This document shows, one piece after another, positions 1-64,000 of a DNA stretch of 64,000 bases; positions within the stretch are counted from its first letter, which is position 1; each line of letters starts with the position of its first letter. The stretch lies in contig CAWEGE010000014.1 in NCBI GenBank assembly GCA_963808525.1, positions 52,736 to 116,735 of the forward strand, given 5' to 3'. Position numbers and translations under genes: made by a program. Source of the DNA: an uncultured Alphaproteobacteria bacterium (GTDB lineage Bacteria > Pseudomonadota > Alphaproteobacteria > Rhizobiales > Beijerinckiaceae). Below the pieces are notes generated by a model, which did not search any database, was not told the DNA's origin, and worked only from the letters and a program-made list of their open reading frames with translations.

Positions 1-1160
1 CTGTGTCTCACAGCGGGAGAGATGCCCGCGCCTGAATCGGCAACCTCAATTCGGATGGTGTTTTCGTCGATGGTGCGCGAGGAGATGGAGAGCACGCGCT
101 TTTTGCTGTCCTCCATGGCGTCGAAAGCGTTCGAGATCAAATTCGAGAACAATTGTCGTATCTGCACGGCGTTCGCGAGCAGAGTATCGTTTTTGGCTGC
201 GAGATTGAGGTCTATCCGGACCCCTGTCTCTTCTTGCCGAAGACGGCTGATTTCGATCGCGCCGCGGATCACCTCGTGCAGGCGCAACAATTCCCTTTCA
301 GGGGCTTGGCCTTCAATCGAGCTGCGCAAATGCGAGATCATCTGGCGCACATTATCGAGTTGCGTCAGCGCGTCACGCAATGGCAGCTCGATCGGAAGCG
401 GCCGTTCATCGGGGCATAGGCGCGAGAGACGCTCCGCAGTCTGCACATAGGCTGTCGCTGCCGACAGGGGTTGGCTGATTTCGTGCGCCAATCCTGCCGC
501 CAATTCGGCCATGGCGCCCAAATTCTTCGTGCTGACGCTCGCCCTTTGCTCGCTGGCGACTTGCGTCGCGATCAAATTCCTCAGCTCCTTCTCGTAGTTG
601 AAAGCGCCGAGAAACAGCAGGGCTGCGTAACCGGCGAGGACGATCGCCACCATGGTGTGTTGCGTGTCGCCAACACGCAGAAGCGCGAACAGCGCTCCCA
701 GCGCGATCGGACCCGAAAAGGCGATTGCGGCGGTCGGCACGCTCGCCAAAACGAAGACGCCGCCGCCCAGCATACCGGAAGTCAGACAGGCGATGAGCAG
801 CTTGCCGCCGAGGGCCGCGTCGGCGAAAAAAAGCGCAGGAAGCGCCGCCCAAGCCAGACCCAGCCCCAGCGCATATATAACGAGGTGTTGAATGCCGCGC
901 CGCCTGTTGGAGCCGCCGCTCTTCGAAACCGAGTGTCGTCGCCATTGACGTATGAGGATCAGCCCGAAGATCGACCATATGGCGACGGCCCAGATTAGTG
1001 CGGCAGAAAAGGCGGGCGTTTCCAGGCTTGAAACCACGAAAACAAGAGTATTACAGAAGCTGGCGATCATGCTGGCCGAGAAGTTGCGCATGACCCCCGT
1101 CAGTTGCTCCGCCATGAGGCGGTCTGAAATTTGCTCATAAGGATCAATTTGCGTGATCAT
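1..1160 (-). CDS. Membrane-bound sensor histidine kinase (HisKA + HATPase_c); 3' end runs off the window
   Basis: Hand translation from ATG 1160 (MITQIDPYEQ...) gives several TM helices, H-box LAHEISQPL, N-box QLFSNLISNAFDAM and G1 box VADSGAGI. It is absent from the ORF track because no stop codon lies in the window. Confidence 0.9.
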   Translation of the reverse strand, partial: MITQIDPYEQISDRLMAEQLTGVMRNFSASMIASFCNTLVFVVSSLETPAFSAALIWAVAIWSIFGLILIRQWRRHSVSKSGGSNRRRGIQHLVIYALGLGLAWAALPALFFADAALGGKLLIACLTSGMLGGGVFVLASVPTAAIAFSGPIALGALFALLRVGDTQHTMVAIVLAGYAALLFLGAFNYEKELRNLIATQVASEQRASVSTKNLGAMAELAAGLAHEISQPLSAATAYVQTAERLSRLCPDERPLPIELPLRDALTQLDNVRQMISHLRSSIEGQAPERELLRLHEVIRGAIEISRLRQEETGVRIDLNLAAKNDTLLANAVQIRQLFSNLISNAFDAMEDSKKRVLSISSRTIDENTIRIEVADSGAGISPAVRH

Positions 1161-1551
1161 ACGCTTCGTCCTTCGACGATCTCGAAAATGGCCTTGAAGC
1201 GGCATCGTCTCCATCGATGCGGCTCGCCTCGCGCCGGGTCAGACCGCGCCGGACAGCGATCAGTGAAGGCATCTGAGACCTTCGCGAAGATGACAGATTG
1301 CCACGCCCTGGGTCGCCGGCGCCTCGACCACGGCGGCGACTGAGACGGGGTCGCCGGGCTTGAACCGGCTCGGATGAGGCTCCAGCATAGCTCACGATCC
1401 CAAGATTTCTGAGGCCAGAAGCGTAAACTCCGGGGAGGCGCGCAAAGAACGGGGGATTCGTCTCGGGAAGAGGGCCGCTCGTTCCGCCTTGGCTCTGACT
1501 TGATTTATTGCTTGGGATTGCGGCCTTCGAAAGGGAAGACATGAGGGACTC

Positions 1552-1800
1552 ATGGACGCCATCGCACACCCGCCGGAACGCACGTACGAGCATTCTGAAC
1601 AAATCTCGTTCAAGCTGGAAAAAATGAACAACCACCGGGTCTTCGCCTTGGTGACGGATATCCGGAGGCTGCAAATCTTCATGCAGTGGCATGTTTTTCG
1701 GTCTGCCTCGTGGCCCTGGTCAAGCGGCTGCAGTGGCAGTTCACTTGCGAGACCGTTCCCTGGCAGCCGCCCCAGAATGCGGCCGCGAGCATTCGCGCGG
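1552..1800 (+). pseudogene. Degenerate N-terminal fragment resembling a DUF3050-family protein
   Basis: Joining two frames across the T-run near 1694 gives NHRVFALVTDIRRLQIFMQWHVF-SVC-LVALVKRLQWQFTCETVPWQPP. This resembles the DUF3050 pattern as I recall it (HP.Y..I....LR.FME.HVFAVWDFMSL.K.LQ...TC..VPW.P). Similarity ends after about 80 aa. Confidence 0.55.
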
Positions 1801-1879
1801 GCGCCCTTGCGGCGGGGCCCGGCGGGCCGACTCCTGTGAGTCGCCGGCGACGCGACGCAGAGGAGTTGCTTTAAGGAGT

Positions 1880-2803
1880 ATGATGAGCCTCGATCACAGC
1901 CATCCCAAGCATGACCACAGCCATGCGCCGCGAGACTTCGGCCTAGCCTTCGCTCTCGGCGCGTCATTCAATCTCGCGCTCGTCTTCGCGCAACTGGCCT
2001 ATGGGTGGCGGTCGAACTCCCTCGCGCTGATCTCGGACGGCGTGCATAATTTCTCCGACGTGCTCGGCCTGCTGCTCGCCTGGGGCGGGTCGTGGCTTGC
2101 GACGCGGCGGCCAACGGCCTCTCGCACATACGGGTACCGACGCGCGTCCGTATTGGCGGCGCTGGGGAATGCGGCGCTGCTCCTCGTCGCGACGGGCGGC
2201 CTCCTCGTCGAAGCGGCGCAGCGGCTCTTGAACGCGCCCCCGGAAGTCGCGAGCGGGACGGTGCTCTGGGTGGCGCTGGCGGCCATCGTCATCAACACCG
2301 CGACCGCCCTTCTCTTCCTGCACGGCCGCGAGCAGGATCTGAACATCAGAGGCGCCTTCATCCATATGGCCGGGGACGCCGCCGTTTCCCTGGGCGTCGT
2401 CGTCGTCGCGCTCCTGATCTCACAAACCGGCTGGCGTTGGCTCGATCCCGCCGCCAGCATCGCGATCGGCGTCGCCATCTTGTGGAGCAGCTGGGGCCTC
2501 TTGCGCGAGGCCCTCAACCTCGCGCTCGACGCGGTGCCGGAGGGCGTCGATCCCGCGGCCGTCGAGGCTTATCTGACCGGCCTGCCGGGCGTCGCCGAGG
2601 CGCATGACCTCCATATCTGGGGCATGAGCACGACCGAGACCGCCCTGACCGTGCATCTGGTGCGGCCGGGCGCGCAGCCCGACGACCGTTTCCTGGCCGG
2701 GATCGCGCATGAGCTGGAGCATCGCTTCCGCATCCAACACGCCACGATTCAAATCGAGACCGGCGAAGGCGAATGCCGCCTCGCCCCGGCGAATGTGGTA
2801 TGA
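1880..2803 (+). CDS. Cation diffusion facilitator (CzcD/ZitB-like Zn/Co/Cd exporter)
   Basis: AAGGAG RBS, His-rich N-terminus, SLALISDGVHNFSD, GAFIHMAGD, HDLHIWGMS and HATIQIE motifs. Confidence 0.92.
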   Translation: MMSLDHSHPKHDHSHAPRDFGLAFALGASFNLALVFAQLAYGWRSNSLALISDGVHNFSDVLGLLLAWGGSWLATRRPTASRTYGYRRASVLAALGNAALLLVATGGLLVEAAQRLLNAPPEVASGTVLWVALAAIVINTATALLFLHGREQDLNIRGAFIHMAGDAAVSLGVVVVALLISQTGWRWLDPAASIAIGVAILWSSWGLLREALNLALDAVPEGVDPAAVEAYLTGLPGVAEAHDLHIWGMSTTETALTVHLVRPGAQPDDRFLAGIAHELEHRFRIQHATIQIETGEGECRLAPANVV

Positions 2804-2912
2804 GGCCGGCCGCGCGTCGGGAGAGGCTTCTCAAGGCCCCGGCGTCACGCCATCATCATCGAAGCCGAATAACCCGCCATCTTCGAGACTGGGTCAAGCT
2901 CAGGCCTTTGAC

Positions 2913-4655
2913 ATGAGCCGCGCAATGAAGCTGATTTGTGCTTTGGCTCTCGCGAGCCTGTTGAGCGGGAAGGCGCATGCCGGAAGCTTGCGCGACTACA
3001 ACCATATCGTCGTCATCCTTCAGGAAAATCACAGCTTCGACAATCTCTGGGGCCTGTGGGGCGAGGTGGACGGAGAGCCCGTCAACGGGCTGCCGCTAGC
3101 GGACGCCGCGCACAAATTGCAGATCGGCGCCGACGGAAAGCCCTTCAGCTGCCTCTACCAAAACGACGCCAACCTGAAAGATGTGAAGCCTGCGGAGGGC
3201 GCGGCCTGCGCCTTCTCCAACGCGCCCTTCGACATCGAGGATTACATCAAGCCGCAGGACACGACTTGTCCAAACCCCTACGGCGAGAGCTTCACGAAGC
3301 ATGGCAAGCGCGACGGATACGCCAAGGACCAAGGCGAGCCGGGCGGCTGCACGCGCGATCTGACGCACAGCTTCTACAACGAACAATACCAGATCAACGG
3401 CGGCGCACAGAACCGCTATGTGACGGGAAGCGACGCGGCGGGCCTTGTCATGGGCTATTACGACACGCGGCAATCGCCTCTCTATGAATATCTGCATGAA
3501 GCCGGCGCGCCGCGTTACGTCATCGCCGACAATTTCTCTCACGCGAGTTTTGGCGGCTCCTTCATGAACCACCAGTGGCTGATCGCCGTTCGCACGCCGG
3601 TTTTCGAAAATCCGCCGAGCCTTGGCGCGGATCAAGATCTGCACAGCTCCATCGACGCCAACGGCCTCTCGACCAAGCCGCCCAAGCAGGTCTACGAGGC
3701 CTCGAAAACCCCGATGCGCGACCGGCCGCTGACGGCCTATTGCGAGGGCGATCCGCGCATTCCGCCGGACCGCGCCCCCGCACCCAAGGGCTTTGTCTGC
3801 GGCGACTTTGTCGTCGGCACGATCAGCCCGCAGAACTGGCCCTGGCGCCCGGACGATCCCAACAATGCGCCACGCCTCCCCCCGCTGCGCCACGAGACGA
3901 TCGGCGACCGCCTCAGCGACAAGGGCGTCGACTGGGCCTGGTACGCGGGCGGCTGGGACAATGTCGAAGGCAAGCGCGACGGGCGTGGCTGGACGAATGG
4001 CGGGGGCGCGCACTGCTCGGGCGCGGAAGTCGCCGACCCGCACACAATCGAGACGACGGTCGACGGCGTGCTGCGCTGCCCCGACAAGTCGTTCCAGTAT
4101 CATCATCAAGCCTTCGACTATTTCGAGAAATACGGGCCGGGCATGAACGGCCGCAAAGCGCATCTGCGCGACGAGGAGGACTTTCTCGACGCCGCGAGGA
4201 ACGGCTCCCTGCCGGCGGTGAGCTTCGTGAAGCCCTTGGGCGAGGAGAACGAGCATCCGGGCTATGCGAGCGAGGAGAACGGCGGCAGCCATCTCGTCAA
4301 GCTCGTGAAGGCGGTGGTGGAGGGCATGAACGCCGCCGACACGTTGATCATCATCACCTATGACGAGCACGGCGGTTCCTGGGATCATGTCCCGCCGCCG
4401 CCCTATGGTCAGAACGCCAATGGTGCGCATGATCAATGGGGCCCCGGCACGCGCGTTCCGGCGATGCTGATCTCAAAGAAGCTCGCGCGCTCCGGCGTCG
4501 ATCACGTCACGCATGACACGACCGCGATCACGAAATTGATCGAGGAACGCTTCTGCCTCGAACCGCTTGGCGAACGCGATAACTCGGTCGAAAGCCTCAG
4601 GAGCGCGCTCGGCGATAAGAGCGGTGCAAAGTGCGACGGAAGCCAGAAACGTTGA
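2913..4655 (+). CDS. acpA: Exported acid phosphatase / phosphoesterase (AcpA / phospholipase C family)
   Basis: Signal peptide, HIVVILQENHSFDNLWG, ADNFSHASFGGSFMNH, ENEHPGYAS, ITYDEHGGSWDHV and GPGTRVPA motifs. Confidence 0.88.
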   Translation: MSRAMKLICALALASLLSGKAHAGSLRDYNHIVVILQENHSFDNLWGLWGEVDGEPVNGLPLADAAHKLQIGADGKPFSCLYQNDANLKDVKPAEGAACAFSNAPFDIEDYIKPQDTTCPNPYGESFTKHGKRDGYAKDQGEPGGCTRDLTHSFYNEQYQINGGAQNRYVTGSDAAGLVMGYYDTRQSPLYEYLHEAGAPRYVIADNFSHASFGGSFMNHQWLIAVRTPVFENPPSLGADQDLHSSIDANGLSTKPPKQVYEASKTPMRDRPLTAYCEGDPRIPPDRAPAPKGFVCGDFVVGTISPQNWPWRPDDPNNAPRLPPLRHETIGDRLSDKGVDWAWYAGGWDNVEGKRDGRGWTNGGGAHCSGAEVADPHTIETTVDGVLRCPDKSFQYHHQAFDYFEKYGPGMNGRKAHLRDEEDFLDAARNGSLPAVSFVKPLGEENEHPGYASEENGGSHLVKLVKAVVEGMNAADTLIIITYDEHGGSWDHVPPPPYGQNANGAHDQWGPGTRVPAMLISKKLARSGVDHVTHDTTAITKLIEERFCLEPLGERDNSVESLRSALGDKSGAKCDGSQKR

Positions 4656-4663
4656 AGTGAAAG

Positions 4664-4791
4664 CCCCCTCCCCAACCCTCCCCCGCCTAAAGGCGGGAGA
4701 GGGACCCGCGCTTCGCGCGTCATCGACGTCTAGCGCAACGCCCGACGGGCGCTCCGCTCCCTCGCGAAGCGGGGGAAGGTGACGGAGGGGA
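4664..4791. repeat. Alphaproteobacterial REP-like palindromic intergenic element
   Basis: CCCCTCCCCAACCCTCCCCCGC...GCGGGAGAGGGAC plus a second arm CTCCCTCGCGAAGCGGGGGAAGG...GGAGGGG; same family as 30459-30582. Confidence 0.75.
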
Positions 4792-4854
4792 CGACGCAGC
4801 CAAGACAGCTGAACAGATCCCTGCTCTGCGCCCCTCGCCAAGAAAGCTTTCGCC

Positions 4855-5739
4855 ATGAGTGAAACGATCCTCCTCTCCAACGCCGCCGGCGACAGCGCCG
4901 AGATCGCCCTCTTCGGCGCCGAGCTTTCCGCCTGGAGGGCGAATGGCGTCGATCTCATCTGGGAGATCGACCGGCGCTTTTGGGATCGCACGGCGCCCGT
5001 GCTCTTTCCCATCGTCGGCGCGACCAGGCAGGGATGCGTTCAAGTCGAGGGAGAGAGCTATCCCCTCTCGCTGCATGGCTTCGCCTGGGAGAAGGATTTC
5101 GCCGTCGCCGAGCGGCGCGAAGATTTTCTGCGCCTGGAACTCGCCGCGGACGACGAGACGCGCGGGCTCTATCCTTTCGAATTCCTTTTCGCCGTCGAGT
5201 TTCGGCTGAAGCCCGGCGCGCTCGAGCACGCGCTGATCGTCGCGAACACGGGCGCCAAGCCCCTGCCCTACGCCTGCGGCCTGCATCCGGCCTTCCGCTG
5301 GCCGCTTGCGGGCTCGAAAGCGCAGCATTCCCTCGTGTTCGACGCGCCGGAAAGCCCCGAGTTGCCGGTGATCGGCCAGGGCGGGCTCTTCAGCGCGGCG
5401 AAAAAGCGCGTGCCGCTTCAGGATCGCGTCCTGCCGTTGGCCCCGGAACTCTTCGCCAAGGACGCGCTGGTCTTCCTCGACGTCAAAAGCCGCCGCGTCG
5501 CCTTCGACAATGGCAAGGGCGCCCGAATCATCTGCGACTTCCCCGACTTCCCGAATATCGGCTTCTGGATGCGGCCCGGCGCGCCCTATCTCTGCCTCGA
5601 GCCCTGGACCGGCCATGGGGACCCGGAAGACTTTTTCGGCGAACTTGCCGAGAAACCGTCGATGCGTCTCCTCGCTCCGGGCGAGAGCGCTGGGCACAAA
5701 GCGGTTTTTCGCTTTGAAAAGACGGGCGAAGCGTTTTAA
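4855..5739 (+). CDS. Aldose 1-epimerase family protein (LacX-like)
   Basis: APVLFPIVG, HGFAW, LHPAFRWP and YLCLEPWTG motifs. Confidence 0.88.
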   Translation: MSETILLSNAAGDSAEIALFGAELSAWRANGVDLIWEIDRRFWDRTAPVLFPIVGATRQGCVQVEGESYPLSLHGFAWEKDFAVAERREDFLRLELAADDETRGLYPFEFLFAVEFRLKPGALEHALIVANTGAKPLPYACGLHPAFRWPLAGSKAQHSLVFDAPESPELPVIGQGGLFSAAKKRVPLQDRVLPLAPELFAKDALVFLDVKSRRVAFDNGKGARIICDFPDFPNIGFWMRPGAPYLCLEPWTGHGDPEDFFGELAEKPSMRLLAPGESAGHKAVFRFEKTGEAF

Positions 5740-5797
5740 GCGAAAACTTTCGGCCCGGACATTGCTTGTTTTGAGCGCGCTGCAGGACCCCCGCCCC

Positions 5798-6829
5798 ATG
5801 ACCATCGCCCCTTCTGTCATCGACGCCATCGGCAAGACGCCGCTCATCGAATTGCGCGCGGCCTCGAAAGCGACCGGCTGCCGCATCCTGGGCAAGGCCG
5901 AGTTCATGAACCCCGGCGGCTCGGTCAAGGACCGCGCGGCGCTCTACATCGTGAAGGACGCCATCGCCAAGGGAACTTTGAAGCCCGGCGGCGTCATCGT
6001 CGAGGGCACGGCCGGCAACACCGGCATCGGCCTCGCGCTCGTGGCGAACGCCATGGGCTACAAGACGGTCATCGTGATCCCCGAGACGCAGTCGCAGGAA
6101 AAGAAGGACATGCTGCGGCTGCAGGGCGCCGAGCTCGTCGAGGTGCCGGCCGTTCCCTACGCAAATCCCAATAATTACGTGAAGCTCTCGGGCCGCCTCG
6201 CCGAGCGTCTCGCCAAGGAGCGTCCCGAGGGCGCGATCTGGGCCAATCAATTCGACAATGTCGCGAACCGCGAGGCGCATATCGAAACGACGGGGCCGGA
6301 GATCTGGGACGAGCTTGGCGGTGCGGTCGACGGCTTCATCTGCGCCTGCGGCACCGGCGGCACGCTGGCCGGCGTCGGCCTGGCGCTGAAGGCGCGCGAT
6401 CCGAAGATCAGAATCGGCATCGCCGATCCGATGGGCGCGGCGCTCTATTCCTATTACACGACTGGCGAGCTGAAGTCCTCGGGAACATCGATCACGGAAG
6501 GGATCGGCCAGGGCCGCGTCACCGAAAATCTCGTCGGCGCGCCGATCGACTTCGCCTGCCAAGTGCCGGACGACGAGGCGCTGCCCATCGTCTTCGACCT
6601 CGCCGAGAAGGAAGGGCTGCTGCTTGGCGGTTCTTCAGGGATCAATGTCGCCGGCGCGATCCGGCTGGCGCGTGAGCTCGGCCCCGGCAAGACAATCGTC
6701 ACCATTCTTTGCGACGGCGGCGCCCGCTACGCCTCGAAGCTCTTCAATACCGAGTTCCTGCGCGGCCTCAATCTGCCGACGCCGCCTTGGCTCGCGCCGC
6801 GCGAGAAGATCGATCCGGGGTTTGTTTAG
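5798..6829 (+). CDS. cysK: Cysteine synthase A
   Basis: KAEFMNPGGSVKDR (PLP lysine), EGTAGNTGIG, NQFDN and GTGGT motifs. Confidence 0.93.
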   Translation: MTIAPSVIDAIGKTPLIELRAASKATGCRILGKAEFMNPGGSVKDRAALYIVKDAIAKGTLKPGGVIVEGTAGNTGIGLALVANAMGYKTVIVIPETQSQEKKDMLRLQGAELVEVPAVPYANPNNYVKLSGRLAERLAKERPEGAIWANQFDNVANREAHIETTGPEIWDELGGAVDGFICACGTGGTLAGVGLALKARDPKIRIGIADPMGAALYSYYTTGELKSSGTSITEGIGQGRVTENLVGAPIDFACQVPDDEALPIVFDLAEKEGLLLGGSSGINVAGAIRLARELGPGKTIVTILCDGGARYASKLFNTEFLRGLNLPTPPWLAPREKIDPGFV

Positions 6830-6901
6830 CGGGACTAACCTGCAAAGCGTTGGCGACAAATGCGAACCTTCGGCTCGCATGAACCGATCATATGAGCGTG
6901 G

Positions 6902-8197
6902 TCAATCCCGCCCCGCAATCCGCTCCACTTCGGCGCCGCAGGCCGAGAGCTTCTTCTCCAGGCGCTCGAAGCCGCGGTCGAGGTGATAGACGCGGTTGAT
7001 CGTCGTCTCGCCCTTGGCGACGAGACCGGCGATGACGAGCGAGACCGAGGCGCGCAGATCGGTCGCCATCACTTGCGCGCCCTGCAATTCCTCGGCGCCC
7101 GTGACGATCGCGCTGTCGCCTTCCAGGCGAATGCGCGCGCCGAGACGCGCGAGCTCCTGCACATGCATGAAGCGGTTCTCGAAGATCGTCTCGGTGATGC
7201 GCGAGACGCCGTCGGCGCGCGTCATCAGCGCCATGAACTGCGCCTGAAGATCAGTCGGGAACAAGGGGAAGGGCGCGGTGCGGACGTCGACGGGCGCAAG
7301 CCCCGACCCGTTGCGCACGACGCGCAGCCCGGAGTTCGTCTCGGTGACCTCGGCGCCGGCCGCTTTCAAGGAGTCGAGCGCCGCCTGCAGCAGATTTGCG
7401 CGCGCGCCGGTGAGGTGAACGTCGCCGCCAGTCATGGCCACGGCCATCGCATAGGTGCCGGCTTCGATTCTGTCGGGCAGCACGCTGTGCCAGGCGCCGT
7501 GCAAGGACGGCACGCCCTGGATCTCGACGGTCGATTGGCCCGCGCCCTTGATGCGCGCGCCCATCGCGTTGAGGCAATCGGCAAGATCGACGATCTCCGG
7601 CTCGCGCGCCGCGTTATGGAGCACGGTCGTTCCCTTGGCGAGCGCGGCCGCCATCAGCGCCATATGCGTGCCGCCGACCGTGACCTTCTCGAAGTCGATC
7701 TCGGCGCCGACGAGCCCCTTCTTGGCTTGCGCGACGACATAGCCGTTCTCGATCGCGATCTCCGCGCCGAGCTTCTCCATCGCCATGAGCAGCAGATCGA
7801 CCGGGCGCGTGCCGATCGCGCAGCCGCCGGGCAGCGAGACGCGCGCCTCGCCCATGCGGGCCAAGAGCGGCGCGAGCACCCAGAAGCTCGCGCGCATGCG
7901 TGAGACCATCTCATAGGGGGCGGTTGTGTCGACGATCTCGCGCGCGGTGAGCTGGACGGTGCGGCCAGCATCCGGCAAGGCGCCGGCGCGCTTGCCCGCG
8001 ATGGTGTAGTCGACCCCGTGATTGCTGAGTATGCGCTCGAGCTGCGACACATCGGCGAGCTGCGGCATGTTCTCGAGCGTGAGCGTCTCGCGCGTGAGGA
8101 GCGAGGCGATCATCAGCGGGAGAGCGGCGTTTTTGGCGCCGGAAATCGGGATGGCTCCCTTCAGCTCATGGCCGCCGACGATCTTGATCTTGTCCAT
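6902..8197 (-). CDS. murA: UDP-N-acetylglucosamine 1-carboxyvinyltransferase
   Basis: [21 protein letters not shown] (catalytic Cys), [16 protein letters not shown] and DLRAS motifs. Confidence 0.98.
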
Positions 8198-8354
8198 GCG
8201 TGTCCGTTCTTTGCTCTGGCGCGGCGGGCGGATCGCCGGCCCGCGCGGCTTCCTTGCGCCGCTTGAGATTGGCGCGCAACGCCTTGGCCCGCGCTTGCGC
8301 CTGCTCTTGCGCGCCCTGCCGCGCCGCGGATTCTTTAGCTTTTTCTGACATCAT
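8166..8354 (-). CDS. Small basic hypothetical protein preceding murA
   Basis: 62 aa; motif [14 protein letters not shown]; overlaps the murA start, an arrangement I recall from Hyphomicrobiales. Confidence 0.6.
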
Positions 8355-8460
8355 CGTGGCGATTTCGTGGGGGGAGGGTCTTTAGGCGCAATGGACCCGG
8401 CGCGGGTCCTAACCTTTAATCCGACCGTCCGATTAAACCGATAGCGGAGTTTCTTGAAGA

Positions 8461-9084
8461 TCAGACTGAGGAAGACCCCTCGTAGGGCAACCCATCATCT
8501 GAAAGCTGGGCGGAGAGCAGGCCAGCCAGATAATCTTCCATCTTCGTAAAGTCCAAATGCCCGGCATCCCATGCGCGATCAGCGTGCTTCAAGGCTTCTT
8601 CATAGCCTTCTCGGTTTTCTCTTATGCGCTCAGGAACGATTTTTCTGCCGGGCAGAAGCTTTCCTGATCTTGCACAAAGCAGATAATAGCAAACAGCCCT
8701 CGCCGTGCGGCCATTACCCTCAATGAATGGATGTATCCAGTTTAATCTCCATAAACCGTATGCCGCCAACTCTGTTTCAGACCAAACGTACCAATTTTCC
8801 TGAACCGTTGAAATAAACCTGTCCATCCAATCGTTAACTTCATTGAAGTGAGGGGGCTTATGATCCCCAACGTAAATTGGTTCATTTCTGAATTTGCCGC
8901 CAAATTGCGAAATATTCGCCACAGCCACGTGATTTAAGGCCCAAAGCATATATTTATCGAATGCAGTAGGTCCCTTTTTTAAACCAATTTCTATGCAATT
9001 TATGAGAAGCTCATACTGTCGATTTAGATTCTGCTCTTGTATTCTATCGTATAATTCTTGATCTTCCTGCTCCAACACAAACAT
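8461..9084 (-). CDS. Fic/DOC family protein (predicted AMP transferase)
   Basis: Canonical Fic motif HPFIEGNGRTAR; visibly AT-richer than its flanks. Confidence 0.92.
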   Translation of the reverse strand: MFVLEQEDQELYDRIQEQNLNRQYELLINCIEIGLKKGPTAFDKYMLWALNHVAVANISQFGGKFRNEPIYVGDHKPPHFNEVNDWMDRFISTVQENWYVWSETELAAYGLWRLNWIHPFIEGNGRTARAVCYYLLCARSGKLLPGRKIVPERIRENREGYEEALKHADRAWDAGHLDFTKMEDYLAGLLSAQLSDDGLPYEGSSSV

Positions 9085-9128
9085 GGCGCTAGGCCCTTCC
9101 GATAAGATTGGGCCGCGCCCCTCTGGTC

Positions 9129-9347
9129 CTAATCAGCGTCCGTTTCCGTAACCCGAACTCGGCCGACCGCCGTTAACGCAGATGCCTTGGTGATGCGTGA
9201 CCCATGCGGGGCATTTCCGTACACGAAACTGGCGCGCTGTTCTCGCAGCATCGCTTCGCTAATATGAACAGTTCTTGCTCGCGCTAAAAGGCTCTGCAAC
9301 TCCGGACGCTCCGGCGCACGATTTAGCGCTGACTTGCGCTCAGCCAT
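9129..9347 (-). CDS. 72-aa protein directly upstream of fic, candidate antitoxin
   Basis: RBS AGGGGGAG before ATG 9347; motif EQRASFVYGN; co-oriented, 44 nt from the fic start. Confidence 0.65.
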   Translation of the reverse strand: MAERKSALNRAPERPELQSLLARARTVHISEAMLREQRASFVYGNAPHGSRITKASALTAVGRVRVTETDAD

Positions 9348-9446
9348 TGATTCTCCCCCTTTTTGGTTTGATGACGAAGATACCCTGATAATCGTTACCG
9401 ACAAGCGCGATTCCTGCCATTACGGAATAAAATTTCTTTTTAGCTG

Positions 9447-9797
9447 TCACACATCAGTCGGGGGTACAGGCTGCTTTTTGGAAGGTTTTAACGTGTCTGC
9501 AGCTTCTGCGGCTTTGGAACGCTCACGCCAAGGTAGCGGTACGGCGAAGACGAAGGGCGCAGCCCCAAAACTTTCGCGCAACTCTGGATCGGCCCGCAAC
9601 GCCTCGAAATCGCGAGGCTCGGTCAAGGCCAAGCCGTCATCGCGCATCCCCTCCGCCCAAAGCTCGAGTGCCTCGCGCGCCGCGGCGAAGAGATCGTCGG
9701 CCTCGTCAGCCGCAGAAAAGCAGCCCGGCGCGTCGGGAAAGGTCATGCCGTATGCGCTGCCTTGATCCTTGTGAACGATCACGATGTAAGGTTTCAT
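9447..9797 (-). CDS. HicB-like antitoxin, no adjacent HicA
   Basis: YIVIVHKDQGSAYGMTFPDAPGCFSAADE...AREALELW matches the HicB N-terminal pattern. Confidence 0.8.
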   Translation of the reverse strand: MKPYIVIVHKDQGSAYGMTFPDAPGCFSAADEADDLFAAAREALELWAEGMRDDGLALTEPRDFEALRADPELRESFGAAPFVFAVPLPWRERSKAAEAADTLKPSKKQPVPPTDV

Positions 9798-9859
9798 TGC
9801 CGTCGCCTTGCAGTCCTCACATCATAGGCCGGCTGCGGATTCCCCGCAAATCAAGCCCC

Positions 9860-11348
9860 CTACCCGCCCGTCGGATAGTTCGGGCTCTCGCGGGTGATCG
9901 TCACGTCGTGCACATGGCTCTCGCGCAGACCCGCATTGGTGATGCGCACGAAGCGCGCGCGTTGCTGGAACTCGGGGATCGTCGCTGCGCCGACATAGCC
10001 CATGGCCGAGCGCAGGCCCCCCGCGAGCTGGTAAAGGATCGGCGTGGCCGGCCCGCGATAGGGCACCTGCCCTTCGACCCCCTCCGGCACGAGCTTTTGC
10101 TGCTCCTGCACGTCGCCTTGGAAATAACGGGTGGCCGAGCCCGCGACCATCGCGCCGACCGACCCCATGCCGCGATAGGCCTTGAACGAGCGACCCTGAT
10201 AGAGAAACACCTCGCCCGGCGACTTTCTCGGTGCCGGCGAGCAGCGAGCCGACCATAACGACATTGGCGCCCGCCGCGATCGCTTTCGCGAGATCGCCGG
10301 AATATTTCACGCCGCCGTCGGCGATGACCGGGGTGTTGGACTTCTGCGCCTCTTCCGCCGCGTTCAGCACCGCCGTGAGCTGCGGCACGCCGACGCCCGC
10401 GACGATGCGCGTCGTGCAGATGGAGCCCGGGCCGATGCCCACCTTGATCGCATCGGCGCCCGCGTCGATGAGCGCCTTCACGGCTTCGGCCGTCGCGACA
10501 TTGCCGGCGAGGATGGGAAGCTTGTTGCTCGCTTTCTTCACGCGCGCGACCTGATCCAGCACGGCTTGGGAATGGCCATGCGCGGTGTCGATGACGAGGC
10601 AGTCGGCGCCGGCGTCGATGAGCTGTAGCGCGCGTTCGAAACCGTGATCGCCGACGGTCGTCGCCGCCGCGACGCGCAGCCGCCCCTCCGCATCCTTGCA
10701 GGCGTAGGGATGCTGCGTCGCCTTCTCGATGTCCTTGACGGTGACGAGGCCGACGCAGCAGAAGTCCTCGTCGACGACGAGCAGCTTCTCGATGCGGTGC
10801 TGATGCAGCAGCCGCTTCGCCTCCTCGCGGGAGCCGCCCTCGCGCACGGTGATCAGCTCCTTGGTCATCAGCTCGGCGACAGGCTGGCGAGGCTCCTCGG
10901 CGAAGCGCACGTCGCGGTTCGTCAATATGCCGACGAGCTTGCCGCTCTTCCCGCCGGTCGGACGCTCGACGACCGGAATGCCGGAAATGCCATGCCGCGC
11001 CATCAGCGCGAGCGCGTCGGCGAGCGTCTCGTCGGGATGGATAGTGATCGGATTGACGACCATGCCGCTCTCATAGCGCTTGACCTTGCGCACCTCGGCG
11101 GCCTGATCGGCGGCGATCAGATTCTGATGGATCACGCCGATGCCGCCGGCCTGAGCCATGGCGATGGCGAGCCGCGCCTCGGTGACCGTGTCCATCGCCG
11201 CCGAGATGATCGGCAAATGCAGCTCGATGTCGCGCGTGAGCCGCGTCGTCACATCGACGCCGGACGGCTGAACGCGAGAATGGCCCGGCTGTAGCAACAC
11301 GTCGTCGAAGGTGAGGGCTTCGCTGGTTTCGACGAATTTGGCGCACAT
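9860..11348 (-). CDS. guaB: IMP dehydrogenase, single frameshift near 10228 (probable sequencing error)
   Basis: [20 protein letters not shown] pair and [11 protein letters not shown] in frame 1. The C-terminus ([10 protein letters not shown]...YRGMGS...VPEGVEG...RESHVHDV) continues in frame 9860..10264. Confidence 0.95.
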
Positions 11349-11470
11349 GGCTCGAGCTCCGGATGCCTTCTCCCTTCTCTTCCGTGGGAGAAACTAGGGC
11401 GCGCAAGCGCGCCGGATAAAAACCGGAGCGAATTCCGATCGCGAAAGTTCGCAACTTTGCGGAATTCGCT

Positions 11471-13246
11471 CTAGGCGTTGAACTGCAGCCGCGCGAGCCG
11501 GGCGTAAAGGCCGCCGCGTTCGACGAGGCTTTCATGATCGCCCTCCTCGACGATGCGGCCCGCGTCGAGCACGATGATTCGGTCGGCTTCGAGCACGGTC
11601 GCCAGCCGGTGCGCAATCACAAGGCTCGTTCTCCCCGCCATCACGTCCTCGAGCGCCGCCTGAACGAGCTTTTCATTCTCGGCGTCGAGCGCCGAAGTCG
11701 CTTCATCGAGCAGCAGCACGGGCGCGTCGGCGAGGATCGCGCGGGCGATGGCGAGGCGCTGGCGCTGGCCGCCCGAGATCGTAATACCGCGCTCGCCGAG
11801 CTCCGTGTCGTAGCCCTTGGGCAGGGCTGCGATGAAGTCATGCGCCTGCGCGCGGCGCGCCGCCGCCTCGATCTCGCGGCGCGGCGCGTCCGCGCGGCCA
11901 TAGGCGATGTTTTCCGCGACGGTCGCGCCGAAGATCACTGGGTCCTGCGGCGCGAGCGCGATAGCCTTGCGCAACCCCCGCGGATCGAGCTCGCGAACGT
12001 CGATTCCATCAAGCGAGACCAAGCCGGAATCGACGTCATAGAAGCGCATCAGGAGTTGGAAGATCGTCGATTTGCCAGCTCCCGAAGGGCCAACCAGCGC
12101 GACGCGCTCTCCCGACTCGATGATGAGGTTCAAATCGTCGATCGCCTTGGCCCCGTTGGCGCTCGGATAGGAGAAGCTCACTTGCTCAAAGGCGATGCGG
12201 CCGCGCACCGGCTCCTTGAGAATCTGGGGCTTCGGCGGCGCGGCGATCGTGGGCTGCACGCTCAAGATCTCGCCGATGCGTCCGGCGGCGCCCGCCGCCG
12301 CCGCCGCCTCGCTCCAGACCTGCGAGAGCTCGCCGAGCGAGCTCGCCCCGAGCACCGCGTAGAGCACGAATTGCGACAACACGCCCGAGGTCATCTTGCC
12401 CGCGAGCACGTCCTGCGCGCCGAGCCAGAGCACGGCCACGACGCTGCACGAGACGAGGAAGATCGCGCCGGCGGTGACGAGAGAACGGAGCCGCGTCGCG
12501 TCGCGCGCAGTCGTATAGGCGCCCTCCGCCGCGCGACGAAAGCGCTCGATGATCTGCGGCTCGGCGCCGCAGGCCTGCATCGTGCGGATCGCCGCAAGAT
12601 TCTCGCCCGCATAGGCCGAGGCGTCGGCGAGCGCGTCTTGCGCAAGGCGCGAGCGGCCTTTCACGGCGCGACCCGAGGCGATGAGCGGCAGCACGATCAC
12701 CGGTATGGCCGCGAGCGCGACTAGGGAGAGCTTGAAGCTCGTCACGACCATCATCACGATCGCGCCAAGGAAGAGGAAGAAGTTGCGCAAGGCGACCGAG
12801 GCCGAGGCGCCGAAGGCGGATCTGAGCTGCGTCGTGTCGCTGGTCAGTCGCGACAGGAGCTCTCCGGTCTTGGCGGTCTCGAAAAAGCGCGCGTCGAGCC
12901 GGGTTAGATGGCGGAAAAGATCGGCGCGCAAATCCGCGACCACCCGCTCGCCGAGCGTCATGACGAGATAGTATCGGGAGCCCGAGGCGAGCGCGAGCAA
13001 AGCGACGACGCCGATGAGCGCGCCGAAGCTGGCGTTAACCGATCCGGCGTTGTCTTTGGAAAAGCCCTGGTCGATCATCGCCCGGACGGCGAGCGGCAGA
13101 GCGAGCGTCGCGCCAGCGGCGACGCTGAGCGCGATCAAAGCGAGCAGGATGCGCAGCCAGTAGCGCAGCGCATAGGGAAGCAGGCGACGCAGCGGCGCGA
13201 GAGTCTTGAGCCGGCGCGTCTTTTGGGGAGCGGCCTCGTCGGTCAT
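11471..13246 (-). CDS. ABCB-type (MsbA-like) ABC transporter, fused permease/ATPase
   Basis: TM domain, Walker A GPSGAGKS, signature ISGGQRQR, Walker B LLLDEATSALD. Confidence 0.93.
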   Translation of the reverse strand: MTDEAAPQKTRRLKTLAPLRRLLPYALRYWLRILLALIALSVAAGATLALPLAVRAMIDQGFSKDNAGSVNASFGALIGVVALLALASGSRYYLVMTLGERVVADLRADLFRHLTRLDARFFETAKTGELLSRLTSDTTQLRSAFGASASVALRNFFLFLGAIVMMVVTSFKLSLVALAAIPVIVLPLIASGRAVKGRSRLAQDALADASAYAGENLAAIRTMQACGAEPQIIERFRRAAEGAYTTARDATRLRSLVTAGAIFLVSCSVVAVLWLGAQDVLAGKMTSGVLSQFVLYAVLGASSLGELSQVWSEAAAAAGAAGRIGEILSVQPTIAAPPKPQILKEPVRGRIAFEQVSFSYPSANGAKAIDDLNLIIESGERVALVGPSGAGKSTIFQLLMRFYDVDSGLVSLDGIDVRELDPRGLRKAIALAPQDPVIFGATVAENIAYGRADAPRREIEAAARRAQAHDFIAALPKGYDTELGERGITISGGQRQRLAIARAILADAPVLLLDEATSALDAENEKLVQAALEDVMAGRTSLVIAHRLATVLEADRIIVLDAGRIVEEGDHESLVERGGLYARLARLQFNA

Positions 13247-13318
13247 GGCGGCTTATAGCGTCCAAGCCGACGAAAGGCGACAGGGTATCGCGCGGAGCTG
13301 GGGAAAATGCGCCGCCGA

Positions 13319-14434
13319 TTATTTCACTTGAAAACCAGCGAGCTTCCCCCGGCTCATGCCGATCGCGAAGCTCATTTCCTCGCCCTCCCCCTCGACAGCC
13401 GGGATGAGCTTGACGCTCCAGTCGCCAAAGACGCGCCAGCCGATCGAAAAATGCCCGATCGACGCCCGGTAGAGCTTGCCGGCGTGAATGAGCGGCAGGG
13501 TGAGCGGCGTCTGATCCGTGTAGGAGGCGGGGTCGCGGGGATTGTCCACCCCCTGGGGCGCCGCCTCGATCTCCGTCTCCACGCGCCTCACCAGACGCCC
13601 GGAATTGAGCTGCTCGGCCTCGGCCAGCGCGATCTCATGCGCCTGTTTTGCGCTGTGAGAGGGTCTTTCTCTACCGCCTCGACGAGCGACAGCGCTTTTT
13701 GGCGCAAGGCCTCGCAGCCCGGCCCTGCGCAGCTCTGCTCCCAGGCGTTGAGCGTGCGATGGGCATCGAAGCGCGGCTCAAAAGTGAAACGCAGCCGACA
13801 ACTGCCCGCGAAATGGTCCTTGTCCCACCGCGTAAGCGCGAGGCTCGACCGCATCGAGGGACCGAAATCGTAGCTCTCCTCGAAGGCTGCGGGAACGCCG
13901 TCGATCGACCCGAAGGCGCGCGCGACGCCGCAGCCCTCGTCTTCCCCGCCGCCGAAAGCTTCCGGCGGCTTGCCGGCGCGCGCCTTGCCATCCCGGGTCT
14001 CGAAATAGACGCCGACGAGGCACTGCGCCGTGCCCTGGACGGCGCTCGCCATATGAAATTCCTTCCCCGAGCGCGCCCAGAGCCTTCGTGACCTCGGGGG
14101 AAAGCGCGAAAGGCGGCTTGGCCTTCTTCGCCCAATCCGCGAGCTTTCTCGGTGAGAAACCCTCGACCTCGACGACGGGCTCAGCGCGCGTCACGCCGGA
14201 ACGCGGGTCGGCGGCGAGAGCGTCGAGCGGCGACGGGCCGTAAAGCTCGCCCTGCAAAGGATTCTTCGCCCTTCGCGAAGCTGCGAAACGCTCCGCGAGA
14301 ACTTCGCACAGTTCTGCGCCTTGGCCCGACGCCGGCGAAGATGCGGGGCTTGCGCCGGCGGCGCGGGCCTGGAGGATACAAGAGGGCTCACTGAGCAGCA
14401 TGAGCAGTCCACAAAGCCGCGCGAGGGAACGCAT
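13319..14434 (-). CDS. Exported hypothetical protein split over three frames (frameshifts near 14065 and 13648)
   Basis: Signal-like N-terminus MRSLARLCGLLMLL at 14434. Continues in frame 13588..14052 and then 13319..13591; the second junction lies in an A-run. Confidence 0.55.
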
Positions 14435-14653
14435 GCGCGGCTGCGGCGAGAGCGTCTTAGACTGGCGTGTTTTTTCGCAAGAGACTTTGTCCATCATTGC
14501 GACTTTTATCGTGCAGGACGTCGGAACGCGACAGATCATCTGTGACAGCCGGAACACGCTGTGCGAAAAAACACTCTCAAGCGTCGTCATTTGTGTTGAT
14601 TTGTATCGCGCGAAACCGCAAAGTACTGTTGGCTCTTGCATATGGATCCTGCA

Positions 14654-15480
14654 ATGTCGTCCCGATTTCCCGCCCGCGCCTTCCTCCTCTCGACCGCTCT
14701 GGCGAGCGTGTTGACGCTCGGCGCGAGCGCGCCGGCCATGGCCGACGTTTTCGCGTTTGGGCAAACGGGCCAAGGCCAGGCCTATGCGGCCTATGGGCAG
14801 TTGGAGCTTGGGACGGGAAGCGGTCCGTCGGAGATCACCACGACCATCAGCACAAACGGGAACCAGGGGTATGTCGCGCCTGCGCTCAATCCCGGCCAGA
14901 GCCACATCGCTGGAGCCGGAGTCAGAGGCAGCACGACCTATACCGCCGGTTCTCCGGCGCCGCCAATCAATGCGTGAAAGCCACGGACCACAACAACTAC
15001 TTCGTCTTCAGCTTGGCGAACATCAAAGGCCCCGTCACAACGGCGACGCTCGCTCTGGCGGCGGGCAAAGTTGTCGTTGACGGGACCGGCGTGACCGCGT
15101 GGTACAACATCTACGATGCGACGAGTCTCTCGAGCACCCTGCTCGCAGGTCCGGTGAGCGCGAACGCGAAGCTTTACAATCAGCTCACAACTCAGGGTGC
15201 GTTGATCGGGAACATACAGTTTACCTCAAGCAATTCGGGCGGCACGTTCGACATCACGCTCAATGGCTTGGGCATCAGAGATCTGAATTATGACATCGCG
15301 CACGGAATCGCGAATTTCGCGATCGGTGGCGCGGTGACCACCCCCAATCCCGCTTCCCCTAGCGATCCCTTTCCTCCCCCCAGCGCTCCTTCTCCCCAGC
15401 CTGGGGTTGGTCTTCTTCCGTCCCTCGGCTTACTGGGCTTCCTCATCTTTGCCGCGGCTCGCGCCCGCTTCCGGGCATAG
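14654..15480 (+). CDS. Exported protein with PEP-CTERM-like C-terminal sorting segment, frameshift near 14950
   Basis: Signal peptide ending APAMA-D; Thr/Asn/Gly-rich body. Adding one T at GGTTCTCC joins the frames. C-terminus APSPQPGVGLLPSLGLLGFLIFAAARARFRA is Pro-rich, then TM, then Arg-rich. Confidence 0.7.
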
Positions 15481-15783
15481 CTTCCAAGCATAATAGAACC
15501 GCCCGGAAACCAGCGCCCGGAAAACATCTTTGAAGTGGACGCGCGGTCAACAGCAGTTCGAGTTGGGTGATGTTGAAGCCTGAGCGATCGGATCGGCGGC
15601 TCGTCGAGCCCCAGGGCTTTTCCTTTCCGTTCCCTTACGTGAGCCGGGCTTCTTCCCGCTCCTCGCCCGCCGGGATTCTCTCGTGCTTGAAGTGGCGCGC
15701 GCCCGCTTTCGGGCGTACGGAAATACTGGGAAGCGAGCGCGTGACGCTTTTTGAAGCCTGAAACGTGTTGCGGAGGATTCAGC

Positions 15784-16650
15784 TCAGCAGTCGTTGCAAG
15801 GGGGCGGAGGCGGATTGCAATCGTTGCACGGCGGAGTGTTGCCGCCATTGCCGCCATGCGGCGTCGTCAGCACGCGGACCGTGGCCGCCGAGCTCTGGTT
15901 GTTCGCATTCGACTGGCTCTGCACGATTTGGCCGCCAGCCCAGAACGCGCCGAGAGTGTCCAGCCCGTTCCAGGGCCTCTGATCCTGCATCCGCGCATTG
16001 CCGAGCTGGACGCCCCCATCCGACGGCGGATTTGAGGCGCCGCCGTGTTGTCCGGTGGCGCTGGCGAAAAGCGCGTCAAGCGTCGCGAGGATACCGGGCG
16101 GGATAGGGTACGGCCGCGAGAAGCTACCGTCCGGCCGGACCCTCACCATATCGCCCGGAGGAATCGTGACAGTCGAACGCCCGTTGGTCAGGGTGACCTC
16201 GCCGTACAGCGACGCAAACAGCGTCCCCTCCGGACAGTTGAGGCAGACATAGGCCATGCCGCCGCGAACCGAGAGCGAGCCCGACGGCGTCTCGATCTTC
16301 GCGCCATCGCTATGGCTCACCGCTCCGCCGACGAAACGCAAGGCGCCCTTGGCCAGCGTCGCGGACTGCGCGCCGACGCCTTGATTGCCGTTGTAAACGA
16401 ATTTGTTGATCGTGACCGAGCTGCCGTGGCCGATCGTCATCGTCGACTTGTCGAGAAAAACGATCTGCGCGGACCCATCCGCATTGGTGGTGATCCGCTC
16501 TCCTCCCGCGACTCCGGCGCCGACGGAAAGCTTGCGACCGCCAGCCTCCGCGGACTGATTCACCGCGCCGACATTGCCGACCGTCTCGGCGAGCGCCGAT
16601 CCCGCGAAGGCGGCGCAAGCGGCGAAGAGAAACGCAAGCAGTATCTTCAT
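15784..16650 (-). CDS. Exported FecR-domain protein with low-complexity, Cys-repeat tail
   Basis: Signal peptide; ERITTNADGSAQIVFLDKSTMTIG..S.V.I and IETPSGSLSVRGG are FecR-like; ends PPCNDCNPPPPPCNDC. Confidence 0.8.
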   Translation of the reverse strand: MKILLAFLFAACAAFAGSALAETVGNVGAVNQSAEAGGRKLSVGAGVAGGERITTNADGSAQIVFLDKSTMTIGHGSSVTINKFVYNGNQGVGAQSATLAKGALRFVGGAVSHSDGAKIETPSGSLSVRGGMAYVCLNCPEGTLFASLYGEVTLTNGRSTVTIPPGDMVRVRPDGSFSRPYPIPPGILATLDALFASATGQHGGASNPPSDGGVQLGNARMQDQRPWNGLDTLGAFWAGGQIVQSQSNANNQSSAATVRVLTTPHGGNGGNTPPCNDCNPPPPPCNDC

Positions 16651-16664
16651 CTTCGTCGTCCTCT

Positions 16665-18042
16665 TCAGAACTTCGCCACGGGACCGAACACGACGGAGAA
16701 GTCGTTCATCTTGAAATTCTGGATGTTCAAGTCGTTCCTCAAATACTCCAGATGGCCGGAGAAGCCCCATCGCGCGCCGATCGGCGCGTCGAGCGCGGCG
16801 CCGTAAGTCCAGGCGTCGTCGCGGCGCGCGCGCCACGGGTCGACGAGAAAATTCGGAGAATCGAAAGCCGTCTGCATGAAGCGCGCATAAGGCGCGATCG
16901 TCCAGCGGCGCGGGATTTCCGGCAGCGGCGGATCGAACTCGAAATGCAGCATCGCCTGCAAGTCGATCGTGTCGGAGGACTGCGAGGACACAACCGCGTT
17001 GGCGCGGGAATAGGCTCCTCGTCCTTCGAGCCTCACCGTGTCGTTGAAGCGATAGAAGACATTGAGCGAACCGGTGTAGACGTCGCCCGAGGCCAGCGTT
17101 GCCGCCGTATGCGCCGCGATGCTCCAAAGCTGCGGGCCGCCGTTATAGACATAGAGGCTGCGATATTCGAAGCCCGGCTCCAGCGAGAAATCGCGGCCGA
17201 AATTCTTGCGGAACGTGATGCCGGCGCCCCCATCGTTGAGATAGTTGACGTCGCCGAGGACCGACGCCGCGCCAGTGATATAGGGCTTAACCGACAGTCC
17301 CGGCGCAATCTCGAAATCGCGGTCCGGCCGTGCCGGCGAAGAGCGCGACGTCATATTCCGGCAATTTGAACTGCTGCGTCGCATAGATGAGGCCGTGCAT
17401 TTCGAGCGTCGGGCCGCCATGTCCAAGGAAATCCCAGTCGATACCGCCCTGAGCGAGCTCAAAAGTGTTGGCGTCGGAGCGCTGCCTGGCGAGCGAGGTC
17501 GTCTGCACCCCGCCCACGCCGAAAAGTCCGCCGGCCGGGAAGTAATTGGCGTTGGACTGAGAACGGATTCCGATCTGAAGGCTGCCGAAAAGCCGTTTAT
17601 CCTTTGTAGCCTCCTCGATATCGGGCAGCTGCGCCTCGATCTGCGCCTTTTGCGCGGAGTCGAGGTTCGGCTCGTCCAGCGCACGCTTCAACTGCACCGC
17701 GGCGCTGGTGTCCGCGCCTAGCCTTGCATACAGATAGCCGAGCTCCTTGCGGGCGCGGGCGAGGTCTGGGTTGAACATCAGCAGGCGCTGCAGCGCGCTG
17801 ATCGCCTCCTCGTCGTAGCCGAGCCGCGTCGCGAGCCGGATAAAGGCGTAAGTCTTCTCGTAGTTGGTCGGGTCGAGGCGGATCTCGTCGGCGAGACGAT
17901 CGAACTCGGCAGATGGGTCCTGAGCATCCTCGAAGGGACTGACCACCGGAAAGTCAACCAGCGCCTGCGCGCGCGCGCCCTGCGCCGCCGCGGCGAGGCC
18001 CGCGATCAACACGACGCATAAAGCTCGGGGTGCACTGGTCAC
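16665..18042 (-). CDS. TPR + outer-membrane beta-barrel protein (Slam/DUF560-like), frameshift near 17315
   Basis: GTG start with GGAGG; signal peptide; TPR (AISALQRLLMFNPDLARARKELGYLYARLG); amphipathic beta-strands; terminal Phe (VFGPVAKF). An extra T in CGATTTCGAG splits the frames. Confidence 0.7.
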
Positions 18043-18240
18043 GTCGCCTCCGATGGAATTCCTTCTTCGCCGAGCGCGAAGTCTTACACCAACGATAGTG
18101 CTTTGAAAGGCGCGCTTAGTCCAAGTCCCGAAAAATTCCCGAGCTGTGGCGGAAATACAACAGTTCTCCAAAGCTCGCTACGACGGGCTTATACAAGCGC
18201 CTCAAAGGCAAGCTTACCTAGCGATCGCCAATCGCTCACT

Positions 18241-19398
18241 TCACTCGAACAACCCGCCGCTTCGCGGTGCGAGGGGATTGTCGAGCAGCGCGGCCCGGTC
18301 GGGCGCATCCACCGCGGGCGCGCCGGCGAAGGCCGCATAGAGCCCTGAGACGAAACGCTCCTCCAGATCTTTAACGATGAAGACGATCCGTGTGCGGTGG
18401 TCGGCGTCCGGCCACGCCGCGAGCCGATGCGGCGGGTGGAACACGTGCTGCACGCCGTGAATCACGACGGGAGAGTCCGGATCGTCGGTGAGCGCCACGA
18501 TGCCCTTTACGCGTAGCAGCCTGGGGCCGTGCGCCTGACGCAGGAGGTCGAGGAAGAGATCGAAGGCGCCCGCAGCGAGCGGCTTGTCGCTCGTCAGGCA
18601 AAAGGCGCGGATATGCGCGTCATGCCGATTGACGTCGGCGTGATGATGATCGTGCCCAAGCTCACGATCGTGATGATCCTGCGCCGCGAGCACGGCCTGC
18701 GCATTGAGCCACAAGTCGACGCGCGGCGTTTTTCCATCGGCGTCATAGAGGCCGCAATCGAGAAGCGCCGCCGCCGAAGCCTCGCCCGCGGCGGCGATCA
18801 GGATGCGCGCCGCAGGGTTAAGCGCCGCGAGCCGCGCGAGAAGCCTGTCTAGGTTTTGCGCGCCTTGCGGCAGATCGGTCTTCGTCACGACGATTCGGTC
18901 CGCCACGGCGGCCTGCTTCACCGCCTCCTCATGCGCATCCAGGGTGGCCTCGCCATTCACCGCGTCGACGAGCGTGACGACGCCGTCGAGCCGGTAGCGC
19001 AGCAGAAGATAGGGATGGCGCATGATCGCATGCAGGATCGGCGCGGGATCGGCTAGCCCGGTCGTCTCCAGCACGACTCGCTCGAAGGGTTTCATCCGGT
19101 TGTTGTCGCGGCGGCGCAGCGCGTCTTCGAGGGCGGCGATGAGATCGCCGCGGATCGTGCAGCAGACGCAGCCCGACGCCATGACCATCATGTCGCCGTC
19201 GATCTTCTCGACGAAGAGGTGGTCGAGCCCGACCTCGCCGAATTCATTGATCAGAACGAGCGTGTCGGCGAATTCGCTCGAGGCGAGCAGGCGGTTGAGC
19301 AGCGTGGTCTTGCCGGCCCCCAGAAAACCGGTCAGGACCGTGAGCGGAAGAGGCGGCGGCGGACGCCGCGGCTCGGCGGACGCCGCCGCTTGGCTCAT
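18241..19398 (-). CDS. CobW/COG0523 family metallochaperone GTPase
   Basis: VLTGFLGAGKTTLL, INEFGEVG, GCVCC, ETTGLA, TKTD and LLRVKG motifs. Confidence 0.93.
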   Translation of the reverse strand: MSQAAASAEPRRPPPPLPLTVLTGFLGAGKTTLLNRLLASSEFADTLVLINEFGEVGLDHLFVEKIDGDMMVMASGCVCCTIRGDLIAALEDALRRRDNNRMKPFERVVLETTGLADPAPILHAIMRHPYLLLRYRLDGVVTLVDAVNGEATLDAHEEAVKQAAVADRIVVTKTDLPQGAQNLDRLLARLAALNPAARILIAAAGEASAAALLDCGLYDADGKTPRVDLWLNAQAVLAAQDHHDRELGHDHHHADVNRHDAHIRAFCLTSDKPLAAGAFDLFLDLLRQAHGPRLLRVKGIVALTDDPDSPVVIHGVQHVFHPPHRLAAWPDADHRTRIVFIVKDLEERFVSGLYAAFAGAPAVDAPDRAALLDNPLAPRSGGLFE

Positions 19399-20795
19399 TG
19401 CGCCTCCGCAAGCCTGCTGGCCTGCGCCGCGGCGGTCGAGCGGGAATGATGCTTGGCCTTGCCGGGCCCATGCTTCTGCGGCTTGGCCTTTGAAGCCGGC
19501 GCGTCGGAGTCGTCGCTGGCGTCGTCCTGCGCCTTGGCCGAGGCGTTGTGGTGGGCTTTGCCCTTCGCCTTGTGCTTGCCGGCCTTGGCGTGCGGCTCCT
19601 CTGCGTCGGAGTCCTGGTCGGTCGTCGCCAGGGCTTTGGCGCCGGACGCGCTCCACACCACGAGCTTGCCGGGATCGGCGAGCGGCGCCGGGACGAGTTG
19701 CGGTCCTGCGGGATTGTCGGCGCCGACCGCGAGCTTCGGATCGCGTGCCTTGGCCACCGGCCCGGCATAACCCTCCTCGGGGCCGGTGTGCACGACAATC
19801 GGCTCGAAAGAGATCGGCTGGGCGTTGAGGCGACCGGCGGCAGCCCCGGTGTCGCCGACCATGGTGATCGGCGTGTCCTCGAACTCGGCGACATATTGCT
19901 TATGCGCCTTGCCACGGTGAATGCAGATCTTGTCGCGTTGATCGGGGGCCGGACCGACGCCGGGGCCGGGCAGATCGGCGGCGAGGCCTTGCGATTGCGC
20001 GCCCGCGAAGGCGCGATCGAAAAGCGACGCCGTTCGGATCGTGCGCGTCGCGCCGCTCGGCGCGCCGAGCACGACCGCGATAAGCCTCTTGCCGCCGCGC
20101 GTCGCCGAGGCGACAAGGTTATAGCCGGCGGGACAGGTGAAGCCGGTCTTCATGCCGTCGGCCCCCGGATAGACCTTCAAAAGGCCGTTGTGCGTCGGCA
20201 TGATCCGGCGGCCGATGCGAAAGGCGCCGATGTGATAGAGATCGGCGGATTCAGGGAAATCGACAAGCAGCGCCCGGCCGAGAAGCGCAAGGTCGCGCGC
20301 CGAGGTGACCTGCCGGTCGTCGGGCAGGCCGTTCGGATTGACCCAGTAGGATTCCTTCATGCCGATCGTGGCCGAGGCCTGGTTCATCTCGCCCGCGAAG
20401 GCCTCGATCGAGCCCGAGACGCCCTCCGCGATCGTGACCGCTATGTCATTTGCGGATTTGACCATGAGCATGACGAGCGCATTGCGTAGCGTCACCTCCT
20501 GCCCCGCACGAAAGCCCATTTTCGACGGCGCCTGCTCGGTCGCGCGCTCCGAAACGACGAGCGGCGTGTCCAGCGTGATGCGCCCTTTGCGCACCGCGTC
20601 GAGCGCGACGTAGGCCGTCATCAGCTTCGTAGTCGAAGCCGGAAACCAGACCGCGGTCGCCTGATCCTGCTCGAGCACCTGACCGGTCGCTACATCGATC
20701 ACGATCGACGGCGTGGCCAGGGCCGGGGCGGCGAGCCCGAAGCCGAAAGCCAGCACGACGATCAGGCGTAAAGCGCCACCGCACAAAAGTTTCAT
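19395..20795 (-). CDS. D-alanyl-D-alanine carboxypeptidase (peptidase S11)
   Basis: PASTTK (SxxK), KSAND (SxN) and GMKTGF (KTG) motifs; His/Lys-rich tail. Confidence 0.9.
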   Translation of the reverse strand: MKLLCGGALRLIVVLAFGFGLAAPALATPSIVIDVATGQVLEQDQATAVWFPASTTKLMTAYVALDAVRKGRITLDTPLVVSERATEQAPSKMGFRAGQEVTLRNALVMLMVKSANDIAVTIAEGVSGSIEAFAGEMNQASATIGMKESYWVNPNGLPDDRQVTSARDLALLGRALLVDFPESADLYHIGAFRIGRRIMPTHNGLLKVYPGADGMKTGFTCPAGYNLVASATRGGKRLIAVVLGAPSGATRTIRTASLFDRAFAGAQSQGLAADLPGPGVGPAPDQRDKICIHRGKAHKQYVAEFEDTPITMVGDTGAAAGRLNAQPISFEPIVVHTGPEEGYAGPVAKARDPKLAVGADNPAGPQLVPAPLADPGKLVVWSASGAKALATTDQDSDAEEPHAKAGKHKAKGKAHHNASAKAQDDASDDSDAPASKAKPQKHGPGKAKHHSRSTAAAQASRLAEAQ

Positions 20796-21018
20796 GCGCA
20801 AATTCCCCGGGTCGGCGACGCGTCTCAAAAGGTTAGAGCGCGCGGCCCTTAAGTCAAATGTTACCAAAACCCGCAAATTCGGCGCAATTCAGGCGCCCAG
20901 GGCTTGGCAAGGCTTTCCGGCCCGGCGAAGGCCAATCTTTCACCCCAGAAGTCGGATTGCGTGGAGCGCCTAGCCGCGGCTCGTGCTAGATTCCCGAAAA
21001 AACGGGGGACAGCCTCGG

Positions 21019-21921
21019 GTGATCGACAAGCTGGAGTTTTTCATCGCGCTCGCCGGGGAGCAGAGCTTCTCGCGCGCTGCGGAGGTGTGCGGCGTCACGC
21101 AGCCGACGCTGTCGGCCGGCGTGAAGCAGCTCGAGGAGATGCTCGGCGTGCTGCTCGTCAACCGCTCCTCGCGCTATCACGGGCTCACCCGCGAAGGCGA
21201 GCATGTGCTGGTCTGGGCGAAGCGCATCGTGGCGGACGCGCGGGCGATGCGGCAGGAGGCGAGATCGCTGCGCGACGGCCTCTCCGGCCAGCTCCGCCTC
21301 GCGGCCATCCCGACCGCGATGGGGGTCGTCACCGCGCTCTCGGGGCCGTTCATCGACAAGCATCCCGGCGTTCGCGTCAAGGTGATCAGCGCCGCCTCGG
21401 TGGACATTCTGGCCATGCTCGACAATCTCGAGATCGACGCCGGCCTCACCTATCTCGACAATGAGCCGCTCGGGCGAGTGCGGACCGTGCCCCTGTGGAA
21501 GGAGCGCTATCGGCTGCTGACCGTAGCCAGCAATCCGCTGGGCGACCGGCAGCGGGTGACCTGGGCCGAGGTGACGCGCCTTACGCTGTGCCTGCTCACG
21601 CCCGACATGCAGAATCGACGCATCATCGACCAGCTGATGCGGGAGGCCGGCGGGTCGGCGGAGACCGTGCTCGAATCGAACTCGGTCATTTTGCTCTACG
21701 ATCACGTCAAGGCCGGCCGCTGGGCGACGATCATGCCCGAAAAGCTCGCCGAGGCCCTCGAGGTCAAGGAGCCGCTGCGCTCGATCCCGATCGTCTCCCC
21801 CGAGGCGGTGCACGAGATCGGTCTTGTGGCGCCGCAGCGAGAGCCGGCGTCGCCGCTGGTCGCCGCCCTGCTCGCCGAGGCCGCCAAGCTCGCCGCGAGC
21901 GGCGCTCTGAACGCCCGATAG
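21019..21921 (+). CDS. fdsR: LysR-type regulator of the formate dehydrogenase operon
   Basis: HTH FSRAAEVCGVTQPTLSAGVKQLE; directly upstream of fdsG; GTG start. Confidence 0.82.
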   Translation: MIDKLEFFIALAGEQSFSRAAEVCGVTQPTLSAGVKQLEEMLGVLLVNRSSRYHGLTREGEHVLVWAKRIVADARAMRQEARSLRDGLSGQLRLAAIPTAMGVVTALSGPFIDKHPGVRVKVISAASVDILAMLDNLEIDAGLTYLDNEPLGRVRTVPLWKERYRLLTVASNPLGDRQRVTWAEVTRLTLCLLTPDMQNRRIIDQLMREAGGSAETVLESNSVILLYDHVKAGRWATIMPEKLAEALEVKEPLRSIPIVSPEAVHEIGLVAPQREPASPLVAALLAEAAKLAASGALNAR

Positions 21922-21934
21922 GGGGTTTCTATCG
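21916..21934. promoter_or_regulatory. Putative LysR (FdsR) recognition box upstream of fdsG
   Basis: Perfect dyad CGATAG-N7-CTATCG containing T-N11-A, about 120 bp upstream of fdsG. Confidence 0.6.
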
Positions 21935-22053
21935 TTCCACGGATCGGCGCCATTGATCGAGACCGCGAATTGCGGCAAGCTAGCGCTAACCGCCAATAAA
22001 AGGGGAAGTGGCGGCGCTCGAAAACAGCCGCGCTCAAGAATAAAAGGGAAGAA

Positions 22054-22527
22054 ATGTCGCAAGTCGCCTGGGACTCCTCGCGCGCGCAGGAGATCATAGA
22101 CGCGCACCTCCACTTGGAGGGCCCCGCGATGCCGATTTTGCATGCCTTGCAAGAAGAGTTCGGTTGCGTTCCCGAGTTGGCGGTGCCGCAGATCGCGCAG
22201 GCGCTCAACGTGTCGCGGGCCGAAATGCACGGCGTCGTCACCTTCTATCACGACTTTCGCAGGGAGCCGGCCGGCCGTCACGTGCTCAAGATTTGCCGAG
22301 CCGAATCCTGCCAGTCGATGGGATCGGAGAAGATCGCCCAGGAATTCTTGCAAAGAATCAAGACCGACTGGCATCACACGACGCCGGACGGCGCGCTGAC
22401 GGTCGAAGCGGTCTACTGCCTCGGGCTTTGCGCCCATAGCCCGTCCGCGCTTTTCGACGGCGAGCCGGTCGGGCGCGTCGACGCGGACAAGCTCGACGAG
22501 ATCGCCGCGGAGGCGCGTCAGTCATGA
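22054..22527 (+). CDS. fdsG: NAD-dependent formate dehydrogenase gamma subunit (NuoE-like)
   Basis: MHGVVTFYHDF, CRAESC and YCLGLC [2Fe-2S] ligands. Confidence 0.95.
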   Translation: MSQVAWDSSRAQEIIDAHLHLEGPAMPILHALQEEFGCVPELAVPQIAQALNVSRAEMHGVVTFYHDFRREPAGRHVLKICRAESCQSMGSEKIAQEFLQRIKTDWHHTTPDGALTVEAVYCLGLCAHSPSALFDGEPVGRVDADKLDEIAAEARQS

Positions 22528-24077
22528 CGAAAGTCTTCGTTCCCCTCGACATGGCCGCCAAGGCCATGGGCGCCGACAAGGTCGCAGCAGCGATCGCCGC
22601 AGAGGCGAAAGCCCGCGGCCAAACGGTTCAGATCGTGCGCAACGGCTCGCGCGGACTGCTGTGGCTCGAGCCGCTCGTCGAGGTCGAGACGCCGCAAGGC
22701 CGCATCGGCTACGGCAATGTTTCGGCCAAGGACGTCGCATCGCTCTTCGATTCGGGCTTTCTCGGCGGCGCTCCGCACAAGCTGTCGATCGGCAAGGTCG
22801 AGGATCATCCTTTCTGGAAGCGCCAGCATCGCGTGACCTTCAAGCGCTGCGGAATCACCGATCCGCTTTCGCTTTCCGAATATGAGTCGCTCGGCGGCGG
22901 CATCGGACTTGCTAAGGCTTTCGCTATGTCGCCCCCGGAAGCCATAGCCGAAGTGACGAAGTCCGGCCTGCGCGGACGCGGCGGCGCGGGCTTCCCTACT
23001 GGAATCAAATGGAAGACGGTCGCCGACACGCCGGCGGACCGGCGCTACGTGGTCGTGAACGCCGACGAAGGCGACAGCGGCACCTTCGCCGACCGTATGA
23101 TCATGGAAGGCGACCCCTTCGCGCTGATCGAGGGCATGATCATCGCGGGCTATGCGGTGAACGCCTCCAAGGGCTTTGTCTATCTGCGCTCGGAATATCC
23201 GCAGACGGCGGTGGTCTTCGGCAAGGCGATCGAGATCCTGCGTGAGGCGGGATGGCTCGGGCCCAAGGTGCGCGGTTCGAATTTCGCCTTCGACCTCGAG
23301 TTGCGCATCGGCGCCGGCGCTTATGTCTGCGGCGAGGAAACCTCGCTGCTGGAGAGCCTCGAGGGCAAGCGCGGCATCGTGCGCGCCAAGCCGCCCTTCC
23401 CGGCCATCGCCGGCCTCTTCGAGCGGCCGACGATCGTCAACAACGTACTCTCGATCGCGACGATCCCGATGATCTTCGAAGAGGGCGCGCAAGCCTACGC
23501 CGACTGCGGCGTCGGGCGCTCGCGCGGCACCATGCCGCTGCAGATCGCCGGGAACGTCAAATATGGCGGACTCTGCGAGGTCGATTTCGGATTGACGCTC
23601 GGCGAGATCGTCAATGAGATCGGCGGCGGAACTCACTCCGGGCGGCCGGTGCGCGCCGTGCAATGCGGCGGCCCGCTCGGCGCCTATGTGCCGGTCAAGG
23701 ACTTCGACCTGATCTTCGACTACGAGGACTTCACCAAGCGCGACGCGCTGATCGGCCATGGCGGCCTGGTCGTCTTCGACGACACGGTCGACATGCTGCA
23801 GATGGCGCGCTTCGGCATGGAATTCTGCGCAATCGAAAGCTGCGGCAAATGCACGCCTTGTCGCATCGGCTCGACGCGTGGCGTCGAGACGATCGACAAG
23901 ATCAAAGCCGGTCAGAACGTGGAGGCGGAGATCGCACTGCTCGAGGATCTCTGCAACACGATGAAGTTTGGATCGCTCTGCGCGCTCGGGGGCTTCGCGC
24001 CCTATCCCGTGCTCAGCGCGCTGCGTCATTTTCCCGAAGACTTCCAGAAGAAGTCCGTTCCCGCCGCCGCGGAATGA
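22524..24077 (+). CDS. fdsB: Formate dehydrogenase beta subunit (NuoF-like, FMN/NADH)
   Basis: LRGRGGAGFPTG, NADEGDSGTF, GAGAYVCGEE and ESCGKCTPC motifs. Confidence 0.96.
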   Translation: MTKVFVPLDMAAKAMGADKVAAAIAAEAKARGQTVQIVRNGSRGLLWLEPLVEVETPQGRIGYGNVSAKDVASLFDSGFLGGAPHKLSIGKVEDHPFWKRQHRVTFKRCGITDPLSLSEYESLGGGIGLAKAFAMSPPEAIAEVTKSGLRGRGGAGFPTGIKWKTVADTPADRRYVVVNADEGDSGTFADRMIMEGDPFALIEGMIIAGYAVNASKGFVYLRSEYPQTAVVFGKAIEILREAGWLGPKVRGSNFAFDLELRIGAGAYVCGEETSLLESLEGKRGIVRAKPPFPAIAGLFERPTIVNNVLSIATIPMIFEEGAQAYADCGVGRSRGTMPLQIAGNVKYGGLCEVDFGLTLGEIVNEIGGGTHSGRPVRAVQCGGPLGAYVPVKDFDLIFDYEDFTKRDALIGHGGLVVFDDTVDMLQMARFGMEFCAIESCGKCTPCRIGSTRGVETIDKIKAGQNVEAEIALLEDLCNTMKFGSLCALGGFAPYPVLSALRHFPEDFQKKSVPAAAE

Positions 24078-24089
24078 GGAGCTAACCCC

Positions 24090-26969
24090 ATGAGCGTCAT
24101 TAAAGAGATCGACTACGGCACTCCGGCCTCACAGTCTCAAAATATGGTGACTTTGACCATCGACGGTCAGTCGGTCACCGTGCCCGAAGGCACGTCGATC
24201 ATGCGCGCGGCGATGCAGATCGGCAATGAGATCCCCAAGCTTTGCGCCACCGACAGCATCAAGGCCTTCGGCTCCTGCCGCTTGTGCCTCGTCGAGATCG
24301 ACGGCCGCGGCGGTCTGCCGGCCTCATGCACGACGCCGGTTGCGGCGGGAATCAAGGTTCACACCCAGACGCCGCGCCTGAAGGCGGTCCGGCGCGGCGT
24401 GATGGAGCTCTATATCTCCGACCATCCGCTCGACTGTCTGACCTGCGCCGCCAATGGAGACTGCGAATTGCAGGACATGGCCGGAGCGGTCGGCCTGCGC
24501 GACGTCCGCTACGGCTATGACGGCGACAATCACGTCTTCGCGCGCAACAGCGGCGAAGCCAATTTCAAATGGCTGCCGAAGGACGAGTCGAACCCCTACT
24601 TCAGCTACGATCCGTCGAAATGCATCGTCTGCAATCGATGCGTGCGCGCTTGCGAGGAGGTGCAGGGCACCTTCGCGCTGACGATCTCCGGCCGCGGCTT
24701 CGAGAGCCGCGTCTCGCCCGGCATGTCGGAAGCCTTCATGGAGTCCGAATGCGTCTCCTGCGGCGCCTGCGTGCAGGCCTGCCCCACCGCGACGCTCATC
24801 GAGAAGTCGGTCGTCGCCGCTGGCCAGCCCGAGCATTCCGCGGTGACCACCTGCGCCTATTGCGGCGTGGGCTGCACCTTCAAGGCCGAGATGCGCGGCG
24901 AGGAAGTCATCCGCATGGTCCCCTGGAAGGACGGCAAGGCCAACCACGGCCACAGCTGCATCAAGGGCCGCTTCGCCTATGGCTATGCGCATCATCAGGA
25001 CCGCGTGCTCGAGCCGATGATCCGCGACAAGATCACCGAGCCTTGGCGCGTCGTCTCCTGGGAGGAGGCGATCGCCTTCACGGCGCGGCGCTTTAAGGAG
25101 GTCCAGGCCAAGTATGGCAAGGATTCCGTCGGCGTCATCACCTCCTCGCGCTGCACGAATGAGGAGAGCTATCTCGTCCAGAAGCTCGCCCGCGCGGGCT
25201 TCGGCAATAACAATACCGACACTTGCGCGCGCGTTTGCCATTCTCCGACGGGCTACGGCCTGAACCAGGCTTTCGGCACCTCGGCCGGCACGCAGGATTT
25301 CAACTCGGTCGACGAGGCCGACGTCATCGTGGTGATCGGCGCCAATCCGACCGACGCGCACCCGGTCTTCGGCTCGCGCATGAAGGCGCGGTTGCGCCAG
25401 GGCGCGAAGCTCATCGTCATCGATCCGCGCAAGATCGACCTCGTGCGCTCCCCGCACATCGAGGCCACCCATCATCTGCCGCTGAAGCCCGGCACGAATG
25501 TCGCCGTCGTGACGTCGATGGCGCATGTGATCGTCACCGAAGGGCTCGTGAACGAGAATTTCATTCGCGAGCGCTGCAACAAGGACGAGTATCAGGACTG
25601 GGCCGCTTTCGTCTCCGAGGAGCGCAACAGTCCCGAGGCGACAGAGAAATACACCGGCGTTCCCGCTGCGGAGCTGCGCGCCGCGGCGCGCCTCTACGCC
25701 ACGGGCGGCAATGGCGCGATCTATTACGGCCTTGGCGTCACCGAGCACAGCCAGGGGTCGACGACGGTCATGGGCATCGCCAATCTCGCGATGGTGACCG
25801 GCAATCTGGGCCGTCGCGGCGTCGGCGTGAATCCGCTGCGCGGACAAAACAATGTCCAGGGCTCCTGCGACATGGGCTCCTTCCCGCATGAGCTGCCGGG
25901 CTATCAGCACATCTCGAACGAGGCCGCGCGCGAGACCTTCGAGGCGGAATGGGGGGTCAAGCTCGATTCCGAGCCCGGCCTGCGCATCCCGAACATGTTC
26001 GACGCGGCGATCGAGGGCACGTTCAAGGGCCTCTATGTGCAGGGTGAGGACATTCTGCAGTCCGACCCGAACACCAAGCACGTGTCCGCGGGCCTCGCGG
26101 CCATGGATCTCGTCGTCGTGCAGGACCTTTTCCTCGTCGAGACGGCGAATTACGCCCATGTGTTCCTGCCGGGCGCGACCTTCCTCGAGAAGGACGGCAC
26201 CTTCACCAACGCCGAGCGCCGCATTCAGCTCGTGCGCAAGGTGATGAGCCCGCAGAACGGCTATGGCGACTGGGAGATCACCCAGCTCATCGCCCAGGCC
26301 ATGGGTCTCGACTGGAACTATAAGCACCCGAGCGAGATCATGGACGAGATCGCGCGGCTCACCCCGAGCTTCCGCCGCGTTTCCTACCAGCGTCTCGAGG
26401 AGGAAGGCTCGGTGCAGTGGCCGTGCAACGACGAGCACCCGCATGGCGTGCCGATCATGCACATCGACAAATTCGCCCGCGGCAAGGGCAAGTTCGTCAT
26501 CACCGAATATGTGCCGACCGACGAGAAGACCGGACCGCGATTCCCGCTGCTGCTCACGACGGGGCGCATCCTCTCGCAATACAACGTCGGCGCGCAGACG
26601 CGACGCACCGATAATAGCAGCTGGCATCCCGAGGACGTGCTGGAGATCAACCCGCACGACGCCGAGGAGCGCGGGGTCAAGGACGGCGACTGGGTGCGCG
26701 TGCAGAGCCGCGCCGGCGAAGCCTCACTGCGCGCCAAGATCAGCGAGCGCATGGCGCCGGGCGTCGTCTACACGACGTTCCATCATCCGCAGAGCCAGGC
26801 GAACGTCATCACCACCGACAATTCCGACTGGGCGACAAACTGTCCGGAATATAAAGTGACGGCGGTGCAGGTGTCGCCGACGAACGGCCCGTCCGAATGG
26901 CAGGAGAAATACGCCGCCCTGTCGGAGGCGAGCCGCCGCATCAACTCCGGGGTCGAAGCCGCGGAATGA
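24090..26969 (+). CDS. fdsA: Formate dehydrogenase alpha subunit (Mo-bisPGD)
   Basis: NuoG-like FeS clusters, TCAYCGVGC, active-site CARVCH (Cys, not Sec) and LRGQNNVQG. Confidence 0.97.
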   Translation: MSVIKEIDYGTPASQSQNMVTLTIDGQSVTVPEGTSIMRAAMQIGNEIPKLCATDSIKAFGSCRLCLVEIDGRGGLPASCTTPVAAGIKVHTQTPRLKAVRRGVMELYISDHPLDCLTCAANGDCELQDMAGAVGLRDVRYGYDGDNHVFARNSGEANFKWLPKDESNPYFSYDPSKCIVCNRCVRACEEVQGTFALTISGRGFESRVSPGMSEAFMESECVSCGACVQACPTATLIEKSVVAAGQPEHSAVTTCAYCGVGCTFKAEMRGEEVIRMVPWKDGKANHGHSCIKGRFAYGYAHHQDRVLEPMIRDKITEPWRVVSWEEAIAFTARRFKEVQAKYGKDSVGVITSSRCTNEESYLVQKLARAGFGNNNTDTCARVCHSPTGYGLNQAFGTSAGTQDFNSVDEADVIVVIGANPTDAHPVFGSRMKARLRQGAKLIVIDPRKIDLVRSPHIEATHHLPLKPGTNVAVVTSMAHVIVTEGLVNENFIRERCNKDEYQDWAAFVSEERNSPEATEKYTGVPAAELRAAARLYATGGNGAIYYGLGVTEHSQGSTTVMGIANLAMVTGNLGRRGVGVNPLRGQNNVQGSCDMGSFPHELPGYQHISNEAARETFEAEWGVKLDSEPGLRIPNMFDAAIEGTFKGLYVQGEDILQSDPNTKHVSAGLAAMDLVVVQDLFLVETANYAHVFLPGATFLEKDGTFTNAERRIQLVRKVMSPQNGYGDWEITQLIAQAMGLDWNYKHPSEIMDEIARLTPSFRRVSYQRLEEEGSVQWPCNDEHPHGVPIMHIDKFARGKGKFVITEYVPTDEKTGPRFPLLLTTGRILSQYNVGAQTRRTDNSSWHPEDVLEINPHDAEERGVKDGDWVRVQSRAGEASLRAKISERMAPGVVYTTFHHPQSQANVITTDNSDWATNCPEYKVTAVQVSPTNGPSEWQEKYAALSEASRRINSGVEAAE

Positions 26970-27799
26970 GCGAGGGAGGGGTCCCTGCGCCCGTCGTCAC
27001 GGCGGCCTGCCTCGCGCGCCGCTGCGACGCGCTGGCGCCGGGCTCCCGTCTGATCCCGGAAGAGACGCCAATCGCCTTCACCTACGGCGGCACGACCCAT
27101 GCCGTCATGATGGCGACGCCCGACGATCTTGAGGATTTCGCGACGGGCTTCGCGCTGACCGAGGGCCTGATCGAGCCCGAGGCGGGCGCGCTCGAGGTCG
27201 AGATCGTCGCAAGCGAGCTCGGCGTCGAGCTGCGCAGCTGGCTTCCAGGCGACCGCCAGCGACAATACGCCGCGCGTCGCCGCTCCATGGCGGGGCCGAC
27301 AGGGTGCGGCCTCTGCGGCATAGAGAGCCTCGAGCAGGCGGCGCGCAAGCCGCCGCAGCTTGGGGACGGCTTCCGCGTCAAGTCGACGCAGCTTATCGAA
27401 GCCATGGATCGGATGCCCGACCGGCAGATCTTCAACCGGCAAACGCGCGCCGTCCACGCCGCCGCCTTCTGGCGTCCGCTCGACGACCTGCTGGTGCTGC
27501 GAGAGGACGTGGGACGACACAACGCGCTCGACAAGCTCGCCGGCGCGCTGCTGCGGGAGGGGGTCTCGGGCAGGGACGGCGTCGTGCTGATGACGAGCCG
27601 GGTGTCCGTCGAGCTTATTCAGAAAGCGGCGCGGATTGGCGCGCCGGTCATCGCGGCGATCTCGGCGCCGACGGCGCTCGCCGTGCGCACCGCGCAAGCT
27701 TGCGGCATGACGCTCGTCGCGGTAATGCGAGGGCGAGACTTCGAAGTCTTCACCCATCCCGAACGCATCGTGGAGCCGGCGCCAATCCATGTCGCATAG
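26966..27799 (+). CDS. fdsC: FDH accessory sulfurtransferase FdsC/FdhD
   Basis: MMATPDDLEDFATGF, GCGLCG, EDVGRHNALDK and TSRVSVELIQK motifs; ATGA overlap with fdsA. Confidence 0.93.
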   Translation: MSEGGVPAPVVTAACLARRCDALAPGSRLIPEETPIAFTYGGTTHAVMMATPDDLEDFATGFALTEGLIEPEAGALEVEIVASELGVELRSWLPGDRQRQYAARRRSMAGPTGCGLCGIESLEQAARKPPQLGDGFRVKSTQLIEAMDRMPDRQIFNRQTRAVHAAAFWRPLDDLLVLREDVGRHNALDKLAGALLREGVSGRDGVVLMTSRVSVELIQKAARIGAPVIAAISAPTALAVRTAQACGMTLVAVMRGRDFEVFTHPERIVEPAPIHVA

Positions 27800-28025
27800 C
27801 TCGATCGACACTTTGGTGAAAATGGCCAATCAGATCGGCCAGTTCTTCTCCGCGCAGAAAAACAGCGATCAAGTGGCGGGCGCTGCGGAGCATCTCAAGC
27901 AATTCTGGGCGCCGCGCATGCGCGCGGCCATCGCCGACTATGTCGCGAGGGGTGGAAAGGACTTGAATCCCACCGCGCTCGGAGCCGTCAGGCGCATCTC
28001 TTCACAAAACGCCCCAGCGGAGTAG
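27789..28025 (+). CDS. fdsD: Formate dehydrogenase delta subunit, copy 1
   Basis: LVKMANQIGQFF...HLKQFWAPRMR. Confidence 0.92.
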   Translation: MSHSSIDTLVKMANQIGQFFSAQKNSDQVAGAAEHLKQFWAPRMRAAIADYVARGGKDLNPTALGAVRRISSQNAPAE

Positions 28026-28035
28026 GCACAGCTGC

Positions 28036-28302
28036 ATGTCGCATAATACAGTCGATACGCTGGTGAAAATGGCCAATCAGATCGGGCTTTTCTTCTCGGC
28101 GCAAAAATCTGGAGACCAGGCGGCCTCCGCCGCGGATCATTTGAGGAAGTTCTGGGATCCGCGCATGCGCGCCGGCATCATCGACTATGTCGCGAGTGGC
28201 GGAGAGGGCTTGAACCCCACGGCGCTCGAAGCCGTCAAGCGCCTCACGCGCCCCGGCGGATATCGCGGCTCCACCCTGCGCTCGGGCGGGGAGGACGGCT
28301 GA
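28036..28302 (+). CDS. fdsD: Formate dehydrogenase delta subunit, copy 2 (diverged tandem paralog)
   Basis: LVKMANQIGLFF...HLRKFWDPRMR, with a 10-aa longer C-terminus. Confidence 0.9.
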   Translation: MSHNTVDTLVKMANQIGLFFSAQKSGDQAASAADHLRKFWDPRMRAGIIDYVASGGEGLNPTALEAVKRLTRPGGYRGSTLRSGGEDG

Positions 28303-28332
28303 TCCGGCGCGGCGACATGAGAGGCGAAGCTT

Positions 28333-30455
28333 ATGTTCGCTAAGGGCGCTCGCGATCCCGCCTCCACTTTCGCCCAAGCGACGCCGCCGCAGGCCGAGCG
28401 CAAGCCGACGCAGCGCCAGTTCCACGGACGCCTCGTCGAAGACGATTACGCGTGGCTCGCGGCGGAGAACTGGCGCGAGGCCTTGCGCGATCCCCGCGCC
28501 CTGCCCCGCGATATCGCAAGCCTGCTCGAAGCCGAGAACGTTCATTGCGCGGCGGCGCTCGCGCCCGCCAAGATGCTGCGCGAGACACTCGCGTCGGAAA
28601 TGCGCGCGCGCATCAAGGAAGATGACGCAGAGCCGCCCACGCCGGACGGCCCTTACTCCTACTACCAGCGCTATCGTGAAGGCGCGGAACATTCGCTCTA
28701 TTGCCGGCGCCCGCGCGGCGGCGGCGAAGAGGAGGTTCTCCTCGATGGCGAGGCTCTCGCCAAGGGCCGGGAGTTTTTCGAGATCGGCGACGCCGCGCAT
28801 ACGCGCGATCACGGCGCGCTCGCCTGGAGCCTCGACGACAAGGGCTCAGAACTCTACGCCATCCGCACGCGCAGCTTGAGCGACGGACGTGACCGCGCCG
28901 ACATCGTTCGCGACACGGACGGCTCCATCGTCTGGAGCCGCGACGGCTCGAGCTTTCTTTACGTTCGCGTCGACGAGGACCACCGCACAAACGCAGTTCT
29001 CCTTCACAAGGTCGGCTCCTCGCAGCGCAAGGATCAAGTGTTGATCGAGGAGCGCGATCCGGCCTGGTTCGTGTCGCTCGGCGAGAGCCGCTGCGGACGC
29101 TTCGCCGTCGTCACGATCCACGGTCACGACGCGAGCGAATGCCATCTGATCGACCTTGTCGATACGGACGCCCCGCCGCGCCGGGTCGCCCCGCGCGAAA
29201 ACGGTCTGCGCTACGAGGTCGAGCCGCACGGCGACCAGCTTTTCATCCTCGCCAATGCCGAAGCCGCCGAGGACTTCGCGATTTTTTCGGCGCCGCTGAG
29301 CTCCATATCGCGCGCGGATTGGCGCGCCGTCGTTGCGCATCGCAAAGGCCGAATGCTTGTCGCGATGACCGTCTATGCGCGTCATCTTGTCTGGATCGAA
29401 CGCGAGAACGCGCTGCCGCGTCTCGTCATCCGCGAGATCGAAAGCGGCGCCGAGCACGCCATTGACTTCGCGGAAGAGGCCTATTCGCTGGAGCTCGCGC
29501 CCGGCCTGGAGTTCGAGACAACAACGCTGCGCTTCGTTTATTCCTCGCCGACGACGCCCGACGAGACGTACGACTACGACATGATGACGCGCGAGCGCGC
29601 TCTCATCAAACGCCTGGAGATTCCAAGCGGCCATGACCCGAGAAACTATGTCGCGCGCCGCAGCTCGGCGAAGGCTTTAGATGGCGAGAGCGTGCCGATC
29701 ACGCTCCTGTATCGCAAGGAGTTCGTGCCCGGCGAAGGCGCGCCGCTTCTGCTTTATGGCTATGGCGCCTACGGCGACTCGCTCGACGGGGAATTCGATT
29801 CCGACGTGCTCTCGCTCGTTGATCGCGGCTTTGTTTATGCGCTCGCGCATGTGCGCGGCGGAACGGAGCGCGGCTGGAGCTGGTACGAGAACGGCAAGCT
29901 CGAGCATAAGACGAACAGCTTTTCCGATTTCATCGCCTGCGCGCTGCGCTGATCGAGCGGGCTTCACGCGCGAGGGACGATCGTCGCGCAGGGCGGCTCG
30001 GCCGGCGGCCTGTTGATGGGCGCCATCGTCAACATGGCGCCGGAGCTTTTCGCCGGCGTCATCGCCGAGGTGCCCTTCGTCGACGCGTTGAACACGATTC
30101 TGCGCGCCGACCTGCCGCTGACACCCCCCGAGTGGCTCGAATGGGGCAATCCGATCGAGGATACAGAGGCCTTTGACCGCATCGCGGGCTATTCCCCCTA
30201 CGACAACGTCAAGGCGCAACGCTATCCGCCGATTTGGCGCTCGCCGGATTGACAGATCCGCGCGTGACCTATTGGGAGCCGTTAAAGTGGGTGCAAAAGT
30301 TGCGCGCGACAATGACGGGCGGCGGGCCCGTGCTCCTCAAGACTCAAATGGGCGCGGGACACGCCGGCGCCTCGGGCCGCTTCAAGTCTCTGGAGGAGAC
30401 CGCGCTGGAATGGGCCTTCGCGCTGATGTGCGTGGGATTGGACAAGAGCGCGTAA
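28333..30455 (+). CDS. ptrB: Oligopeptidase B (S9A), frameshifts near 29940-29985 and 30232
   Basis: DDYAWL, LLYGYGAYG and HVRGG; catalytic GGSAGG at about 29993; EWGNP; GLTDPRVTYWEP; GHAG His. The 30232 break is a missing T in ATTTTGG. Confidence 0.9.
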
Positions 30456-30458
30456 AAG

Positions 30459-30582
30459 CCCCCCGGCTCTCCTCCGCTTTGCGGGAGAGGGGCGGAACTC
30501 GGGGACTTCATTCACATTCGGCGAGACGCTGATCGTTAGGGTCCCCTCTCCCGCTTGCGGGGGAGGGCCAGGGAGGGGGCGG
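30459..30582. repeat. REP-like palindromic element, same family as 4664-4791
   Basis: CTCTCCTCCGCTTTGCGGGAGAGGGG and GTCCCCTCTCCCGCTTGCGGGGGAGGGCCAGGGAGGGGG. Confidence 0.75.
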
Positions 30583-31675
30583 CGTCGCTTAGGCCGCCCA
30601 GCATATTCGCCAACGCTTCTGGATAGATCAGCTCCTTTGACGCGGCGATGTCCTCCGGACGCCACCATTTCCAGCCGAGCACGTAAGACGCCTCGCCCTC
30701 CGTGAGCGCACTCAAATCGGGCTCGAAATTCTCGCAGCACACGAGATAATAGCGTTCCACGCCCTGCACCCATCCGCTGGGCAGCAGCAGCGGGAACTCG
30801 CGCGAGGCGATGGCAGCGCCGACGTCGACGCCTGAGAGCCCCGTCTCCTCGCGAATTTCACGCGCGGCGCAGGCTTCGAAACTCTCTCCGGCCTCGCGCG
30901 CGCCGCCGGGCTGTCCCCAAAAATGCGCATAGCCCTGCGCTGCGACGTCCGGCAGGATGCGGCTCGCGAATTTGAGCAGCAGCGTCTCGCCCCTCGGGTT
31001 GACGAGCAGCGCGCGCGACGCCTCGCGTCGCGTGAGCGTGATCGCTTCGTAAGGCGCGAGGATCGGCGCGCGCGTGTCGGCGCGCGCCCAATCGACGAGC
31101 GACCACTTGTCGTTCTCGAAGGCAAACCAGTTCGGCGCGGCGTTGAGCGCGGGAAGCGAGCGGGGCTCGTCGAGGCGCTTCTCCATCGCCATGCGCCAGG
31201 CGATGTCGAGCACGCCGGCATGCACGACGACGAGCAGCGTCTCGCCGGGATGGGCGGCTGCGATCTTCGTAAGGCCCGAGCGCACGCGCGCGGCGAAGCG
31301 CATCAGCGTCTCGCCGCCCGGCGCCCATAATCCGCGCGGCGGTCGAGGTAATGGCGGTAATCTTCGGGGTAGCGCGCCGCCACCTCCCTCATAACTCAAG
31401 CCGTGCCAAAGGCCGTCGTGCTTCTCGCGCAGCTCGGGTCTTTGCACGAGGGTCATGCCGCGCCGCGCCGCATGCGGCTGCGCCGTCGCGACGGCGCGCG
31501 ACAGATCGCTCGAGTAGATCCGGTCGAAGGCGCGTTCTGCGAGCTCCAAGTCGAGCGCGGTCGCCTGCATGCGGCCCTTGTGGTTCAGAGCAATGTCGAG
31601 CTGACCCTGGAAACGCCTCTCGAGATTCCAATTCGTCTCGCCATGGCGGGCGAGGCAGAGCAATGTTGGGGGCAT
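30536..31675 (-). CDS. Histidine phosphatase (PGM family) fused to a NUDIX hydrolase
   Basis: RHGETNWN, SSDLSRA and VVHAGV; C-terminal Nudix box GGAREAGESFEACAAREIREETG. Compensating +1/-1 indels at 31325-31385 scramble YEEVAARYPEDY. Confidence 0.85.
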   Translation of the reverse strand: MPPTLLCLARHGETNWNLERRFQGQLDIALNHKGRMQATALDLELAERAFDRIYSSDLSRAVATAQPHAARRGMTLVQRPELREKHDGLWHGLSYEGGGGALPRRLPPLPRPPRGLWAPGGETLMRFAARVRSGLTKIAAAHPGETLLVVVHAGVLDIAWRMAMEKRLDEPRSLPALNAAPNWFAFENDKWSLVDWARADTRAPILAPYEAITLTRREASRALLVNPRGETLLLKFASRILPDVAAQGYAHFWGQPGGAREAGESFEACAAREIREETGLSGVDVGAAIASREFPLLLPSGWVQGVERYYLVCCENFEPDLSALTEGEASYVLGWKWWRPEDIAASKELIYPEALANMLGGLSDAAPSLALPRKRERGP

Positions 31676-31791
31676 GTCGGGCGGGCTTTTCCCAAAAAAG
31701 GGGGCGGCCGCGGGCGCCCGGAGCGTTCCAGGGCTCGCCTATCGGCCGATTTGCGCCGCCTGGCAAGCCGGAAACTCGTCAAAGACCTGCG

Positions 31792-32283
31792 TCATGGCGA
31801 CGCCGGCGACAGCCATCCCGCTATCTCGGGTCCGTCGAGGAGACCCGCCGCGGTGACGACCCTGCCGTTCGCATCGATCAGCGCGGTGAAGGGAAGCTCG
31901 CCGCGCCAGATTCGATCGACCTCGAAGAAAAGCCTGTCGAGAAAATCGTCGGCGAAGCCGTAATGAAGCGCGCCCGCCAGTCCCGCCTTCTCGAGGCGCG
32001 CGCCGGCTTTCACGCGGTCCGACTCTCCATCCACATTGACGAAGACGATGTTGAGCCCTTTTTTCTGGGCTGCGAGCCGCGCCCAGTCGGAGAGTTCCGC
32101 GATGCAGGGCGCGCAGGTCACGGACCAAAAATGCACCAGGAGCGGCCGGCCCTCATGGGCCTGGCGCAGCTCTGCGAAGGTTCCGCGCGCGTAGGGCTGG
32201 AACTCGAGCCCCGACGCCGGCGCGGCCATTGCGACGAAAAGCGTTGCAATGGCCGCGAGACGGCGCGCGCAGCCGAGCCGCAT
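31792..32283 (-). CDS. Exported TlpA/ResA-like thioredoxin
   Basis: Signal peptide; LLVHFWSVTCAPCIAEL (CxxC); ELPFTALID cis-Pro loop. Confidence 0.85.
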   Translation of the reverse strand: MRLGCARRLAAIATLFVAMAAPASGLEFQPYARGTFAELRQAHEGRPLLVHFWSVTCAPCIAELSDWARLAAQKKGLNIVFVNVDGESDRVKAGARLEKAGLAGALHYGFADDFLDRLFFEVDRIWRGELPFTALIDANGRVVTAAGLLDGPEIAGWLSPASP

Positions 32284-32389
32284 GCTCGCGCTTATGTCCT
32301 CGTGAGCGCGGATGGCGCGCCGGGCCTCATGCCGATCCCCCTTTTCGTCGGGCTTGGACGATCGGCATCGCGGCGCGGTCATGTCGAAA

Positions 32390-32809
32390 CTAGTGAAACT
32401 TGAAAGTCTGGCCGATATCCATGCCGCCGCCCGGCGGGCGAGGCGCTGTGACCTGGGCGAGAATGCGCTTGACGGCGGCCGCGTGCAGCTCGCTCGTCGT
32501 CTTGTCGATGGTCACCTTGTCGATCTTGCCGGTCGCATCGACATGGAAGCTCGCGGTCGTCTCGCCCTCGCCGAGCTCCTTCTCCTCCTCCGAGGCGCTC
32601 TGCTTCGCGATTTCAGCGTAGAGCGCGGCGAGGAACTTGCTCTCGGAGCGGAACTCCTCCTTCGGGGGCGTGGGCGACGCGGTCTCGGCAGGCTTTGGCG
32701 CTGCGGGCGCCGCTGCGGCCGGCGGTGGCGGCGCGGATTGCGCGAAGGCGCTCGCAGACCAAAGCGACAGGGCCAGCGCGACGCCCCGAGAAACAGGTTT
32801 GGGGATCAT
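32390..32809 (-). CDS. Signal-peptide protein consisting of a TonB C-terminal-like domain (paralog 3)
   Basis: Signal peptide ending SAFA-Q; Pro/Ala linker; FLAALYAEI..GETTASFHVDATGKIDKVTI..PPGGG..GQTFKFH. Confidence 0.7.
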   Translation of the reverse strand: MIPKPVSRGVALALSLWSASAFAQSAPPPPAAAAPAAPKPAETASPTPPKEEFRSESKFLAALYAEIAKQSASEEEKELGEGETTASFHVDATGKIDKVTIDKTTSELHAAAVKRILAQVTAPRPPGGGMDIGQTFKFH

Positions 32810-32820
32810 GGCGGCGCCGA

Positions 32821-33291
32821 TCAATGGAACACGACGCTTTGATAGGCGGAGAAAGACCCGCCGGGCGGCAGCGGAGCCTTGGTCGCAGCAATGGCCTTCT
32901 GAAGCAGCTGGGAATGAGCGGGCGACGAGCCCTTGCAAGCGATGCCCGAGGTCACGCCGCTCGCCGTCACGAGAAACCGGCAGGAAGCGTTGCCGGCGCC
33001 GACGGACGCATTCGCCGGCACATGCGCACGCACCGCAGCCGCGAGCTTCATCATATAGGCGGGATCGGCGTGAGGAGGCTGCTCGGCGTGAGCGGCGGCG
33101 GCTACGCCCGCCTTCTGTTCGGTGGCGGCCGCACCCGCGGCGGCCGGGTGTTTCTCTGCGGGAACGGCGCTTGCCGCCGCCGGAGCCTCCTGAGCCTGAC
33201 CCGAGCCTGCGGCGCCGGTTTGCTCCTCCGCGTAAGCCACGCTGCCAACGCAGAAGAAAACCACAATCAAAGCGACCGAGATCTTCCGCAT
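32821..33291 (-). CDS. Signal-peptide protein consisting of a TonB C-terminal-like domain (paralog 2)
   Basis: Signal peptide ending VAYA-E; Ala-rich linker; YMMKLAAAVRAHVP..ASCRFLV..IACKGS..PPGGSFSAYQSVVFH, alignable by eye to 33437..34147. Confidence 0.7.
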   Translation of the reverse strand: MRKISVALIVVFFCVGSVAYAEEQTGAAGSGQAQEAPAAASAVPAEKHPAAAGAAATEQKAGVAAAAHAEQPPHADPAYMMKLAAAVRAHVPANASVGAGNASCRFLVTASGVTSGIACKGSSPAHSQLLQKAIAATKAPLPPGGSFSAYQSVVFH

Positions 33292-33436
33292 CTTTCCCCC
33301 TTTGCCGCATCGACGCCAAACCGGGGCGCGTTGGAGGCGCATTTTCCCTGCTGACGAGAAACCAAATTTTACTAATCTCTGCGCGGAACGCCCTCCTTCT
33401 CCCCGCGCGAGGGGCCGCACGGAGAGAAGGTCGCCG

Positions 33437-34143
33437 TCAATGGAAATTGACCGACTGCGAGGCGAAGAAACCGCCACCCGGCGGCGCCGGCGCGTGTACC
33501 GAGGCGATGGCGGTATGGAGCAGCGAAGCATGCGCCGGGGTCGAGCCCGAGCATCCAATGCCCGACATCCCGCCCCCGGGGCCCACGTGGAAGCTGCAGC
33601 TGGCGTGACCCGGACCCAGCGTCGACGAGCTCGGCACATGTCGCCTGATCGCCGCCGACAACAGCGCTGCATAGGAGGCGCGCGTAAGGCCGCCAATGTT
33701 CGTCTGACCGCCTTCAATGCCGAGCCTGTGGCGTTCCTGGGCCTGTTGCCTGCGTCCTGACTGAACTTCCTGACGCTTTTCGACAACCTTCTTTTGCTGC
33801 TCGGTGACCTGATTCTTAGCAGGCAAAGGCGGCGCGTCGGGATGCATGACGAGCGGCGGCGGGATCGCGAAGTCCGGCTGCTCCACCGCCTCGGGCGGCA
33901 GAACCTCGTCCATCTCGACCTGCTCCACCGATTCGAACTGGTCGCCCTCGGGAATGAGGTCAGCGCCCACTTCATCGAGCGGGACGATCTTATCGAGGGC
34001 GAAATTCATGAACAGCACGCCGAGCGCCAAATGGGCGAGGAGCACGGCGGCGATCGCGACAGGCTCGAGCCAGCGCGGGCGGATGGGCGTAAAGGCGTTC
34101 TCGGACGCTTCATGGCCGAAGGTTGGGAGGGCTGCGAGGTCTG

Positions 34144-34147
<4 letters not shown>
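33437..34147 (-). CDS. tonB: TonB/TolA-like energy transducer
   Basis: N-terminal TM with AxxxHxAL (VLLAHLAL); Pro/Glu-rich spacer; C-terminal domain; directly after exbD. Confidence 0.75.
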
Positions 34148-34649
<502 letters not shown>

Positions 34650-34650
<1 letters not shown>

Positions 34651-35291
34651 TAAGCAGCCTCCTTCTTACGCGGGGCGACCGGCCGGTCCGAAACATGCGA
34701 GAGCGCGACGTCCTCGATCCAATGGGAGACCTGCTGGCCGACGCGCCCGAAGGCCGCGCCGATGCGGTTATAGCCCACCGCCGCGGGAATGGCCGCGAAG
34801 AGGCCATAGGCGGTCGTGGCGAGCGCTTCCGCAATGCCCGGCGCGACGACCGCAAGGCTCGTGTCCTGCGCCTGCGCGATGCTCGCGAAGCTCGACATGA
34901 TGCCCCACACCGTGCCGAAGAGGCCGATGAAGGGCGCGGTCGACGAGATGATCGCGAGATTGGGCAGGCCGCCTTCTTCCCTGGAGAGAAGTTCGCGCGC
35001 CGCGCGGCTCATCTGCTCGGCGATGCGCTCCCGCCGTTCGTTGGCCGATTCCCCCTCAACATTGAGCGCCGCGGCGCTCTTGCCCATCGCGTCGATCGGC
35101 GCGAGCACGCCGACGTCGCCGCCCGAGCGCGCCGTTTGCGCGGAGCGGCCGATCTTCGCGATGGAATAGGCGCCCATCACGATGAGCACCCAGGTGTAGA
35201 TCGAGGCGGCGAGCAGGAGCAGGATGACCGACTTGCCGACGAGGCCCGCCGCATAGAACATCGTCAGCGGATTGATGGATGAATAGTCCAT
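34650..35291 (-). CDS. exbB: MotA/TolQ/ExbB proton channel
   Basis: APFIGLFGTVWGIM and PGIAEALATTAYGLFAAIPA motifs. Confidence 0.92.
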
Positions 35292-35422
35292 GGTCTTGGT
35301 GTTCCCTGATAACCCTTGCTCCGCCGCTCTCTGCGGACGTCGGGTGTTCTTCTTGCTTATTGGCCGCGCGGCGCGAAATTCTCGCGTGAGCAGGCCGGAT
35401 GTGAGACGATCGGGAGGGGGAG

Positions 35423-35818
35423 TTAGGCGGCCGGCGGCGCGCGCGCGCCGTTGGCGGCCGGCGCCGCCACGGGCTTGATGGCGCTCGCCTCATAGTCGGC
35501 GTAGCCGATGCGCGACGCGTTACGCCGCTCAGGCCGCGCAGAGGAAGCGCTTCGCAGAGGGAGCACGGCCGTTCCCATCCCTAGATGGGCGGCCAGGCAA
35601 CAATCGGGGCAACCGGGAAGTCCCGAGTGGCCCGGCGCATGCTGGGAGCCGGCCTTTTCAGGCGACGCCGCTAGGGCGCCTTTCGCCATGTGGTGGGGAC
35701 ATTCCACCACTGCGCCCCGCACGGCCGACGCCGGACGCGAAAAAGCGGGGCCGAGCAGCCCGACCGTCACGGCGCAAATGGCGGCGAGGACGAAAAACGC
35801 CCTTACACGCACACTCAT
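35423..35818 (-). CDS. DUF2946/CruR-like leader protein with CxxC and C-terminal RAPP
   Basis: Hydrophobic N-terminus, CPHH, His residues, GCPDCC; ends NGARAPPAA*. The stop lies about 130 nt upstream of exbB. Alternative start at 35836. Confidence 0.75.
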   Translation of the reverse strand: MSVRVRAFFVLAAICAVTVGLLGPAFSRPASAVRGAVVECPHHMAKGALAASPEKAGSQHAPGHSGLPGCPDCCLAAHLGMGTAVLPLRSASSARPERRNASRIGYADYEASAIKPVAAPAANGARAPPAA

Positions 35819-35842
35819 TTCGGCCCCTTGTGACATACTTGT

Positions 35843-35871
35843 CTCTTAGCGGAATTTTTAACTTCTGACAA
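35843..35871 (-). promoter_or_regulatory. Possible sigma70 promoter of the DUF2946-exbBD-tonB operon
   Basis: Minus strand TTGTCA-N17-TAAGAG just upstream of the leader ORF. Confidence 0.35.
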
Positions 35872-36000
35872 CGACTAGTCTTGCAGACAATCGCGCCAAA
35901 AAGGGCAAGACCTATTCGGGTTCCGCCCAAGAAGCAACAAATCGCGGGCGGTAGCCCCATCGGAAGTGAAGACCCGCTTCCTCTCCGCGCCGCGAAGCTT

Positions 36001-37038
36001 TCACGGCTTCGCCGACGGAGCAGCAGGCGCAGGCGCGTTGGACTGCGCCGAAGCTTTGGCTGCTCTTTGATCCTGCCAGGCGATCAGCCGATCCACTTCC
36101 TCGAGCCCCTTCTTGGCTTCCAGGAAATCCGGCCTGACCTTCAGGATCGCCAAATAATCCGCCTTCGCGCGCGGAAGGTCCTTCTTGATGCGGAACACGC
36201 TCGCGCGATTGTAGAGAGCTGGAACGACCGTCGGATCGATTTTAAGGGCTGCGTCATAATCGGCGATCGCCTTGTCGAGATCGCCCTTGCTGCGCCAAGC
36301 GGAGCCGCGGTCGACGAAAGCGACGACCGATTTTGGATCGCGCTTCAAGCCTTCGGTGAAATCGGCGATCGCGCGATCGAAATCCTTGGTCTCGAGATAG
36401 AGGTCGCCGCGTGAGAGATAAGGCGCAGCGGTCTTGTCGTATTTGACGGCCTCCGCGAAATCGGCGAGCGCCTTCTCTTCCTTGCGCTCCTGCATGTAGA
36501 TCTTGGCGCGGGCGGTGAACGCCGGTCCATAGGTCGGGTTGAGCTTCAAGGCCTCGCCGAAGTCGGCGATCGCGCCGTCGAAGTCGTGCAGCCCGTAGCG
36601 CGCCGCGCCGCGGCCGATATAGAAGTCCGGGTTCTTGGGCTCGAGCTTGATCGCCGCGTCGAGATCCTTGACGGCCGCAGCGTAGTCCCCCTGCCCGCGA
36701 TAGGCCGCGGCGCGCGCCGAAAGCGCGTTCCCGGATTTCGGCTCGATCTCCAGAGCTTTGGTGAAATCGGCGTAGGCATGGTCGTAGTCGCGTTTCGCAG
36801 CATAGGCGTTGGCGCGGTTGTAGAAGGCCGCCGCCTTGTTGTGCGCCGTCTCCTTGGACCCGAAGCTCGCGATGATCTTCGAGCAGGCGTCGATCGCCGC
36901 ATCGGGGACCGGACCGCTGCAGGCGGGCCAGCCTTGGGCTAGCTGCGCGCGCGCAGCCAGCGGCGCCGAGCAGAGGACAAACGCCAGAGAGGCGACTGCG
37001 AGCGCCCAACGGGACGGGCCTGAAAATCGAGCGATCAT
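36001..37038 (-). CDS. Exported tetratricopeptide repeat protein
   Basis: Signal peptide, CSG...AIDACS, and about 7 TPR units (AIADF..AL.L.P). Confidence 0.9.
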   Translation of the reverse strand: MIARFSGPSRWALAVASLAFVLCSAPLAARAQLAQGWPACSGPVPDAAIDACSKIIASFGSKETAHNKAAAFYNRANAYAAKRDYDHAYADFTKALEIEPKSGNALSARAAAYRGQGDYAAAVKDLDAAIKLEPKNPDFYIGRGAARYGLHDFDGAIADFGEALKLNPTYGPAFTARAKIYMQERKEEKALADFAEAVKYDKTAAPYLSRGDLYLETKDFDRAIADFTEGLKRDPKSVVAFVDRGSAWRSKGDLDKAIADYDAALKIDPTVVPALYNRASVFRIKKDLPRAKADYLAILKVRPDFLEAKKGLEEVDRLIAWQDQRAAKASAQSNAPAPAAPSAKP

Positions 37039-37314
37039 TTTCTCTTCCTCCGCATCAGGAAAGGCGCGGCTCATGGCCGGCGGCGCGCACCGAACATTGC
37101 AGACCTTGCGCTCCGAGGGAAGGCGCTTTGCGTTCATTTTGGGCGCGTAGCGGGCCGAGCGCGCACGAAAACCCTTGCAATCGCCAAGGACTCTGGTGCT
37201 AGAAACGCGGCTCGCTCGCCGCCGTGCCTGTTGCTTGGCGAGGCGGCTGCAAAGCTTAAGGCTCGGGCATGGCTCGCGCTAGAGGCGAGGGATATTGCGC
37301 TTTCTGAGGAAAAA

Positions 37315-37989
37315 ATGCCCGAAGTGATCTTCAGCGGCCCGGCCGGCAGGCTCGAGGGCCGTTTTCATCAATCTGCGACCCGCGGCGCGCCGATCGCGAT
37401 CATCTTGCATCCGCATCCGCAGTTCGGCGGCACGATGAATAATCAGATCGTCTATCACCTCTATTACGCCTTCGCCGAACGTGGCTTCTCCGTGCTGCGC
37501 TTCAATTTCCGCGGCGTGGGACGCAGCCAGGGGATGTTCGATCACGGCGCGGGCGAGCTTTCCGACGCCGCCGCGGCGCTCGACTGGGCGCAGGCCGTCA
37601 ATCCCGAGGCGCGCGCCTGCTGGATCGCCGGCGTCTCTTTCGGCTCCTGGATCGGTATGCAGCTTCTGATGCGTCGTCCGGAGATCGAGGGCTTCGTCTC
37701 GGTCGCGCCGCCGGCGAACCGCTTCGACTATTCCTTCCTTGCCCCCTGCCCTTCCTCGGGACTCTTCATCCACGGAGACATCGATCGCGTCGCGCCGCTC
37801 AAAGAGGTGACCGGCCTGATCGAGAAGCTCAAGACCCAGAAGGGCATCTCGATCGAGCATGCCGTCGTGAAAGGCGCGAACCATTTTTTCGAGAACAAGA
37901 TCGATCCGCTGATCGCCGAGGTCTCGAACTATCTCGACAAGCGGCTCGGCAATCCGACGAAGATCGCGATCCCCGCGCGCGGAGACTGA
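37315..37989 (+). CDS. Conserved alpha/beta hydrolase (COG2945-like)
   Basis: MPEVIFSGPAGRLEGR, HPHPQFGGTMNN, GVSFG and GANHFF motifs. Confidence 0.9.
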   Translation: MPEVIFSGPAGRLEGRFHQSATRGAPIAIILHPHPQFGGTMNNQIVYHLYYAFAERGFSVLRFNFRGVGRSQGMFDHGAGELSDAAAALDWAQAVNPEARACWIAGVSFGSWIGMQLLMRRPEIEGFVSVAPPANRFDYSFLAPCPSSGLFIHGDIDRVAPLKEVTGLIEKLKTQKGISIEHAVVKGANHFFENKIDPLIAEVSNYLDKRLGNPTKIAIPARGD

Positions 37990-38013
37990 GGCGCGATTGC
38001 GCGGGAGGGCGCC

Positions 38014-38516
38014 ATGCCGCTAGAAGTCAGGACTTCCCAATGCGGCTGCGGGCGCGTTCGCTGCGAAAGCCGCGGCGAGCCGATCCTCTCCGTCGTCTGC
38101 TACTGCCTCGACTGTCAGGAAGGCGGCCGGCGCATCGAAGCGCTGCCGGGCGCCCGCGCGTGCTCGATGACGACGGCGGCGCACCTTATCTCCTCTACCG
38201 CAACGATCGCTTTCGCTGCGTTGCGGGCGAGGAGCTTCTCGTCGACCATCGGCTGAAGCCGAATTCGCCAACGCGCCGCGTCGTCGCGAGCTGCTGCAAC
38301 TCGGGGATGTTCCTCAAATTCGATCCGGGCTTCTGGGTTTCGAGCTATCGCCATCGCTATGATGGCGAGCTGCCGCCCATCGATATGCGAACGAACGTCA
38401 GGAGACGCCGCGCGACGACGCCACTGCCGAGCGACGCGCCTTGTTATCGAAGCTTCCCGTTAAAGCTGATCGCGAAATTGATCGGCGCGCGGGTCGCCAT
38501 GCTGCTCGGACATTGA
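38014..38516 (+). CDS. GFA/CENP-V-like Zn-binding protein, frameshift near 38155
   Basis: CGCGRVR, CYCLDCQ and TRRVVASCCNSGMF in two successive frames. Confidence 0.7.
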
Positions 38517-38645
38517 GTCGGAGGCGCCGCCGCAAAACACGAAAAGCGACGGGCGCTCGAAGCGCTCGCGGGCGTCGCGTCAAGCCCCTGCGCGATTTGG
38601 GCCCCGGCCCCGCTTCGATTTCCAAAGCGGGGTCGCAGCGATGTC

Positions 38646-40052
38646 TTAGTAGCGGTAATGCTCCGGCTTGAACGGGCCATTGAGCGGCAGGTTCAGATAG
38701 ACCGCCTGCGCGTCCGTCATCTTGGTCAGCTTCACGCCGATCTTGTCGAGATGCAGCGCCGCGACCTTCTCGTCGAGGCGTTTGGGCAGCGTGTAGACGC
38801 CAACCGGATATTGGCCCTGCTTCGTCCAAAGCTCGATCTGCGCGAGCGTCTGATTGGTGAAGGAGGCCGACATCACAAAGGACGGATGACCCGTCGCGCA
38901 GCCCAGGTTCACAAGGCGCCCTTCGGCGAGCAGGATGATGCGCTTGCCGTCCGCGAACTCGACCTCGTCCACCTGCGGCTTAACGTTGTGCCACTTGAGA
39001 TTGCGCAGGCCCGCGACCTGAATCTCCGAGTCGAAGTGGCCGATGTTGCAGACGATGGCGCGGTCCTTCATCGCGCGCATGTGCTCGGTGGTGATGACGT
39101 CCACATTGCCCGTCGCGGTGCAAAAGATGTCGGCGCGCGTCGCCGCGTCCTCCATCGTCGTGACCTCATAGCCTTCCATCGCGGCCTGCAGCGCGCAGAT
39201 GGGATCGATCTCGGTCACGATCACTCGGCAGCCGGCGTTGCGCAGCGAGGCGGCCGAGCCCTTGCCGACGTCGCCGAAGCCCGCGATGCAGGCGACTTTG
39301 CCCGCCATCATGACGTCGGTCGCGCGGCGGATGCCGTCGACGAGCGACTCGCGGCAGCCGTAGAGATTGTCGAACTTCGACTTCGTCACCGAGTCGTTGA
39401 CGTTGATCGCCGGCCAGAGGAGCTTGCCCTCCTTATGCATCGTGTAGAGGCGATGCACACCGGTCGTCGTCTCCTCGGTGACGCCCTTGATCGCCACGGC
39501 GTTGCGCCCATACCAGCCGGGATTGGACTTCAGGCGCTTCTTGATCGAGGCGAAGAGAACCTCCTCTTCCTCATTCGTCGCCTTGTCGAGAAAGGCGGTG
39601 TCGCCCTGCTCCGCGCGCAGGCCCAAATGGATGAGCAGCGTCGCGTCGCCCCCGTCGTCCAGGATCATGTTCGGGAAGCCGCCGTCGCCCCATTCGAAGA
39701 TCTTATGCGTGTAGTCCCAATAATCCTCGAGGCTCTCGCCCTTGCGCGCGAAGACCGGGGTGCCCGTGGCGGCGATCGCCGCGGCGGCGTGATCCTGCGT
39801 CGAATAAATGTTGCAGGAGGCCCAGCGCACATCCGCGCCGAGCGCCTTCAGCGTCTCGATCAGCACGGCGGTCTGGATCGTCATGTGCAAGGAGCCCGCG
39901 ATGCGCGCGCCCTTGAGCGGCTGCGCCGCGCCATATTCCGCGCGCGTCGCCATGAGGCCGGGCATTTCGGTCTCGGCGATGGCAAGTTCCTTGCGGCCCC
40001 AATCGGCAAGGCCGATGTCGGCGACGGCGTAGTCGTTGAAGTGGCTGGTCAT
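38646..40052 (-). CDS. ahcY: Adenosylhomocysteinase
   Basis: [42 protein letters not shown] and GCATGHPS motifs. Confidence 0.98.
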
Positions 40053-40516
40053 ATGTTCCCTCGAATTGGCGAGGCCGCAAAGCCGGAGCGGCCAGCCCGC
40101 CCGAGCCGGGGGGCGACCGGCCTATAGCGCAGGGAATACCGCGATGCAATAAAGATATGTGCAAGTCTTTATATCAACCGCCGCTGCCCTCATCCAAAGC
40201 GCAGGGCTATCCCTCAAATCGCTCCGAGATCTGGCGCTGGAGCAACTCCAGCACGCGGCGGGCAGTCTGGCGGACCTCTCGCGATATTCCTCATCGGCGA
40301 TCTTGCTGAGCCAAGGCCCGAGGCTCGAGGTTGCCTCGTAAGCGCAACGATCGCACTTTAAGCGAGCGCGTCCAGTCTCAAGCACTAAGCTTTGGCTATG
40401 AGTTCAGGATCTCCCTGGCGTCGTGCGCCGCGCTGGCGTTTGGTCGATTCGGGATTATATTGGCGGAGAGGCCGCAAGCGAAGCGGCATTTGAAAAGCAT
40501 AGAAGGGAAATCGGCG

Positions 40517-40603
40517 ATGCCGAAGGGTCTTTTGTCCCTCGTCCTGCTTGGAGCCTTTATATTCTTCGTCGGTGCTTCGCTGATGGGCTGGGCTTTGGGC
40601 TAA
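40517..40603 (+). CDS. 28-aa single-TM small protein
   Basis: MPKGLLSLVLLGAFIFFVGASLMGWALG with upstream GAAGGG. Confidence 0.45.
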   Translation: MPKGLLSLVLLGAFIFFVGASLMGWALG

Positions 40604-40865
40604 TCTCGCGCCAGCGCAGGCGACGCAGGCCGGCGCCCCGCTCTTCGACGGTGTTCAATTGCGCCTGCCCCTGCGAGTCCCGGGGAACTCTATGTGCGGC
40701 GTTCGCTCGAAAACCCGCAAATGACGCAAGGATCCCTTTAGATTGCGCACGGTTTCCCGAAAAGCGTTCACACGGCGTTCAGACGCCTGGGCTTAACTCT
40801 GCTGGCGGCGCGAAGAGTCGCGCAGCCATCCTGGCGGAACTTTCACCGCCGGAAGAGGAGGATCA

Positions 40866-41057
40866 ATGAGGACAATTCTCGCCGCCGCGGGGCTCGCCGC
40901 GCTTGTGTTCGCCGAATTCGCGACGCTCTCCGTCATCACCGCCGAGCCCGCCAACGCCGCCGTTTGCGCGCGTGGATGGCGCGGCGCGGGCTGCGTGGGG
41001 CCTCGCGGCGCGGTGGCCGTTCGCCGCCCGCCGGTGCGCGTCTATCGCCGCTGGTGA
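40866..41057 (+). CDS. 63-aa exported basic peptide with a CARG..GC.GP.G motif
   Basis: Strong RBS GAGGAG; signal peptide ending PANA; mature AVCARGWRGAGCVGPRGAVAVRRPPVRVYRRW. Confidence 0.75.
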   Translation: MRTILAAAGLAALVFAEFATLSVITAEPANAAVCARGWRGAGCVGPRGAVAVRRPPVRVYRRW

Positions 41058-41187
41058 TTTCTCAACGCCTCCTGCAAGCGCGCCCCGGCGCGCTTGCGCT
41101 AGAACAACGTATATCCCTGCGCTCCGCCTGTGCTAAACTCCGTCCGCCGCGTCGATTTCCCGACGCGCGCTAAGAACAGAAGCGCGC

Positions 41188-41988
41188 ATGCAGACTCCAT
41201 TGGACAAGAAGATTGACGCCACATTGGCGTTGCGCAGCGGTGGGCGGCTGCTCGTCGGGCGCGAACGCATCAAGGTTCTCGAGGCCGTCGCCGAGCACGG
41301 CAGCATCTCCCAGGCCGCTAAGGCCTCAGGCTTCTCCTATAAGGGCGCCTGGGACGCTGTCCAGGCCATCAACAATCTGCTCCCCTCCCCGGCCTTCGTC
41401 CTCAAGGCCGGCGGCCGCTCGGGCGGCGGCGCCGAGGTCACGCCGGAAGGCTTGAAGCTCATCGAAGCCTTCCACCGTCTCGAGGAGCGCCTAACCCGCA
41501 TTTCCTCGGCGATCGCGCTCGACGGCCTGGAAGGCATCGACGATGTCCTGCTCTGGGGAGTGGGCTTGCGTATCTCGGCGCGAAACGTCTTTCAGGCTGA
41601 AGTCGTCAAGGTCGAGGCCGGCCCCGTCGATGTCGACGTCTCGCTGCGGCTCTCGGACCAGCTGCCTCTGCATGCGATCGTCACCAATGACGCCCTGGAG
41701 GAGCTCGATCTCAAGCCTGGAAGCCGCGCGCTGGCGCTTGTGAAGTCCCCCTTTGTCGAGATCACCCGCATAGACGCGCCGCCGCTCCATGAGCGCAACC
41801 GCTTTATCGGCCGCATCACGCGCCGCATCGACTCCGAGCCGCGGAGCGAATTTCTGCTCGACATCGGCGGTGGCAAGAGCCTGACGGCCGTGATCTCGCA
41901 CGCGCGGGCGGTGGAACTCGGACTGCGCGAAGGCGACGAAGCAGCGGCGCACTTCGCGCCGGAGAACGTCATTCTCGCCATCGCATGA
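41188..41988 (+). CDS. modE: ModE/MopA-type molybdate-responsive regulator (wHTH + 2 TOBE)
   Basis: GSISQAAKASGFSYKGAWD, GGRSGGGA, ISARN and two TOBE repeats. Confidence 0.9.
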   Translation: MQTPLDKKIDATLALRSGGRLLVGRERIKVLEAVAEHGSISQAAKASGFSYKGAWDAVQAINNLLPSPAFVLKAGGRSGGGAEVTPEGLKLIEAFHRLEERLTRISSAIALDGLEGIDDVLLWGVGLRISARNVFQAEVVKVEAGPVDVDVSLRLSDQLPLHAIVTNDALEELDLKPGSRALALVKSPFVEITRIDAPPLHERNRFIGRITRRIDSEPRSEFLLDIGGGKSLTAVISHARAVELGLREGDEAAAHFAPENVILAIA

Positions 41989-42039
41989 GGCGCAACGCCC
42001 AGGGCCGATAAATTCGGGACGAAGAGAAGAGGTTTGACG

Positions 42040-42423
42040 ATGCGATCTTCGATCGGGAAGGCGTTTGCCGTCGCTGCGGCGTCGGCCTGCGCCGCGCTAT
42101 TCTCTGCGCCCACGCGGGCTGAGACGCTCAGGCAAGACGCAGAACTCCACACGCGCCCCAGCGCGAAATCGGAGGCGATCGCGGTGCTCGGCGCGGGAAT
42201 GCCCGTCGTGGTGCTCGAGCGGCCCCACAAGGATTGGACGCTTATCGCGGGGGCCGGTTTCGAAGGCTATGTGCGCAGCGCGGATATTGCGCCTTTCAAT
42301 CCCTGGTGCACGCAGGGCTACCCCTATTCCGGCAGCGAGCGCTATTTCCAGGACGGCCTGACCCCGGTGCGCACGGGGCCTCTCGGCTTCCTTTTCGGCT
42401 ATCATGTGTCCGACCCCTGTTAA
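42040..42423 (+). CDS. Exported bacterial SH3-domain protein
   Basis: Signal peptide; LHTRPSAKSEAIAVL.AG..V....DW..I....GYV. Confidence 0.7.
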   Translation: MRSSIGKAFAVAAASACAALFSAPTRAETLRQDAELHTRPSAKSEAIAVLGAGMPVVVLERPHKDWTLIAGAGFEGYVRSADIAPFNPWCTQGYPYSGSERYFQDGLTPVRTGPLGFLFGYHVSDPC

Positions 42424-42484
42424 GAGGGAGCCGGAAAAGCGGGCGGGTGATCGCTCGATGGGCTCTCGCTTTGAGCTGAAGTGG

Positions 42485-42844
42485 CTAGCCTCTCGTGAAG
42501 TCGATCAAATTGGGACAATGAGACTGGTGGCGGCCACTGACGCCATCGAATTGCAGGTCACAGGAGTTCTGCGCGCAGGGACAGGGCGCATGCGCGGCTT
42601 CTGGATGCGAGGTCAGGAAACGGCGCAACACGAGCAAGAGATCGGCCGCGCGTTCCGCCACGCCGAGGTCGAGAGCCGTGCGGATGTCGGCGACGATGAG
42701 ATCGCGCACGACCTCCGATCCTCTCCATAGGTTCGAGAGATAGCTCGCGAGCACCACGCGATGGATTTCCGTTTCGGTGACGCCGACGATCATTTCTTCG
42801 GGGCAAAGGCCGGTGGCCGAGCGAACATCTTCCAGCGTGGTCAT
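42485..42844 (-). CDS. Hypothetical protein
   Basis: 119 aa with plausible composition; ASYL..L.RG...VRDLIVADIR.ALDLG; no function assignable. Confidence 0.7.
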   Translation of the reverse strand: MTTLEDVRSATGLCPEEMIVGVTETEIHRVVLASYLSNLWRGSEVVRDLIVADIRTALDLGVAERAADLLLVLRRFLTSHPEAAHAPCPCAQNSCDLQFDGVSGRHQSHCPNLIDFTRG

Positions 42845-42908
42845 TCTGTTCTCTCAGTCCGGCTCATAGCCCGCCCGGCGCTACGCTACCGCGGGCCCGA
42901 TCCGGCTC

Positions 42909-43499
42909 TCACGGTTTGACGCGCCCCGCGCGGTCGGAGGCCACGATCGGATCTTGGGCCGAGCCGAAGCGCTTGGTCTTGGTGGCCTGCTCCATGGCGG
43001 CGAGCACCCTCCGCTCTCCGCGGGGCAGCGCGCGCGCTTCCGCAAGGGTTTGGAAATCTCGGACCGTATGCGGGCAGGCCGCGCGCCCCGCAAACACCCT
43101 CACGCCCTCGTCCGTCATGATCACGTCGCCGGGTCGCAGAGTGGCGTCCCGCATCAAGGCCTCGGTTCGGTCGTGCGGGACTGAGGTCTGATCCTGCCAG
43201 GAGCAAAACTGCGGATGCTTCGGAGACGAGCCGGCTGCCAAGGCGTCTCCGCTCGCATTGGCCACGATGCTCGTAGCCCTGTGGACTTCCACTCGACGCC
43301 GCGGAGGCGTACGGCGCCGCTCGAGCTGCGGAGGGGGCCAATCGGGCGCAGCCGAACCGCCGAAAAGCTCATCGAGGAACCCCGCCTGCGCCGATCCGGC
43401 CGCGGCGAGGCCCGTGCACGCCACGATGAGCGCGACGGCGGTGTTTCGAACCCTTAGCTTTGATGGAGCCAAAGAGATGGCGAATGTCCTTTGGACCAT
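42909..43499 (-). CDS. Exported hypothetical protein
   Basis: Signal peptide ending AQA-GFLDELFG; DATLRPGDVIMTDEGVRVF.G motif. Confidence 0.7.
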   Translation of the reverse strand: MVQRTFAISLAPSKLRVRNTAVALIVACTGLAAAGSAQAGFLDELFGGSAAPDWPPPQLERRRTPPRRRVEVHRATSIVANASGDALAAGSSPKHPQFCSWQDQTSVPHDRTEALMRDATLRPGDVIMTDEGVRVFAGRAACPHTVRDFQTLAEARALPRGERRVLAAMEQATKTKRFGSAQDPIVASDRAGRVKP

Positions 43500-43800
43500 G
43501 CAGTCCCCTGATTCGAGCGAGAGAACCAAGCTTGATCTTGGCTTATAACCAACTCTTATCAGCTTGTTTAGCTCAATGTGAGCCGTTTGAGAATGCCAGA
43601 TTGCGCCAGGTTTGGCTAGAAATTCGCCATTTTATCGCCATTTTTGGTCAACGCGCTGATTTAGGCCGCCGCGGGGCGTGTCTCTCCGCCAGCGCCATCC
43701 GCGGCAATCGGAATCGGCGTCAGACGCCGCCCGGCCGACGGGTGGCGAGAGTGGGAGGCTTCATCCCTGGGATTGAGAGCGCACTCGGCCCTGGGTATGC

Positions 43801-45164
<1,364 letters not shown>

Positions 45165-45168
<4 letters not shown>

Positions 45169-45554
45169 TGGCCCTGGTCCTCACGCCGCCTGCTGAGGAA
45201 GCTCTCCACGGTGTCGAGGAACTTCGCCACCGAAATGGGCTTGGAGAGATAGGCCTCGCAGCCGCCCTGCAGGATCTTCTCCTCGTCCCCCTTCATCGCG
45301 AAGGCCGTGACCGCAATGACGGGTATGGCGCTCAGCGCCGGATCGTCCTTGATCCAGCGCGTCACCTGCAGGCCGGAAACCTCGGGCAGCTGGATGTCCA
45401 TCAGGATCAGGTCGGGGCTGTGCGCACGCGCCAGCGCGACCGCCTCTACCCCGGTCTTGGCGCGCAGGGTGACGTGACCGCTTCTCTCCAACAAATCGCT
45501 GAAGAGCTTCATGTTGAGCTCGTTGTCCTCGACGATGAGGATGGTTTTTGCCAT
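45165..45554 (-). CDS. divK: Single-domain cell-cycle response regulator
   Basis: [22 protein letters not shown] and [11 protein letters not shown] motifs. Confidence 0.96.
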
Positions 45555-45662
45555 GGCGAGATCACTTATGCCCCGCGCCCGAACTTTGCCGCTGAGACGG
45601 CTGGAGAGCCCCCGGGCATGCGCGGCGGCGAGCTTGAGAGAGCATAGCTAGCGGACGAAGAT

Positions 45663-45683
45663 TGACGAATTGAAAATTCGTCA
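45663..45683. promoter_or_regulatory. Perfect palindrome upstream of divK-pleD
   Basis: TGACGAATT-gaa-AATTCGTCA, about 110 bp upstream of divK. Confidence 0.45.
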
Positions 45684-45878
45684 TGCGGCTGCGGCTCTCC
45701 TGTGACCGCGGACAGGCGCGCGAGCAACAATAAGGCGCCGCGCGCGGTCTTCTAGATAAGGCGACGCGGCGGCCGAATCAGAGCCCTACAACTCAATAAA
45801 GAGAATCTAGCTCGTTTCCAGCTTCATTTAAAGCACAAACAGCGAACGGCGCGATCCGGAGATCGTGCCGTCGTCGAG

Positions 45879-46254
45879 TTACTGGGCGCCAGCGTCGAGC
45901 GCCAAGCGGTTGACGACCGTCGCTGACATCGCCTCGGCGCGACCGAGGCAGACGAAGCGCAGCGAATTGCCGTCGGCGGTGGCGATCCTCGCCGTCTTGC
46001 CCGGCTCGACCGCAAGCTGCAACTGCGCCGCCCCATGCGCGGACTCCTCCTCGGTCCTCTCAGCGATCATCGCCGTAAGCCGGCAGACGCCGTCCGCGCT
46101 GACGAAATAGCTGATGACGCGCTTCGTCCCGACGTCGAGGCTTTTGGCCTGCGTCGGTTTCATCAGCGTGGAGTCCCGAATGCTCCTCGTCGGCGAAGCT
46201 TGCGCCAGCGGCGAGCGCCAGCGCCGCCGAAGTCATTCGCGAAGCCTTGCTCAT
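45879..46254 (-). CDS. Small exported protein, paralog B (frameshift near 46170)
   Basis: Signal-like MSKASRMTSAALALAAG, then MKPTQAKSLDVGTKRVISYFVSADGVCRLT...VEPGKTA....GNSLRFVC. Confidence 0.6.
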
Positions 46255-46366
46255 GTTCGTGCCTTTCTGTTTACGGGCGTCGCCCGACGCCGCTTTGCGA
46301 GTTCGCCACACGCGCGCCTACCGCACTGCAGTATGACGCGCGCGCGCGACGGTTGAGGATCGACCC

Positions 46367-46754
46367 TCATTCATCGTTTGCGCTGGCCGCCAGGGTCTTG
46401 ACCCTCGAGGTCAGCAACGCCGCAGCCTCCGGCCGGCAGGCGAGCCGCAGGGATTTCCCCTCGGGCCCGTCGAAGGTGGCGCTGCGGCCCGGCTCGATGC
46501 GCAAGGACAGGCGCGATCCCAGCGCAGGGGCCTCGTCGCCGCGCGTTTGCGCGATCATCAGCGTCACCTTGCAGCGGCCGTCCGCGGGAACGAAAAAGGC
46601 CAGGAACTCGCTGCGAACCCAATTCGAAACTCGCAGCCCGCAGGGGTCGCAGTTCTTCAGGTGTCCAAGGGTCCGCGACCGTCGGGACCGCGAGACCGGC
46701 GAGCATCAGGCCTGCGGCGATCGCAAGCCCCATAGTCCGTCGACCGTTCGTCAT
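46367..46754 (-). CDS. Small exported protein, paralog A (frameshift near 46605)
   Basis: Signal peptide; LRPLRAASFELGSQR..FFVPADGRCKVT...IEPGRSA....GKSLRLAC; same pattern as 45879..46254. Confidence 0.6.
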
Positions 46755-46900
46755 GATCCGTTCCTTTCTTCGCATCTGAAGCAAATCCCGCGAATGCCGA
46801 GAGACTTTCGCGATCAGAATTCGCCACAGCGCTCTGGTTAGCGGCGATTACCTATCGCTCGGACCATGCGTTCGAGCGGAAATCGCGCTGACGGAGCGTT

Positions 46901-46959
46901 CGTAGGCGGCGCTATGGATGGGTGAGTGTGCGGGGGGTGCGTTCGGGGCGCCGCCTACG
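46901..46959. other. Intergenic hairpin: 12-bp perfect stem with a G-rich loop (C-rich on the minus strand)
   Basis: CGTAGGCGGCGC (46901-46912) pairs with GCGCCGCCTACG (46948-46959); pairing extends imperfectly to 46892/46967. Confidence 0.5.
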
Positions 46960-47150
46960 CCGTTCCGCAAATCTTTCCTAGCAGGGTTTTTGCGCTGCAG
47001 CAAGCAATTTTTTTGCAGTGCACAATAAACTAGCGCTGGACAATAGATTGCGCCTCAAAAACGACATTGGGCGCACGCCTCTTCATCGCGGAAGACGCAA
47101 AAAGTTGCGCCGGACCCGACGGCTGGCGCGACCTCAATCGCAAAAGTCAA

Positions 47151-47165
47151 TTAATTTACGCTTAA
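47151..47165. promoter_or_regulatory. CtrA-type box
   Basis: TTAA-tttacgc-TTAA (TTAA-N7-TTAA). Confidence 0.5.
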
Positions 47166-47180
47166 TTTCGTCCGATAAGC

Positions 47181-47732
47181 TCAGATGGGCTCCGGTCCGC
47201 GGGAAATCGCGGCGACGCCCGTCCGCGAGACCTCGACGAGCCCGATCGGGCGCATTAGATCGACGAATTCGTCGATCTTGTCCGGCTTTCCCGTCAGCTC
47301 AAAGATGAAGCTTTCGGTCGTCGCGTCCACAACCCTGGCGCGAAACGCCTCCGCGAGCTGCAGCGCGTCAGTCCGGTCATCGCCCCTGCCCTTGACCTTG
47401 ACCATGGCGAGCTCGCGTTCGAGCGAGCGGCCGCCGATGGTCAGATCTGTCACCTTGCGCACCGGCACGAGCCGCTCGAGCTGGTGGCGGATCTGCTCGA
47501 TCGTCTCGGGTGCGGCCAAGGTGCGGATGGTGATGCGCGAGAGGTTTTCCGCGTGGGCGACCTCCGCGACGGTCAGGCTGTCGATGTTGTAGGCTCGCCC
47601 CGAAAAGAGGCCGACGACGCGGGCGAGCACGCCCGGCTCATTGTCGACGAGAACGGAAAGCGTGTGCGGCTCGGCGTTCGAGCGCTTCGTCGCGGCGGAA
47701 TAGGGAGAGGGGGGCGAAACAGCGGCGGTCAT
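47181..47732 (-). CDS. ilvH: Acetolactate synthase small subunit
   Basis: LSVLVDNEPGVLARVVGLFSGRAYNIDSLTV and EVSRTG motifs. Confidence 0.96.
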   Translation of the reverse strand: MTAAVSPPSPYSAATKRSNAEPHTLSVLVDNEPGVLARVVGLFSGRAYNIDSLTVAEVAHAENLSRITIRTLAAPETIEQIRHQLERLVPVRKVTDLTIGGRSLERELAMVKVKGRGDDRTDALQLAEAFRARVVDATTESFIFELTGKPDKIDEFVDLMRPIGLVEVSRTGVAAISRGPEPI

Positions 47733-47843
47733 GAGGGTTTCCCGAGCACAGGATGGGGAGCAGCGCTAAGAGCGAGAAGGGAGTTGGCGGGCGGACTGCG
47801 AGCTTGCTTCGGTCGACCTTCGCCCTTTCCTCTTCCTCGCCCC

Positions 47844-49616
47844 TTACACCAGCATTTTTCCTTTTTCGTCGATGATCGCCCCGAGGTCCAAGCCGGCGTC
47901 GTCGGAGAGATCCGCGAGCAGCATGTCGTTATGGGCCTTGCCGGACGGAATCATCGGGAAGCAGTTCTCGGACTTCTCGACGACGCAGTCGAAGAGCACC
48001 GGCCCGTCATAGTCGAGCATCTCCCCGATCGCCGCGTCGAGCTCCTTGGGGTCGTAGCAGCGGATTCCCTTCGCGCCGAAGGCCTCGGCGAGCTTCACGA
48101 AATCCGGCAAAGCCTCCGAATAGCTGTGCGAATAGCGCCCGCCATGCAGAAGCTCCTGCCACTGGCGCACCATGCCCATATATTCATTGTTCAGGATGAA
48201 CACTTTCACCGGCAGCCGGTATTGAATCGCGGTCGACAATTCCTGAATGCACATCAGGATCGAGGCCTCGCCCGCGATGTCGATGACGAGCGAGCGCGGA
48301 TGCGCGAGCTGCACCCCGATGGCCGCCGGCAGGCCGTAGCCCATAGTGCCGAGCCCGCCCGAGGTCATCCAGCGATTCGGCTCCTCGAAATGAAAATGCT
48401 GGGCGGCCCACATCTGATGCTGGCCGACCTCGGTGGTCACATAGACATCGCGGCCCTTGGTCAGTTCATACAGTCGTTGCACGGCGTATTGCGGCTTGAT
48501 GGTCGTCGTCGAATTGCGATACGCGAGCGATTTCCGTGCGCGCCAGGCGTCGATCTGCTTGCGCCACTCGCCGAGCGGCGGCTGCTCGGCCTGCATCGCC
48601 TCGGAGCGCCACAGCCGCACCATGGCCTCCAGCACATGGCCGCAATCGCCGACGATGCCGAGGTCGACCTTGACGTTCTTGTTGATCGACGAAGGATCGA
48701 CGTCGATATGGATTTTCTTCGATCCCGGCGAAAAGGCGTCGAGCCGGCCGGTGATGCGGTCGTCGAAGCGCGCGCCCAGCGCGATCATCAGATCGCAGTC
48801 GTGCATGGCGTTGTTCGCCTCGAAGGTCCCATGCATGCCGAGCATGCCGAGCCAGTGCTCCCCCGAGGCGGGATAGGCGCCGAGCCCCATCAGGGTCGAG
48901 GTAATCGGAAAGCCCGTCAGCTTCACGAGCTCGCGCAGCAGTGTCGAGGCTGCCGGCCCCGAATTGATGACGCCGCCGCCGGTGTAGAAGATCGGGCGCT
49001 TCGCGGCGGCCATCATGGCCACAGCCTCCCGGATCAGCCCCATGTCGGCGTCGAGCTGGGGATGATAGGTCTTGTGATGCACATTGTGGGGCGGAGCGTA
49101 GCGGCCACGCGCGAACTGCACGTCCTTGGGAATGTCGATGACCACGGGTCCGGGACGCCCGCTCGAGGCGACATAGAAGGCCTCATGCAGGACCCGGCAG
49201 AGATCTTCGATGCTGCGCACGAGATAATTGTGCTTGGTGCAATGCCGGGTGATGCCGACCGTGTCGCACTCTTGGAAGGCGTCCGAGCCGATGAGATGCG
49301 TCGGCACCTGCCCCGTGATGCAGACGAGCGGGATGCTGTCCATCAGCGCGTCGGTCAGGCCGGTCACCGTGTTCGTCGCGCCCGGACCCGACGTGACGAG
49401 AAGCGCGCCGACCTTGCCCGAAGAGCGCGCGTAGCCCTCGGCGGCATGCGCCGCGCCCTGCTCATGGCGCACCAGAATGTGCCGCACCGTCTCCTGCTGG
49501 AAGAGCACGTCGTAGATCGGCAGCACCGCGCCACCCGGATATCCGAACAGCGTATCGACGCCGTGGTCCTTGAGGGCCTCCACGACCATCTCGGCGCCGG
49601 TCATCTCCTTGGACAT
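47844..49616 (-). CDS. ilvI: Acetolactate synthase large subunit
   Basis: FGYPGGAVLP, RHEQGA, TSGPGATN, EVGQHQMW, GEASILM and NNEYMGMVRQWQ motifs. Confidence 0.97.
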   Translation of the reverse strand: MSKEMTGAEMVVEALKDHGVDTLFGYPGGAVLPIYDVLFQQETVRHILVRHEQGAAHAAEGYARSSGKVGALLVTSGPGATNTVTGLTDALMDSIPLVCITGQVPTHLIGSDAFQECDTVGITRHCTKHNYLVRSIEDLCRVLHEAFYVASSGRPGPVVIDIPKDVQFARGRYAPPHNVHHKTYHPQLDADMGLIREAVAMMAAAKRPIFYTGGGVINSGPAASTLLRELVKLTGFPITSTLMGLGAYPASGEHWLGMLGMHGTFEANNAMHDCDLMIALGARFDDRITGRLDAFSPGSKKIHIDVDPSSINKNVKVDLGIVGDCGHVLEAMVRLWRSEAMQAEQPPLGEWRKQIDAWRARKSLAYRNSTTTIKPQYAVQRLYELTKGRDVYVTTEVGQHQMWAAQHFHFEEPNRWMTSGGLGTMGYGLPAAIGVQLAHPRSLVIDIAGEASILMCIQELSTAIQYRLPVKVFILNNEYMGMVRQWQELLHGGRYSHSYSEALPDFVKLAEAFGAKGIRCYDPKELDAAIGEMLDYDGPVLFDCVVEKSENCFPMIPSGKAHNDMLLADLSDDAGLDLGAIIDEKGKMLV

Positions 49617-49674
49617 GATCGCTAACTATCCTTGGCTTGTGTGGTCGCGCGCGGCGCGCTGGATTTTGGGCAAC

Positions 49675-49774
49675 AAAAAAGGCCCACAGGGGGCCTTCGG
49701 TCAAGCGCCGAGAGGGACGGCGGGCCTTAGGCCCGGTCCATCGGCGCTGGAGATACGACCAGAGCTGCGTGCAC
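49675..49774 (-). promoter_or_regulatory. ilvIH attenuator: leader peptide MHAALVVSPAPMDRA (49774-49727) plus terminator (49697-49675)
   Basis: GTG start after an upstream RBS-like stretch; Leu-Val-Val control codons; hairpin AAGGCCC-cctgt-GGGCCTT followed by a U-tract. Confidence 0.6.
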
Positions 49775-49990
49775 GTTTGTAGATCCTCGGAAAGGGAGGA
49801 GAGACACTAGGCGACGCCGGCGACGGGGTCAAGACGCGCGCGAGAGGCGTCTCGACCGAGGAGCGTCTCGACGATGACGCGACATCACGCTAAGTAGCCT
49901 TCCAGCCCAGAGTTTCGGCGGCCTGCGCCTTGCGCGGACATCCCCGTCGAAGCGGCGCGCCCGCCGCGTCGGGCCAGGGAAGGATCGAGG

Positions 49991-50245
49991 ATGCGCTTAG
50001 CACAAGTCGCCACGCATAGCCCGGAAACCCTGGGCCTTGCGGGGATCGTCGCCGGGCTGCTGCTTTTCCTGACGGGCTATGTCGTCGGCGCTCAGACCCA
50101 GGGCGCCGCCTGCCCGCCCGCCGCAGTCCAAGTGCGCAGCGAGCTCGAAGGACCAGCCTCCGACGGCCGCGAGCATAAGGTCAAGACGATCATGTACGAC
50201 ACGCCAGTTCCCGACAGCGTGACCACCAAGCCGCCGGCCAAATAA
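49991..50245 (+). CDS. Small membrane-anchored hypothetical protein
   Basis: GAGG RBS; TM segment LAGIVAGLLLFLTGYVVG. Confidence 0.55.
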   Translation: MRLAQVATHSPETLGLAGIVAGLLLFLTGYVVGAQTQGAACPPAAVQVRSELEGPASDGREHKVKTIMYDTPVPDSVTTKPPAK

Positions 50246-50464
50246 CGACTCGGCGTTCGCCATGCGCGCCCCTGTGTGCTTGCAGCTGTCCACGAGACTT
50301 TGGCCGCAGGCCGCAGGCGAACGCAACATACTGAATTATCTTATATTTCCGGCCAACCAAAAATGCGCGCTATGCCACATTGCCAACGCTCGCAAAAAAA
50401 GCTACGCTCACCAGCGGTGCGGAAAGCACGCCATGCTCAAAACTAACAACAGGGGGAAATCCAA

Positions 50465-50653
50465 ATGGCAAACGTCCACAGCGCCGGCGAACTCGGCAAA
50501 ATCCTCGCTTATCTCGCGGGTATCGTGATCTTCGTCGTCGTGGCCCTGACCTGGGTTCCGGACTGGATCTCGCCGGAAGGCACGAACGGCACGGGCAACC
50601 GTGAAGGCGTTACGGGCGCGGGAGTCGGCTCCACCGCGCGCATGATCAACTGA
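50465..50653 (+). CDS. 62-aa single-TM protein
   Basis: RBS AGGGGG; TM ILAYLAGIVIFVVVALTW; Gly/Thr-rich tail; followed by a terminator. Confidence 0.7.
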   Translation: MANVHSAGELGKILAYLAGIVIFVVVALTWVPDWISPEGTNGTGNREGVTGAGVGSTARMIN

Positions 50654-50666
50654 TCAGGCTTCGATT

Positions 50667-50715
50667 GTCGCGTCCGGGGCGCTGGCCCCGGCGCGACGCT
50701 TTATTTTCTCTTTTT
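50667..50715 (+). terminator. Rho-independent terminator
   Basis: GTCGCGTCCGGGGC-gctg-GCCCCGGCGCGAC followed by a T-rich run. Confidence 0.7.
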
Positions 50716-50747
50716 CTTGAAATCGTTTGTTTCTCCCCGCGCCGCCC

Positions 50748-51593
50748 TCAGGGCGCACCCCAAAATTCCGGCCAGCACTGAGCGAGCCGCCCGCCGAGCC
50801 GGAGCGGCGCGATGCCGATCGCAAGCCCCGTCTCCCGCTCGATCTCGACTCCCACACCACAGAGCGTCCCTGCCCCGGTCGCCGGCTCGTAGCGCGGCCC
50901 CGGAGTCTTCTCGAGGTAGCGACGGATCGGCTCCTCCTTGCGCATCCCAATCACCGAATCATAGTCGCCGCACATTCCCGCATCCGACAAGTAGCCCGTG
51001 CCCTTGACGAGGATCTGCGCGTCCGCGGTCGGCACATGGGTGTGCGTGCCGACGACGAGCGAGGCCCGTCCGTCGACGAAATGCGCCAACGCCATCTTCT
51101 CGGCCGTCGTCTCCGCATGCATGTCGATGACGACCGCATCCGCCTCACGCCCGATCCGGTTGAGCTCGCGATCGATCGCCGCAAAGGGATCGTCGAGCTG
51201 ATCCATGAAGACGCGCCCCTGAACATTGGCGACATAGAAGCGCGCCCCGCAGGAGGCTTCGAAAATACCCGCCCCCTGCCCCGGCGCGCCGCTGGGATAG
51301 TTGATCGGGCGCAAGAGCCTCGGCTGCCGGACGATATAAGTGAGCGCCTCGCGCTGATCGAAAGCGTGGTTACCGAGCGTCACGCAGTCGGCGCCGGCCG
51401 CAAGAAGCTCCTCGCAGATCGCCTCGGTAATGCCGAATCCGCCCGCGGCGTTCTCCGCATTGACTACGACGAAATCGAGCCCCCAGGCTTGGCGCAGCGC
51501 GGGCAGTCGCGAGAGCACGGCCTCGCGGCCGCTGCGACCGACGACATCGCCGAGAAAAAGCAGGCGCAAGGCGCGCCGGGGGAGATCGCTCAT
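50748..51593 (-). CDS. TIGR00282/YmdB family metallophosphoesterase
   Basis: LFLGDVVG, VNAENAAGGFG, TLGNH, DMHAETTAEK, GTHTHVPTAD and SDAGMCG motifs. Confidence 0.93.
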   Translation of the reverse strand: MSDLPRRALRLLFLGDVVGRSGREAVLSRLPALRQAWGLDFVVVNAENAAGGFGITEAICEELLAAGADCVTLGNHAFDQREALTYIVRQPRLLRPINYPSGAPGQGAGIFEASCGARFYVANVQGRVFMDQLDDPFAAIDRELNRIGREADAVVIDMHAETTAEKMALAHFVDGRASLVVGTHTHVPTADAQILVKGTGYLSDAGMCGDYDSVIGMRKEEPIRRYLEKTPGPRYEPATGAGTLCGVGVEIERETGLAIGIAPLRLGGRLAQCWPEFWGAP

Positions 51594-51763
51594 GCTCCAC
51601 CGCATCGCATTGTTTGGCGCCGTTGAAAAGATGGAGTATGCAACGCCGGCTACCGAGGCGCGCACTCAGTATTAAACCTAACTTGAAATGAAAACACACT
51701 AACTGCGTTTCTGAACGGGTCGTTCGATCTTATAAATAGACTTTCAAATCAAAAAGCCGCGAG

Positions 51764-52087
51764 TTGGATGCGATGGGGTGCCTGGAACTTTCCGAGCTTC
51801 GCGCTCTCTCGGACGCCGAAACGGCGCTCCTGGAGGCTTCCGCCAGGAAGATCGAGAATATCGTTGCAGACGCCAAAGAAGCTGCTCAGCAATCCGGTCT
51901 CGATCTGGCGCTAATACAGAATGGACTGATTACGGTATTGATTTTGACCACGGCGAATTTCGCCGCCTTGCACAATGAGTCCGACGACAAAGAGACGGTC
52001 TCCTTCTCGATCATGCGGTGCATGGCGGAGGCGCTTTTGGAGATCACAACTCTTACTCCTCAAGACGGCCTCGGAAAGCGCCATTAG
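51764..52087 (+). CDS. Hypothetical protein, AT-richer than its flanks
   Basis: 107-aa helical ORF after an AT-rich promoter-like region; no recognised motif. Confidence 0.5.
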   Translation: MDAMGCLELSELRALSDAETALLEASARKIENIVADAKEAAQQSGLDLALIQNGLITVLILTTANFAALHNESDDKETVSFSIMRCMAEALLEITTLTPQDGLGKRH

Positions 52088-52135
52088 CACGGCCGCATTC
52101 ACCCTCTCCCCGCCGTCAGCTCGCAAACCGCTCGC

Positions 52136-53437
52136 TTATTGAAGTGCATGCACGATCTTCACGATCCGGCGGGCGGCGACAGCCGCCCCATCCTCCTCCG
52201 CGACCTTGGCGGCGACCGCCTGGGCGTTGGCCGCATAGGCCGCCCCGCCGCGGAGCGCCGCGAGCTCTCGCTCTAGCGCCGCCGCCGTCACTCGCCACCC
52301 CGGCAGCACGCGAGCGACCCCGAGCCTTTTGAGGCGCGCCGCATTGTCCTGCTGCTCGCGCAGGTAGGGCGTCACGAGCTGCGGCCGACCAGCCCGCATG
52401 GCTTGGCCCGACGTTCCGACGCCCCCGTGATGGACGATGGAACTCGCCCTCGGGAAGAGCGCCGAATGTCGAAGGTAGGAGCCGACGAAGACCCCTGGCC
52501 CCGCTTCCTTCTGCAACGCAGCAACATCTCCCGAGCCTGCAAGCAGCACCGCGCGTTCGCCTAGAGCGCCAGCGGCGGCGAGCGAGGCGCGATAGTGCGA
52601 AAGCCCGTCGTGGACGAAAAAGCTCCCGAGCGTAACCACGATCGGCGGAGGCCCCTCGCCTAAGAAACGCTCAAGCGCCGCGCGCTCCGCGGGGTCCTCC
52701 GCGCGCGGGTCGTCGAAAAAACTATGGCCGGCGACGAGAATCTTTTGGTTGGCGTCGGAGGTCGCTCTCGTCAGCAAAGGCGAGAAAAGCGCGATCGTCT
52801 CGAGATCAGGGTCAGGCGGCGAAAAGAAGCCGAAGCCTCCGCGCGGCGGCAAGCCTAGCTCACGGCGAAAGCGGCGCAGCGGATGGGCCCAGAGCCAGGC
52901 GAGCTCGGCGGCGACCAGCAGCCAAATCCGGTTGTAGCCGAGCGCCAACGCGCTTCTCGGCTCTTTGATAAAGGGCGAGCCCCGAACTTTCGGCGGATCG
53001 TAAGCGGAAGGGAGGAGGATTGGCGATAGTGTGAGGAGCACAAGGGGGACACCCCTCCTCTGCGCTACTACTTGCGATGAAAAAGCTAATGTATGAGAGA
53101 TGATAGCATCATATTCCTCACAATTTTGATCAAGCCAGTCAAAGGCTTCCTGCAAGTGGGGAAAGACGATTTTGTTGAAGAGGAAGCGGTCATTCGCCGC
53201 GAGGCTGCGAGCCACCGCGCGCATGTCGAGACCAAGTCGGGCCAGGACCTCAGTCGCGTCCGGCCTTACCTCCGCATATTCGAGCCCCGCCGAGAGGATC
53301 AGGTCGCGATGCTCGGCGGAGACGGCGACGACGACGCGGCAGCCCTCGCGCAACAGCGCTTGGCCGACCGCGACGAAAGGATGCACATCTCCGCGCGAGC
53401 CGAAGGTGACGAGGAGGATTTTCGGGCGGGCAACCAT
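52136..53437 (-). CDS. GT1 family glycosyltransferase (RhlB / sterol glucosyltransferase-like)
   Basis: TFGSRGDVHPFVA, VTLGS, LFPRASSIVHHGGVGT and EQQDNA motifs. Confidence 0.9.
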   Translation of the reverse strand: MVARPKILLVTFGSRGDVHPFVAVGQALLREGCRVVVAVSAEHRDLILSAGLEYAEVRPDATEVLARLGLDMRAVARSLAANDRFLFNKIVFPHLQEAFDWLDQNCEEYDAIISHTLAFSSQVVAQRRGVPLVLLTLSPILLPSAYDPPKVRGSPFIKEPRSALALGYNRIWLLVAAELAWLWAHPLRRFRRELGLPPRGGFGFFSPPDPDLETIALFSPLLTRATSDANQKILVAGHSFFDDPRAEDPAERAALERFLGEGPPPIVVTLGSFFVHDGLSHYRASLAAAGALGERAVLLAGSGDVAALQKEAGPGVFVGSYLRHSALFPRASSIVHHGGVGTSGQAMRAGRPQLVTPYLREQQDNAARLKRLGVARVLPGWRVTAAALERELAALRGGAAYAANAQAVAAKVAEEDGAAVAARRIVKIVHALQ

Positions 53438-53536
53438 GGGGAGCCGCCCGTCGAAGCATGAAAGCGGCGCGAAGGGCAAGCGCCGCCTCACCAAAAACGT
53501 CTGGACTGGGCGCCGGCGTGCTATAAACCCTGCGCT

Positions 53537-54724
53537 ATGGAAACCCTTTCCTGCGTCAAACCCCCGGCCGAGCGTAGTCACGCCCCTCCCTCTCTCGGCG
53601 GCCTGACCCGCGCCGAGCTGGCCGACCACCTAGGCGCGCTGGGCGTCGCCGAGCGCGAGCGGCGCATGCGCGTGGCGCAGCTTTGGCATTGGATCTACTT
53701 CCGGGGGATCGACAATTTTTGTGCGATGCACAATGTCGCCAAGTCGATGCGCAATCGGCTCACCGAGGCCTTCTCGCTAACTCTGCCCGAGGTCGTGGAG
53801 GAGCAGGTGTCGCAGGACGGAACACGCAAATGGCTGCTTCGGCTCCCCGCCCAAACGGGGGAGGAGGCGCCGGCTGAGATCGAGTGCGTCTATATCCCGG
53901 AGAGCGACCGCGGAACGCTCTGCGTCTCCTCCCAGGTCGGCTGCACCCTGAACTGCAGCTTCTGCCACACCGGGACGCAGCGTCTGGTGCGAAACCTCAC
54001 CACGGCCGAGATCGTCGGACAGGTCATGGTGGCGCGGCGGCGCCTGGGGGATTTTCCGGGGCTCGAGCGCCCGACCGACGGACTGGTGCCCTCAGGCGAA
54101 GGCGTTCGCGCCGTCTCGAACATCGTCTTCATGGGCATGGGCGAGCCGCTCTACAACATCGAGAACGTCATGGCGGCGATCGAGATCATGGCCGACGGCG
54201 ATGGTCTGGGGATTTCCAAGCGGCGCATCACGGTGTCGACTTCTGGAGTCGTTCCGCAGATCGAACGGCTCGGGAGCGAATGCTCGCCGATGCTGGCGAT
54301 CTCGCTGCATGCCGTGGAGGACGCGCTGCGCACGACGCTGGTGCCGCTCAACAAGAAATATCCGATCCCCGAACTGCTCGCGGCTTGCAAGGCCTATCCC
54401 GGCGCCTCCAACGCGCGGCGGATCACTTTCGAATATGTGATGCTCAAGGGCGTCAACGATTCTCCCGCCGAGGCGCGCGAACTCGTGCGGCTGCTCAAGG
54501 GCGTGCCGGCGAAGATCAATCTCATCCCTTTCAACCCCTGGCCCGGTGCGCCCTATGAATGCTCGGACTGGGACACAATCGAGCGCTTCTCAGACATCGT
54601 CTTCGCCGCGGGCTATGCGAGCCCGGTGCGCACCCCGCGCGGCCGAGACATTCTCGCCGCCTGCGGCCAGCTCAAAAGCGAGACCGAGAAGCTGCGCGCC
54701 AGGGCGCGGCTCGTGGCGGAATGA
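53537..54724 (+). CDS. rlmN: 23S rRNA m2A2503 / tRNA methyltransferase (radical SAM)
   Basis: [37 protein letters not shown] and AACGQL motifs. Confidence 0.97.
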
Positions 54725-54772
54725 GAGGCGCGTCGGACTTTCGGCATGCGCACATCTTGAAGATATCCCGCC

Positions 54773-55000
54773 CGTGATGGCCGGGCTTGTCCCGACCATC
54801 CACGTCCACGGGCTGCGGCATCGATGAAAAAACCGGAAATGTTTAAGCCTTCGAGGTTCCCTGCCAGATTGACTGTCTGCCAAGTCGCCCAGCGAGAAGA
54901 GCTGGGGGGATATTCACGGGGGGAGCCAAGCTCGCGCGAGATCCCATACAAAAACTCAATGTCTCGGCGTGGATGGCCGGGACGAGCCCGGCAAAGACGG
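54773..55000. repeat. REP-like element with long terminal inverted repeats
   Basis: Left arm CGTGATGGCCGGGCTTGTCCCGACCATCCACG; right arm CGTGGATGGCCGGGACGAGCCCGGCAAAGACG. Confidence 0.8.
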
Positions 55001-55039
55001 GTAACTCCCCAACGCCATCGTCGCATAGGAAGCCTGCCC

Positions 55040-56428
55040 ATGCTCTTTCGCGCCGCCCTGCTCTTCCTGCTGCTCGCTTCTGGCCCCCCCGCGCTGGCGC
55101 AGGAGCCGCAGCCCGTCCCCGCTGCGCCGCCCGAGGCGGGCGCGCTTCCGCCCTCCCCGCTGGAGACGAAGCTCGCAGGGTTTCGCGCGAAACTCCCCAC
55201 GGTGTCGCGTGAAACCGCGCCAGCTGAATGGGGCAGACTGCAGTTCGAGATCGGAGACGCGCTCATCCTTTTGGGCCAGCGCGAACGGTCCCCCGCAAAG
55301 GTCCAGGAGGGTGTCGCGACGCTGCGCGAGGCGCTGACCGCGCTCACCAAGGAGCGCGAGCCGCGCGCGCGGGCCCTGGCGCAGACGGCGCTCGCCAACG
55401 CCCTGCTTGAGCTCGCGAGGGAGGAGCACGGCGGCGCGGAGCCTCTCGATGAGGCAGCCGCGCTCTATCAGGAGGCGATCGCGGCCCTTCCCTTCGAGAC
55501 GGAGGCCAAAGACCGCGCGCGCGCGCAGCATAATCTCGGCGTGGCCCTGATGCGGCTCGGTGACCGCGAGGCGGGAACGGCGCGCTATAAAGAAGCGATG
55601 CAGGCCACTGAAGCGTCGCTCTCCGCGCGCGCCTTCGAGCGCGAGCCGCTCGAATGGGCCTCCTCGCAAGAGAGCCTCGGCCTCATCTACAGTCGCATCT
55701 TCGAGCGCGACGGCGACAAGGACACGCTGCGCAAAGCCGCTGACGCCTATGCCCATGCGCTGAAGGGCTATACTCCGGACCGGACCCCCGCCGCCTGGGC
55801 GCAGACCGAGGACAATCTCGGCCGCACGCTCTTGAAGCTTGGAGAGGCGGAGGGCTCGATGCAGCTGCTCGGCGAAGCGCAAGCGCATTTTCGCGAGGCG
55901 CTGCGGGTCTTCTCGCGCAAGCGCAATGCGCTGCAATGGTTCGCGACCATCCAGAATCTCGGGCTCGCGCTGGAATTGGCGAGCCAGCACTCCCAGGACA
56001 GCGCGCCACTCGACACGGCCGTCGCCATGTGGCGCGAGGCAGTCGAGGCCGTGCCCCGCGAGCGAGCGCCCTTTCAATGGGCGATCGCGCAGTCGAGCCT
56101 TGCCCACGCCCTGCAGACGCGCGGCGAGAAATTCGAGCGCATCGAGGATCTGAAGGAGGCCGTCGCGGCCTACACCCAGGCGCTCGAGGCAAGCCCGCGC
56201 GAGCGCAATCCGCAGCTTTGGGCCTCGACGCGCAACAACCTCGGCGTCGCGCTGAAAGCGCTAGGCAAACGCGAGAATGGGACACAATCCCTCACCGCCG
56301 CGGTCGCGGCCTTCGACGACGCGCTCGGCGTCTGGACAGAGGACAAGGCCCCAGAGCTGCGCAAGACGGCGCAGGACAACCGCGCCAAGGCGCAGGCGAT
56401 AATCGAGGAACGCAAGGGCTCGAAGTGA
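55040..56428 (+). CDS. Exported TPR-like repeat protein (about 40-aa RE..P..WA..Q.NLG.AL repeats)
   Basis: Signal peptide; repeats such as PDRTPAAWAQTEDNLG, RERAPFQWAIAQSSLA and RERNPQLWASTRNNLG. Confidence 0.85.
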   Translation: MLFRAALLFLLLASGPPALAQEPQPVPAAPPEAGALPPSPLETKLAGFRAKLPTVSRETAPAEWGRLQFEIGDALILLGQRERSPAKVQEGVATLREALTALTKEREPRARALAQTALANALLELAREEHGGAEPLDEAAALYQEAIAALPFETEAKDRARAQHNLGVALMRLGDREAGTARYKEAMQATEASLSARAFEREPLEWASSQESLGLIYSRIFERDGDKDTLRKAADAYAHALKGYTPDRTPAAWAQTEDNLGRTLLKLGEAEGSMQLLGEAQAHFREALRVFSRKRNALQWFATIQNLGLALELASQHSQDSAPLDTAVAMWREAVEAVPRERAPFQWAIAQSSLAHALQTRGEKFERIEDLKEAVAAYTQALEASPRERNPQLWASTRNNLGVALKALGKRENGTQSLTAAVAAFDDALGVWTEDKAPELRKTAQDNRAKAQAIIEERKGSK

Positions 56429-56466
56429 CGCTCTCGACCGCGGAGCGTGAAGCGGGGCTTCGGCGC

Positions 56467-57486
56467 ATGCTCAAAAATTGGATCTTTTTCCTCCTCGCTC
56501 TCGGCGCGGTTACGGTGACGCCAGCCGCATGCGCCGCGGAAAGGACCGTCACCGGAACGGCGAACTATCGCGAGAGGATAGCCCTCCCGCCGACAGCGCG
56601 TTTCGAAGCGGTCATTCTCGATGTAGCCCGCGCGGACGCGCCGGCCGTCGTTCTCGCGCGGACCACGATCAACAATCCCGGCCAGCCGCCGATCCGCTTT
56701 GCGGCGACCTATGACGACGCGAAGCTCGACCCGCGCGCGCGTCATGTGGTGCGCGCGACGGTGACGGTGGACGGGACGCTCTGGTTCACCACCGACACTT
56801 CGACTCCCGTCGTCACCGGCGGCGACGCTCGCGTCGACCTCCTATTGCGCCGCGTTGGCGCTTCGGAAACGCGGGGGAAGGCGGCCCCGGCTCTGGACGG
56901 AGCCGGCCTCCTCGGCGGCGCCTTTCGCTATTTCGCGGATGCTGCGACCTTCACGCTTTGCCGCAGCGGAGAGGAGCTCCCTGTCGCCATGGAGGGCGCC
57001 TATCGGGATCTGGAGGAGGCCTACGCCGCCAAGCGCACCGCGCCGGCCGCGCCGCTCTATGTGATGATCGAGGGTGCGATTGAGCCGCGCGCGGGCATGG
57101 AGGGGCCGCCCCGACCGACCATCGTCGTCAGACGGTTCCTGGCCGCCTGGCCCGGAGAAAAGTGCGAGCGCAATCGCTCGAACGCTGCGCTCGCGAACAC
57201 CTATTGGCGGATCGCGGTCCTCAAGGGGGAAACGCTCGCCGCGGTCGAGGGCCATCCCGAGGCGAACCTCATTCTGCGCACGGACCCTGAGCGGCAGGCG
57301 TCGGCCACCGCCGGCTGCAATCGGATGGTGGGAACCTATGAGACGAGGGAAGGCGGAGGGCTGACGTTTGGCCGTTTCGCCAGCACGAGGATGGCCTGCC
57401 CACCGCCGCTCGACGCTCGCGAGCGGGCGCTCGCAGATGTTCTTGCAGCGACCCGTGAATATGCGATCGAAGGACCGGCGCTATGA
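56467..57486 (+). CDS. YbaY-like + NlpE-C-like + META (HslJ) multidomain exported protein
   Basis: VTGTANYRERIALPP (YbaY), FRYFADAATFTLC (NlpE C-terminal-like) and GCNRMVG.Y...FASTRMAC (META). Confidence 0.8.
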   Translation: MLKNWIFFLLALGAVTVTPAACAAERTVTGTANYRERIALPPTARFEAVILDVARADAPAVVLARTTINNPGQPPIRFAATYDDAKLDPRARHVVRATVTVDGTLWFTTDTSTPVVTGGDARVDLLLRRVGASETRGKAAPALDGAGLLGGAFRYFADAATFTLCRSGEELPVAMEGAYRDLEEAYAAKRTAPAAPLYVMIEGAIEPRAGMEGPPRPTIVVRRFLAAWPGEKCERNRSNAALANTYWRIAVLKGETLAAVEGHPEANLILRTDPERQASATAGCNRMVGTYETREGGGLTFGRFASTRMACPPPLDARERALADVLAATREYAIEGPAL

Positions 57487-57571
57487 CGACCAGCGCGAGC
57501 CGCTCGCCGTGCTTCGGGACGCCGCGCTGCGGTGACATGCCGGCGCAACGCTAAGCTAGTTCAAAACGGCT

Positions 57572-57685
57572 TCAACGCCTGTGTCGGCCAGGTATCTTGG
57601 CGCAGATTTCGACATAAACGATGGCGGCGGCCAACATCACCAGGGCGATAAAGAGGCACTGTTTGAGATAGCTCGGCTTACGCAC
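57572..57685 (-). CDS. 37-aa single-TM small protein
   Basis: GGGAG RBS, GTG start; MRKPSYLKQCLFIALVMLAAAIVYVEICAKIPGRHRR; below the ORF-track cutoff. Confidence 0.4.
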   Translation of the reverse strand: MRKPSYLKQCLFIALVMLAAAIVYVEICAKIPGRHRR

Positions 57686-58005
57686 TTCTTTTGCTCCCGA
57701 CTGAGCGTTTCAAGCATCTTTGGCCGGGTTTCGCTAGATACACCCCGGGTCGGAGGTAACTGTCTCCAATTTCCCGGCTCCGCAAGGCTGCGGCGCGCCG
57801 ATCCTCGCCCAATACTGACGGGACGCCTTGCCTATTCTCCCCAGGTATCGGCTTCCCCCCGGGCGCGTCCGCGTGATGCCCCTTTTGCTCCCGCTAACCT
57901 TTGACGCGAAACTGGGCCCCGAATGTCTGGCCGCTTGCTTGGCAATTGCTTCAACCGCGAAGACATAAAATGGCGCATCCACCGCCATCTGCATCCACCC
58001 GCCGT

Positions 58006-58519
58006 TCACCCGCGCTTTCGCCAAAAAGCCCAGGCCGCGAGTTCCGAGAACGCCGCGCAGAGCAGCGCACTCCAGGCCGCAAGGCTGAGGCCTAAGACGA
58101 GCAGCGCCGGCTCGTCGCAGCGGATGGGCTTCACGAGTTTCAGCCGCGCCAGGAAGTCCGCGTGGGAAGCGGGCGGAAGTCCCGCCCGTGCACTCGGGGG
58201 GCCCCGACCAGAACTTCCATTCGACGCCGGCGTGGTAGGCGGCGATCCCCGCGCCTGCGAGAAAGATCAGCGCCAGCGCCGGCAGACCCTTGCGCGCGAG
58301 GTCTTCACGTCCCCTCGCGGACAGGAGAACGCAGAGCGCCGCGACGCCCATGCCGAGATAATAGGGCTTTCGCCCCAGCAGGCAGAGCTCGCAGGGGAGA
58401 TAGCCCAGGGCCTCGAAGCTCCAGGCGCCGGCGATGGTCGCCGCCGCGCCGAGCAGGATCGCGAGCGCGACCGCCCCGGCCGGGCGCTTTTGGAGCTGCG
58501 CGACGAGCGCCGCGATCAA
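58006..58519 (-). CDS. dsbB: Disulfide bond formation protein B family, frameshift near 58175
   Basis: YLPCELCLLGR (CxxC), AAYHAGVEWKFW.GP.EC; C-terminus PIRCDEPALVVLGLSLAAWS in the next frame, TGA at 58006. Confidence 0.85.
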
Positions 58520-59097
58520 AACAGCTTCACCGCAATGACGAAGCCGCCGACGACGATCGCGGCGAGCGATCCGATGAACAGGCCGAAATGCGCCTCCATC
58601 CTCTCGCGCAAATGGTCGCCGAAACGATTGAGAGCCGCGGCGATGATGAAGAAGCGCCCGCCGCGCGTGATCAGCGCAAGCAGCATGAACAAAGGAAAAT
58701 TATAGTGAAACAGCCCCGAGAAGATCGTCACGAGCTTGAAGGGAATGGGCGTCAGGCCCTTGAGCAGGATGAAGAGCGCGCCCCATTTCGCGTAAAACTC
58801 GCGCATGGCGACCATCTTGTCTTCGTATCCGTAAAGATGGATGAGCCAATGCCCCACCGTGTCGTAAAGCAACGCGCCGATCGCGTAGCCGAGCGCGCCG
58901 CCGGCCACCGAGGCGAGCGTGCAGATCGCCGCATAACGCCAAGCCTTGGCGGGCGTGGCGAGGGACATGGGAAGGAGAATCATCTGCGGGCGGCACGGGA
59001 AGAAGGAGCTCTCCGCAAAAGCAATGGCTGCGAGCGCCCACTCGGCATGCGGACCGTGGGCGAGCTTGAGCGTCCAGTCATAGAGCTTCTTCATCAT
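58516..59097 (-). CDS. YqaA/DedA (SNARE-associated) membrane protein
   Basis: AFAESSFFP, ASVAGGALGY, TPIPFKLVTI..G and RGGRFF motifs; compensating indels near 58990. Confidence 0.9.
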   Translation of the reverse strand: MMKKLYDWTLKLAHGPHAEWALAAIAFAESSFFPCRPQMILLPMSLATPAKAWRYAAICTLASVAGGALGYAIGALLYDTVGHWLIHLYGYEDKMVAMREFYAKWGALFILLKGLTPIPFKLVTIFSGLFHYNFPLFMLLALITRGGRFFIIAAALNRFGDHLRERMEAHFGLFIGSLAAIVVGGFVIAVKLF

Positions 59098-59258
59098 GGG
59101 GGACCGTTAGCACCTGGGACCAGTCGAGAAAAGCGCGTCCGGCCGCGAACTTTCTTTTTTGGGATGATCGACTTCAGTCCCTGTTTCCTGATTCAGCCAC
59201 GATTGCGGCGTATCGCGCCGCGCGTGGGGAGCTTCACAGAATCAGGAGGACAAACTCC

Positions 59259-59737
59259 ATGACGTCGCGCCGTAAATCGGGGAGCGCCGCCGCGCGCCTC
59301 GCGATCGCCGCTTTCGCTTTCACGCTTTCGGGCGCCGCCATGGCCGCCGATTACTACGGGCCAGGACCGCAGCCGGGACCCTCGGTCGGTCCAGACTATC
59401 CACCCCGCCGCCGCAATCCTACCCACAGCCGCAATCCTATCCGCCGCCTCCCGTCGTCGTCGAGCCGGTCGGCTACCCCTATCTCTGGGGCGGCCAACGC
59501 TATTGCTGGTACGATGACGCCTGGAACGGCCCCGGCTGGTACTGGTGCGGCGCCGCCTGGCGACAGGGCTACGGCTGGGGCGGGCCCTATGGCTGGAATC
59601 GCTGGGTCTGGAACGGCTGGCGGGGATGGCGCGGCTGGGGCGGCGCTTGGCGTCCGGGCGCCGGCGGCGCTTGGCGCGGCGGACCGGGCTGGCGCGGCGG
59701 ACACGGCGGCGGCTGGCATGGCGGCGGCTGGCGCTAA
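59259..59737 (+). CDS. Exported Trp/Gly/Arg-rich protein, frameshift near 59403
   Basis: GGAGG RBS; signal peptide. After removing one C: PPPQSYPQPQSYPPPPVVVEPVGYPYLWGGQRYCWYDDAWNGPGWYWCGAAWRQGYGWGG...GGHGGGWHGGGWR*. Confidence 0.75.
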
Positions 59738-59757
59738 CGCAAGCCTAAAGCTCAAAG

Positions 59758-59785
59758 AAAAACCCGGCCGCGCGCCGGGTTTTTT
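59758..59785. terminator. Bidirectional-type intrinsic terminator
   Basis: AAAAACCCGG-ccgcgcg-CCGGGTTTTTT. Confidence 0.75.
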
Positions 59786-59946
59786 GCGAGCGGCTCGACG
59801 GGAAAAGCTCAAGAAAGCGCGGGCCGCCGCTTTTGCCTAAAAATCTCCTAACAAAAGGGCGAGAGTGGCGTCCGCCGGCAACTCAGGGGAGGTGCGCCTC
59901 CCGCGCTCAAATCAATTACACCCTCGCCGGCGGAATGGGGGACGCC

Positions 59947-60288
59947 ATGCTTAAACTTGAGAGTCTCATTCCTTGTTGGCACGTCGCGCAAGAGCGCTTG
60001 TTGGAGCGCCGTTCCTATGCCGACGAAGGCGACGCCGGACGGGCGATCTTTGCACTCGTGGCGCTTGCGGCGGAGCTTACCGGATTGAACGGCACGCCCC
60101 TGCACGAGCGGCTCGAGCGGCTTTGGGAGGCGGAGGAGGACCGCTCGGGGGAACGCGACCGATTCAGCGAGATCGTGACCGAGGAGCTTTTCTCCGTCGG
60201 CTTCACCTTTTTCCCCAACTCTGCGGCGGAGCTTGTAGAGAAGATCGCAAACCGGCTCGAACGCGAAATCTGCTGCCTCGCGGCTTGA
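59947..60288 (+). CDS. Hypothetical protein
   Basis: GGGGGA RBS; 113 aa; acidic and helical; no recognised motif. Confidence 0.55.
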   Translation: MLKLESLIPCWHVAQERLLERRSYADEGDAGRAIFALVALAAELTGLNGTPLHERLERLWEAEEDRSGERDRFSEIVTEELFSVGFTFFPNSAAELVEKIANRLEREICCLAA

Positions 60289-60307
60289 GCGGAAAGGGAT
60301 CGCGGCT

Positions 60308-60415
60308 CTATCGGAGCAGCAGTGCCGCGACCCTTCCGGCGAAGAAGCAGGCGAGGAGGAACGGGGCGTAACGCATTGCAAAAAGCATCACCAACTGCGT
60401 GTCCGGACCCTGCAT
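60308..60415 (-). CDS. 35-aa hydrophobic small protein
   Basis: Strong RBS GGAGGAG; MQGPDTQLVMLFAMRYAPFLLACFFAGRVAALLLR; below the ORF-track cutoff. Confidence 0.55.
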   Translation of the reverse strand: MQGPDTQLVMLFAMRYAPFLLACFFAGRVAALLLR

Positions 60416-60493
60416 GACGCTCCTCCATTTTCTTGAAGAGACGAATTCGCGACGCTCGATTCGAGTCGCATCTTCAGTGAACGGCAATTGCGG

Positions 60494-60509
60494 TTAACGC
60501 GGGGTTAAC
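60494..60509. promoter_or_regulatory. Consensus CtrA box
   Basis: TTAA-cgcgggg-TTAAC; two GANTC sites (GATTC, GAGTC) at about 60458-60467. Confidence 0.65.
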
Positions 60510-60767
60510 CCGTCCCCGGCCCGATCGGTTTCCGCCCGGCCGGCGGCCTCGGCGGCCTCGATCGCCGTGCAGGCCAGCGCGGAAATTCGATTTCTAAGAT
60601 AGCCGAATGAATTGTGCGCGAAGAAGGCGAGCCGGAGGCTCGCGGTCCTGCGAGGTCGCCTTATTGGCGCAGCCGCGCTCCTTGCGCAAATTCCAGCGAG
60701 CTGGTTTTTGTTTCGGCCACCTGGAGGAAGCCCGGGCTTCGAAACAGCGTCAGCGCCGGGGGAACCG

Positions 60768-61079
60768 ATGGGCTGGATCATTCTTCTTCTCGCGGGAATT
60801 TTCGAGATCGTCTGGGCCGTGGCGCTGAAATATTGGGGCTTCGGCAAACCCCTGCCCTCGGCCGGCATTCTTGCGGCCATGGCGGCGAGCGCCGGGCTCC
60901 TGAGCCTCGCCCTGCGGACGCTTCCGGTCGGAACGGCGTATGCGATCTGGACGGGCATCGGCGTCGCGGGGACCACGGCGCTCGGCCTCTATCTCTTCGA
61001 CGAGCCGGCGACGCCTTTGCGTCTGGGCTGCATCGGGCTCATCCTCTTGGGGATGATCGGGTTGAAGCTCGCTTCCTGA
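60768..61079 (+). CDS. sugE: SMR family guanidinium exporter (SugE/Gdx type)
   Basis: LAGIFEIVWAVALK (E13/W16), LPVGTAYAIWTGIG, EP....RL..I.LI..G..GLKL; 103 aa. Confidence 0.88.
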   Translation: MGWIILLLAGIFEIVWAVALKYWGFGKPLPSAGILAAMAASAGLLSLALRTLPVGTAYAIWTGIGVAGTTALGLYLFDEPATPLRLGCIGLILLGMIGLKLAS

Positions 61080-61091
61080 CCCGCCACGCCG

Positions 61092-61228
61092 CGTCATTGC
61101 GAGCGAAACAAAGCAATCCAAGGCAGCGTCGAAAATCGATCTCAGCGCGCCAATGCCCGCTGGCGGAAGCCAACTCCATGGTCACGCCCACTACTCCTGG
61201 ATTGCTTTGCTTCGCTCGCAATGAAGGG
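61092..61228. repeat. REP-like element with long terminal inverted repeats
   Basis: CGTCATTGCGAGCGAAACAAAGCAATCCA ... TGGATTGCTTTGCTTCGCTCGCAATGA. Confidence 0.85.
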
Positions 61229-61249
61229 ACGCCAATTTCCCGCTATTCC

Positions 61250-62368
61250 TCAAAAATAACTTTCCAACCTTCCGCGCCGGCGCACGTCCAGCGTCGCGCA
61301 ATGGAAGGCTCCGCCGAAGGCCGCATAATGCAGGAAGGGACAGGGAATGGGCTCCAATCCCCAATCCTTCATCGCCTGCATGGTGCGCTTGTGATGCGGA
61401 TCAACGAAGACGCGTTTCTCGTCGAGCATCAGGACATTCATGTTGAGCCATTTGCCGCACATCGAAGTGAGCTTGAGAAGCGCGTCCTCGATCGGATCGG
61501 GCTCCGGCGCGATCAATATCTCCCATTTCTTCATGATCGGCGGCAGCACGTCGATGTCGACATATTCCGGATTGACGAGAAAGCGGCCGGGACCGAGCGG
61601 CAAGACGGTCGTGTCGATATGCATCGGCATGCGGCAGCGGCTCGGCACCTCATGGATCCGATACTCTTCGCCCAGATGTCGACGCAGCCAGTCGATCCCG
61701 AAGGCGTTGGTCACATTGCTACGCGTGACGAAAATGTCGCGCCCGCAGCGAAAGAAATCGGCGGCGTCGAAGACCGGCTCGAACTCGGTCAGTATGTAGC
61801 GGATCGGCTCGCCGGCCTCGGGGAGCGTGAAGCTCGGATCATAGAGATCGTCCTGAAGCTGCGGCTTTGGTGCCGCAGTCCAGCGCGCGCCGCGCTTGAA
61901 ATAATCCTTGATGAGAGCGCGGTAGGAATGCGTTTCGAAATAGCGGCAGGGCCAGGCCATCGGCGTCTCGATGATCTCCTCGCCGATGACGAGCAGGCTG
62001 TCGCGCGGGCAGCTGTTGCAAAAACCGCGCGACGACCAGCCCGGCGCGCCGAACTTTTGGCGATAGTCGACGGCGTCCGGCCGCCGCACGATCACGCCGA
62101 GCGATCCGAGCAGCGCGATGAAGCCGTCGAGCTCGCGCTGCGCGGGCTTCACCAGAATCTGCGGATAGCGAAAGCCGCTGGCGAGAGCCTGCGCTCGGGC
62201 GGCGAGGCCCGGAATGTTGCAGGAGACGATCGCGTGATCGGAGGGAATGGTCGCGCCCTCGAGGCGGCCGACAATGATCTCCTCCAGCGGATCCCATTCA
62301 TTGTGCGAACAGACGGGCGAAGGCGCCACTCCAGCGTCAAGCGAAGCGTCGCGCACGCGCTCATGCAT
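61250..62368 (-). CDS. L-arginine-dependent amidinotransferase (AGAT/StrB1-like)
   Basis: SHNEWDPLEEIIVG, CPRD, FDAADF (Asp), MHIDT (His), GGAFHCATLD (Cys), ESYF terminus; GGAGG RBS before ATG 62368. Confidence 0.93.
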   Translation of the reverse strand: MHERVRDASLDAGVAPSPVCSHNEWDPLEEIIVGRLEGATIPSDHAIVSCNIPGLAARAQALASGFRYPQILVKPAQRELDGFIALLGSLGVIVRRPDAVDYRQKFGAPGWSSRGFCNSCPRDSLLVIGEEIIETPMAWPCRYFETHSYRALIKDYFKRGARWTAAPKPQLQDDLYDPSFTLPEAGEPIRYILTEFEPVFDAADFFRCGRDIFVTRSNVTNAFGIDWLRRHLGEEYRIHEVPSRCRMPMHIDTTVLPLGPGRFLVNPEYVDIDVLPPIMKKWEILIAPEPDPIEDALLKLTSMCGKWLNMNVLMLDEKRVFVDPHHKRTMQAMKDWGLEPIPCPFLHYAAFGGAFHCATLDVRRRGRLESYF

Positions 62369-62459
62369 TTTGTCGTCCTCCCCGAAGACTGACGTTTCCA
62401 ATGCTCCGCTATGGCAAGGGAAGCGCGCGGCGCCAAGCCGGGAAGTTGACGCATCTCAT

Positions 62460-62740
62460 TCAAAATCTCGGGATCAGGCGCCAGCCCACTCTTTTTTCAT
62501 AATCGGCATGGCCGGGCAGAGTTTCTCGATAAATTCTTTTTGTCGAGAAGACGCCAGACGAGCGCGGAAAGTATCAGCCGAGCGCGAGTGGGATGCACAG
62601 CAGCATGAAGAAGGCGGCCGCATACATTGGATAGCGCGAGAGCGCATAGGGTCCGCTCGAGACGACCCGCTGGCCCTGCGCCATCTCGATCGTGCTCGCG
62701 GCCCAGGGATTTTCTCGAAGGACGAGGAACATCGTGCGCG
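62460..62740 (-). pseudogene. C-terminal remnant of an isoprenylcysteine carboxyl methyltransferase (ICMT/PEMT) family gene
   Basis: LRENPWAASTIEMAQGQRVVSSGPYALSRYPMYA...PLALG* then ALVWRLLD...LPGHADYEKRVGWRLIPRF*; in-frame stop, frameshifts and no N-terminal half. Confidence 0.75.
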
Positions 62741-62952
62741 CAGCGCCAAGCTTGGCATGGAGGAGAACTCCGCGGCTTAGACAGCGGCAAAAGGCTCTGA
62801 CTTGCGATGCAAATAGGGGACCCGTGACAAGCGAACCAGCATTCGCCAAAGCATCGCTTGACACGCTATCTCGCCGTTCCACGTCGACCAGGTGGTCGCG
62901 ATCGCAGACGCCACGCTGAACGATCGCCCGGCGGGATTGAGGGAGACGAGGC

Positions 62953-63195
62953 ATGCGCGCGCTGGCTATAATTTTCTTGAGTTTAGCCGTGACGCCTGCG
63001 GTAGGCGATACTACGAAATTGACGGCGTTGCTCGCTCCCAGCGGGGCGACGGCTCCCTACTCTCCAATCGTCAAAGCCGGCGAATGCTTCACGAGCTGCT
63101 ACAGCGGAAGCGCGCGAAACGACTGCGCCTCAGGGCAGACGTGCAGCTGCTATTGCGATGGCAGCGGCCGAGCGATTTGCGAGATTTGCCGATAG
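62953..63195 (+). CDS. 80-aa exported peptide with eight C-terminal cysteines
   Basis: GGGAG/GAGG RBS; signal peptide ending AVG-D; CFTSCYSGSARNDCASGQTCSCYCDGSGRAICEICR. Confidence 0.75.
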   Translation: MRALAIIFLSLAVTPAVGDTTKLTALLAPSGATAPYSPIVKAGECFTSCYSGSARNDCASGQTCSCYCDGSGRAICEICR

Positions 63196-63199
63196 GGCG

Positions 63200-64000
63200 C
63201 TACTTTCCCTTCGGAAATTCGAGCCCCATTTCGCGGTAGCGCTCCGGATCGTCCGCCCAGTTCTCGCGAACCTTCACGAAGAGAAAGAGGTGGATCTTCT
63301 GGTCGGCGGCCTCCGCGATCTCGGCGCGCGCGGTCTGGCCGATCGCCTTGATCGTGCGGCCGCCCTCGCCGATCGTGATTTTCTTCTGTCCGTCGCGCGT
63401 GACATAGATCGTCTGCTCGACCTTCGCCGAGCCGTCCTTCTGGTTCGTCCAAGAGGTCGTCTCGACAGTCGATTCATAGGGCAATTCGTCGTGCAACCGC
63501 TCGAAGAGTTTTTCGCGCGTGATCTCGGCGGCGAGCATGCGCAGCGGCGCGTCCGAGAGCTGGTCTTCCGGATAGAGCCAGGGCGAGAGCGGCATCGCGG
63601 GCGCGAGCCGCGTCCGCAGCCGGTCGAGCCCGTCGCCCTTCTGCGCCGAGATCATGAAGGTTTCTTCGAAGTTTTGCGCTTCGTTGAGTTCCTTAGCGAG
63701 GGCGAGCAGGCGCTCGCGCGCCACGACGTCGACCTTGTTCAGGACGAGCCATTTTGGCGCGGGACTCTGGATCAATTGCTGGATCAGCGCCGAAACCTCC
63801 GCATCCGCGCCCTTGCGCGCGTCGACAATGAGCAGATTGAGGTCGGCGTCCTTGGCGCCGGACAGCGCACTCGCGACCATGGCGCGGTCGAGCCGGCGCT
63901 TGGGGGCAAAGATCCCCGGCGTGTCGACGAGCACGATCTGAGTCAGGCCTTCGATCATCACCCCGCGCACCTGAGCGCGCGTGGTCTGCGCCTTGCGCGA
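63200..64000 (-). CDS. era: GTPase Era (5' end outside the window)
   Basis: QTTR (G2), VDTPGIF (G3), LNKVD (G4), ISA, and KH domain with ELPY and LFLFVKV. Confidence 0.97.
   Translation of the reverse strand, partial: SRKAQTTRAQVRGVMIEGLTQIVLVDTPGIFAPKRRLDRAMVASALSGAKDADLNLLIVDARKGADAEVSALIQQLIQSPAPKWLVLNKVDVVARERLLALAKELNEAQNFEETFMISAQKGDGLDRLRTRLAPAMPLSPWLYPEDQLSDAPLRMLAAEITREKLFERLHDELPYESTVETTSWTNQKDGSAKVEQTIYVTRDGQKKITIGEGGRTIKAIGQTARAEIAEAADQKIHLFLFVKVRENWADDPERYREMGLEFPKGK

What the first reader, a model, noticed from the sequence alone, without database searches (positions are those of the whole stretch)
32390..34147. One membrane-anchored TonB-like gene followed by two signal-peptide, TonB-CTD-only paralogs
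Seen: three consecutive genes share a C-terminal domain ending in the same pattern: PAPPGGGFFASQSVNFH, PLPPGGSFSAYQSVVFH and PRPPGGGMDIGQTFKFH. All begin with a helix of the Y/F-x-A/K-x-L type. Only the first has the TonB TM anchor (AHLAL) and the long Pro/Glu spacer. The other two have A-x-A cleavage-type signal peptides and short Ala/Pro linkers. Known: TonB must be anchored to ExbBD to transmit force, and a free TonB CTD is dominant-negative in E. coli. Inferred: natural soluble TonB-CTD proteins could act as decoys, adaptors or gating regulators of TonB-dependent receptors. I do not know this architecture as a described system.
Basis: partly seen in the sequence, partly recalled or inferred. 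Interest (0 to 1): 0.8.

Follow-up and report, generated by a model that had tools for sequence, protein, structure and literature searches.

The report
Secreted anchor-less TonB paralogs in methanotrophs
A copper-linked operon of a methane-oxidising Methylocystis-like bacterium encodes one membrane-anchored TonB-type force transducer followed by two exported proteins that are just its C-terminal domain, an arrangement conserved in related methanotrophs for which I found no published description.

Summary
On the minus strand lie exbB, exbD, an anchored TonB-like gene (33437-34147), then two small genes: P2 (32821-33291, 156 aa) and P3 (32390-32809, 139 aa). Each small gene has a Sec-type signal peptide, a short linker and a homologous C-terminal domain (CTD). 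AlphaFold2 models of P2 and P3 match almost only TonB/TolA CTD structures. No copy reaches Pfam's TonB_C or TonB_2 cut-off. The arrangement is conserved. All 53 related loci with ExbD also have the anchored gene, followed by one to three signal-peptide-plus-CTD genes. These loci come from Methylocystis, Methylosinus and Methylocapsa. The small genes are under purifying selection (CTD dN/dS 0.05-0.34). New context: the operon starts with a CruR-like (DUF2946) copper-responsive leader ORF. In relatives it is flanked by a TonB-dependent transporter, a BNR-like propeller and a TlpA-like thioredoxin. The best reading is accessory, non-force-transmitting TonB-CTD subunits of a copper-regulated uptake module. 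They probably bind the TonB box or the anchored CTD. Whether they inhibit, gate or assist is untested. I found no published description. Rating: a new variant of a known kind, with moderately high interest.

The parts
35423..35836 (-). CruR-like (DUF2946-like) leader ORF, 137 aa. It has an export signal, a CPDC (CXXC) motif and a C-terminal ...NGARAPPAA-stop.
   Evidence: Pfam DUF2946 scores 18.4 bits, below the 23.7 cut-off. CXXC and RAPP motifs are conserved in about 30 distinct related loci, with spacing 49-52. The motifs and the regulatory role of the CruR family are taken from PMC9426467.
35292..35422 (-). 131-bp intergenic region between the leader ORF and exbB. It is a candidate site of copper-dependent attenuation.
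   Evidence: Long intergenic regions after cruR homologs are reported in PMC9426467. The attenuation role here is inference.
34650..35291 (-). ExbB/TolQ-type proton-channel subunit, 213 aa.
   Evidence: Pfam MotA_ExbB E 5.9e-31. NCBIfam tolQ scores 154 bits and exbB 131 bits, both below the equivalog cut-offs.
34144..34650 (-). ExbD/TolR-type subunit, 168 aa. It overlaps exbB and the tonB-like gene by start/stop overlap.
   Evidence: Pfam ExbD E 4.9e-30. NCBIfam tolR scores 121 bits (cut-off 127) and ExbD_1 scores 94 bits.
33437..34147 (-). Anchored TonB/TolA-like transducer, 236 aa. It has a cytoplasmic N-terminus, a transmembrane helix with His39, an acidic/Pro-rich spacer, a basic helix and a CTD.
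   Evidence: Translation is. It has 101 homologs, several labelled TonB by JGI. It has no Pfam hit of its own. Its CTD is homologous to P2 and P3.
33995..34063 (-). Transmembrane helix of the anchored protein (aa 29-51, PVAIAAVLLAHLALGVLFMNFAL) with the conserved His.
   Evidence: Sequence is. A His-containing transmembrane helix after a 25-35-aa N-terminus occurs in 54 distinct orthologs.
33440..33685 (-). CTD of the anchored protein (aa 155-236). It contains a C184-x14-C199 cysteine pair.
   Evidence: Alignment A4. A CTD-only profile hits only TonB chains in the PDB sequence set, best E 9e-4.
33292..33436 (-). 145-bp intergenic region with the inverted repeat CCTTCTCTCC...GGGGAGAAGG, followed by an AT-rich stretch. 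It may be a partial terminator or an internal promoter.
   Evidence: Sequence read. Function was not tested.
32821..33291 (-). P2, 156 aa: signal peptide (aa 1-21, AYA|EE), Ala/Gly/Gln/Pro-rich linker and CTD (aa 75-156) with C104-x14-C119.
   Evidence: A Shine-Dalgarno-like GGGGGA lies upstream. It has 22 homologs, all Methylocystis-like, with a conserved AYA|EEQ site. The AlphaFold2 CTD has pLDDT 88-97. Foldseek top hits are FusB, TonB and TolA CTDs. CTD dN/dS is 0.10-0.34.
32390..32809 (-). P3, 139 aa: signal peptide (aa 1-23, AFA|QS), Ala/Pro-rich linker and CTD (aa 52-139).
   Evidence: Pfam TonB_C scores 21.5 bits and TonB_2 18 bits, both below cut-off. It has more than 200 homologs. The AlphaFold2 CTD has pLDDT 72-89. 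Foldseek top 24 hits are all TonB, HasB, FusB or TolA CTDs. CTD dN/dS is 0.05-0.16.
31792..32382 (-). TlpA-like periplasmic thioredoxin with a CAPC motif, starting 7 bp after P3.
   Evidence: Pfam AhpC-TSA, Redoxin and Thioredoxin hits and an NCBIfam TlpA hit. It is present after the small genes in 49 of 58 related loci that have downstream sequence.

Best explanation
The region is the core of a copper-regulated, dedicated TonB/Tol-type energy-transduction operon of an uncultured Methylocystis-like methanotroph. The gene order is CruR-like leader ORF, exbB, exbD, anchored tonB-like, P2, P3, tlpA-like.

P2 and P3 are real, exported, anchor-less copies of the transducer's C-terminal domain. They keep the TonB/TolA-CTD fold and its conserved last strand (Q-x-F-x-F). 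In TonB the corresponding strand, beta3, pairs with the TonB box. They lack the His-containing transmembrane helix and the membrane-proximal segment that couple TonB to ExbB-ExbD, so they cannot transmit force.

The most likely role is as accessory subunits of this module. They would bind the same beta-strand ligand as the anchored protein by strand addition. That ligand is the TonB box SLPTIDV of the transporter encoded next to the cluster in relatives, or alternatively the anchored CTD itself. In this way they would tune, gate or insulate the coupling between transporter and motor.

Shown: homology, fold, export-type N-termini, operon position, conservation and purifying selection. Inferred: copper regulation (from motifs), periplasmic location, binding partner, and whether the effect is positive or negative.
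For: 1. Homology of the three CTDs.

2. Fold. AlphaFold2 gives a helix-strand-strand-helix-strand CTD for P3 and P2. Foldseek against the PDB returns only TonB, HasB, FusB and TolA CTDs as the top 24 hits for P3 and 19 of the top 20 for P2. Probability is at least 0.9 for all 24 P3 hits and for the top 11 P2 hits, and falls to 0.47 further down the P2 list. A CTD-only profile hits only TonB chains among 177,635 PDB sequences, 11 of them with E below 0.01.

3. Export signals. Of 104 distinct small paralogs, 102 have K/R before the hydrophobic core and 103 have a -3/-1 small-residue site. Only 5 have a His in the core. In contrast, 54 distinct anchored orthologs have a long N-terminus plus a His-containing transmembrane helix.

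4. Conservation. There are 64 loci in Methylocystis, Methylosinus and Methylocapsa aurea. All 53 loci with ExbD also have the anchored gene. The number of signal-peptide-plus-CTD genes per locus is 1 in 22 loci, 2 in 16 and 3 in 7. The gene order is conserved.

5. Purifying selection on P2, P3 and the anchored gene.

6. Copper link. [quoted passage not shown] In a 44% GC genome, the same anchored-plus-soluble pair follows a CruR-like ORF and a PepSY_TM gene. It lies next to pmoC/amoC, PCuAC, Sco1 and Csp genes. ExbBD and TonB genes are reported in some cruR/crtA operons (PMC12914433).

7. Cluster transporters carry a TonB box directly after their signal peptide.

8. The invariant columns across anchored and soluble CTDs include the Q and F of the last strand.
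Against: - No binding, localisation or phenotype data exist.
- Signal-peptide cleavage was judged by simple rules, not by SignalP or proteomics.
- A pure competitor co-transcribed with the machine it inhibits is not obviously useful.
- The window itself has no TonB-dependent transporter next to the operon, so the cognate receptor in this genome is unknown.
- The leader ORF is below Pfam's DUF2946 cut-off. Its CXXC-RAPP spacing is 52 residues, against 45 within one or two in the studied family. In that family, a 5-residue change in spacing impaired copper control.
- RNA evidence is limited to assembled contigs of a related species and cannot exclude DNA carry-over.
Confidence: 0.5

Rival explanations
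1. Positive partner. The soluble CTD, above all the universal P3 type, forms a heterodimer with the anchored CTD or bridges it to the transporter, and is required for function. This would be a 'split' TonB whose recognition unit is partly soluble.
For: The P3 type accompanies the anchored gene in every locus that shows both. This includes two low-GC contigs with a different operon make-up. Its CTD is more constrained (dN/dS 0.05-0.16) than the anchored CTD. It is co-transcribed in the same operon. From my own knowledge, TonB CTD fragments crystallise as dimers (PDB 1IHR and 1U07, both listed).
Against: Canonical TonB systems need no such partner.
Confidence: 0.25
2. Cargo or partner shuttle. 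The soluble CTDs bind an imported ligand or the N-terminal strand of another periplasmic protein of the cluster (the BNR-like propeller, the thioredoxin or PepSY_TM). This would resemble FusB binding ferredoxin or TolA binding TolB. One form of this idea is a copper chaperone role.
For: FusB CTD is the best structural match of P2, and a FusB-ferredoxin complex is among the hits. A roughly 450-aa beta-propeller gene sits after the CTD genes in 51 of 58 loci. This recalls the tolQ-tolR-tolA-tolB order. The motor subunits score best to the TolQ and TolR models. P2 and the anchored CTD share a C-x14-C pair, and a CXXC thioredoxin is co-operonic.
Against: P3-type proteins have no Cys, and their His and Met residues are not conserved in Methylosinus or in the low-GC homologs. 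A conserved metal site is therefore unlikely. The Cys pair is absent from the anchored CTDs of the M. rosea and Methylosinus clades. The window's own genome lacks the propeller gene at this locus.
Confidence: 0.15
3. The N-termini are uncleaved signal anchors. P2 and P3 would then be inner-membrane-tethered TonB paralogs that are not coupled to ExbB-ExbD.
For: The uncharged N-terminal stretch has a median length of 18 residues, long enough to span a membrane in some members. In addition, 14 of 104 have a lipobox-like motif, so some may be lipid-anchored.
Against: A -3/-1 small-residue site follows the core in 103 of 104, with a conserved mature start (AYA|EEQ in all P2 orthologs). A His in the core, the hallmark of TonB/TolA anchors, is seen in only 5 of 104.
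Confidence: 0.08
4. The small genes are decaying by-products of tandem duplication without a function of their own.
For: P2 is young and restricted to one clade, with 22 proteins. In a neighbour-joining tree it nests within the anchored CTDs.
Against: The reading frames are intact in all loci. dN/dS is well below 1. The P3 type is conserved across genera and in low-GC relatives.
Confidence: 0.02

Closest known systems
TonB-ExbB-ExbD systems with specialised TonB paralogs (such as HasB of Serratia and FusB of Pectobacterium)
   Same: An ExbB/ExbD-type motor is followed by a transducer with an N-terminal His-containing transmembrane helix, a Pro-rich spacer and a CTD of the TonB fold. It is genetically linked to a TonB-dependent transporter that has a TonB box.
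   Different: Here the operon carries one to three further copies of the CTD alone, each behind a signal peptide. Known paralogs such as HasB and FusB are all membrane-anchored. The CTDs are too divergent for the Pfam TonB_C and TonB_2 cut-offs.
Engineered periplasmic TonB C-terminal fragments in E. coli
   Same: An anchor-less TonB CTD is delivered to the periplasm by a signal peptide. From my own knowledge, such constructs inhibit FhuA- and FecA-dependent transport (Howard et al. 2001, J Bacteriol). I could not retrieve that paper in the library.
   Different: Those are laboratory constructs. Here the arrangement is natural, co-operonic, conserved across genera and under purifying selection.
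CruR (DUF2946)-headed copper-acquisition operons, such as bp2923-bfrG-bp2921 of Bordetella pertussis
   Same: [quoted passage not shown] Downstream or adjacent are a TonB-dependent transporter, PepSY_TM, AhpC/TSA-type redoxin and Sco/PCuAC genes in relatives.
   Different: The downstream genes here are exbB-exbD-tonB plus soluble CTDs. The CXXC-RAPP spacing is 49-52 rather than about 45. The Pfam score is below the cut-off. Copper control was not tested.
Tol-Pal system (tolQ-tolR-tolA-tolB-pal)
   Same: The motor subunits score best to the TolQ and TolR models. The CTDs also match TolA domain III structures and Pfam TonB_2. In relatives a beta-propeller gene follows in the position of tolB.
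   Different: There is no TolB (the propeller is BNR-like) and no Pal. The scores are below the TolQ and TolR equivalog cut-offs. The cluster is linked to a transporter with a TonB box.

Membership tests
TonB/TolA family energy transducers | N-terminal transmembrane helix with the conserved His (SHLS-type motif) that docks to ExbB-ExbD or TolQ-TolR (definition as in PMC12204202). | tested here: not met
   P2 and P3 have signal-peptide-type N-termini without His, so they fail. The anchored protein has the helix with His39 but no Ser at the SHLS positions, so it partly meets the feature.
TonB/TolA family energy transducers | Globular C-terminal domain of the TonB/TolA fold that binds targets by beta-strand addition. 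| tested here: met
   The fold is met for P2 and P3 by AlphaFold2 plus Foldseek. For the whole CTD family it is met by a profile search of PDB sequences. Binding by strand addition was not tested.
TonB/TolA family energy transducers | Periplasm-spanning domain II (Pro-rich or helical spacer). | tested here: inconclusive
   The anchored protein has about 100 aa of acidic/Pro-rich and basic spacer. P2 and P3 have only 28-55-aa low-complexity Ala/Pro/Gly linkers with low pLDDT.
TonB/TolA family energy transducers | Encoded with ExbB/ExbD-type motor genes. | tested here: met
   exbB and exbD lie directly upstream with overlapping stops and starts. The same holds in 53 of 53 related loci with ExbD.
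Pfam TonB_C (PF03544) / TonB_2 (PF13103) | Score at or above the curated gathering cut-off. | tested here: not met
   P3 scores 21.5 bits against a cut-off of 24.6 for TonB_C, and 18 against 22 for TonB_2. P2 and the anchored protein have no hit. Of 44 family CTDs, 11 match TonB_C and 12 match TonB_2 at E up to 0.01.
CruR (DUF2946) copper-responsive leader ORFs | CXXC motif plus a C-terminal RAPP a few residues before the stop, an export signal, and first position in the operon with a long intergenic region. | tested here: met
   The ORF has CPDC...NGARAPPAA-stop, a hydrophobic N-terminus and a 131-bp intergenic region. These features are conserved in about 30 distinct loci.
CruR (DUF2946) copper-responsive leader ORFs | Spacing of about 45 residues (within one or two) between CXXC and RAPP, and a Pfam DUF2946 score above the cut-off. 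| tested here: not met
   The spacing is 52 in the window and 49-52 in relatives. Pfam scores 18.4 bits against a cut-off of 23.7.
CruR (DUF2946) copper-responsive leader ORFs | Copper-dependent control of the downstream genes. | not testable with these tools
   This needs expression data with and without copper. Only assembled RNA contigs of a relative, grown under unknown conditions, were available.
Tol-Pal system | tolB and pal adjacent to tolQRA, and TolQ/TolR equivalog scores. | tested here: not met
   No TolB or Pal is present in the window operon or in relatives. TolQ scores 154 against 221 and TolR 121 against 127, both below cut-off.
Sec-exported soluble periplasmic proteins | Cleavable signal peptide: a positive n-region, a hydrophobic core and small residues at -3/-1. 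| tested here: inconclusive
   Rule-based features are present in 102-103 of 104 small paralogs. No trained predictor or proteomic evidence was available. A lipobox-like motif is present in 14 of 104.

The most novel reading that the evidence does not exclude
Alphaproteobacterial methanotrophs, and some low-GC pmoC/amoC carriers, use a 'split' TonB machine for copper acquisition. In it, soluble TonB-CTD proteins are obligatory working parts. For example, they might capture the transporter's TonB box or the incoming cargo and hand it to the anchored, motor-coupled TonB. This would be a mode of outer-membrane energy coupling or gating not known from any studied Ton or Tol system.
Probability: 0.2. 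Interest if true: 0.85.

Novelty: new variant of a known kind. Interest (0 to 1): 0.66.

Why it matters
TonB must be anchored and motor-coupled to work, and from my own knowledge artificial free TonB CTDs poison transport. A natural, conserved and selected set of exported CTD-only paralogs in the same operon therefore implies an unstudied layer of control or assembly in TonB-dependent uptake.

The operon carries the hallmarks of copper control. It is largely confined to methane oxidisers, whose key enzyme pMMO depends on copper. How Methylocystis-type methanotrophs bring copper across the outer membrane is only partly understood. This cluster gives a defined, testable candidate system with tractable relatives such as Methylosinus, Methylocystis parvus and Methylocystis rosea.

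Tried and rejected
1. Lanthanide (lut-type) uptake cluster as an alternative identity. A text check of PMC6850437 gave no matching propeller or redoxin components, and the CruR-type leader points to copper. I dropped this idea.

2. Conserved copper site in P3. P3 has no Cys, and its His and Met residues are not conserved in Methylosinus or in low-GC homologs. I rejected this as a family-wide feature.

3. The operon being the cell's Tol-Pal system. There is no TolB or Pal, and scores are sub-threshold. Rejected.

4. Lipoprotein anchoring. A lipobox-like motif is seen in only 14 of 104 small paralogs, and not in the window's P2 or P3.

5. Expression evidence. No RNA runs exist for the window organism. 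Runs of an M. parvus-like strain hold the whole orthologous operon, but only as assembled contigs. Two runs show 3-10-fold higher contig depth over exbB-exbD-tonB than over the flanks. This is suggestive, not proof.

It was repeated with CTDs cut from allowed proteins.

7. Sequence profiles of the full-length families against the PDB gave no significant hit. Only the CTD-only profile did.

8. A literature search for the dominant-negative TonB fragment paper found nothing in the library. That statement therefore rests on my own knowledge.
Full report
**What is there**

The window is 60-67% GC. Protein matches place it in an uncultured Methylocystis-like bacterium: P2 is 99% identical to a 'MAG: Methylocystis sp.' protein. 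Between 31.8 and 35.8 kb, nine features lie on the minus strand:
- A 137-aa DUF2946-like ORF (35423-35836).
- A 131-bp gap.
- exbB (34650-35291).
- exbD (34144-34650).
- A 236-aa TonB-like gene (33437-34147).
- A 145-bp gap.
- P2 (32821-33291, 156 aa).
- P3 (32390-32809, 139 aa), 11 bp further on.
- A TlpA-like thioredoxin (31792-32382), 7 bp further on.

The true starts of P2 and P3 lie inside longer mechanical ORFs. They were chosen from the upstream GGGGGA for P2 and from the N-termini of the orthologs.

- TonB-like against P2: 54% identity over 79 aa, E 5e-26.
- TonB-like against P3: 36% over 55 aa, E 1e-8.
- P2 against P3: 33% over 52 aa, E 2e-6.
- Family profiles: 99.2% probability, E 5.6e-20.

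Only the first protein has a cytoplasmic N-terminus, a His-containing transmembrane helix and a long acidic/Pro-rich spacer. P2 and P3 begin with a positively charged n-region, a hydrophobic core and AYA|EE or AFA|QS.

**Fold**

Standard models barely see these domains. P2 and the anchored protein have no Pfam hit. P3 is below the cut-off for TonB_C (21.5 bits against 24.6) and for TonB_2 (18 against 22).

AlphaFold2 with family alignments gives confident CTDs, with pLDDT 72-89 for P3 and 88-97 for P2. The topology is helix-strand-strand-helix-strand. The N-terminal parts are disordered.

Foldseek against the PDB returns TonB, HasB, FusB and TolA C-terminal domains as the top 24 hits for P3 and 19 of the top 20 for P2. 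Target-normalised TM scores are about 0.4-0.67. Probability is at least 0.9 for all 24 P3 hits and for the top 11 P2 hits, and falls to 0.47 further down the P2 list.

A profile built from 44 CTDs alone finds only TonB chains among 177,635 PDB sequences. Of 13 hits, 11 have E below 0.01 and the best is 9e-4. Of those 44 CTDs, 11 match TonB_C and 12 match TonB_2 at E up to 0.01. The refutation condition 'the domains do not adopt the TonB/TolA fold' is therefore not met.

**Conservation and selection**

A scan of one genome per species with the P3 family found 64 loci. All are from Methylocystis, Methylosinus or Methylocapsa aurea, apart from one short contig binned elsewhere. The scan used P3-specific peptide patterns, so it is biased towards close relatives.

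Mapping window proteins onto these loci shows a conserved cluster. A TonB-dependent transporter is divergently encoded upstream. The forward genes then run in this order: CruR-like ORF, exbB, exbD, anchored tonB-like, one to three small CTD genes, a roughly 450-aa BNR_2-like propeller and a TlpA-like redoxin. The counts, in each case out of loci with enough flanking sequence to judge, are:
- Anchored gene present in 53 of 53 loci that have ExbD.
- Propeller present in 51 of 58.
- Redoxin present in 49 of 58.
- Upstream transporter present in 34 of 47.
- CruR-like ORF detected by tblastn in 28 of 47.
- Small genes per locus: one in 22 loci, two in 16, three in 7.

The window and its nearest relatives (L009, L011) lack the transporter and the propeller at this locus. 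L010 and L012 have both. M. bryophila has the full locus with P3 only. It also has a second locus with a CruR-like ORF, a 57-aa ORF, a second anchored copy and P2, but no exbBD.

All 104 distinct small paralogs have signal-peptide-type N-termini. K/R precedes the core in 102, a -3/-1 site is present in 103, and a His lies in the core in only 5. In contrast, 54 distinct anchored orthologs have a 25-35-aa N-terminus and a His-containing helix.

Pairwise dN/dS over the CTD is 0.05-0.16 for P3, 0.10-0.34 for P2 and 0.04-0.30 for the anchored gene. 'Not conserved' is therefore refuted. 'Not expressed' could only be addressed weakly. RNA-derived contigs of an M. parvus-like strain cover the orthologous operon. 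In two runs the contig depth over exbB-exbD-tonB is 3-10-fold higher than over the flanks.

**Family history**

In a neighbour-joining tree of CTDs (no support values), P3-type proteins from all genera form one clade. P2 nests within the anchored CTDs of its own clade, and so does one Methylosinus/Methylocapsa small protein. This suggests repeated birth of soluble copies from the anchored gene, on top of one ancient soluble partner (P3).

A full HMMER search of 1.84 billion representative proteins with a CTD profile found only 507 proteins at E up to 1e-3, and 107 at E up to 1e-10. In the 150 best hits that were listed, most are either 99-190 aa with the CTD at the C-terminus or 225-270 aa. 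Of the 70 whose N-termini I read, most short ones begin with a signal-peptide-type N-terminus and the 225-270-aa ones carry the anchor.

Two contigs from low-GC organisms (44-46% GC) show the same anchored-plus-soluble pair after a CruR-like ORF and a PepSY_TM gene. In one of them the pair lies next to a second CruR-like ORF heading pmoC/amoC, PCuAC, Sco1 and Csp genes.

**Copper link**

DUF2946 proteins were characterised as CruR. These are exported leader peptides whose CXXC motif senses copper. Their C-terminal RAPP motif is proposed, by analogy with the SecM arrest peptide, to stall the ribosome. Rho-dependent termination then controls the downstream copper-uptake genes. The family typically heads operons with TonB-dependent transporters, PepSY_TM, Sco, PCuAC and AhpC/TSA-type genes (PMC9426467). 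A follow-up paper notes ExbBD and TonB genes in some such operons (PMC12914433).

The window ORF has CPDC and ends ...NGARAPPAA-stop. The same motifs recur in about 30 distinct relatives. Two differences remain: the spacing is 49-52 residues rather than about 45, and the Pfam score is sub-threshold. I therefore call it CruR-like and treat copper repression of the operon as a strong inference, not a result.

**How the small proteins most likely work**

Established knowledge is that TonB's beta3 strand pairs with the TonB box of the transporter. The transmembrane helix and the adjacent 'motor box' couple TonB to ExbB-ExbD (PMC11658791; PMC12204202).

P2 and P3 keep the CTD and its most conserved element, the last strand with invariant Q and F. 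They lack the anchor and the membrane-proximal segment. The cluster transporters carry a TonB box, SLPTIDV(G), right after their signal peptide. The best-supported reading is therefore that P2 and P3 are exported, non-force-transmitting CTD subunits that engage the same type of strand ligand, or the anchored CTD itself, and so modulate coupling.

Whether the effect is negative (brake, placeholder or insulator against other TonB systems) or positive (obligatory partner) cannot be decided here. I weight the two readings about 2:1, but with low confidence.

A conserved metal-chaperone role for P3 is unlikely, because it has no conserved Cys, His or Met across the family. P2 and the anchored CTD of this clade share a C-x14-C pair on the two adjacent strands. 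A CXXC thioredoxin is co-operonic, so a redox or metal role for that pair is possible but untested. The parallel with tolQ-tolR-tolA-tolB (motor, transducer, then a beta-propeller) is noted as a lead only.

**Comparison with what is known, and novelty**

The motor and the anchored protein form a divergent but recognisable Ton/Tol-type module. The leader ORF fits the CruR class by motifs. What has no described counterpart that I could find is the natural, conserved set of signal-peptide-plus-CTD paralogs inside the operon. I base this on six full-text searches that bear on it and on reading a recent evolutionary survey of TolA/TonB and a TonB review.

Annotation pipelines already label some of these proteins 'TonB C-terminal domain-containing protein' or 'energy transducer TonB family protein', so the domain itself is not new. 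I rate this a new variant of a known kind. Interest is about 0.66. The system is narrow in distribution, but it bears on two open questions: how TonB coupling is regulated, and how methanotrophs import copper.

Noticed in passing
window 35423-35836 (-) and 35292-35422: A CruR-like (DUF2946-like) leader ORF with CPDC and a C-terminal NGARAPPAA-stop heads the operon, followed by a 131-bp gap. The CXXC-RAPP spacing is 52 residues (49-52 in about 30 relatives), against about 45 in the characterised family. This may mark a distinct CruR subclass.
   Followed up: partly
window 31792-32382 (-): A TlpA-like thioredoxin with a CAPC motif starts 7 bp after P3. It is conserved after the small CTD genes in 49 of 58 related loci with downstream sequence. 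Its substrate is unknown.
   Followed up: partly
window 33440-33685 and 32824-33069 (-): The CTDs of the anchored protein (C184, C199) and of P2 (C104, C119) share a C-x14-C pair on the two adjacent beta-strands. The pair is absent from P3 and from the anchored CTDs of other clades. Those clades instead have a different Cys pair (QATCLAH ... GMCSS).
   Followed up: partly
window 33292-33436 (-): The 145-bp gap between the anchored gene and P2 holds the inverted repeat CCTTCTCTCC...GGGGAGAAGG, followed by an AT-rich stretch (TTAGTAAAATTTGG). It may be an internal attenuator or promoter for P2-P3-tlpA.
   Followed up: no
window 30536-37137 compared with L010, L012 and L005: The window, like L009 and L011, lacks the TonB-dependent transporter and the roughly 450-aa BNR_2-like propeller gene that flank this cluster in most relatives. 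The cognate transporter in this genome is therefore elsewhere or lost.
   Followed up: partly
L074:128-9091 (GCA_036795115.1, 44% GC) and L073: In low-GC contigs, two CruR-like ORFs face away from each other. One heads pmoC/amoC, a 127-aa gene, PCuAC, Sco1 and Csp. The other heads PepSY_TM, an anchored TonB-like gene and a signal-peptide-plus-CTD gene, with no exbBD in between.
   Followed up: partly
L005:13055-15727, L053, L068 and L010 (cluster transporters): The cluster's TonB-dependent transporters have the TonB box SLPTIDV(G) directly after the signal peptide. A 40-80-aa Ala/Pro-rich linker, His-rich in L005, then precedes the plug. They are not OprC-type by NCBIfam.
   Followed up: partly
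L002/L003:8350-10483 (M. bryophila): A second, partial copy of the locus holds a CruR-like ORF, a 57-aa ORF, an anchored TonB-like gene and P2. It has no exbB or exbD. It lies near a two-component system and a very long transporter-like gene call (1867 aa).
   Followed up: no
window 27789-28025 and 28036-28302 (+): Two tandem, similar small genes begin MSHSSIDTLVKMANQIGQFF... and MSHNTVDTLVKMANQIGLFF.... They lie downstream of a 959-aa ORF and, from memory, look like duplicated formate-dehydrogenase delta-subunit-type proteins.
   Followed up: no
window 28333-30455 (+): A gene that looks like an S9 oligopeptidase (my reading of the translation, not checked against any family library) appears broken. 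The ORF ends at 29952, resumes in the same frame at 30013-30252, and continues in another frame at 30234-30455. It is either a pseudogene or an assembly indel error.
   Followed up: no

What the first reader, a model, noticed from the sequence alone, without database searches (positions are those of the whole stretch)
35291..35818. CruR-like CxxC/RAPP leader ORF placed over an ExbB-ExbD-TonB energiser operon instead of a receptor gene
Seen: a 131-aa ORF with a hydrophobic N-terminus, CPHH, several His and GCPDCC, ending ...NGARAPPAA* (RAPP at 35432-35443), about 130 nt before exbB. Known: DUF2946 proteins such as Bordetella CruR act as copper-responsive upstream ORFs for TonB-dependent receptor operons, and RAPP is a ribosome-arrest motif (ApdA/ApdP class). 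Inferred: metal sensing by a stalling nascent peptide here controls the proton-motive energiser and accessory periplasmic proteins. In a probable methanotroph, where copper governs metabolism, this would be a post-transcriptional metal switch on uptake capacity.
Basis: partly seen in the sequence, partly recalled or inferred. Interest (0 to 1): 0.85.

Follow-up and report, generated by a model that had tools for sequence, protein, structure and literature searches.

The report
Metal-sensing leader peptide before exbB operon
A small, conserved gene of the copper-sensing CruR/DUF2946 "stalling peptide" family sits directly in front of the genes that power outer-membrane uptake (ExbB-ExbD-TonB) in a Methylocystis-like methane oxidiser. 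This points to a known kind of metal switch acting on a target not described for it before, but the switch itself has not been tested.

Summary
On the minus strand an ORF (ATG 35836 or 35818, stop 35425-35423) encodes a 137/131-aa peptide. It has an export-signal-like N-terminus, CPHH, CPDCC and a C-terminal NGARAPPAA. exbB starts 131 nt downstream.

It is a divergent DUF2946 member: Pfam E=0.003, below the curated cut-off, but 13 of 17 homologues match. It is under purifying selection (dN/dS about 0.2). RAPP is present in all 45 homologues found.

The order leader, exbB, exbD, tonB-like, TonB_C paralogues, redoxin recurs in about 20 species-level genomes. Those that carry a genus name are Methylocystis, Methylosinus or Methylocapsa. 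RNA contigs from a cultured relative run unbroken from the leader through the spacer into exbB/exbD.

The spacer has no conserved hairpin and no known RNA family. It carries a C-rich, G-poor tract right after the stop codon. That fits the CruR model of arrest-controlled Rho termination better than the CutF model of hairpin unmasking.

A second, divergent DUF2946 leader heads a TonB-dependent receptor gene next door. The window lineage lacks that arm.

Stalling, metal identity and direction of control are untested. Verdict: a new variant of a known kind, of moderate interest.

The parts
35843..35871 (-). Promoter-like element: TTGTCA (35871-35866), 17-nt A/T-rich spacer, TAAGAG (35848-35843). 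It ends 6 nt before ATG 35836.
   Evidence: Conserved block in the alignment of 7 loci. The simple sigma-70 scan did not call it. In relative L008, RNA contig 5' ends lie 19-25 nt inside the ORF with no RNA upstream. Function as a promoter, and a leaderless mRNA, are inferred.
35423..35836 (-). Leader ORF (DUF2946/CruR-like), 137 aa from ATG 35836 or 131 aa from ATG 35818 (the latter preceded by AAGGGG), stop TAA 35425-35423.
   Evidence: Pfam PF11162 E 0.0031, model positions 2-117 of 117. 13/17 homologues hit PF11162. 45 homologues. dN/dS 0.17-0.21.
35723..35836 (-). Export-signal-like N-terminus (basic residues, hydrophobic core AFFVLAAICAVTVGLLGPAF, then PASA).
   Evidence: Read by eye; no signal-peptide predictor was available. 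Conserved in the alignments.
35690..35701 (-). CPHH: first conserved Cys-His site.
   Evidence: The Cys is invariant and the His nearly invariant in A1 and A5. It aligns with the first conserved Cys of the receptor-side leaders in the profile-profile comparison.
35597..35611 (-). CPDCC: the CxxC(C) candidate metal-binding motif.
   Evidence: C-P-D-C-C-L is invariant in A1. Variants CPFCCL and CPCCLAA occur in wider relatives. It aligns to the CxxC of the receptor-side leaders.
35432..35443 (-). RAPP codons (candidate ribosome-arrest motif), followed by Ala-Ala-stop.
   Evidence: N-G-A-R-A-P-P is invariant in A1. RAPP is in 45/45 homologues, 50-52 residues after the Cys motif. Third-position variation within these codons.
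35385..35460 (-). C-rich, G-poor tract over the end of the ORF and the start of the spacer (candidate Rho loading site). The core 35425-35396 has 15 C and 3 G in 30 nt.
   Evidence: C 46-53% and G 18-26% in 60-nt windows, the strongest C/G ratio in 34600-36000. 30-nt windows with 3 or fewer G make up 0.5% of the window. Function is inferred.
35292..35422 (-). 131-nt spacer between the leader and exbB. An AGGGA ribosome-binding-like site is at 35307-35303.
   Evidence: Folds no better than shuffles (z +1.27). No consensus structure in 23 orthologous spacers. No Rfam match. No promoter-like site. Spacer length is 114-180 nt in relatives.
34650..35291 (-). exbB (MotA/TolQ/ExbB family proton channel), 213 aa.
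   Evidence: PF01618 E 5.9e-31. NCBIfam TolQ and ExbB models both score below their cut-offs.
34144..34650 (-). exbD (ExbD/TolR family), 168 aa; its start overlaps the exbB stop.
   Evidence: PF02472 E 4.9e-30.
33437..34147 (-). tonB-like gene, 236 aa: N-terminal membrane helix, Pro/Glu-rich linker, divergent TonB-type C-terminal domain.
   Evidence: No direct Pfam or PDB match. A profile of 18 copies of the C-terminal domain hits mostly TonB C-terminal domains in PDB (10 of the 12 listed; best E 0.011). 8/18 copies hit Pfam TonB_C.
32821..33291 (-). Periplasmic paralogue 1 of the TonB-like C-terminal domain (156 aa, signal-peptide-like start).
32390..32809 (-). Periplasmic paralogue 2 of the TonB-like C-terminal domain (139 aa).
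   Evidence: The long ORF holding it gave TonB_C E 0.001 and TonB_2 E 0.02.
31792..32382 (-). Thioredoxin-fold redoxin (TlpA/AhpC-TSA-like, CAPC motif), last gene of the putative operon.
   Evidence: PF00578 E 6.7e-6. Weak TlpA-model hit. Syntenic in relatives.
31692..31719 (-). Terminator-like hairpin plus T-run after the redoxin gene (possible operon end).
   Evidence: a consensus match only.

Best explanation
The ORF is a regulatory leader peptide of the DUF2946 (CruR/CutF) class. It is transcribed as the first cistron of an operon for an ExbB-ExbD-TonB-type energiser, two periplasmic TonB-domain proteins and a redoxin.

Most likely mechanism, by analogy with Bordetella CruR:
1. The ribosome translating the leader arrests at the invariant C-terminal RAPP.
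2. While arrested, it covers or blocks the C-rich, G-poor RNA at the ORF end. Rho cannot load, and RNA polymerase reads on into exbB.
3. When the nascent chain's Cys/His sites (CPHH, CPDCC) bind the metal, probably copper, arrest is relieved and the ribosome terminates.
4. Rho then stops transcription in the 131-nt spacer, and the energiser is shut off when the metal is plentiful.

Shown here: the ORF is real and conserved; it belongs to a divergent DUF2946 branch; the gene order is conserved; a relative co-transcribes leader and exbB; the spacer has no conserved hairpin.

Inferred only: arrest at RAPP, involvement of Rho, the identity of the metal, and the direction of control.
For: - Family: PF11162 matches end to end, and 13/17 homologues match, best E 1.7e-7.
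- Motifs: the first Cys, CPDCCL and NGARAPP are invariant. RAPP is in 45/45 homologues at a fixed 50-52 residues after the Cys motif.
- Translated sequence under selection: dN/dS 0.17-0.21, with synonymous variation inside the RAPP codons.
- Gene order: leader then exbB in L001-L006, L008, L087, L089, L090, L091-L105 and L131, about 20 species-level genomes.
- RNA: in a cultured relative, single RNA contigs run 5444-7079, 5440-6691 and 5441-6567 on L008. That spans leader, spacer and exbB (into exbD for two of them), and all start at the leader's 5' end. In a fourth run a contig ends exactly at the leader's stop codon, and downstream depth is 2-3 times lower.
- Same logic next door: in one of four runs of another relative, the receptor gene behind the sister leader is at depth 9 against 170 for the leader contig.
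- Spacer: long (114-180 nt, as in CruR at 162 nt), unstructured (z +1.27) and without a consensus fold. It has a C-rich, G-poor tract.
- Published mechanism for the family: CXXC senses Cu, RAPP arrests the ribosome, Rho terminates (PMC9426467).
Against: - The window protein scores below Pfam's gathering cut-off.
- The Cys-to-RAPP spacing is 48-52 residues, not the family's 45 plus or minus 2. In CruR a +5 insertion strongly reduced the copper response (PMC9426467).
- The strong C>G excess after RAPP is confined to the window's own subgroup. Other clade members have C/G of only 1.0-1.7 and a G-poor, A-rich tract further downstream instead.
- RNA evidence comes from assembled contigs of relatives, grown under conditions unknown to me. 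Contig depth is flat and noisy, and no RNA run holds the window's own sequence.
- The neighbouring receptor in relatives is not of the OprC/NosA copper type.
- DUF2946 genes also head Zn/Cd efflux and Ni/Co loci (PMC4176598, PMC9973294), so copper is not assured.
- CutF shows that the same family can work with the opposite sign.
Confidence: 0.6

Rival explanations
1. CutF-type logic. Metal binding to the exported nascent chain prolongs, rather than relieves, stalling at the Pro-rich end. The paused ribosome then opens the RNA so that exbB is translated. The energiser would be switched on by the metal, at the level of translation.
For: The protein belongs to the same superfamily, with an export-signal-like N-terminus, a Cys/His site and a C-terminal PP. 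CutF works this way (PMC9973294; bioRxiv 10.1101/2025.02.05.636593). Sequence alone cannot fix the sign of regulation.
Against: There is no stable or conserved hairpin over the exbB ribosome-binding site. The spacer is 114-180 nt, whereas CutF-type spacers are mostly under 100 nt (PMC9973294). The motif is CxxC(C)/RAPP as in CruR, not CxxxC/PPR. Inducing an uptake energiser by excess metal makes little physiological sense (inference).
Confidence: 0.12
2. The ORF encodes a working exported metal-binding protein, such as a periplasmic chaperone or a partner of the TonB system. It is simply the first structural gene of the operon, and RAPP has no regulatory role.
For: It has an export-signal-like N-terminus. 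Purifying selection acts along the whole length, with conserved residues outside the two motifs, for example AVLP.R and Y106. Price et al. proposed a copper-homeostasis role for DUF2946 from cofitness (bioRxiv 10.1101/072470).
Against: The most strictly conserved block is the C-terminal NGARAPP, with a fixed distance to the Cys motif. That is what an arrest peptide needs and is odd for a folded domain. The ORF always sits first, followed by a long spacer. The CruR and CutF products were not detectable in vivo and act only in cis (PMC9426467, PMC9973294).
Confidence: 0.1
3. A secretion-monitoring arrest peptide of the SecM/ApdA/ApdP kind. Arrest at RAPP is released by the pulling force of Sec translocation, so the operon reports export capacity rather than metal status.
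For: RAPP is the arrest motif of ApdA/ApdP-type monitors (as summarised in bioRxiv 10.1101/2025.02.05.636593). The leader has an export-signal-like N-terminus.
Against: The invariant Cys/His motifs and the DUF2946 match point to metal binding. The downstream genes are not protein-export genes. The sister leader heads a TonB-dependent receptor.
Confidence: 0.06
4. A chance ORF in GC-rich DNA, with exbB driven by its own promoter.
For: GC3 of the ORF (0.75) is lower than in neighbouring genes. High-GC DNA yields many spurious ORFs.
Against: There are 45 homologues with invariant motifs. dN/dS is about 0.2. RNA contigs start at the ORF's 5' end and continue into exbB.
Confidence: 0.01

Closest known systems
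CruR (Bp2923) of Bordetella pertussis, DUF2946, leader of the bp2923-bfrG-bp2921 operon (PMC9426467)
   Same: A small first-cistron ORF with an export-signal-like N-terminus, a semi-conserved upstream Cys, CxxC, and RAPP a few residues before the stop. A long unstructured spacer follows (131 nt here, 162 nt there), with C>G-rich RNA near the ORF end. The downstream genes serve TonB-dependent uptake.
   Different: The next gene is exbB (the inner-membrane energiser), not the receptor or a PepSY_TM gene. The Cys-to-RAPP spacing is 48-52 residues against 45. The motif is CPDCC with an extra Cys. The Pfam score is below the cut-off. Copper response, arrest and Rho dependence are not shown here.
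CutF of Rhodobacter capsulatus, DUF2946-like leader of cutFOG (PMC9973294; bioRxiv 10.1101/2025.02.05.636593)
   Same: A nascent exported metal-sensing leader with a C-terminal Pro-rich stalling motif that acts in cis on the next gene.
   Different: CutF has CxxxC and PPR-type motifs, a short spacer with a hairpin that masks the ribosome-binding site, and activation by copper of a detoxifying oxidase. None of these features is seen here.
The receptor-side DUF2946 leaders in the same loci of relatives (for example L008 4924-5319, followed by a TonB-dependent receptor gene)
   Same: The same architecture, and a homologous metal-binding core (hhalign probability 85%, E 6e-6). They are divergently transcribed from the same short promoter region.
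   Different: No pairwise similarity beyond the R(A/G)PP tail. The spacing is 46 residues. The motif is CxxC without the second Cys, and tails are RGPP or RAPP plus 3-6 residues. This arm is absent from the window.
RAPP arrest peptides ApdA/ApdP, and SecM (RAGP)
   Same: A C-terminal R-A-P-P/R-A-G-P arrest-type motif in an exported leader peptide upstream of the regulated gene.
   Different: Those monitor protein export and precede export-machinery genes. They have no Cys/His metal site.
TnaC-tnaA leader of E. coli
   Same: The general logic of the favoured model: a ligand-dependent stalled ribosome at the end of a leader ORF hides a Rho loading site in the spacer.
   Different: The ligand is tryptophan, sensed in the exit tunnel, and stalling is induced rather than relieved by the ligand. 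There is no sequence relation.

Membership tests
DUF2946 / CruR-type upstream regulator (PF11162) | Match to the PF11162 profile at or above the curated score | tested here: inconclusive
   The window protein scores 18.7 bits against a cut-off of 23.7 (E 0.0031), but the alignment is end to end, 2-117 of 117. 13 of 17 homologues match at E<=0.01, best 1.7e-7. Some homologues carry a precomputed PF11162 hit or the name 'DUF2946 domain-containing protein'.
DUF2946 / CruR-type upstream regulator (PF11162) | Conserved CXXC motif | tested here: met
   C70-P-D-C73(-C74) is invariant. It is present in 44/45 homologues, the exception being a frameshifted entry.
DUF2946 / CruR-type upstream regulator (PF11162) | Conserved RAPP a few residues from the C-terminus | tested here: met
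   RAPP at 35443-35432, two residues before the stop. Present in 45/45 homologues. The tail is 1-7 residues in wider relatives.
DUF2946 / CruR-type upstream regulator (PF11162) | CXXC-to-RAPP spacing conserved at about 45 residues, plus or minus 1-2 (PMC9426467) | tested here: not met
   52 residues in the window, 50-52 in 44 homologues and 48-52 in wider relatives. The spacing is tightly kept but 3-7 residues longer. The receptor-side sister leaders have 46.
DUF2946 / CruR-type upstream regulator (PF11162) | N-terminal export signal (over 95% of the family) | tested here: inconclusive
   A basic n-region, a 20-residue hydrophobic core and a PASA site are seen by eye. No predictor was available.
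DUF2946 / CruR-type upstream regulator (PF11162) | First gene of an operon, with a long spacer before the next gene | tested here: met
   The spacer is 131 nt here and 114-180 nt in relatives. RNA contigs of a relative begin at the leader and continue into exbB.
DUF2946 / CruR-type upstream regulator (PF11162) | Copper-dependent relief of ribosome arrest, causing Rho-dependent termination | not testable with these tools
   Only indirect signs: C-rich, G-poor RNA at the ORF end, and a contig that ends at the leader's stop codon in one RNA run.
CutF-type leader (RBS-masking hairpin) | Stem-loop in a short spacer that hides the ribosome-binding site of the next gene | tested here: not met
   MFE z-score +1.27 with the ribosome-binding site unpaired. 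No pairs predicted by RNAalifold on 23 spacers. The spacer is longer than 100 nt.
ExbB-ExbD-TonB energiser | MotA/ExbB-family channel and ExbD/TolR-family partner encoded side by side | tested here: met
   PF01618 E 6e-31 and PF02472 E 5e-30. The NCBIfam equivalog cut-offs for ExbB/ExbD and for TolQ/TolR are not reached, so the subfamily is open.
ExbB-ExbD-TonB energiser | TonB protein with membrane anchor, Pro-rich linker and TonB C-terminal domain | tested here: inconclusive
   No direct Pfam or PDB hit for the 236-aa protein. A profile of its C-terminal domain family hits mostly TonB C-terminal domains in PDB, but weakly (10 of the 12 listed; best E 0.011). 8/18 domain copies hit TonB_C. 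A receptor gene is adjacent in relatives.

The most novel reading that the evidence does not exclude
In alphaproteobacterial methanotrophs (Methylocystis, Methylosinus, Methylocapsa), a TonB-dependent receptor and its private ExbB-ExbD-TonB motor would each be gated by its own nascent-peptide metal sensor. The two sensors are transcribed back to back and differ in Cys motif and in motif-to-RAPP spacing, so the two keys could respond to different metal levels or compartments. In the window's lineage the receptor arm is gone but the gated motor is kept. That would imply the motor serves other receptors, for example for chalkophore- or metal-complex uptake, and would make the leader part of post-transcriptional copper control in a methanotroph.
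Probability: 0.2. Interest if true: 0.75.

Novelty: new variant of a known kind. Interest (0 to 1): 0.55.

Why it matters
DUF2946 leaders (CruR, CutF) are the only described upstream ORFs that sense a transition metal through the nascent chain. Only two have been studied, and they work with opposite sign. Their reported targets are receptors, PepSY_TM proteins, copper chaperones, oxidases and efflux pumps (PMC9426467, PMC9973294). I found no mention of ExbB in the text or in the held supplements of those two surveys.

A leader placed directly on the energiser would throttle uptake at the power supply rather than at the gate. The paired, divergent leaders in relatives offer a natural experiment on how motif spacing and Cys pattern set the response. 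The clade is limited to methane oxidisers as far as the genomes are named, and copper decides which methane monooxygenase those organisms use. A copper-responsive post-transcriptional control of uptake capacity there would be physiologically relevant. All of this rests on the regulatory action being shown experimentally.

Tried and rejected
- RNA runs for the window's own sequence: none are served. Only soil-metagenome DNA contigs hold it.
- Rfam scan of 35150-36050: only a chance-level sRNA hit, E 0.94.
- Consensus folding of 23 orthologous spacers: no pairs. A conserved riboswitch or attenuator hairpin is therefore rejected.
- Sigma-70 consensus scan: no site anywhere in 31500-36300, so it says nothing about either the leader promoter or an internal one.
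- PDB sequence search with the TonB-like protein alone: nothing. Only the domain profile gave weak TonB hits.
- Search of the supplements of the two DUF2946 survey papers for ExbB/MotA: no occurrence. The key neighbour table of PMC9973294 is not held as text.
- Literature search for copper-responsive ExbB/TonB in Methylocystis: nothing relevant.
- Is the exbB-side leader a recent duplicate of the receptor-side leader? There is no pairwise similarity. Only the profile-level core is shared.
- ExbB relatives at 54-57% identity (Roseiarcus and others) have no such leader. Among the rest of the 80 ExbB/TolQ loci, the motif scan found a RAPP/CxxC ORF only in L012, on the opposite strand.
- Metatranscriptome contigs were too mixed between strains to read attenuation.
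Full report
**1. What is in the sequence**

On the minus strand an ORF ends with TAA at 35425-35423. It encodes ...ECPHH...GCPDCCLAAH...ANGARAPPAA, and the RAPP codons are 35443-35432.

Two in-frame ATGs can start it:
In this subgroup it is preceded by AAGGGG.
- ATG 35836 gives 137 aa starting MSQ. It is conserved in every relative examined.

exbB starts at 35291, so the spacer is 131 nt. The N-terminus looks like an export signal, with basic residues, a 20-residue hydrophobic core and PASA. This is by eye only.

The downstream genes, all on the same strand and tightly packed, are:
- exbB, 35291-34650 (PF01618, E 6e-31).
- exbD, 34650-34144 (PF02472, E 5e-30).
- A 236-aa TonB-like gene, 34147-33437.
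- Two signal-peptide proteins carrying only a copy of that protein's C-terminal domain, 33291-32821 and 32809-32390.
- A thioredoxin-fold redoxin, 32382-31792.
- A terminator-like hairpin, 31719-31702.

The TonB assignment is weak but consistent. A profile of 18 copies of the shared C-terminal domain hits mostly TonB C-terminal domains among solved structures (10 of the 12 listed; best E 0.011). Eight of the 18 copies hit Pfam TonB_C.

**2. Is the ORF real, and what family is it?**

The protein search returned 45 homologues down to 38% identity.
- In a 17-sequence alignment the invariant columns are the first Cys, C-P-D-C-C-L, and N-G-A-R-A-P-P-A, plus a few others.
- All 45 homologues contain RAPP. 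44 have the Cys motif 50-52 residues upstream; the exception is a frameshifted database entry.
- Third-position changes occur inside the RAPP codons.
- dN/dS is 0.17-0.21 between close pairs.

It is therefore a translated, selected peptide.

Pfam DUF2946 (PF11162) matches end to end, but at 18.7 bits against a cut-off of 23.7. Thirteen of 17 homologues match at E<=0.01, the best at 1.7e-7. I read this as a divergent branch of DUF2946.

**3. Conservation of the arrangement**

In six species-level genomes found with the leader, the order is kept: leader, exbB, exbD, tonB-like, TonB-domain paralogues, redoxin. The same holds for Methylocystis rosea SV97 (L008) and for three metagenome contigs.

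Those loci revealed something the window does not show. A second DUF2946-type ORF, ending in RGPP or RAPP plus 3-6 residues, lies head to head with the first. It heads an 870-900-aa TonB-dependent receptor gene.

Using that receptor as a probe gave 48 loci, with the following pattern:
- A DUF2946-type leader precedes the receptor in most alphaproteobacterial loci: Bradyrhizobium, Rhodopseudomonas, Reyranella, Magnetospirillum and others. This is the canonical CruR arrangement.
- The extra, divergent leader-exbB arm occurs only in 16 of the 48 loci. Those that carry a genus or family name are Methylocystis or Methylocystaceae, Methylosinus sporium and Methylocapsa aurea, all methane oxidisers. 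The rest are unclassified alphaproteobacterial MAGs.
- In Magnetospirillum-type loci, exbB-exbD-exbD lie downstream of the receptor in the same direction.

A very close relative of the window (L101; ExbB 96% identical) still has the receptor arm. The window, L001 and L002 have a TPR gene at that position, and the window holds no receptor or second leader anywhere in its 64 kb. The BNR-repeat gene found in the relatives' operon is also missing here.

ExbB relatives at 54-57% identity (Roseiarcus and others) lack the leader.

**4. The two leader types**

- They show no pairwise similarity beyond the tail.
- Their profiles align over the metal-binding core, first Cys to CxxC, with probability 85% and E 6e-6.
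- The receptor-side type keeps 46 residues between CxxC and R(A/G)PP, the value reported for the family (45 plus or minus 1-2; PMC9426467).
- The exbB-side type keeps 48-52. Its Cys motif is CP[DF]CCL or CPCCLAA.

**5. Transcripts**

No RNA run holds the window's own sequence. Public RNA-seq contigs of cultured relatives lie on the M. rosea locus.

*One organism, four runs.*
- In three runs a single contig begins 19-25 nt inside the leader ORF and runs through the spacer into exbB. The contigs are 5444-7079, 5440-6691 and 5441-6567.
- No RNA covers the 60 nt upstream. These contigs are therefore RNA-derived, and leader and exbB are co-transcribed.
- In the fourth run the contig stops exactly at the leader's stop codon (5438-5848, depth 10.2). 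The next contigs are at depth 3-6. This suggests premature termination, but the data are thin.

*A second organism, four runs.*
- Three runs give one contig across receptor, both leaders and exbB.
- In the fourth, the receptor gene is at depth 9 while the contig holding both leaders and the exbB operon is at 170. The break is at the receptor's start codon. This is the behaviour expected of a CruR-type attenuator at the sister leader.

Run identities and growth conditions are coded, so I cannot link either case to a metal. Contig depth is a crude measure.

*Promoter.* The contig starts fit a conserved TTGTCA, 17-nt spacer, TA(A/T)GAG block that ends 6 nt before ATG 35836. That points to a leaderless or near-leaderless mRNA; this is inference.

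**6. The spacer**

- It folds no better than shuffled sequence (z +1.27), and the exbB ribosome-binding site is unpaired.
- 23 orthologous spacers give no consensus structure.
- Rfam finds nothing.
- No promoter-like site was called, although the scan also missed the upstream promoter-like block.
- In the window the last 12 codons and the first 40 nt of the spacer form the strongest C>G region of the locus: C 46-53%, G 18-26%. The 30 nt from the stop codon hold 15 C and 3 G, a composition seen in 0.5% of 30-nt windows.
- In more distant clade members this C-rich tract is weak. A G-poor, A/C-rich tract 40-60 nt before exbB is the recurrent feature instead. 15 of 23 spacers have a 30-nt stretch with 3 or fewer G, against 8.6% of random 140-nt segments.

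**7. Mechanism**

In Bordetella, nascent CruR arrests the ribosome at RAPP. The arrested ribosome keeps Rho off a C>G-rich site, so the operon is read. Copper sensed through CXXC relieves the arrest, and Rho terminates in the 162-nt spacer (PMC9426467).

The present locus has all the sequence parts of that device. It lacks the defining part of the alternative CutF device, a hairpin that masks the ribosome-binding site in a short spacer (PMC9973294).

I therefore favour CruR-like control of the energiser operon at about 0.6. Within that figure, the steps 'arrest', 'Rho' and 'copper' are inferred. Three points urge caution:
- The longer motif spacing.
- The receptor in relatives is not of the OprC type.
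- DUF2946 genes also stand before Zn/Cd efflux and Ni/Co loci (PMC4176598, PMC9973294).

**8. Comparison with what is known, and novelty**

The leader is a member, or near-member, of a described class. What differs:
- The gene it precedes. ExbB is not mentioned in the text or the held supplements of the two family surveys.
- A distinct, tightly kept spacing and Cys pattern.
- The back-to-back pairing with a receptor-side leader in relatives, restricted to methane oxidisers where the genomes carry a genus name.
- The loss of the receptor arm in the window's lineage.

I rate it a new variant of a known kind. A specialist would find it a neat extension and a useful comparative system, not a surprise of principle. 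Interest: 0.55.

Noticed in passing
window 33291-32821 and 32809-32390 (minus): Two small signal-peptide proteins (156 and 139 aa) are little more than extra copies of the C-terminal domain of the adjacent TonB-like protein. All three end in F-x-F-H. Free periplasmic TonB-domain paralogues encoded in a TonB operon are unusual, and their role is unknown.
   Followed up: partly
L003-L008, L087, L089-L105, L131 (for example L008 4924-5319 minus, receptor gene about 4847-2247 minus): Relatives carry a second DUF2946-type leader, divergent from and head to head with the exbB leader, that heads a TonB-dependent receptor gene. The window, L001 and L002 have a TPR gene (window 37137-36001) at that place and no receptor.
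   Followed up: yes
L008 9539-10846; L087 11657-12934; L090 9308-10606: A BNR-repeat (beta-propeller) protein gene of 425-450 aa sits between the TonB-domain paralogues and the redoxin gene in relatives. It is absent from the window.
   Followed up: partly
L116, L117, L119 (Terasakiella, Magnetospirillum, Paramagnetospirillum): Here one DUF2946-type leader precedes the receptor gene, and exbB-exbD-exbD follow downstream in the same direction. A single leader may therefore cover both receptor and energiser.
   Followed up: no
window 35871-35834 (minus): A conserved TTGTCA, 17-nt A/T-rich spacer and TAAGAG end 6 nt before the conserved ATG 35836. RNA contigs in a relative start 19-25 nt inside the ORF. 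This suggests a leaderless or near-leaderless leader mRNA. The A/T-rich block could also be an operator.
   Followed up: partly
window 31675-30536 (minus): A histidine-phosphatase/NUDIX fusion gene follows the redoxin gene and a terminator-like site. It keeps this position in most relatives (L001-L003, L087, L090).
   Followed up: no
window 35765-35749 (minus): A terminator-like hairpin plus T-run lies inside the signal-peptide-coding part of the leader ORF. RNA contigs of a relative run through the equivalent place, so it is probably a chance match.
   Followed up: partly
L008 4000-4865, RNA run X24 against X22, X23 and X25: In one of four RNA runs of a cultured relative, the receptor gene is at contig depth 9 while the contig with both leaders and the exbB operon is at 170. 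The break is at the receptor's start codon. This looks like condition-dependent attenuation behind the sister leader. The growth condition is unknown to me.
   Followed up: partly
L003 8001-8391: The leader ORF of this long-read MAG is split by a frameshift, and its receptor gene is broken into several ORFs. Assembly error is likely, but decay of the locus is not excluded.
   Followed up: no

Follow-up and report, generated by a model that had tools for sequence, protein, structure and literature searches.

The 64-kb window, i.e. the whole stretch of DNA analyzed here, carries a stand-alone amidinotransferase gene (AT) next to a convergent gene for a Gdx-type SMR exporter. Adjacency of AT and Gdx is far more common than chance gives, and the linkage is conserved, mobile and present in two architectures. 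No paper describing it was found in the literature. We tentatively favor the view that AT and Gdx constitute a functional module, in which Gdx expels a small cationic guanidine arising from the chemistry of AT, but we stop just short of calling this probable.

Identity of the amidinotransferase

The open reading frame of AT extends over 61250..62401 on the minus strand. The ATG at 62368 (MHERV...) is the start that agrees with the relatives and yields a coding region of 372 amino acids plus stop codon (61250..62368, minus strand), which was characterized by PDB sequence search and alignment of its clade. The closest match was SxtG (6u1r) with an E-value of 4e-125 and a full-length identity of about 60%. 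Other solved relatives were HsvA (3e-97), human AGAT (1e-92) and StrB1 (2e-75), and the alignments to all four proteins spanned residues 12-372 of AT. Asp201 (61766-61768), His250 (61619-61621) and Cys357 (61298-61300) correspond to the catalytic triad of human AGAT, which has been defined as Asp254-His303-Cys407 (PMC3684758), and do not vary among 49 linked and 24 Streptomyces relatives. The protein is thus intact and equipped with the Cys-His-Asp triad that the first-pass annotation had ascribed to it. In human AGAT the guanidino group is held by Asp170 and Asp305; the equivalents in AT, Asp123 and Asp252, are invariant across the clade. A Pfam-A match at E<=0.01 was absent, and the single match to NCBIfam was a weak one to dimethylargininase. 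From its family membership AT is predicted to transfer an amidino group from arginine to an amine.

The 300-flap of AT consists of Cys245-Arg-Met-Pro-Met249 with Met at both positions 300 and 302, and Tyr269 occupies the site of human AGAT Arg322. Among the linked relatives 41 of 49 have Asn300 and Met302, and the flap of most reads Cys-Pro-Asn-Pro-Met; elsewhere position 300 is Thr in the Streptomyces enzymes and Gln in the operon-type enzymes (see below). The Asn300/Met302 flap of most linked enzymes would be compatible with an amino-acid acceptor, e.g. glycine or lysine. Across both clades, enzymes with and without a linked Gdx were not told apart by any alignment column. The columns ranked highest tracked phylogeny, and specificity residues marking Gdx linkage were rejected as phylogenetic signal only.

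Orthologues of AT with 72-90% identity were found in Methylocystis, Methylosinus, Methylocella, Beijerinckia, Bradyrhizobium and Streptomyces. They are already labelled 'amidinotransferase' or 'glycine amidinotransferase', the latter being used by JGI. Because the orthologues are widespread and annotated, the initial suggestion of an organism type unusual for such genes had to be abandoned. In a neighbor-joining tree the clade of the window AT is the sister group to SxtG-like sequences, in agreement with the proteobacterial origin that has been published for sxtG (PMC2684587).

The adjacent SMR is of the Gdx subtype

The exporter gene (gdx/sugE type; 60768..61079, plus strand) encodes 103 amino acids plus stop codon with the motif GIFEIVWAVALKY and was classified with Pfam, NCBIfam and PDB. 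It matched PF00893 with 2e-24 at profile positions 1-92 of 93. The best NCBIfam model was SugE with 107.9 bits, which is under the equivalog cut-off of 126 bits, and the Qac models reached at most 50 bits. The best PDB match was Gdx-Clo with 1.6e-26 and 95.7 bits, compared to 4e-7 and 33.4 bits for EmrE.

The central membrane glutamate is Glu13 (60804-60806), and residue 12 is Phe (60801-60803, TTC). The trio Trp16/Ala17/Met39 marks Gdx, whereas EmrE has Gly/Thr/Tyr (PMC9000954); the window exporter possesses Trp16, Ala17 and Met38, the latter corresponding to Met39 in Gdx numbering as loop 1 is one residue shorter. Likewise, Ser41, Tyr58, Trp61 and Lys100 are the counterparts of Gdx Ser42, Tyr59, Trp62 and Lys101, i.e. 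of a hydrogen-bond stack and a lysine described as completely conserved in Gdx (PMC7695847, PMC9000954), and the G63-I64-G65 fulcrum is present. Taken together the window exporter departs from canonical Gdx at none of the hallmark sites, among them Phe12, Ala17 and Lys100. The assignment to SugE/Gdx in the first-pass annotation was confirmed by the scores and hallmark residues, which group the protein with Gdx and not with EmrE/Qac. It is a Gdx-subtype SMR and, judged by its sequence, a predicted proton-coupled guanidinium exporter. The cargo of Gdx-Clo comprises guanidinium, small or hydrophobic mono-substituted guanidiniums and guanylurea, and excludes arginine, agmatine and creatine (PMC7695847, PMC10829512).

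Gene arrangement and regulation

The two genes are convergent with a stop-to-stop spacer of 170 bp (61080-61249), in line with the distance noted before, and therefore are not co-transcribed in loci of the window type. The spacer contains a palindromic element of 129 nt (61095..61223, without assigned strand) with 25-nt terminal inverted repeats CATTGCGAGCGAA(A/G)CAAAGCAATCC. The window contains no matches other than its two arms, with 0 expected, and the RNA fold of the element has an energy of -70.4 kcal/mol with z = -7.1. The element could be a two-way terminator or a small mobile repeat. It is no conserved part of the module because the spacers of relatives measure only 12-210 bp.

Upstream of gdx a block CTTGCGCAAATTCCAGCGAGCTGGTTTTTG (60681..60711, plus strand) is kept in the closest relatives only. 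It is common to the window, the loci L001 and L002 and M. bryophila (L081) and is absent from other subgroups. With low confidence, this block is possibly a promoter. A new common leader 5' of gdx was considered and rejected, since the upstream likeness was confined to close subgroups and looked like a plain promoter. A scan for promoters and terminators gave a result no better than chance.

An Rfam scan of positions 56000-64000 returned no family except for one chance-level match outside 60681..60711, and none of the guanidine-I to -IV riboswitches was detected there at E<=1. Extending the search to other AT-linked exporters gave 0 of 18 loci with a preceding guanidine riboswitch, namely the window (E<=1), 11 linked loci (gathering score) and 6 operon-type loci (E<=1). 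In contrast, 11 of 20 AT-free Gdx control loci had such a riboswitch (Fisher's exact p = 2e-4). Riboswitch control of this kind is typical of Gdx without being a defining trait.

As the first-pass annotation had stated, the 64-kb window is devoid of NRPS- or PKS-sized genes; its largest open reading frame codes for 959 amino acids of a formate dehydrogenase alpha subunit. Toxin-pathway genes were not found near AT, and no biosynthetic family was conserved around AT in 80 + 72 loci.

The host of the window is a soil methanotroph-like bacterium, and the window sequence was recovered from soil-metagenome DNA runs and from no RNA run. Both genes are transcribed in relatives: in a 94%-identical Methylocystis relative they were covered by contigs from pure-culture RNA-seq and a sediment metatranscriptome, which show transcription only, neither its level nor its strand.

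Linkage of AT and Gdx across genomes

A convergent downstream Gdx gene was present at 49 of 54 assessable alphaproteobacterial (non-Streptomyces) AT loci, with a gap of 12-210 bp in 46 of the 49; many of the loci are close kin, and independent events are fewer than the counts suggest. The reverse test showed that AT adjoins Gdx of the Methylocystis type, i.e. the Cys12 sub-lineage, in 36 of 36 assessable loci. AT was found beside none of 80 other Gdx loci that were sampled and none of 43 more distant SMR loci.

The pair occurred in 17 groups of loci without similarity between their 3-kb flanks. Examples are Era/PEMT...DedA/DsbB in the window and M. bryophila, rplT...pirin in Methylocystis SC2, PEPC...BioB in Methylosinus and groESL on the conjugative Bradyrhizobium plasmid pCB82_1. 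A single family, the Methylocystaceae, contributes most of the loci, and the hosts are soil and sediment bacteria. A second architecture was seen in the sister AT clade, where gdx lies directly upstream of AT in a co-directional gdx-AT operon. This form was found at six loci of Methylothermaceae, Anderseniella and Planctomycetota with gaps of about 35-120 bp. No third gene was conserved beside the pair in the 17 neighborhoods. Genes between AT and gdx at the loci L001, L002 and L010, coding for a beta-propeller protein, a TPR glycosyltransferase and an outer-membrane protein, are mutually unrelated and were rejected as parts of the module.

The pairwise distances of AT and Gdx were correlated with r = 0.86, a value reached by 0 of 2000 Mantel permutations. 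In a neighbor-joining tree a single split set 47 of 49 AT-linked Gdx apart from 78 other Gdx. On the other hand, no SMR was found within 6 kb of the AT orthologues at 24 Streptomyces loci and five alphaproteobacterial loci; thus AT can work without an adjacent exporter. A substitute transporter was not found at the five gdx-less alphaproteobacterial loci.

The linked exporters differ from others at residue 12 beside Glu13, which is Cys in 46 of 49 convergent-type proteins and Ala or Ser in all six operon-type proteins. A small residue at this position occurred in only 1 among 121 unlinked SMRs, and the signal held in both control samples. The main Methylocystis group departs from Gdx-conserved sites by A17L, K101R, G66S and Cys12. 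Position 61 initially appeared to be another signature with Val or Ala in 53 of 55 linked exporters versus Ile in 77 of 78 controls. It was dropped because the controls had partly been retrieved by the peptide AYAIWTGI, which fixes Ile61; in the second control sample many unlinked SMRs had Ala or Val there.

The adjacency on which the first-pass annotation had built its idea of a two-gene module hence recurs across numerous genomes, with two gene orders and 17 unrelated neighborhoods, and this non-chance adjacency supports the idea.

Proposed function and alternatives

We infer from the linkage that AT and Gdx have a metabolite in common, that transport proceeds in the direction of export and that the cargo is a small cationic guanidine. 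Cytosolic AT would transfer the amidino group of L-arginine to its active-site cysteine with release of ornithine, and then hand it to an amine acceptor. The Gdx-type SMR, acting as a proton-coupled antiporter, would expel the resulting small cationic guanidine. The cargo may be the intended product of AT or an unavoidable by-product formed by attack of ammonia or a small amine, such as methylamine or hydroxylamine, on the S-amidino intermediate. If small amines attack in this way the likeliest cargo would therefore be guanidinium or a small mono-substituted guanidinium, not guanidinoacetate or homoarginine; candidates are guanidine or a methyl- or hydroxy-substituted form. Hydroxylamine may be usable as an acceptor by amidinotransferases. 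We know of no report of ammonia as an acceptor for this family.

In a stricter form AT could be dedicated to the synthesis of a small free guanidine and have its own exporter for deliberate secretion, which we consider somewhat unlikely. The enzyme would then convert arginine plus ammonia to guanidine, arginine plus methylamine to methylguanidine or arginine plus hydroxylamine to hydroxyguanidine. Methanotrophs of two classes figure prominently among the carriers of the pair, with Methylocystis, Methylosinus and Methylocella in one and Methylothermaceae in the other. Because methanotrophs form hydroxylamine when methane monooxygenase oxidizes ammonia, one version would be a system for scavenging hydroxylamine and exporting the product. 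In another version guanidine would be released as a nitrogen-rich compound for neighboring microbes.

Coupling of the two genes may also be indirect, although this is unlikely. In that case AT would form a guanidino compound inside the cell, another enzyme not linked to the pair, e.g. a hydroxylase of the homoarginine- or arginine-cleaving type, would free guanidine and Gdx would protect the cell. Such routes to guanidine are known from ethylene-forming enzyme and the plant homoarginine-6-hydroxylases (PMC11018352, PMC12186494), and the window exporter resembles a plain guanidinium exporter. Yet, the lack of a third conserved gene beside the pair in the 17 neighborhoods argues against it, and the two-gene operon form suggests that two proteins are sufficient. 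Furthermore, a free-guanidine signal would predict a riboswitch on some linked exporters, and none was found.

The first-pass annotation had envisaged a guanidinoacetate- or homoarginine-like product. It is unlikely that a guanidino acid such as guanidinoacetate or homoarginine is both the product of AT and the cargo of the neighboring SMR. The AGAT-like Cys-Pro-Asn-Pro-Met flap with Asn300 and Met302 in most linked enzymes (PMC4887976) and the JGI label 'glycine amidinotransferase' of orthologues are in favor of this view, and an altered selectivity is conceivable for the Methylocystis exporters with A17L, K101R, G66S and Cys12. However, export of these products is not favored because characterized Gdx exclude polar-tailed guanidino metabolites of this type, i.e. 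arginine, agmatine and creatine (PMC7695847). In addition, guanidinoacetate carries no net charge, while SMRs exchange cations for protons. The window pair itself fits poorly, with an exporter canonical at all Gdx hallmarks including Phe12, Ala17 and Lys100 and with Met instead of Asn at flap position 300.

A role in salvage seems improbable. AT would take amidino groups off guanidino compounds of the environment, conceivably guanidine itself, and place them on ornithine to form arginine, and Gdx would remove the excess, with both genes responding in parallel to guanidine stress from outside. Amidinotransferases catalyze reversible reactions (PMC4887976), riboswitch-controlled gene sets often join exporters and assimilating enzymes (PMC12186494) and the hosts live in soil and sediment. 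Yet, neither a guanidine riboswitch nor another recognizable guanidine sensor was found, and one would expect an importer, not an exporter, beside a salvage enzyme. To our knowledge there is no report of free guanidine acting as an amidine donor, which also counts against salvage.

Finally, it is very unlikely that AT and Gdx are functionally unrelated neighbors by descent or hitch-hikers on a common mobile segment: the convergent window-type genes are not co-transcribed, Streptomyces orthologues have no nearby exporter and Methylocystaceae are the source of most loci, but the 17 unrelated neighborhoods, the second gene order in other classes and another phylum, the plasmid-borne pair, the 36 of 36 loci in the reverse test and the distinct, riboswitch-less lineage of the linked exporters argue otherwise.

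Significance

Guanidine exporters and four classes of guanidine riboswitches are widespread in bacteria. The origin of the guanidine that bacteria export is unknown according to reviews and considered a major gap (PMC12186494, PMC12623156). In the present case a genetic tie connects one Gdx lineage with an enzyme for arginine-dependent amidino transfer, in two gene orders, in several bacterial classes and on a plasmid, which makes the pair a concrete candidate for producing Gdx substrates inside the cell. Because it recurs in many unrelated neighborhoods, the pair may lead to an enzyme making the small guanidines exported by bacteria. The data also define a Gdx sub-lineage with Cys12 and without riboswitch, whose substrate may differ from plain guanidinium. 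The highly conserved clade of stand-alone AT, which extends from Alphaproteobacteria to Streptomyces and is without a studied member, is given a likely physiological setting. If AT were a dedicated synthase it would represent a non-oxygenase biological route to free guanidines.

Comparison with known systems

SxtG (PDB 6u1r), the closest solved relative of AT, has the catalytic Cys/His/Asp and the guanidino-site aspartates in common with it. SxtG is part of a toxin gene cluster and acts on a cationic arginine-derived aminoketone (PMC12371840), whereas AT is without toxin-pathway genes nearby. Of the four acidic pocket residues of SxtG only E276 is kept in AT (PMC12371840): E58 and E59 are within an insert that is absent from AT, and E255 is replaced by Met in AT and by Asn or Thr in its relatives.

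Human AGAT, CyrA and AmtA belong to the same fold family as AT and use the same Cys-His-Asp mechanism (PMC3684758). In human AGAT, a glycine/lysine enzyme, Asn300 and Met302 of the flap shape acceptor binding (PMC4887976). AT retains Met302, and most of its relatives have Asn300, too. The flap of AT, C-R-M-P-M, starts with Cys, in contrast to Asp in AGAT (D-P-N-P-M), AmtA (D-M-H-P-M) and CyrA (D-I-F-P-S), and the case of AmtA demonstrates that the 300-flap alone is no predictor of the acceptor (PMC4887976). Furthermore, Arg322 and Met167 of AGAT are exchanged for Tyr and Cys in AT, both of which are invariant in the AT clade. CyrA and AmtA are found in toxin clusters and, like SxtG and StrB1, are embedded in secondary-metabolite clusters; AT lacks such neighbors and stands alone beside an exporter.

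The window exporter is 55% identical to Gdx-Clo and shares all of its hallmark residues. A single gene and a small positive-charge bias (2 vs 3) fit a dual-topology homodimer as in Gdx. Unlike 11 of the 20 sampled Gdx genes, it has no guanidine riboswitch. It belongs to a lineage that is almost always paired with AT and marked by Cys12, yet the window copy itself has Phe12.

The known bacterial sources of guanidine, i.e. ethylene-forming enzyme, NapI and guanylurea hydrolase, are oxygenases or a hydrolase with no amidinotransferase among them (PMC12186494), and pairing of these enzymes with Gdx is not described in two reviews (PMC12186494, PMC12623156). If Gdx does expel a guanidine arising from AT chemistry, the pair would resemble these systems in being another bacterial route from arginine to a small guanidine that needs export.

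Results

The window has a G+C content of about 65%, and its closest relatives are Methylocystis-like Alphaproteobacteria; the exact sequence was found in soil-metagenome DNA runs only. The open reading frame of the amidinotransferase (AT) spans 61250-62401 on the minus strand. The ATG at 62368 was chosen as the start by agreement with relatives, which yields a protein of 372 amino acids. It matched solved structures over the full length, with E values of 4e-125 for SxtG, 3e-97 for HsvA, 1e-92 for human AGAT and 2e-75 for StrB1. Asp201, His250 and Cys357 correspond to the catalytic triad Asp254/His303/Cys407 of AGAT (PMC3684758), the counterparts of AGAT aspartates 170 and 305 are kept, and all five residues are invariant among relatives. 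No Pfam-A match at E ≤ 0.01 was obtained for 61250-62368 and the precomputed Pfam field was blank in 120 of 120 listed homologues. Thus domain-based annotation misses a well-characterised amidinotransferase family.

The neighbouring gene (60768-61079, plus strand) encodes an SMR protein of 103 amino acids that matched Pfam PF00893 with 2e-24 and had SugE as its top NCBIfam model. Among PDB entries Gdx-Clo was best with 1.6e-26, compared to 4e-7 for EmrE. The Gdx subtype is defined structurally by Glu13, Trp16, Ala17, Met39, Ser42, Tyr59, Trp62, the GXG fulcrum and Lys101 (PMC7695847, PMC9000954), and the window exporter holds all of these residues from Glu13 through Lys101 in the published numbering.

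The two genes are convergent with 170 bp between the stop codons. The largest open reading frame of the window has 959 amino acids, so that an NRPS or PKS gene is absent. Taken together, the first-pass annotation was borne out in its description of an intact amidinotransferase with a Cys-His-Asp triad, lying 170 bp from a SugE/Gdx-type SMR exporter in a window free of NRPS and PKS genes. The 959-residue protein is a molybdopterin formate dehydrogenase alpha subunit (24090-26969, plus strand), which agrees with a one-carbon-utilising host as suggested by the Methylocystis-like affiliation.

Most of the spacer is occupied by a 129-nt palindromic element (61095-61223) with 25-nt terminal inverted repeats and a very stable fold (z = -7.1). 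It is absent from relatives, whose spacers are far shorter. Its appearance is that of a small mobile or REP-like alphaproteobacterial repeat, and it may terminate transcription in both directions. Upstream of the AT a PEMT/ICMT-like methyltransferase gene (62474-62954, minus strand) is broken across three reading frames, and its usual C-terminal ...ADYEKRVGWRLIP is not in frame of the 126-residue open reading frame. The M. bryophila counterpart is intact with 225 amino acids. The window copy is either a pseudogene or carries indel errors of long-read metagenome assembly. A prolyl oligopeptidase (28333-29952, plus strand) has a complete N-terminal propeller, but its catalytic S9 domain ends after 50 of 213 positions, which may be another frameshift or truncation of the assembly.

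Recurrence of the pair was assessed from both sides. A one-genome-per-species scan gave 440 AT relatives, and the best 80 loci were kept, i.e. 56 non-Streptomyces (54 assessable) and 24 Streptomyces loci. Within these best 80 of 440 a convergent Gdx gene lay just downstream of the AT, on the opposite strand, in 49 of the 54 assessable non-Streptomyces loci, with a gap of 12-210 bp in 46 of the 49 pairs. No SMR gene was present within 6 kb of the AT in the 24 Streptomyces loci, where the neighbours were cobalt transporters and other unrelated genes. In the reverse scan, started from the Methylocystis-type exporter, an AT adjoined 36 of 36 assessable loci of the exporter lineage, 0 of 43 more distant SMR loci of the same scan and 0 of 80 other Gdx loci sampled across bacteria, the crystallised Gdx-Clo locus included. 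In three relatives (e.g. L001, 7233-8537, and L010, 7235-10621) unrelated genes for a secreted beta-propeller protein, a TPR glycosyltransferase and an outer-membrane beta-barrel are inserted between AT and exporter, which remain within 1.4-3.8 kb of each other.

A sister AT clade was located using a 55%-identical representative. Here AT and exporter share a strand, with the exporter gene directly upstream at a distance of about 35-120 bp. This operon-type order occurred in MAGs of two Methylothermaceae, three Anderseniella and one Planctomycetota, with unrelated flanks in each. By record titles the stand-alone AT clade and its sister stand out among methane oxidisers from two classes (Methylocystis, Methylosinus and Methylocella; Methylothermaceae and Methylomarinum), and they also occur in Binatia; non-methanotroph carriers include Bradyrhizobium, Beijerinckia, Anderseniella, Streptomyces and cyanobacteria.

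Compared by the 3 kb to either side of the pair, 59 loci fell into 17 groups without detectable similarity between groups. The flanks are Era-PEMT and DedA-DsbB in the window and M. bryophila, rplT-rpmI and pirin in Methylocystis sp. SC2, and PEP carboxylase and BioB in Methylosinus; a conjugative plasmid of Bradyrhizobium sp. CB82 has the order groES-groEL-AT-sugE. Shared ancestry as the sole cause of the adjacency is contradicted by the unrelated flanks, the second gene order and the plasmid copy. A functional link is the simplest reading of a pair that occurs in two orders, in several classes and on a plasmid. AT distances correlated with the distances of the partner exporters (r = 0.86), which none of 2000 Mantel permutations reached. 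Our confidence in a functional link between AT and gdx is high; the adjacency recurs in other genomes, and the proposal of a two-gene module is supported.

The plasmid copy (L321, 214768-216244 of the 900-kb conjugative plasmid pCB82_1) has a Cys12 exporter and lies beside groES-groEL. On a second Bradyrhizobium plasmid (L320) the AT adjoins IS66 elements and has no exporter.

In a neighbour-joining tree a single split set 47 of the 49 convergent-type exporters apart from 78 other Gdx proteins, the latter including those encoded by riboswitch-bearing Bradyrhizobium genes. Judged by sequence, the AT-linked exporters are a separate Gdx lineage. At position 12, which adjoins the essential Glu13, 46 of 49 convergent-type exporters had Cys and 6 of 6 operon-type exporters had Ala or Ser; a small residue was found here in 1 of 121 unlinked SMR proteins (two samples). 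The window exporter is an exception with Phe12 (TTC, 60801-60803), while the exporters of L001 and L002, 85-89% identical to it, have Cys12. A single-base change from TGC to TTC would be enough to explain Phe12, which may represent a reversion towards plain guanidinium export. The main Methylocystis exporter group deviates at Gdx-conserved positions (A17L, K101R, G66S); the window copy does not.

Rfam scans detected no guanidine riboswitch upstream of 18 AT-linked exporters, in contrast to 11 of 20 AT-free Gdx loci in the same scan (ten class II, one class I; Fisher's exact p = 2e-4). Many of the loci compared here are close kin, so that p-values of this kind overstate independence. The absence fits exporter expression being tied to the AT rather than to sensed guanidine, and would also fit a cargo not recognised by guanidine riboswitches. 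Both genes of a Methylocystis relative are transcribed, as seen in assembled contigs, which carry neither levels nor strand, from culture RNA and a sediment metatranscriptome.

Discussion

Both protein families are known, and existing annotations name the orthologues amidinotransferase and SugE. Their union in a conserved, mobile module appears to be new. No description of this linkage was found in the literature on amidinotransferases with guanidine, Gdx, Methylocystis or methanotrophs. Exporter-gene neighbourhoods and the open question of guanidine's origin are treated in two recent reviews, which name amidinotransferases only as producers of guanidinoacetate and homoarginine (PMC12186494, PMC12623156), and the bacterial guanidine sources already known are oxygenases or a hydrolase (PMC12186494). 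The module bears directly on this question.

The export substrates of Gdx-Clo and related proteins are guanidinium, guanylurea and those mono-substituted guanidiniums that are small or hydrophobic. Strong discrimination is seen towards arginine, agmatine and creatine, since the membrane portal does not admit a polar tail (PMC7695847, PMC10829512). A guanidinoacetate- or homoarginine-like product, as initially proposed, is not favoured, being of the same kind as the guanidino metabolites excluded by characterised Gdx. By chemical reasoning, the S-amidino-cysteine intermediate of the AT is an isothiourea, and a small amine reaching it would give the corresponding guanidine, i.e. guanidine from ammonia, methylguanidine from methylamine and hydroxyguanidine from hydroxylamine. 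Classical transamidinases accept hydroxylamine. The cargo limits of Gdx and the S-amidino chemistry therefore point to a small, positively charged guanidine that the AT produces as the putative cargo, which Gdx would expel whether it is the proper product of the enzyme or a toxic side product. We put this mechanism forward tentatively, giving it slightly less than an even chance. The two-gene operon form suits a make-and-export or make-and-protect design.

The AT clade is 72-90% identical between Alphaproteobacteria and Streptomyces, and such conservation suggests one defined reaction. The 300-flap reads Cys-Pro-Asn-Pro-Met in 41 of 49 linked ATs, Cys-Arg-Thr-Pro-Met in Streptomyces and Cys-Arg-Met-Pro-Met in the window, and operon-type ATs have Gln at position 300. 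No alignment position separating Gdx-linked from unlinked ATs in both clades was found, and flap residues by themselves do not predict the acceptor, as seen with AmtA (PMC4887976). In a neighbour-joining tree of the enzyme the clade is the sister of SxtG, which agrees with a published report that sxtG came from Proteobacteria (PMC2684587). Yet SxtG binds cationic amines by means of four acidic residues in its pocket (PMC12371840), three of which are missing from the AT clade. Compared to AGAT, Arg322 is replaced by an invariant Tyr and Met167 by an invariant Cys.

Follow-up and report, generated by a model that had tools for sequence, protein, structure and literature searches.

Much is known about the small, disulfide-rich exported proteins of eukaryotes and about a few bacterial toxins of this kind, but in environmental Gram-negative bacteria such proteins are poorly catalogued. 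Several described systems resemble the locus presented here in part. The heat-stable enterotoxins STa and STb of E. coli are made as precursors with a Sec signal peptide, a pro-region and a Cys-rich C-terminal peptide that is oxidised by DsbA. The domain encoded here is predicted to resemble knottins in its density of disulfides, its size (about 35-40 residues) and its short beta strands, and like many knottin inhibitors it is plausibly a scaffold for stable binding. The cis-defensins are likewise small and exported, with a CxxxC motif followed later by CxC, and eight cysteines fall within the defensin range. With EGF-like domains the domain would have in common a pair of small, consecutive beta hairpins cross-linked by disulfides, and a C-x-C followed by a further Cys about 7-8 residues on. 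A different chemistry is found in the Cys-rich metal-binding proteins, with which the protein described here has CxC and CxxC motifs in common. Csp1 of methanotrophs, found in Alphaproteobacteria, is a Tat-exported, extracytoplasmic four-helix bundle of about 120 residues, while bacterial metallothioneins are cytosolic.

Here, we analyzed an 80-codon ORF in a stretch of 64 kb of DNA from an uncultured alphaproteobacterium; this whole stretch is referred to as the window. The encoded precursor of 80 amino acids is composed of a Sec-type signal peptide, a linker and a C-terminal domain with eight cysteines (Table 1). In its layout it comes nearest to the STa and STb precursors, since these too are Gram-negative precursors of roughly 70-80 residues without a dedicated modifying enzyme. 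However, there is no sequence similarity and no match to an enterotoxin family of Pfam, the number and spacing of the cysteines differ, and the host here is a soil bacterium. The heat-stable enterotoxin precursors are the closest functional analogy, and one of architecture only. From Csp1 and the metallothioneins the family differs in its Sec-type signal, its size of about 38 residues for the domain, its even number of cysteines and its predicted all-beta structure.

Table 1. Sequence features at the locus of the eight-cysteine protein (positions are those of the window).
Feature	Position	Strand	Remarks
Promoter-like element CTTGACAC-GCTATCTCGCCGTTCCA-CGTCGA	62857-62887	+	Conserved in copies
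Shine-Dalgarno GAGGGAG	62939-62945	+	7 nt 5' of ATG; read directly from sequence
80-codon ORF	62953-63195	+	ATG 62953, TAG 63193-63195; translation MRALAIIFLSLAVTPAVGDTTKLTALLAPSGATAPYSPIVKAGECFTSCYSGSARNDCASGQTCSCYCDGSGRAICEICR
Signal peptide, residues 1-18 (MR / ALAIIFLSLAV / TPAVG)	62953-63006	+	Rule-based
Linker or possible pro-region, residues 19-42 (DTTKLTALLAPSGATAPYSPIVKA)	63007-63078	+	pLDDT 46-58
Cys-rich mini-domain, residues 43-80 (GECFTSCYSGSARNDCASGQTCSCYCDGSGRAICEICR), and TAG	63079-63195	+	Invariant Cys; pN/pS 0.24
era (GTPase Era)	63200-64000	-	NF000908, 274.5 bits (cutoff 237); runs off the window end

The protein has its eight cysteines at C45, C49, C58, C64, C66, C68, C76 and C79, and the pattern C-x3-C-x8-C-x5-C-x-C-x-C-x7-C-x2-C (spacing 3-8-5-1-1-7-2) is exactly as given in a preliminary description of this DNA, whose coordinates for the ORF are exact as well. 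With eight Cys in 36 residues it ranks first in the window among 592 stop-to-stop segments from all six frames (60 amino acids or longer), where the runner-up has seven Cys and the median is two. The Cys density of the ORF exceeds chance. Two further statements of the preliminary description hold as well. The ORF has a ribosome binding site of its own, which is kept at the same distance in all close copies (as GAGGGAG, GAGGAG, TGGAGG or TGGGAG) and has its counterpart in an AGGAG or AGGAGG located 6-9 nt 5' of the ATG in distant family members. It also lies tail-to-tail with era, whose identity is confirmed by NF000908 and whose stop codon (63200-63202, minus strand) is 4 bp from that of the ORF.

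Composition alone would not call this ORF a gene, because its GC content by codon position (0.47/0.64/0.69) is atypical in comparison with the approximately 0.65/0.45/0.85 of host genes; conservation does. The overall GC content is 59.7% against 64.5% for the window, and GC3 is 0.69 against 0.72-0.89 in host genes. A search of 5.8 billion proteins returned five homologs with 69-86% identity, and their DNA together with that of one MAG yielded seven distinct orthologous sequences. All seven are exactly 243 nt long and free of indels, with a pairwise dS of up to 1.9. The variable columns are distributed 35/26/62 over the three codon positions, pairwise dN/dS values range from 0.12 to 0.40, and the pooled pN/pS in the reading frame is 0.35. 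Constraint is strongest in the Cys domain, whereas the signal peptide and the linker have pN/pS values of 0.42 and 0.48, respectively. In the control frames pN/pS was 1.10-1.61, with the exception of the antisense frame that shares the wobble position, and this frame contains stops. Unlike the indel-free ORF, the DNA directly upstream has accumulated many indels and replacements. Judged by these comparisons, the 80-codon ORF is a real and selectively maintained gene. A 115-aa ORF on the plus strand (62892-63239) and the ORFs on the minus strand were rejected as candidates, since pN/pS exceeds 1 or stops occur in those frames.

A chance open frame in GC-rich DNA might also be preserved by a non-coding function that overlaps it, for instance as the 3' UTR or terminator of era or as an antisense RNA. 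Such an explanation could draw on the atypical codon-position GC and the GC3 below that of host genes. It could also draw on the closeness to era: the two stops are 4 bp apart and no intrinsic terminator was found between the genes, so that transcription of either one is expected to continue into its neighbor in antisense. In addition, one copy (L010, from a Logan assembly) starts with GTG and is interrupted at codon 62 by an in-frame TAG, after which the frame continues. Either the assembly is in error here or the copy is a recent pseudogene; in the latter case, the gene would be dispensable in at least one lineage. However, a non-coding function accounts poorly for a three-base periodicity with a low pN/pS in this frame only, for the lack of any indel across 243 nt at such high dS, or for the conserved start codon and ribosome binding site. 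Moreover, distant homologs of 31-46% identity keep all eight Cys and their own ribosome binding sites in unrelated contexts, and Rfam has no match to the ORF, nor to any family anywhere in the whole window. We consider the non-coding alternative largely refuted by the comparative data and its probability very small.

To find more distant relatives, we made an HMM of the close homologs and ran it on 1.84 billion representative proteins. At a threshold of E<=1e-3 it returned 13 matches, 11 of which are true clusters of small proteins. The other two (P0010 and P0013) are long profile matches to Cys-free repeat proteins and were discarded as false positives. The 11 clusters are 31-46% identical to the window protein and 67-101 aa long, apart from one of 223 aa whose start seems to be mis-called; family matches have profile E-values from 6e-35 to 6.5e-4. 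Most of the clusters have a signal peptide and the linker is variable, while the C-terminal core is common to all. In an alignment of 14 sequences (A5; the window protein is the first row here and in A2 and A3) all eight Cys positions are strictly conserved and G43 almost strictly, with the domain consensus S-x-I-I-K-A-G-S-C-S-x-x-C-x-x-G-S-A-x-N-D-C-x-x-G-Q-S-C-S-C-Y-C-D-G-x-G-x-A-V-C-x-x-C. The Cys spacing is nearly invariant, with exceptions in a second loop of nine residues, a sixth loop of nine residues and, in one tandem paralog, a third loop (C3-C4) of 13 instead of five residues. The family signature can be written as a signal peptide followed by G-x-C-x3-C-x8-9-C-x5(13)-C-x-C-x-C-x7-9-C-x2-C, and the window protein shows both parts. 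Thus, homologs with conserved Cys spacing, the absence of which the preliminary description had named as a refutation, do exist. Its remark that such small ORFs are often missed by annotation does not apply to the homologs, as these are present in collections of predicted proteins, three of them under the JGI name 'hypothetical protein'.

The distribution of the family is narrow. Among 185,579 GTDB species representatives only one has the gene, an uncultured alphaproteobacterial MAG, and the protein databases contain about a dozen clusters (at 50% identity among the 1.84 billion representatives), nearly all of them metagenomic. The GC content of the DNA bearing family members spans 53% to 65%. 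Indexed sequencing runs that contain this stretch of the window are soil-metagenome DNA only, with zero variation within the ORF, and for the L001 variant, too, the index lists no RNA run. No record was found in an exact-sequence look-up of the window protein, and Pfam and NCBIfam gave zero matches to it at E<=10. For all 15 members, Pfam at E<=1 returned two unrelated matches, each to a single member, and none that is relevant. PADLOC had no match, the best PHROGs match had an E-value of 0.012, a profile search of the PDB sequences gave no match at E<=10, and tblastn with the window protein and one distant member found nothing in 72,556 plasmids. A literature search for a bacterial family of this kind returned only Cys-rich proteins of fungi, plants and nematodes. 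By these searches this is a rare and previously undescribed family of soil and wetland bacteria, alphaproteobacterial wherever the host is known.

The signal peptide and short linker of the preliminary description are recognizable by rule and conserved in relatives. The N-terminus combines a basic n-region, a hydrophobic h-region within the usual length of 10-12 residues and a c-region whose positions -3 and -1 are small, and by this rule the protein is a predicted substrate of Sec and signal peptidase I. The hydrophobic core of the window protein reaches a maximum Kyte-Doolittle mean of 2.9, within the 2.2-3.3 of the h-regions of close relatives. Cleavage is predicted between G18 and an Asp, where position -3 is A and position -1 is G or A; in close relatives the site reads ALG|E, AMA|E or ATA|E, such that A-x-G/A followed by an acidic residue is conserved. 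The signal peptide contains no twin-arginine motif. It also has no lipobox of the form [LVI][ASTVI][GAS]C, and none of the members places a Cys where cleavage is predicted (residues 16-20), which argues against a lipoprotein; the sole Cys outside the Cys domain among the members is one in the h-region of P0012. The linker is less constrained than the Cys domain (pN/pS 0.48 against 0.24). It contains two semi-conserved motifs, [ST]-x-[RK]-L-x-A-[LM] and I-[IV]-[KR]-[AIV]-G, and one trimmed member apparently lacks it.

What the cysteines do is suggested by their parity. Sec export hands an unfolded chain to the oxidising periplasm, where DsbA acts. The number of Cys among members is always even, namely eight, or six in one variant (P0004) that was found in two independent JGI samples and has lost C66 and C79 together. 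In P0016 C66 is lost and one Cys is gained elsewhere, and in general loop lengths vary while the Cys positions stay fixed. The Sec-type signal, the even parity and the fact that C66 and C79 were lost jointly favor disulfides over metal-thiolate clusters, and four disulfides in an exported domain are the favored reading of the sequences, with C66-C79 likely being one of the pairs.

The preliminary description had also proposed a metal-binding peptide, and a periplasmic metal-thiolate protein that buffers or traffics Cu(I), Zn, Cd or Hg through its Cys and some His ligands has several features on its side. The motifs CxxxC, CxCxC and CxxC are all present, the domain is neutral to acidic, and an accessory, mobile character would suit a resistance gene. 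In the subclade L008-L010 the loop between C68 and C76 contains H-D-H, and L008 has a C-H-C in addition. These His residues, however, are not conserved across the family, and periplasmic metal proteins usually use Met or His. Metallothioneins and other metal-thiolate proteins have reduced Cys and are cytosolic or exported by Tat, which the Sec-type signal without twin-arginine motif and the even parity do not match. The loss or gain of Cys in pairs, the confident AlphaFold2 fold obtained without metal and the lack of a metal transporter, sensor or oxidase nearby in any context examined speak against metal binding as well. We regard this role as improbable.

Structure prediction, which had been put forward earlier as a check, gave a confident all-beta model. 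AlphaFold2 assigned the Cys domain a pLDDT of 86-92 in the full-length model and a mean of 84 in a domain-only model. The predicted strands 44-49, 52-57, 66-68 and 74-76 form two short beta hairpins, and there is no helix. The model thus suggests a four-strand mini-domain that apparently represents a new fold. Foldseek retrieved nothing significant from the PDB with the full-length model (best E 2.6, an unrelated protein), and the domain-only model gave best E-values of 2.3 against the PDB, again an unrelated protein, and 3.2 against BFVD; the sensitivity of Foldseek is limited for domains of around 40 residues.

This model, together with the sequence searches, allows a comparison with the eukaryotic-type scaffolds. 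In the CS-alpha-beta fold of the cis-defensins the helix carries the CxxxC motif and is linked by disulfides to a beta strand with CxC, whereas here no helix is predicted and C45-x3-C49 lies in the strand 44-49. Membership in the cis-defensins was rejected on the basis of the missing helix in the model, the lack of a sequence or fold match in the PDB and the net charge of -1. Knottins have six Cys in contrast to the eight found here, and the C-x-C-x-C core is unlike the usual knottin loop pattern. Their knot arises from the disulfides I-IV, II-V and III-VI; for the present family the sequences hint at a single pair, C66-C79, through the paired loss in P0004. No knottin fold was retrieved by Foldseek from the PDB, a search of limited sensitivity at this size, and the likeness to knottins may be taken as a functional analogy only. 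EGF-like domains are separated by a Cys spacing that deviates from the EGF signature and by the absence of any EGF or laminin-EGF match in Pfam or, by sequence and fold, in the PDB. Of the preliminary description as a disulfide-rich secreted peptide, the parts that stand are the real gene, the exported-type signal, the conserved Cys and the favored disulfides. The label 'defensin/knottin-like' is not supported, given that no sequence or fold match was retrieved from the PDB, the CxxxC sits in a strand in a model without helix, and the domain is not cationic.

The charge of the domain bears on a second proposal, a secreted antimicrobial or toxin-like peptide, such as a Sec-dependent bacteriocin or an anti-eukaryote effector, or else a diffusible signal. 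Here, the order of signal peptide, pro-region and Cys-rich C-terminus seen in the heat-stable enterotoxin precursors would be the model, and this pre-pro-mature layout is accompanied by a semi-conserved basic residue three positions before the first Cys. Tandem paralogs in L015, mobile-element neighbors of some members and a patchy distribution, which is typical of competition genes, would fit equally. However, the net charge of the Cys domain ranges from -4 to +2 across members, and this neutral to acidic character argues against a cationic membrane-active peptide; the domain is not amphipathic either. No immunity, exporter or receptor gene recurs alongside, Pfam, NCBIfam and the PDB contain no toxin, bacteriocin or defensin match, and the close clade has the gene in a housekeeping locus. 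An antimicrobial or signaling role thus appears quite unlikely to us.

A stand-alone function is in line with the neighborhood of the gene. In the close clade it is convergent to era, the last gene of a pdxJ-acpS-lepB-rnc-era cluster, with synteny in L001-L004. Upstream follow a PEMT/ICMT gene, a protein of 372-383 aa, DUF4424 and an SMR transporter. The neighbor of 383 aa in the window has a weak match of the dimethylargininase type, far below the cutoff. In the window genome the PEMT/ICMT gene is a decayed remnant that has lost its first ~123 codons and contains an internal stop, and beside it the ORF, its ribosome binding site and the upstream element are intact. No modifying enzyme is found among the adjacent genes, namely the PEMT/ICMT remnant, the 383-aa protein, the SMR transporter and era, as had been noted before, and L001-L004 agree in this. 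Within about 10 kb, radical-SAM genes are represented by rlmN alone, some 8 kb away. A RiPP precursor (sactipeptide, SCIFF or lanthipeptide) was rejected because no maturase, be it a radical SAM enzyme, LanM/LanB/LanC or a cyclodehydratase, is adjacent and the N-terminus is a Sec-type signal.

The junction between the ORF and its surroundings carries traces of repeated change. When the window is compared with L001, L005 and L006, homology resumes one base before the ATG, with 207 bp in the window taking the place of about 915 bp in L001. In L007 the 3' end of era has left a 77-bp relic with 88% identity to the genuine sequence. Relic and original make up a direct repeat, between whose arms lie the promoter, the ORF and the 191 bp that follow. 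L009 has an era 3' relic right after the ORF, and in a sister contig the ORF and era are separated by two additional genes. In the soil runs that contain window DNA, other era variants occur on contigs that part from the window sequence immediately past the era stop, and hence the ORF is not universal at this position. These alignments indicate that the ORF/era junction has been rearranged repeatedly. Distant members are unlinked to era; L015 contains two tandem paralogs, and serine recombinases (resolvases) are adjacent in L014 and in L018/L019. No recurrent partner gene is common to L014, L015, L016, L018 and L020. From its patchy distribution, lower GC3, rearranged junction and the recombinase neighbors of distant members, the gene behaves as an accessory gene.

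The gene also seems to bring its own promoter. Just 5' of the ribosome binding site lies a conserved block of approximately 45 nt (about 62849-62897) that contains the promoter-like element. This element can be aligned in each of the seven copies long enough to include it, despite unrelated or indel-rich surrounding DNA. Read as a promoter, it would have TGACAC at -35, for which several relatives show TGAAAC, and CGTC at -10, separated by 17 nt, in general form TGAMAC-N17-CSTC. In the compact versions L008-L010 the element abuts the ribosome binding site, which is the position expected of a promoter. We are confident, from its conservation and placement, that the element is a promoter. Its class is more difficult to assign. 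The -35 also resembles the CTTGAC of alphaproteobacterial sigma-70 promoters, while a scan with the generic sigma-70 consensus found no promoter. For ECF sigma factors the promoter consensus is a -35 tgaAAC and a -10 CGTC (PMC5758882), and CGTC is typical of many ECF groups, with a spacer of 16+/-1 (PMC3426412). Only three of the eight aligned copies have CGTC at the -10, the other five having CCTC or ACTC, and an assignment to the ECF class on these motifs is tentative and somewhat doubtful. No sigma-factor gene is present among the few window genes scanned, and the element of the close clade is not clearly present 5' of distant members.

We favor, with moderate confidence, the view that the locus is an independently transcribed accessory gene for an exported, four-disulfide, stand-alone binding or inhibitor module. 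Expression would probably start from the conserved promoter, possibly one of the ECF-sigma type that responds to envelope stress. The 80-residue precursor would leave the cytoplasm through Sec and be cleaved behind G18 by signal peptidase I, and in the periplasm the Dsb system would oxidise it. The product would be a compact all-beta mini-protein of about 38 residues with four disulfides, C66-C79 probably among them, and the less constrained 24-residue linker at the N-terminus may act as a pro-region. Because there is no enzyme or partner gene, the mini-protein most likely acts alone as a stable extracytoplasmic binding or inhibitor module, rather than as a membrane-active cationic peptide. 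This role is reached by elimination and is in our opinion the most likely one.

A bolder version would see in the family a new disulfide-rich fold and a horizontally mobile bacterial counterpart of the eukaryotic effectors of the knottin and defensin type, which binds or inhibits a foreign target and is expressed from an ECF envelope-stress promoter. Possible targets would be a periplasm-acting enzyme of a competitor or predator, or the receptor-binding protein of a phage; ice or mineral surfaces, contacted via the Ser/Thr-Cys-Ser/Thr strands, could be envisaged too. We think that this version is unlikely. For the favored module, the strict eight-Cys signature, the predicted fold without structural neighbor and the lack of a Pfam, NCBIfam or PDB entry make the family of interest, even though its distribution is narrow and its present value moderate. 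A domain of ~38 residues should be accessible by synthesis or by expression in the periplasm of E. coli, and might provide a new scaffold for stable mini-proteins. If the upstream element is an ECF promoter, it would in addition offer a handle on the envelope-stress regulon of uncultured soil Alphaproteobacteria; the strict pattern of the element occurs only twice in the 64-kb window.

The micro-gene, encoding the 80-aa exported eight-cysteine protein, and era, the gene of the GTPase Era on the opposite strand, converge with their stop codons 4 bp apart (window 63193-63202). A search of both strands detected no intrinsic terminator between them. With this arrangement, transcription of either gene should continue antisense through its neighbour, except where Rho brings it to an end.

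This junction with era is not shared by all related organisms in the same soils. In the soil metagenome runs X1, X3 and X4, several contigs are about 85-90% identical to the 3' end of era in the window (63208-63280) and part from it at 63208/9, just past the era stop, which indicates that related organisms in these soils do not carry the micro-gene beside era. Relics of the era 3' end accompany the gene at two of the loci with close orthologous copies (Table). At L007, the relic forms a direct repeat that encloses the promoter-like element found upstream of the micro-gene's RBS, the gene itself and 191 bp of the DNA following it. This suggests insertion or duplication of a cassette at the era 3' end, although the contig is short (973 bp) and an assembly artefact is possible. 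The sister contig of L009 carries two extra genes, of 161 and 92 aa, between the micro-gene and the real era. The distant family members, which are unlinked to era, have other neighbours: those of L014 and L018 adjoin serine recombinase or resolvase genes, and this suggests that they are carried on mobile DNA.

Table. Features at the micro-gene and at related loci
Feature	Location	Strand	Remarks
Serine recombinase/resolvase genes adjoining distant family members	L014 112-678 and 2711-3286; L018 928-1521		
era 3' end relic as direct repeat	L007 182-257 and 890-966		77 bp, 88% identical to real era 3' end
era 3' relic joined to micro-gene	L009 598-653, and sister contig in JGI 3300075153		
TTGAAAC-like repeats, four or five	L007 302-362		period ~12-15 nt, upstream of conserved promoter-like element
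Decayed PEMT/ICMT-family methyltransferase	window 62463-62735	-	partial alignment to 225-aa L001 homolog
Eight-cysteine gene copy with GTG start	L010 2284-2526		Logan contig
Tandem paralogs of eight-cysteine family (n=2)	L015 865-1140 and 1273-1518		

The L007 repeats upstream of the promoter-like element, and AT-rich TTnAAAG motifs in L001, L005 and L006, may be binding sites of a regulator. Further upstream in the window lies the methyltransferase remnant, which aligns to residues ~124-224 only of its L001 homolog (60% identity) and contains a stop inside the frame after IPLALG as well as a scrambled stretch. Here 207 bp replace the 5' half of the L001 methyltransferase gene and about 550 bp of intergenic DNA. 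The 126-aa ORF at window 62574-62954 (-) is this remnant with a spurious extension.

The L010 copy has an in-frame TAG at codon 62, where the other copies have CAG, and beyond it the frame stays open as far as the usual stop codon. Either this copy became a pseudogene recently or the contig contains an assembly error. In the first L015 paralog, the C3-C4 loop comprises 13 residues instead of 5.

Other reading frames were considered as well. A 115-aa ORF (window 62892-63239, +, other frame) spans the whole micro-gene and is judged non-coding, since pN/pS in its own frame is 1.36. The cysteine-rich plus-strand segment 15762-16103 was rejected as spurious, being antisense of a secreted protein (15784-17127, -). 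This secreted protein has an internal start at MKILLAFLFAACAAFAGSALA and an unusual motif, PPCNDCNPPPPPCNDC, at its C-terminal end. A cysteine-motif gene at window 38014-38516 (+) seems split across two frames. An 80-aa ORF starting MPLEVRTSQCGCGRVRCE...VCYCLDCQ is overlapped by one of 158 aa, which carries what looks like the C-terminal part (...ASCCNSGMFLKFDP...). The gene may be frameshifted, or the split may stem from an error in sequencing.
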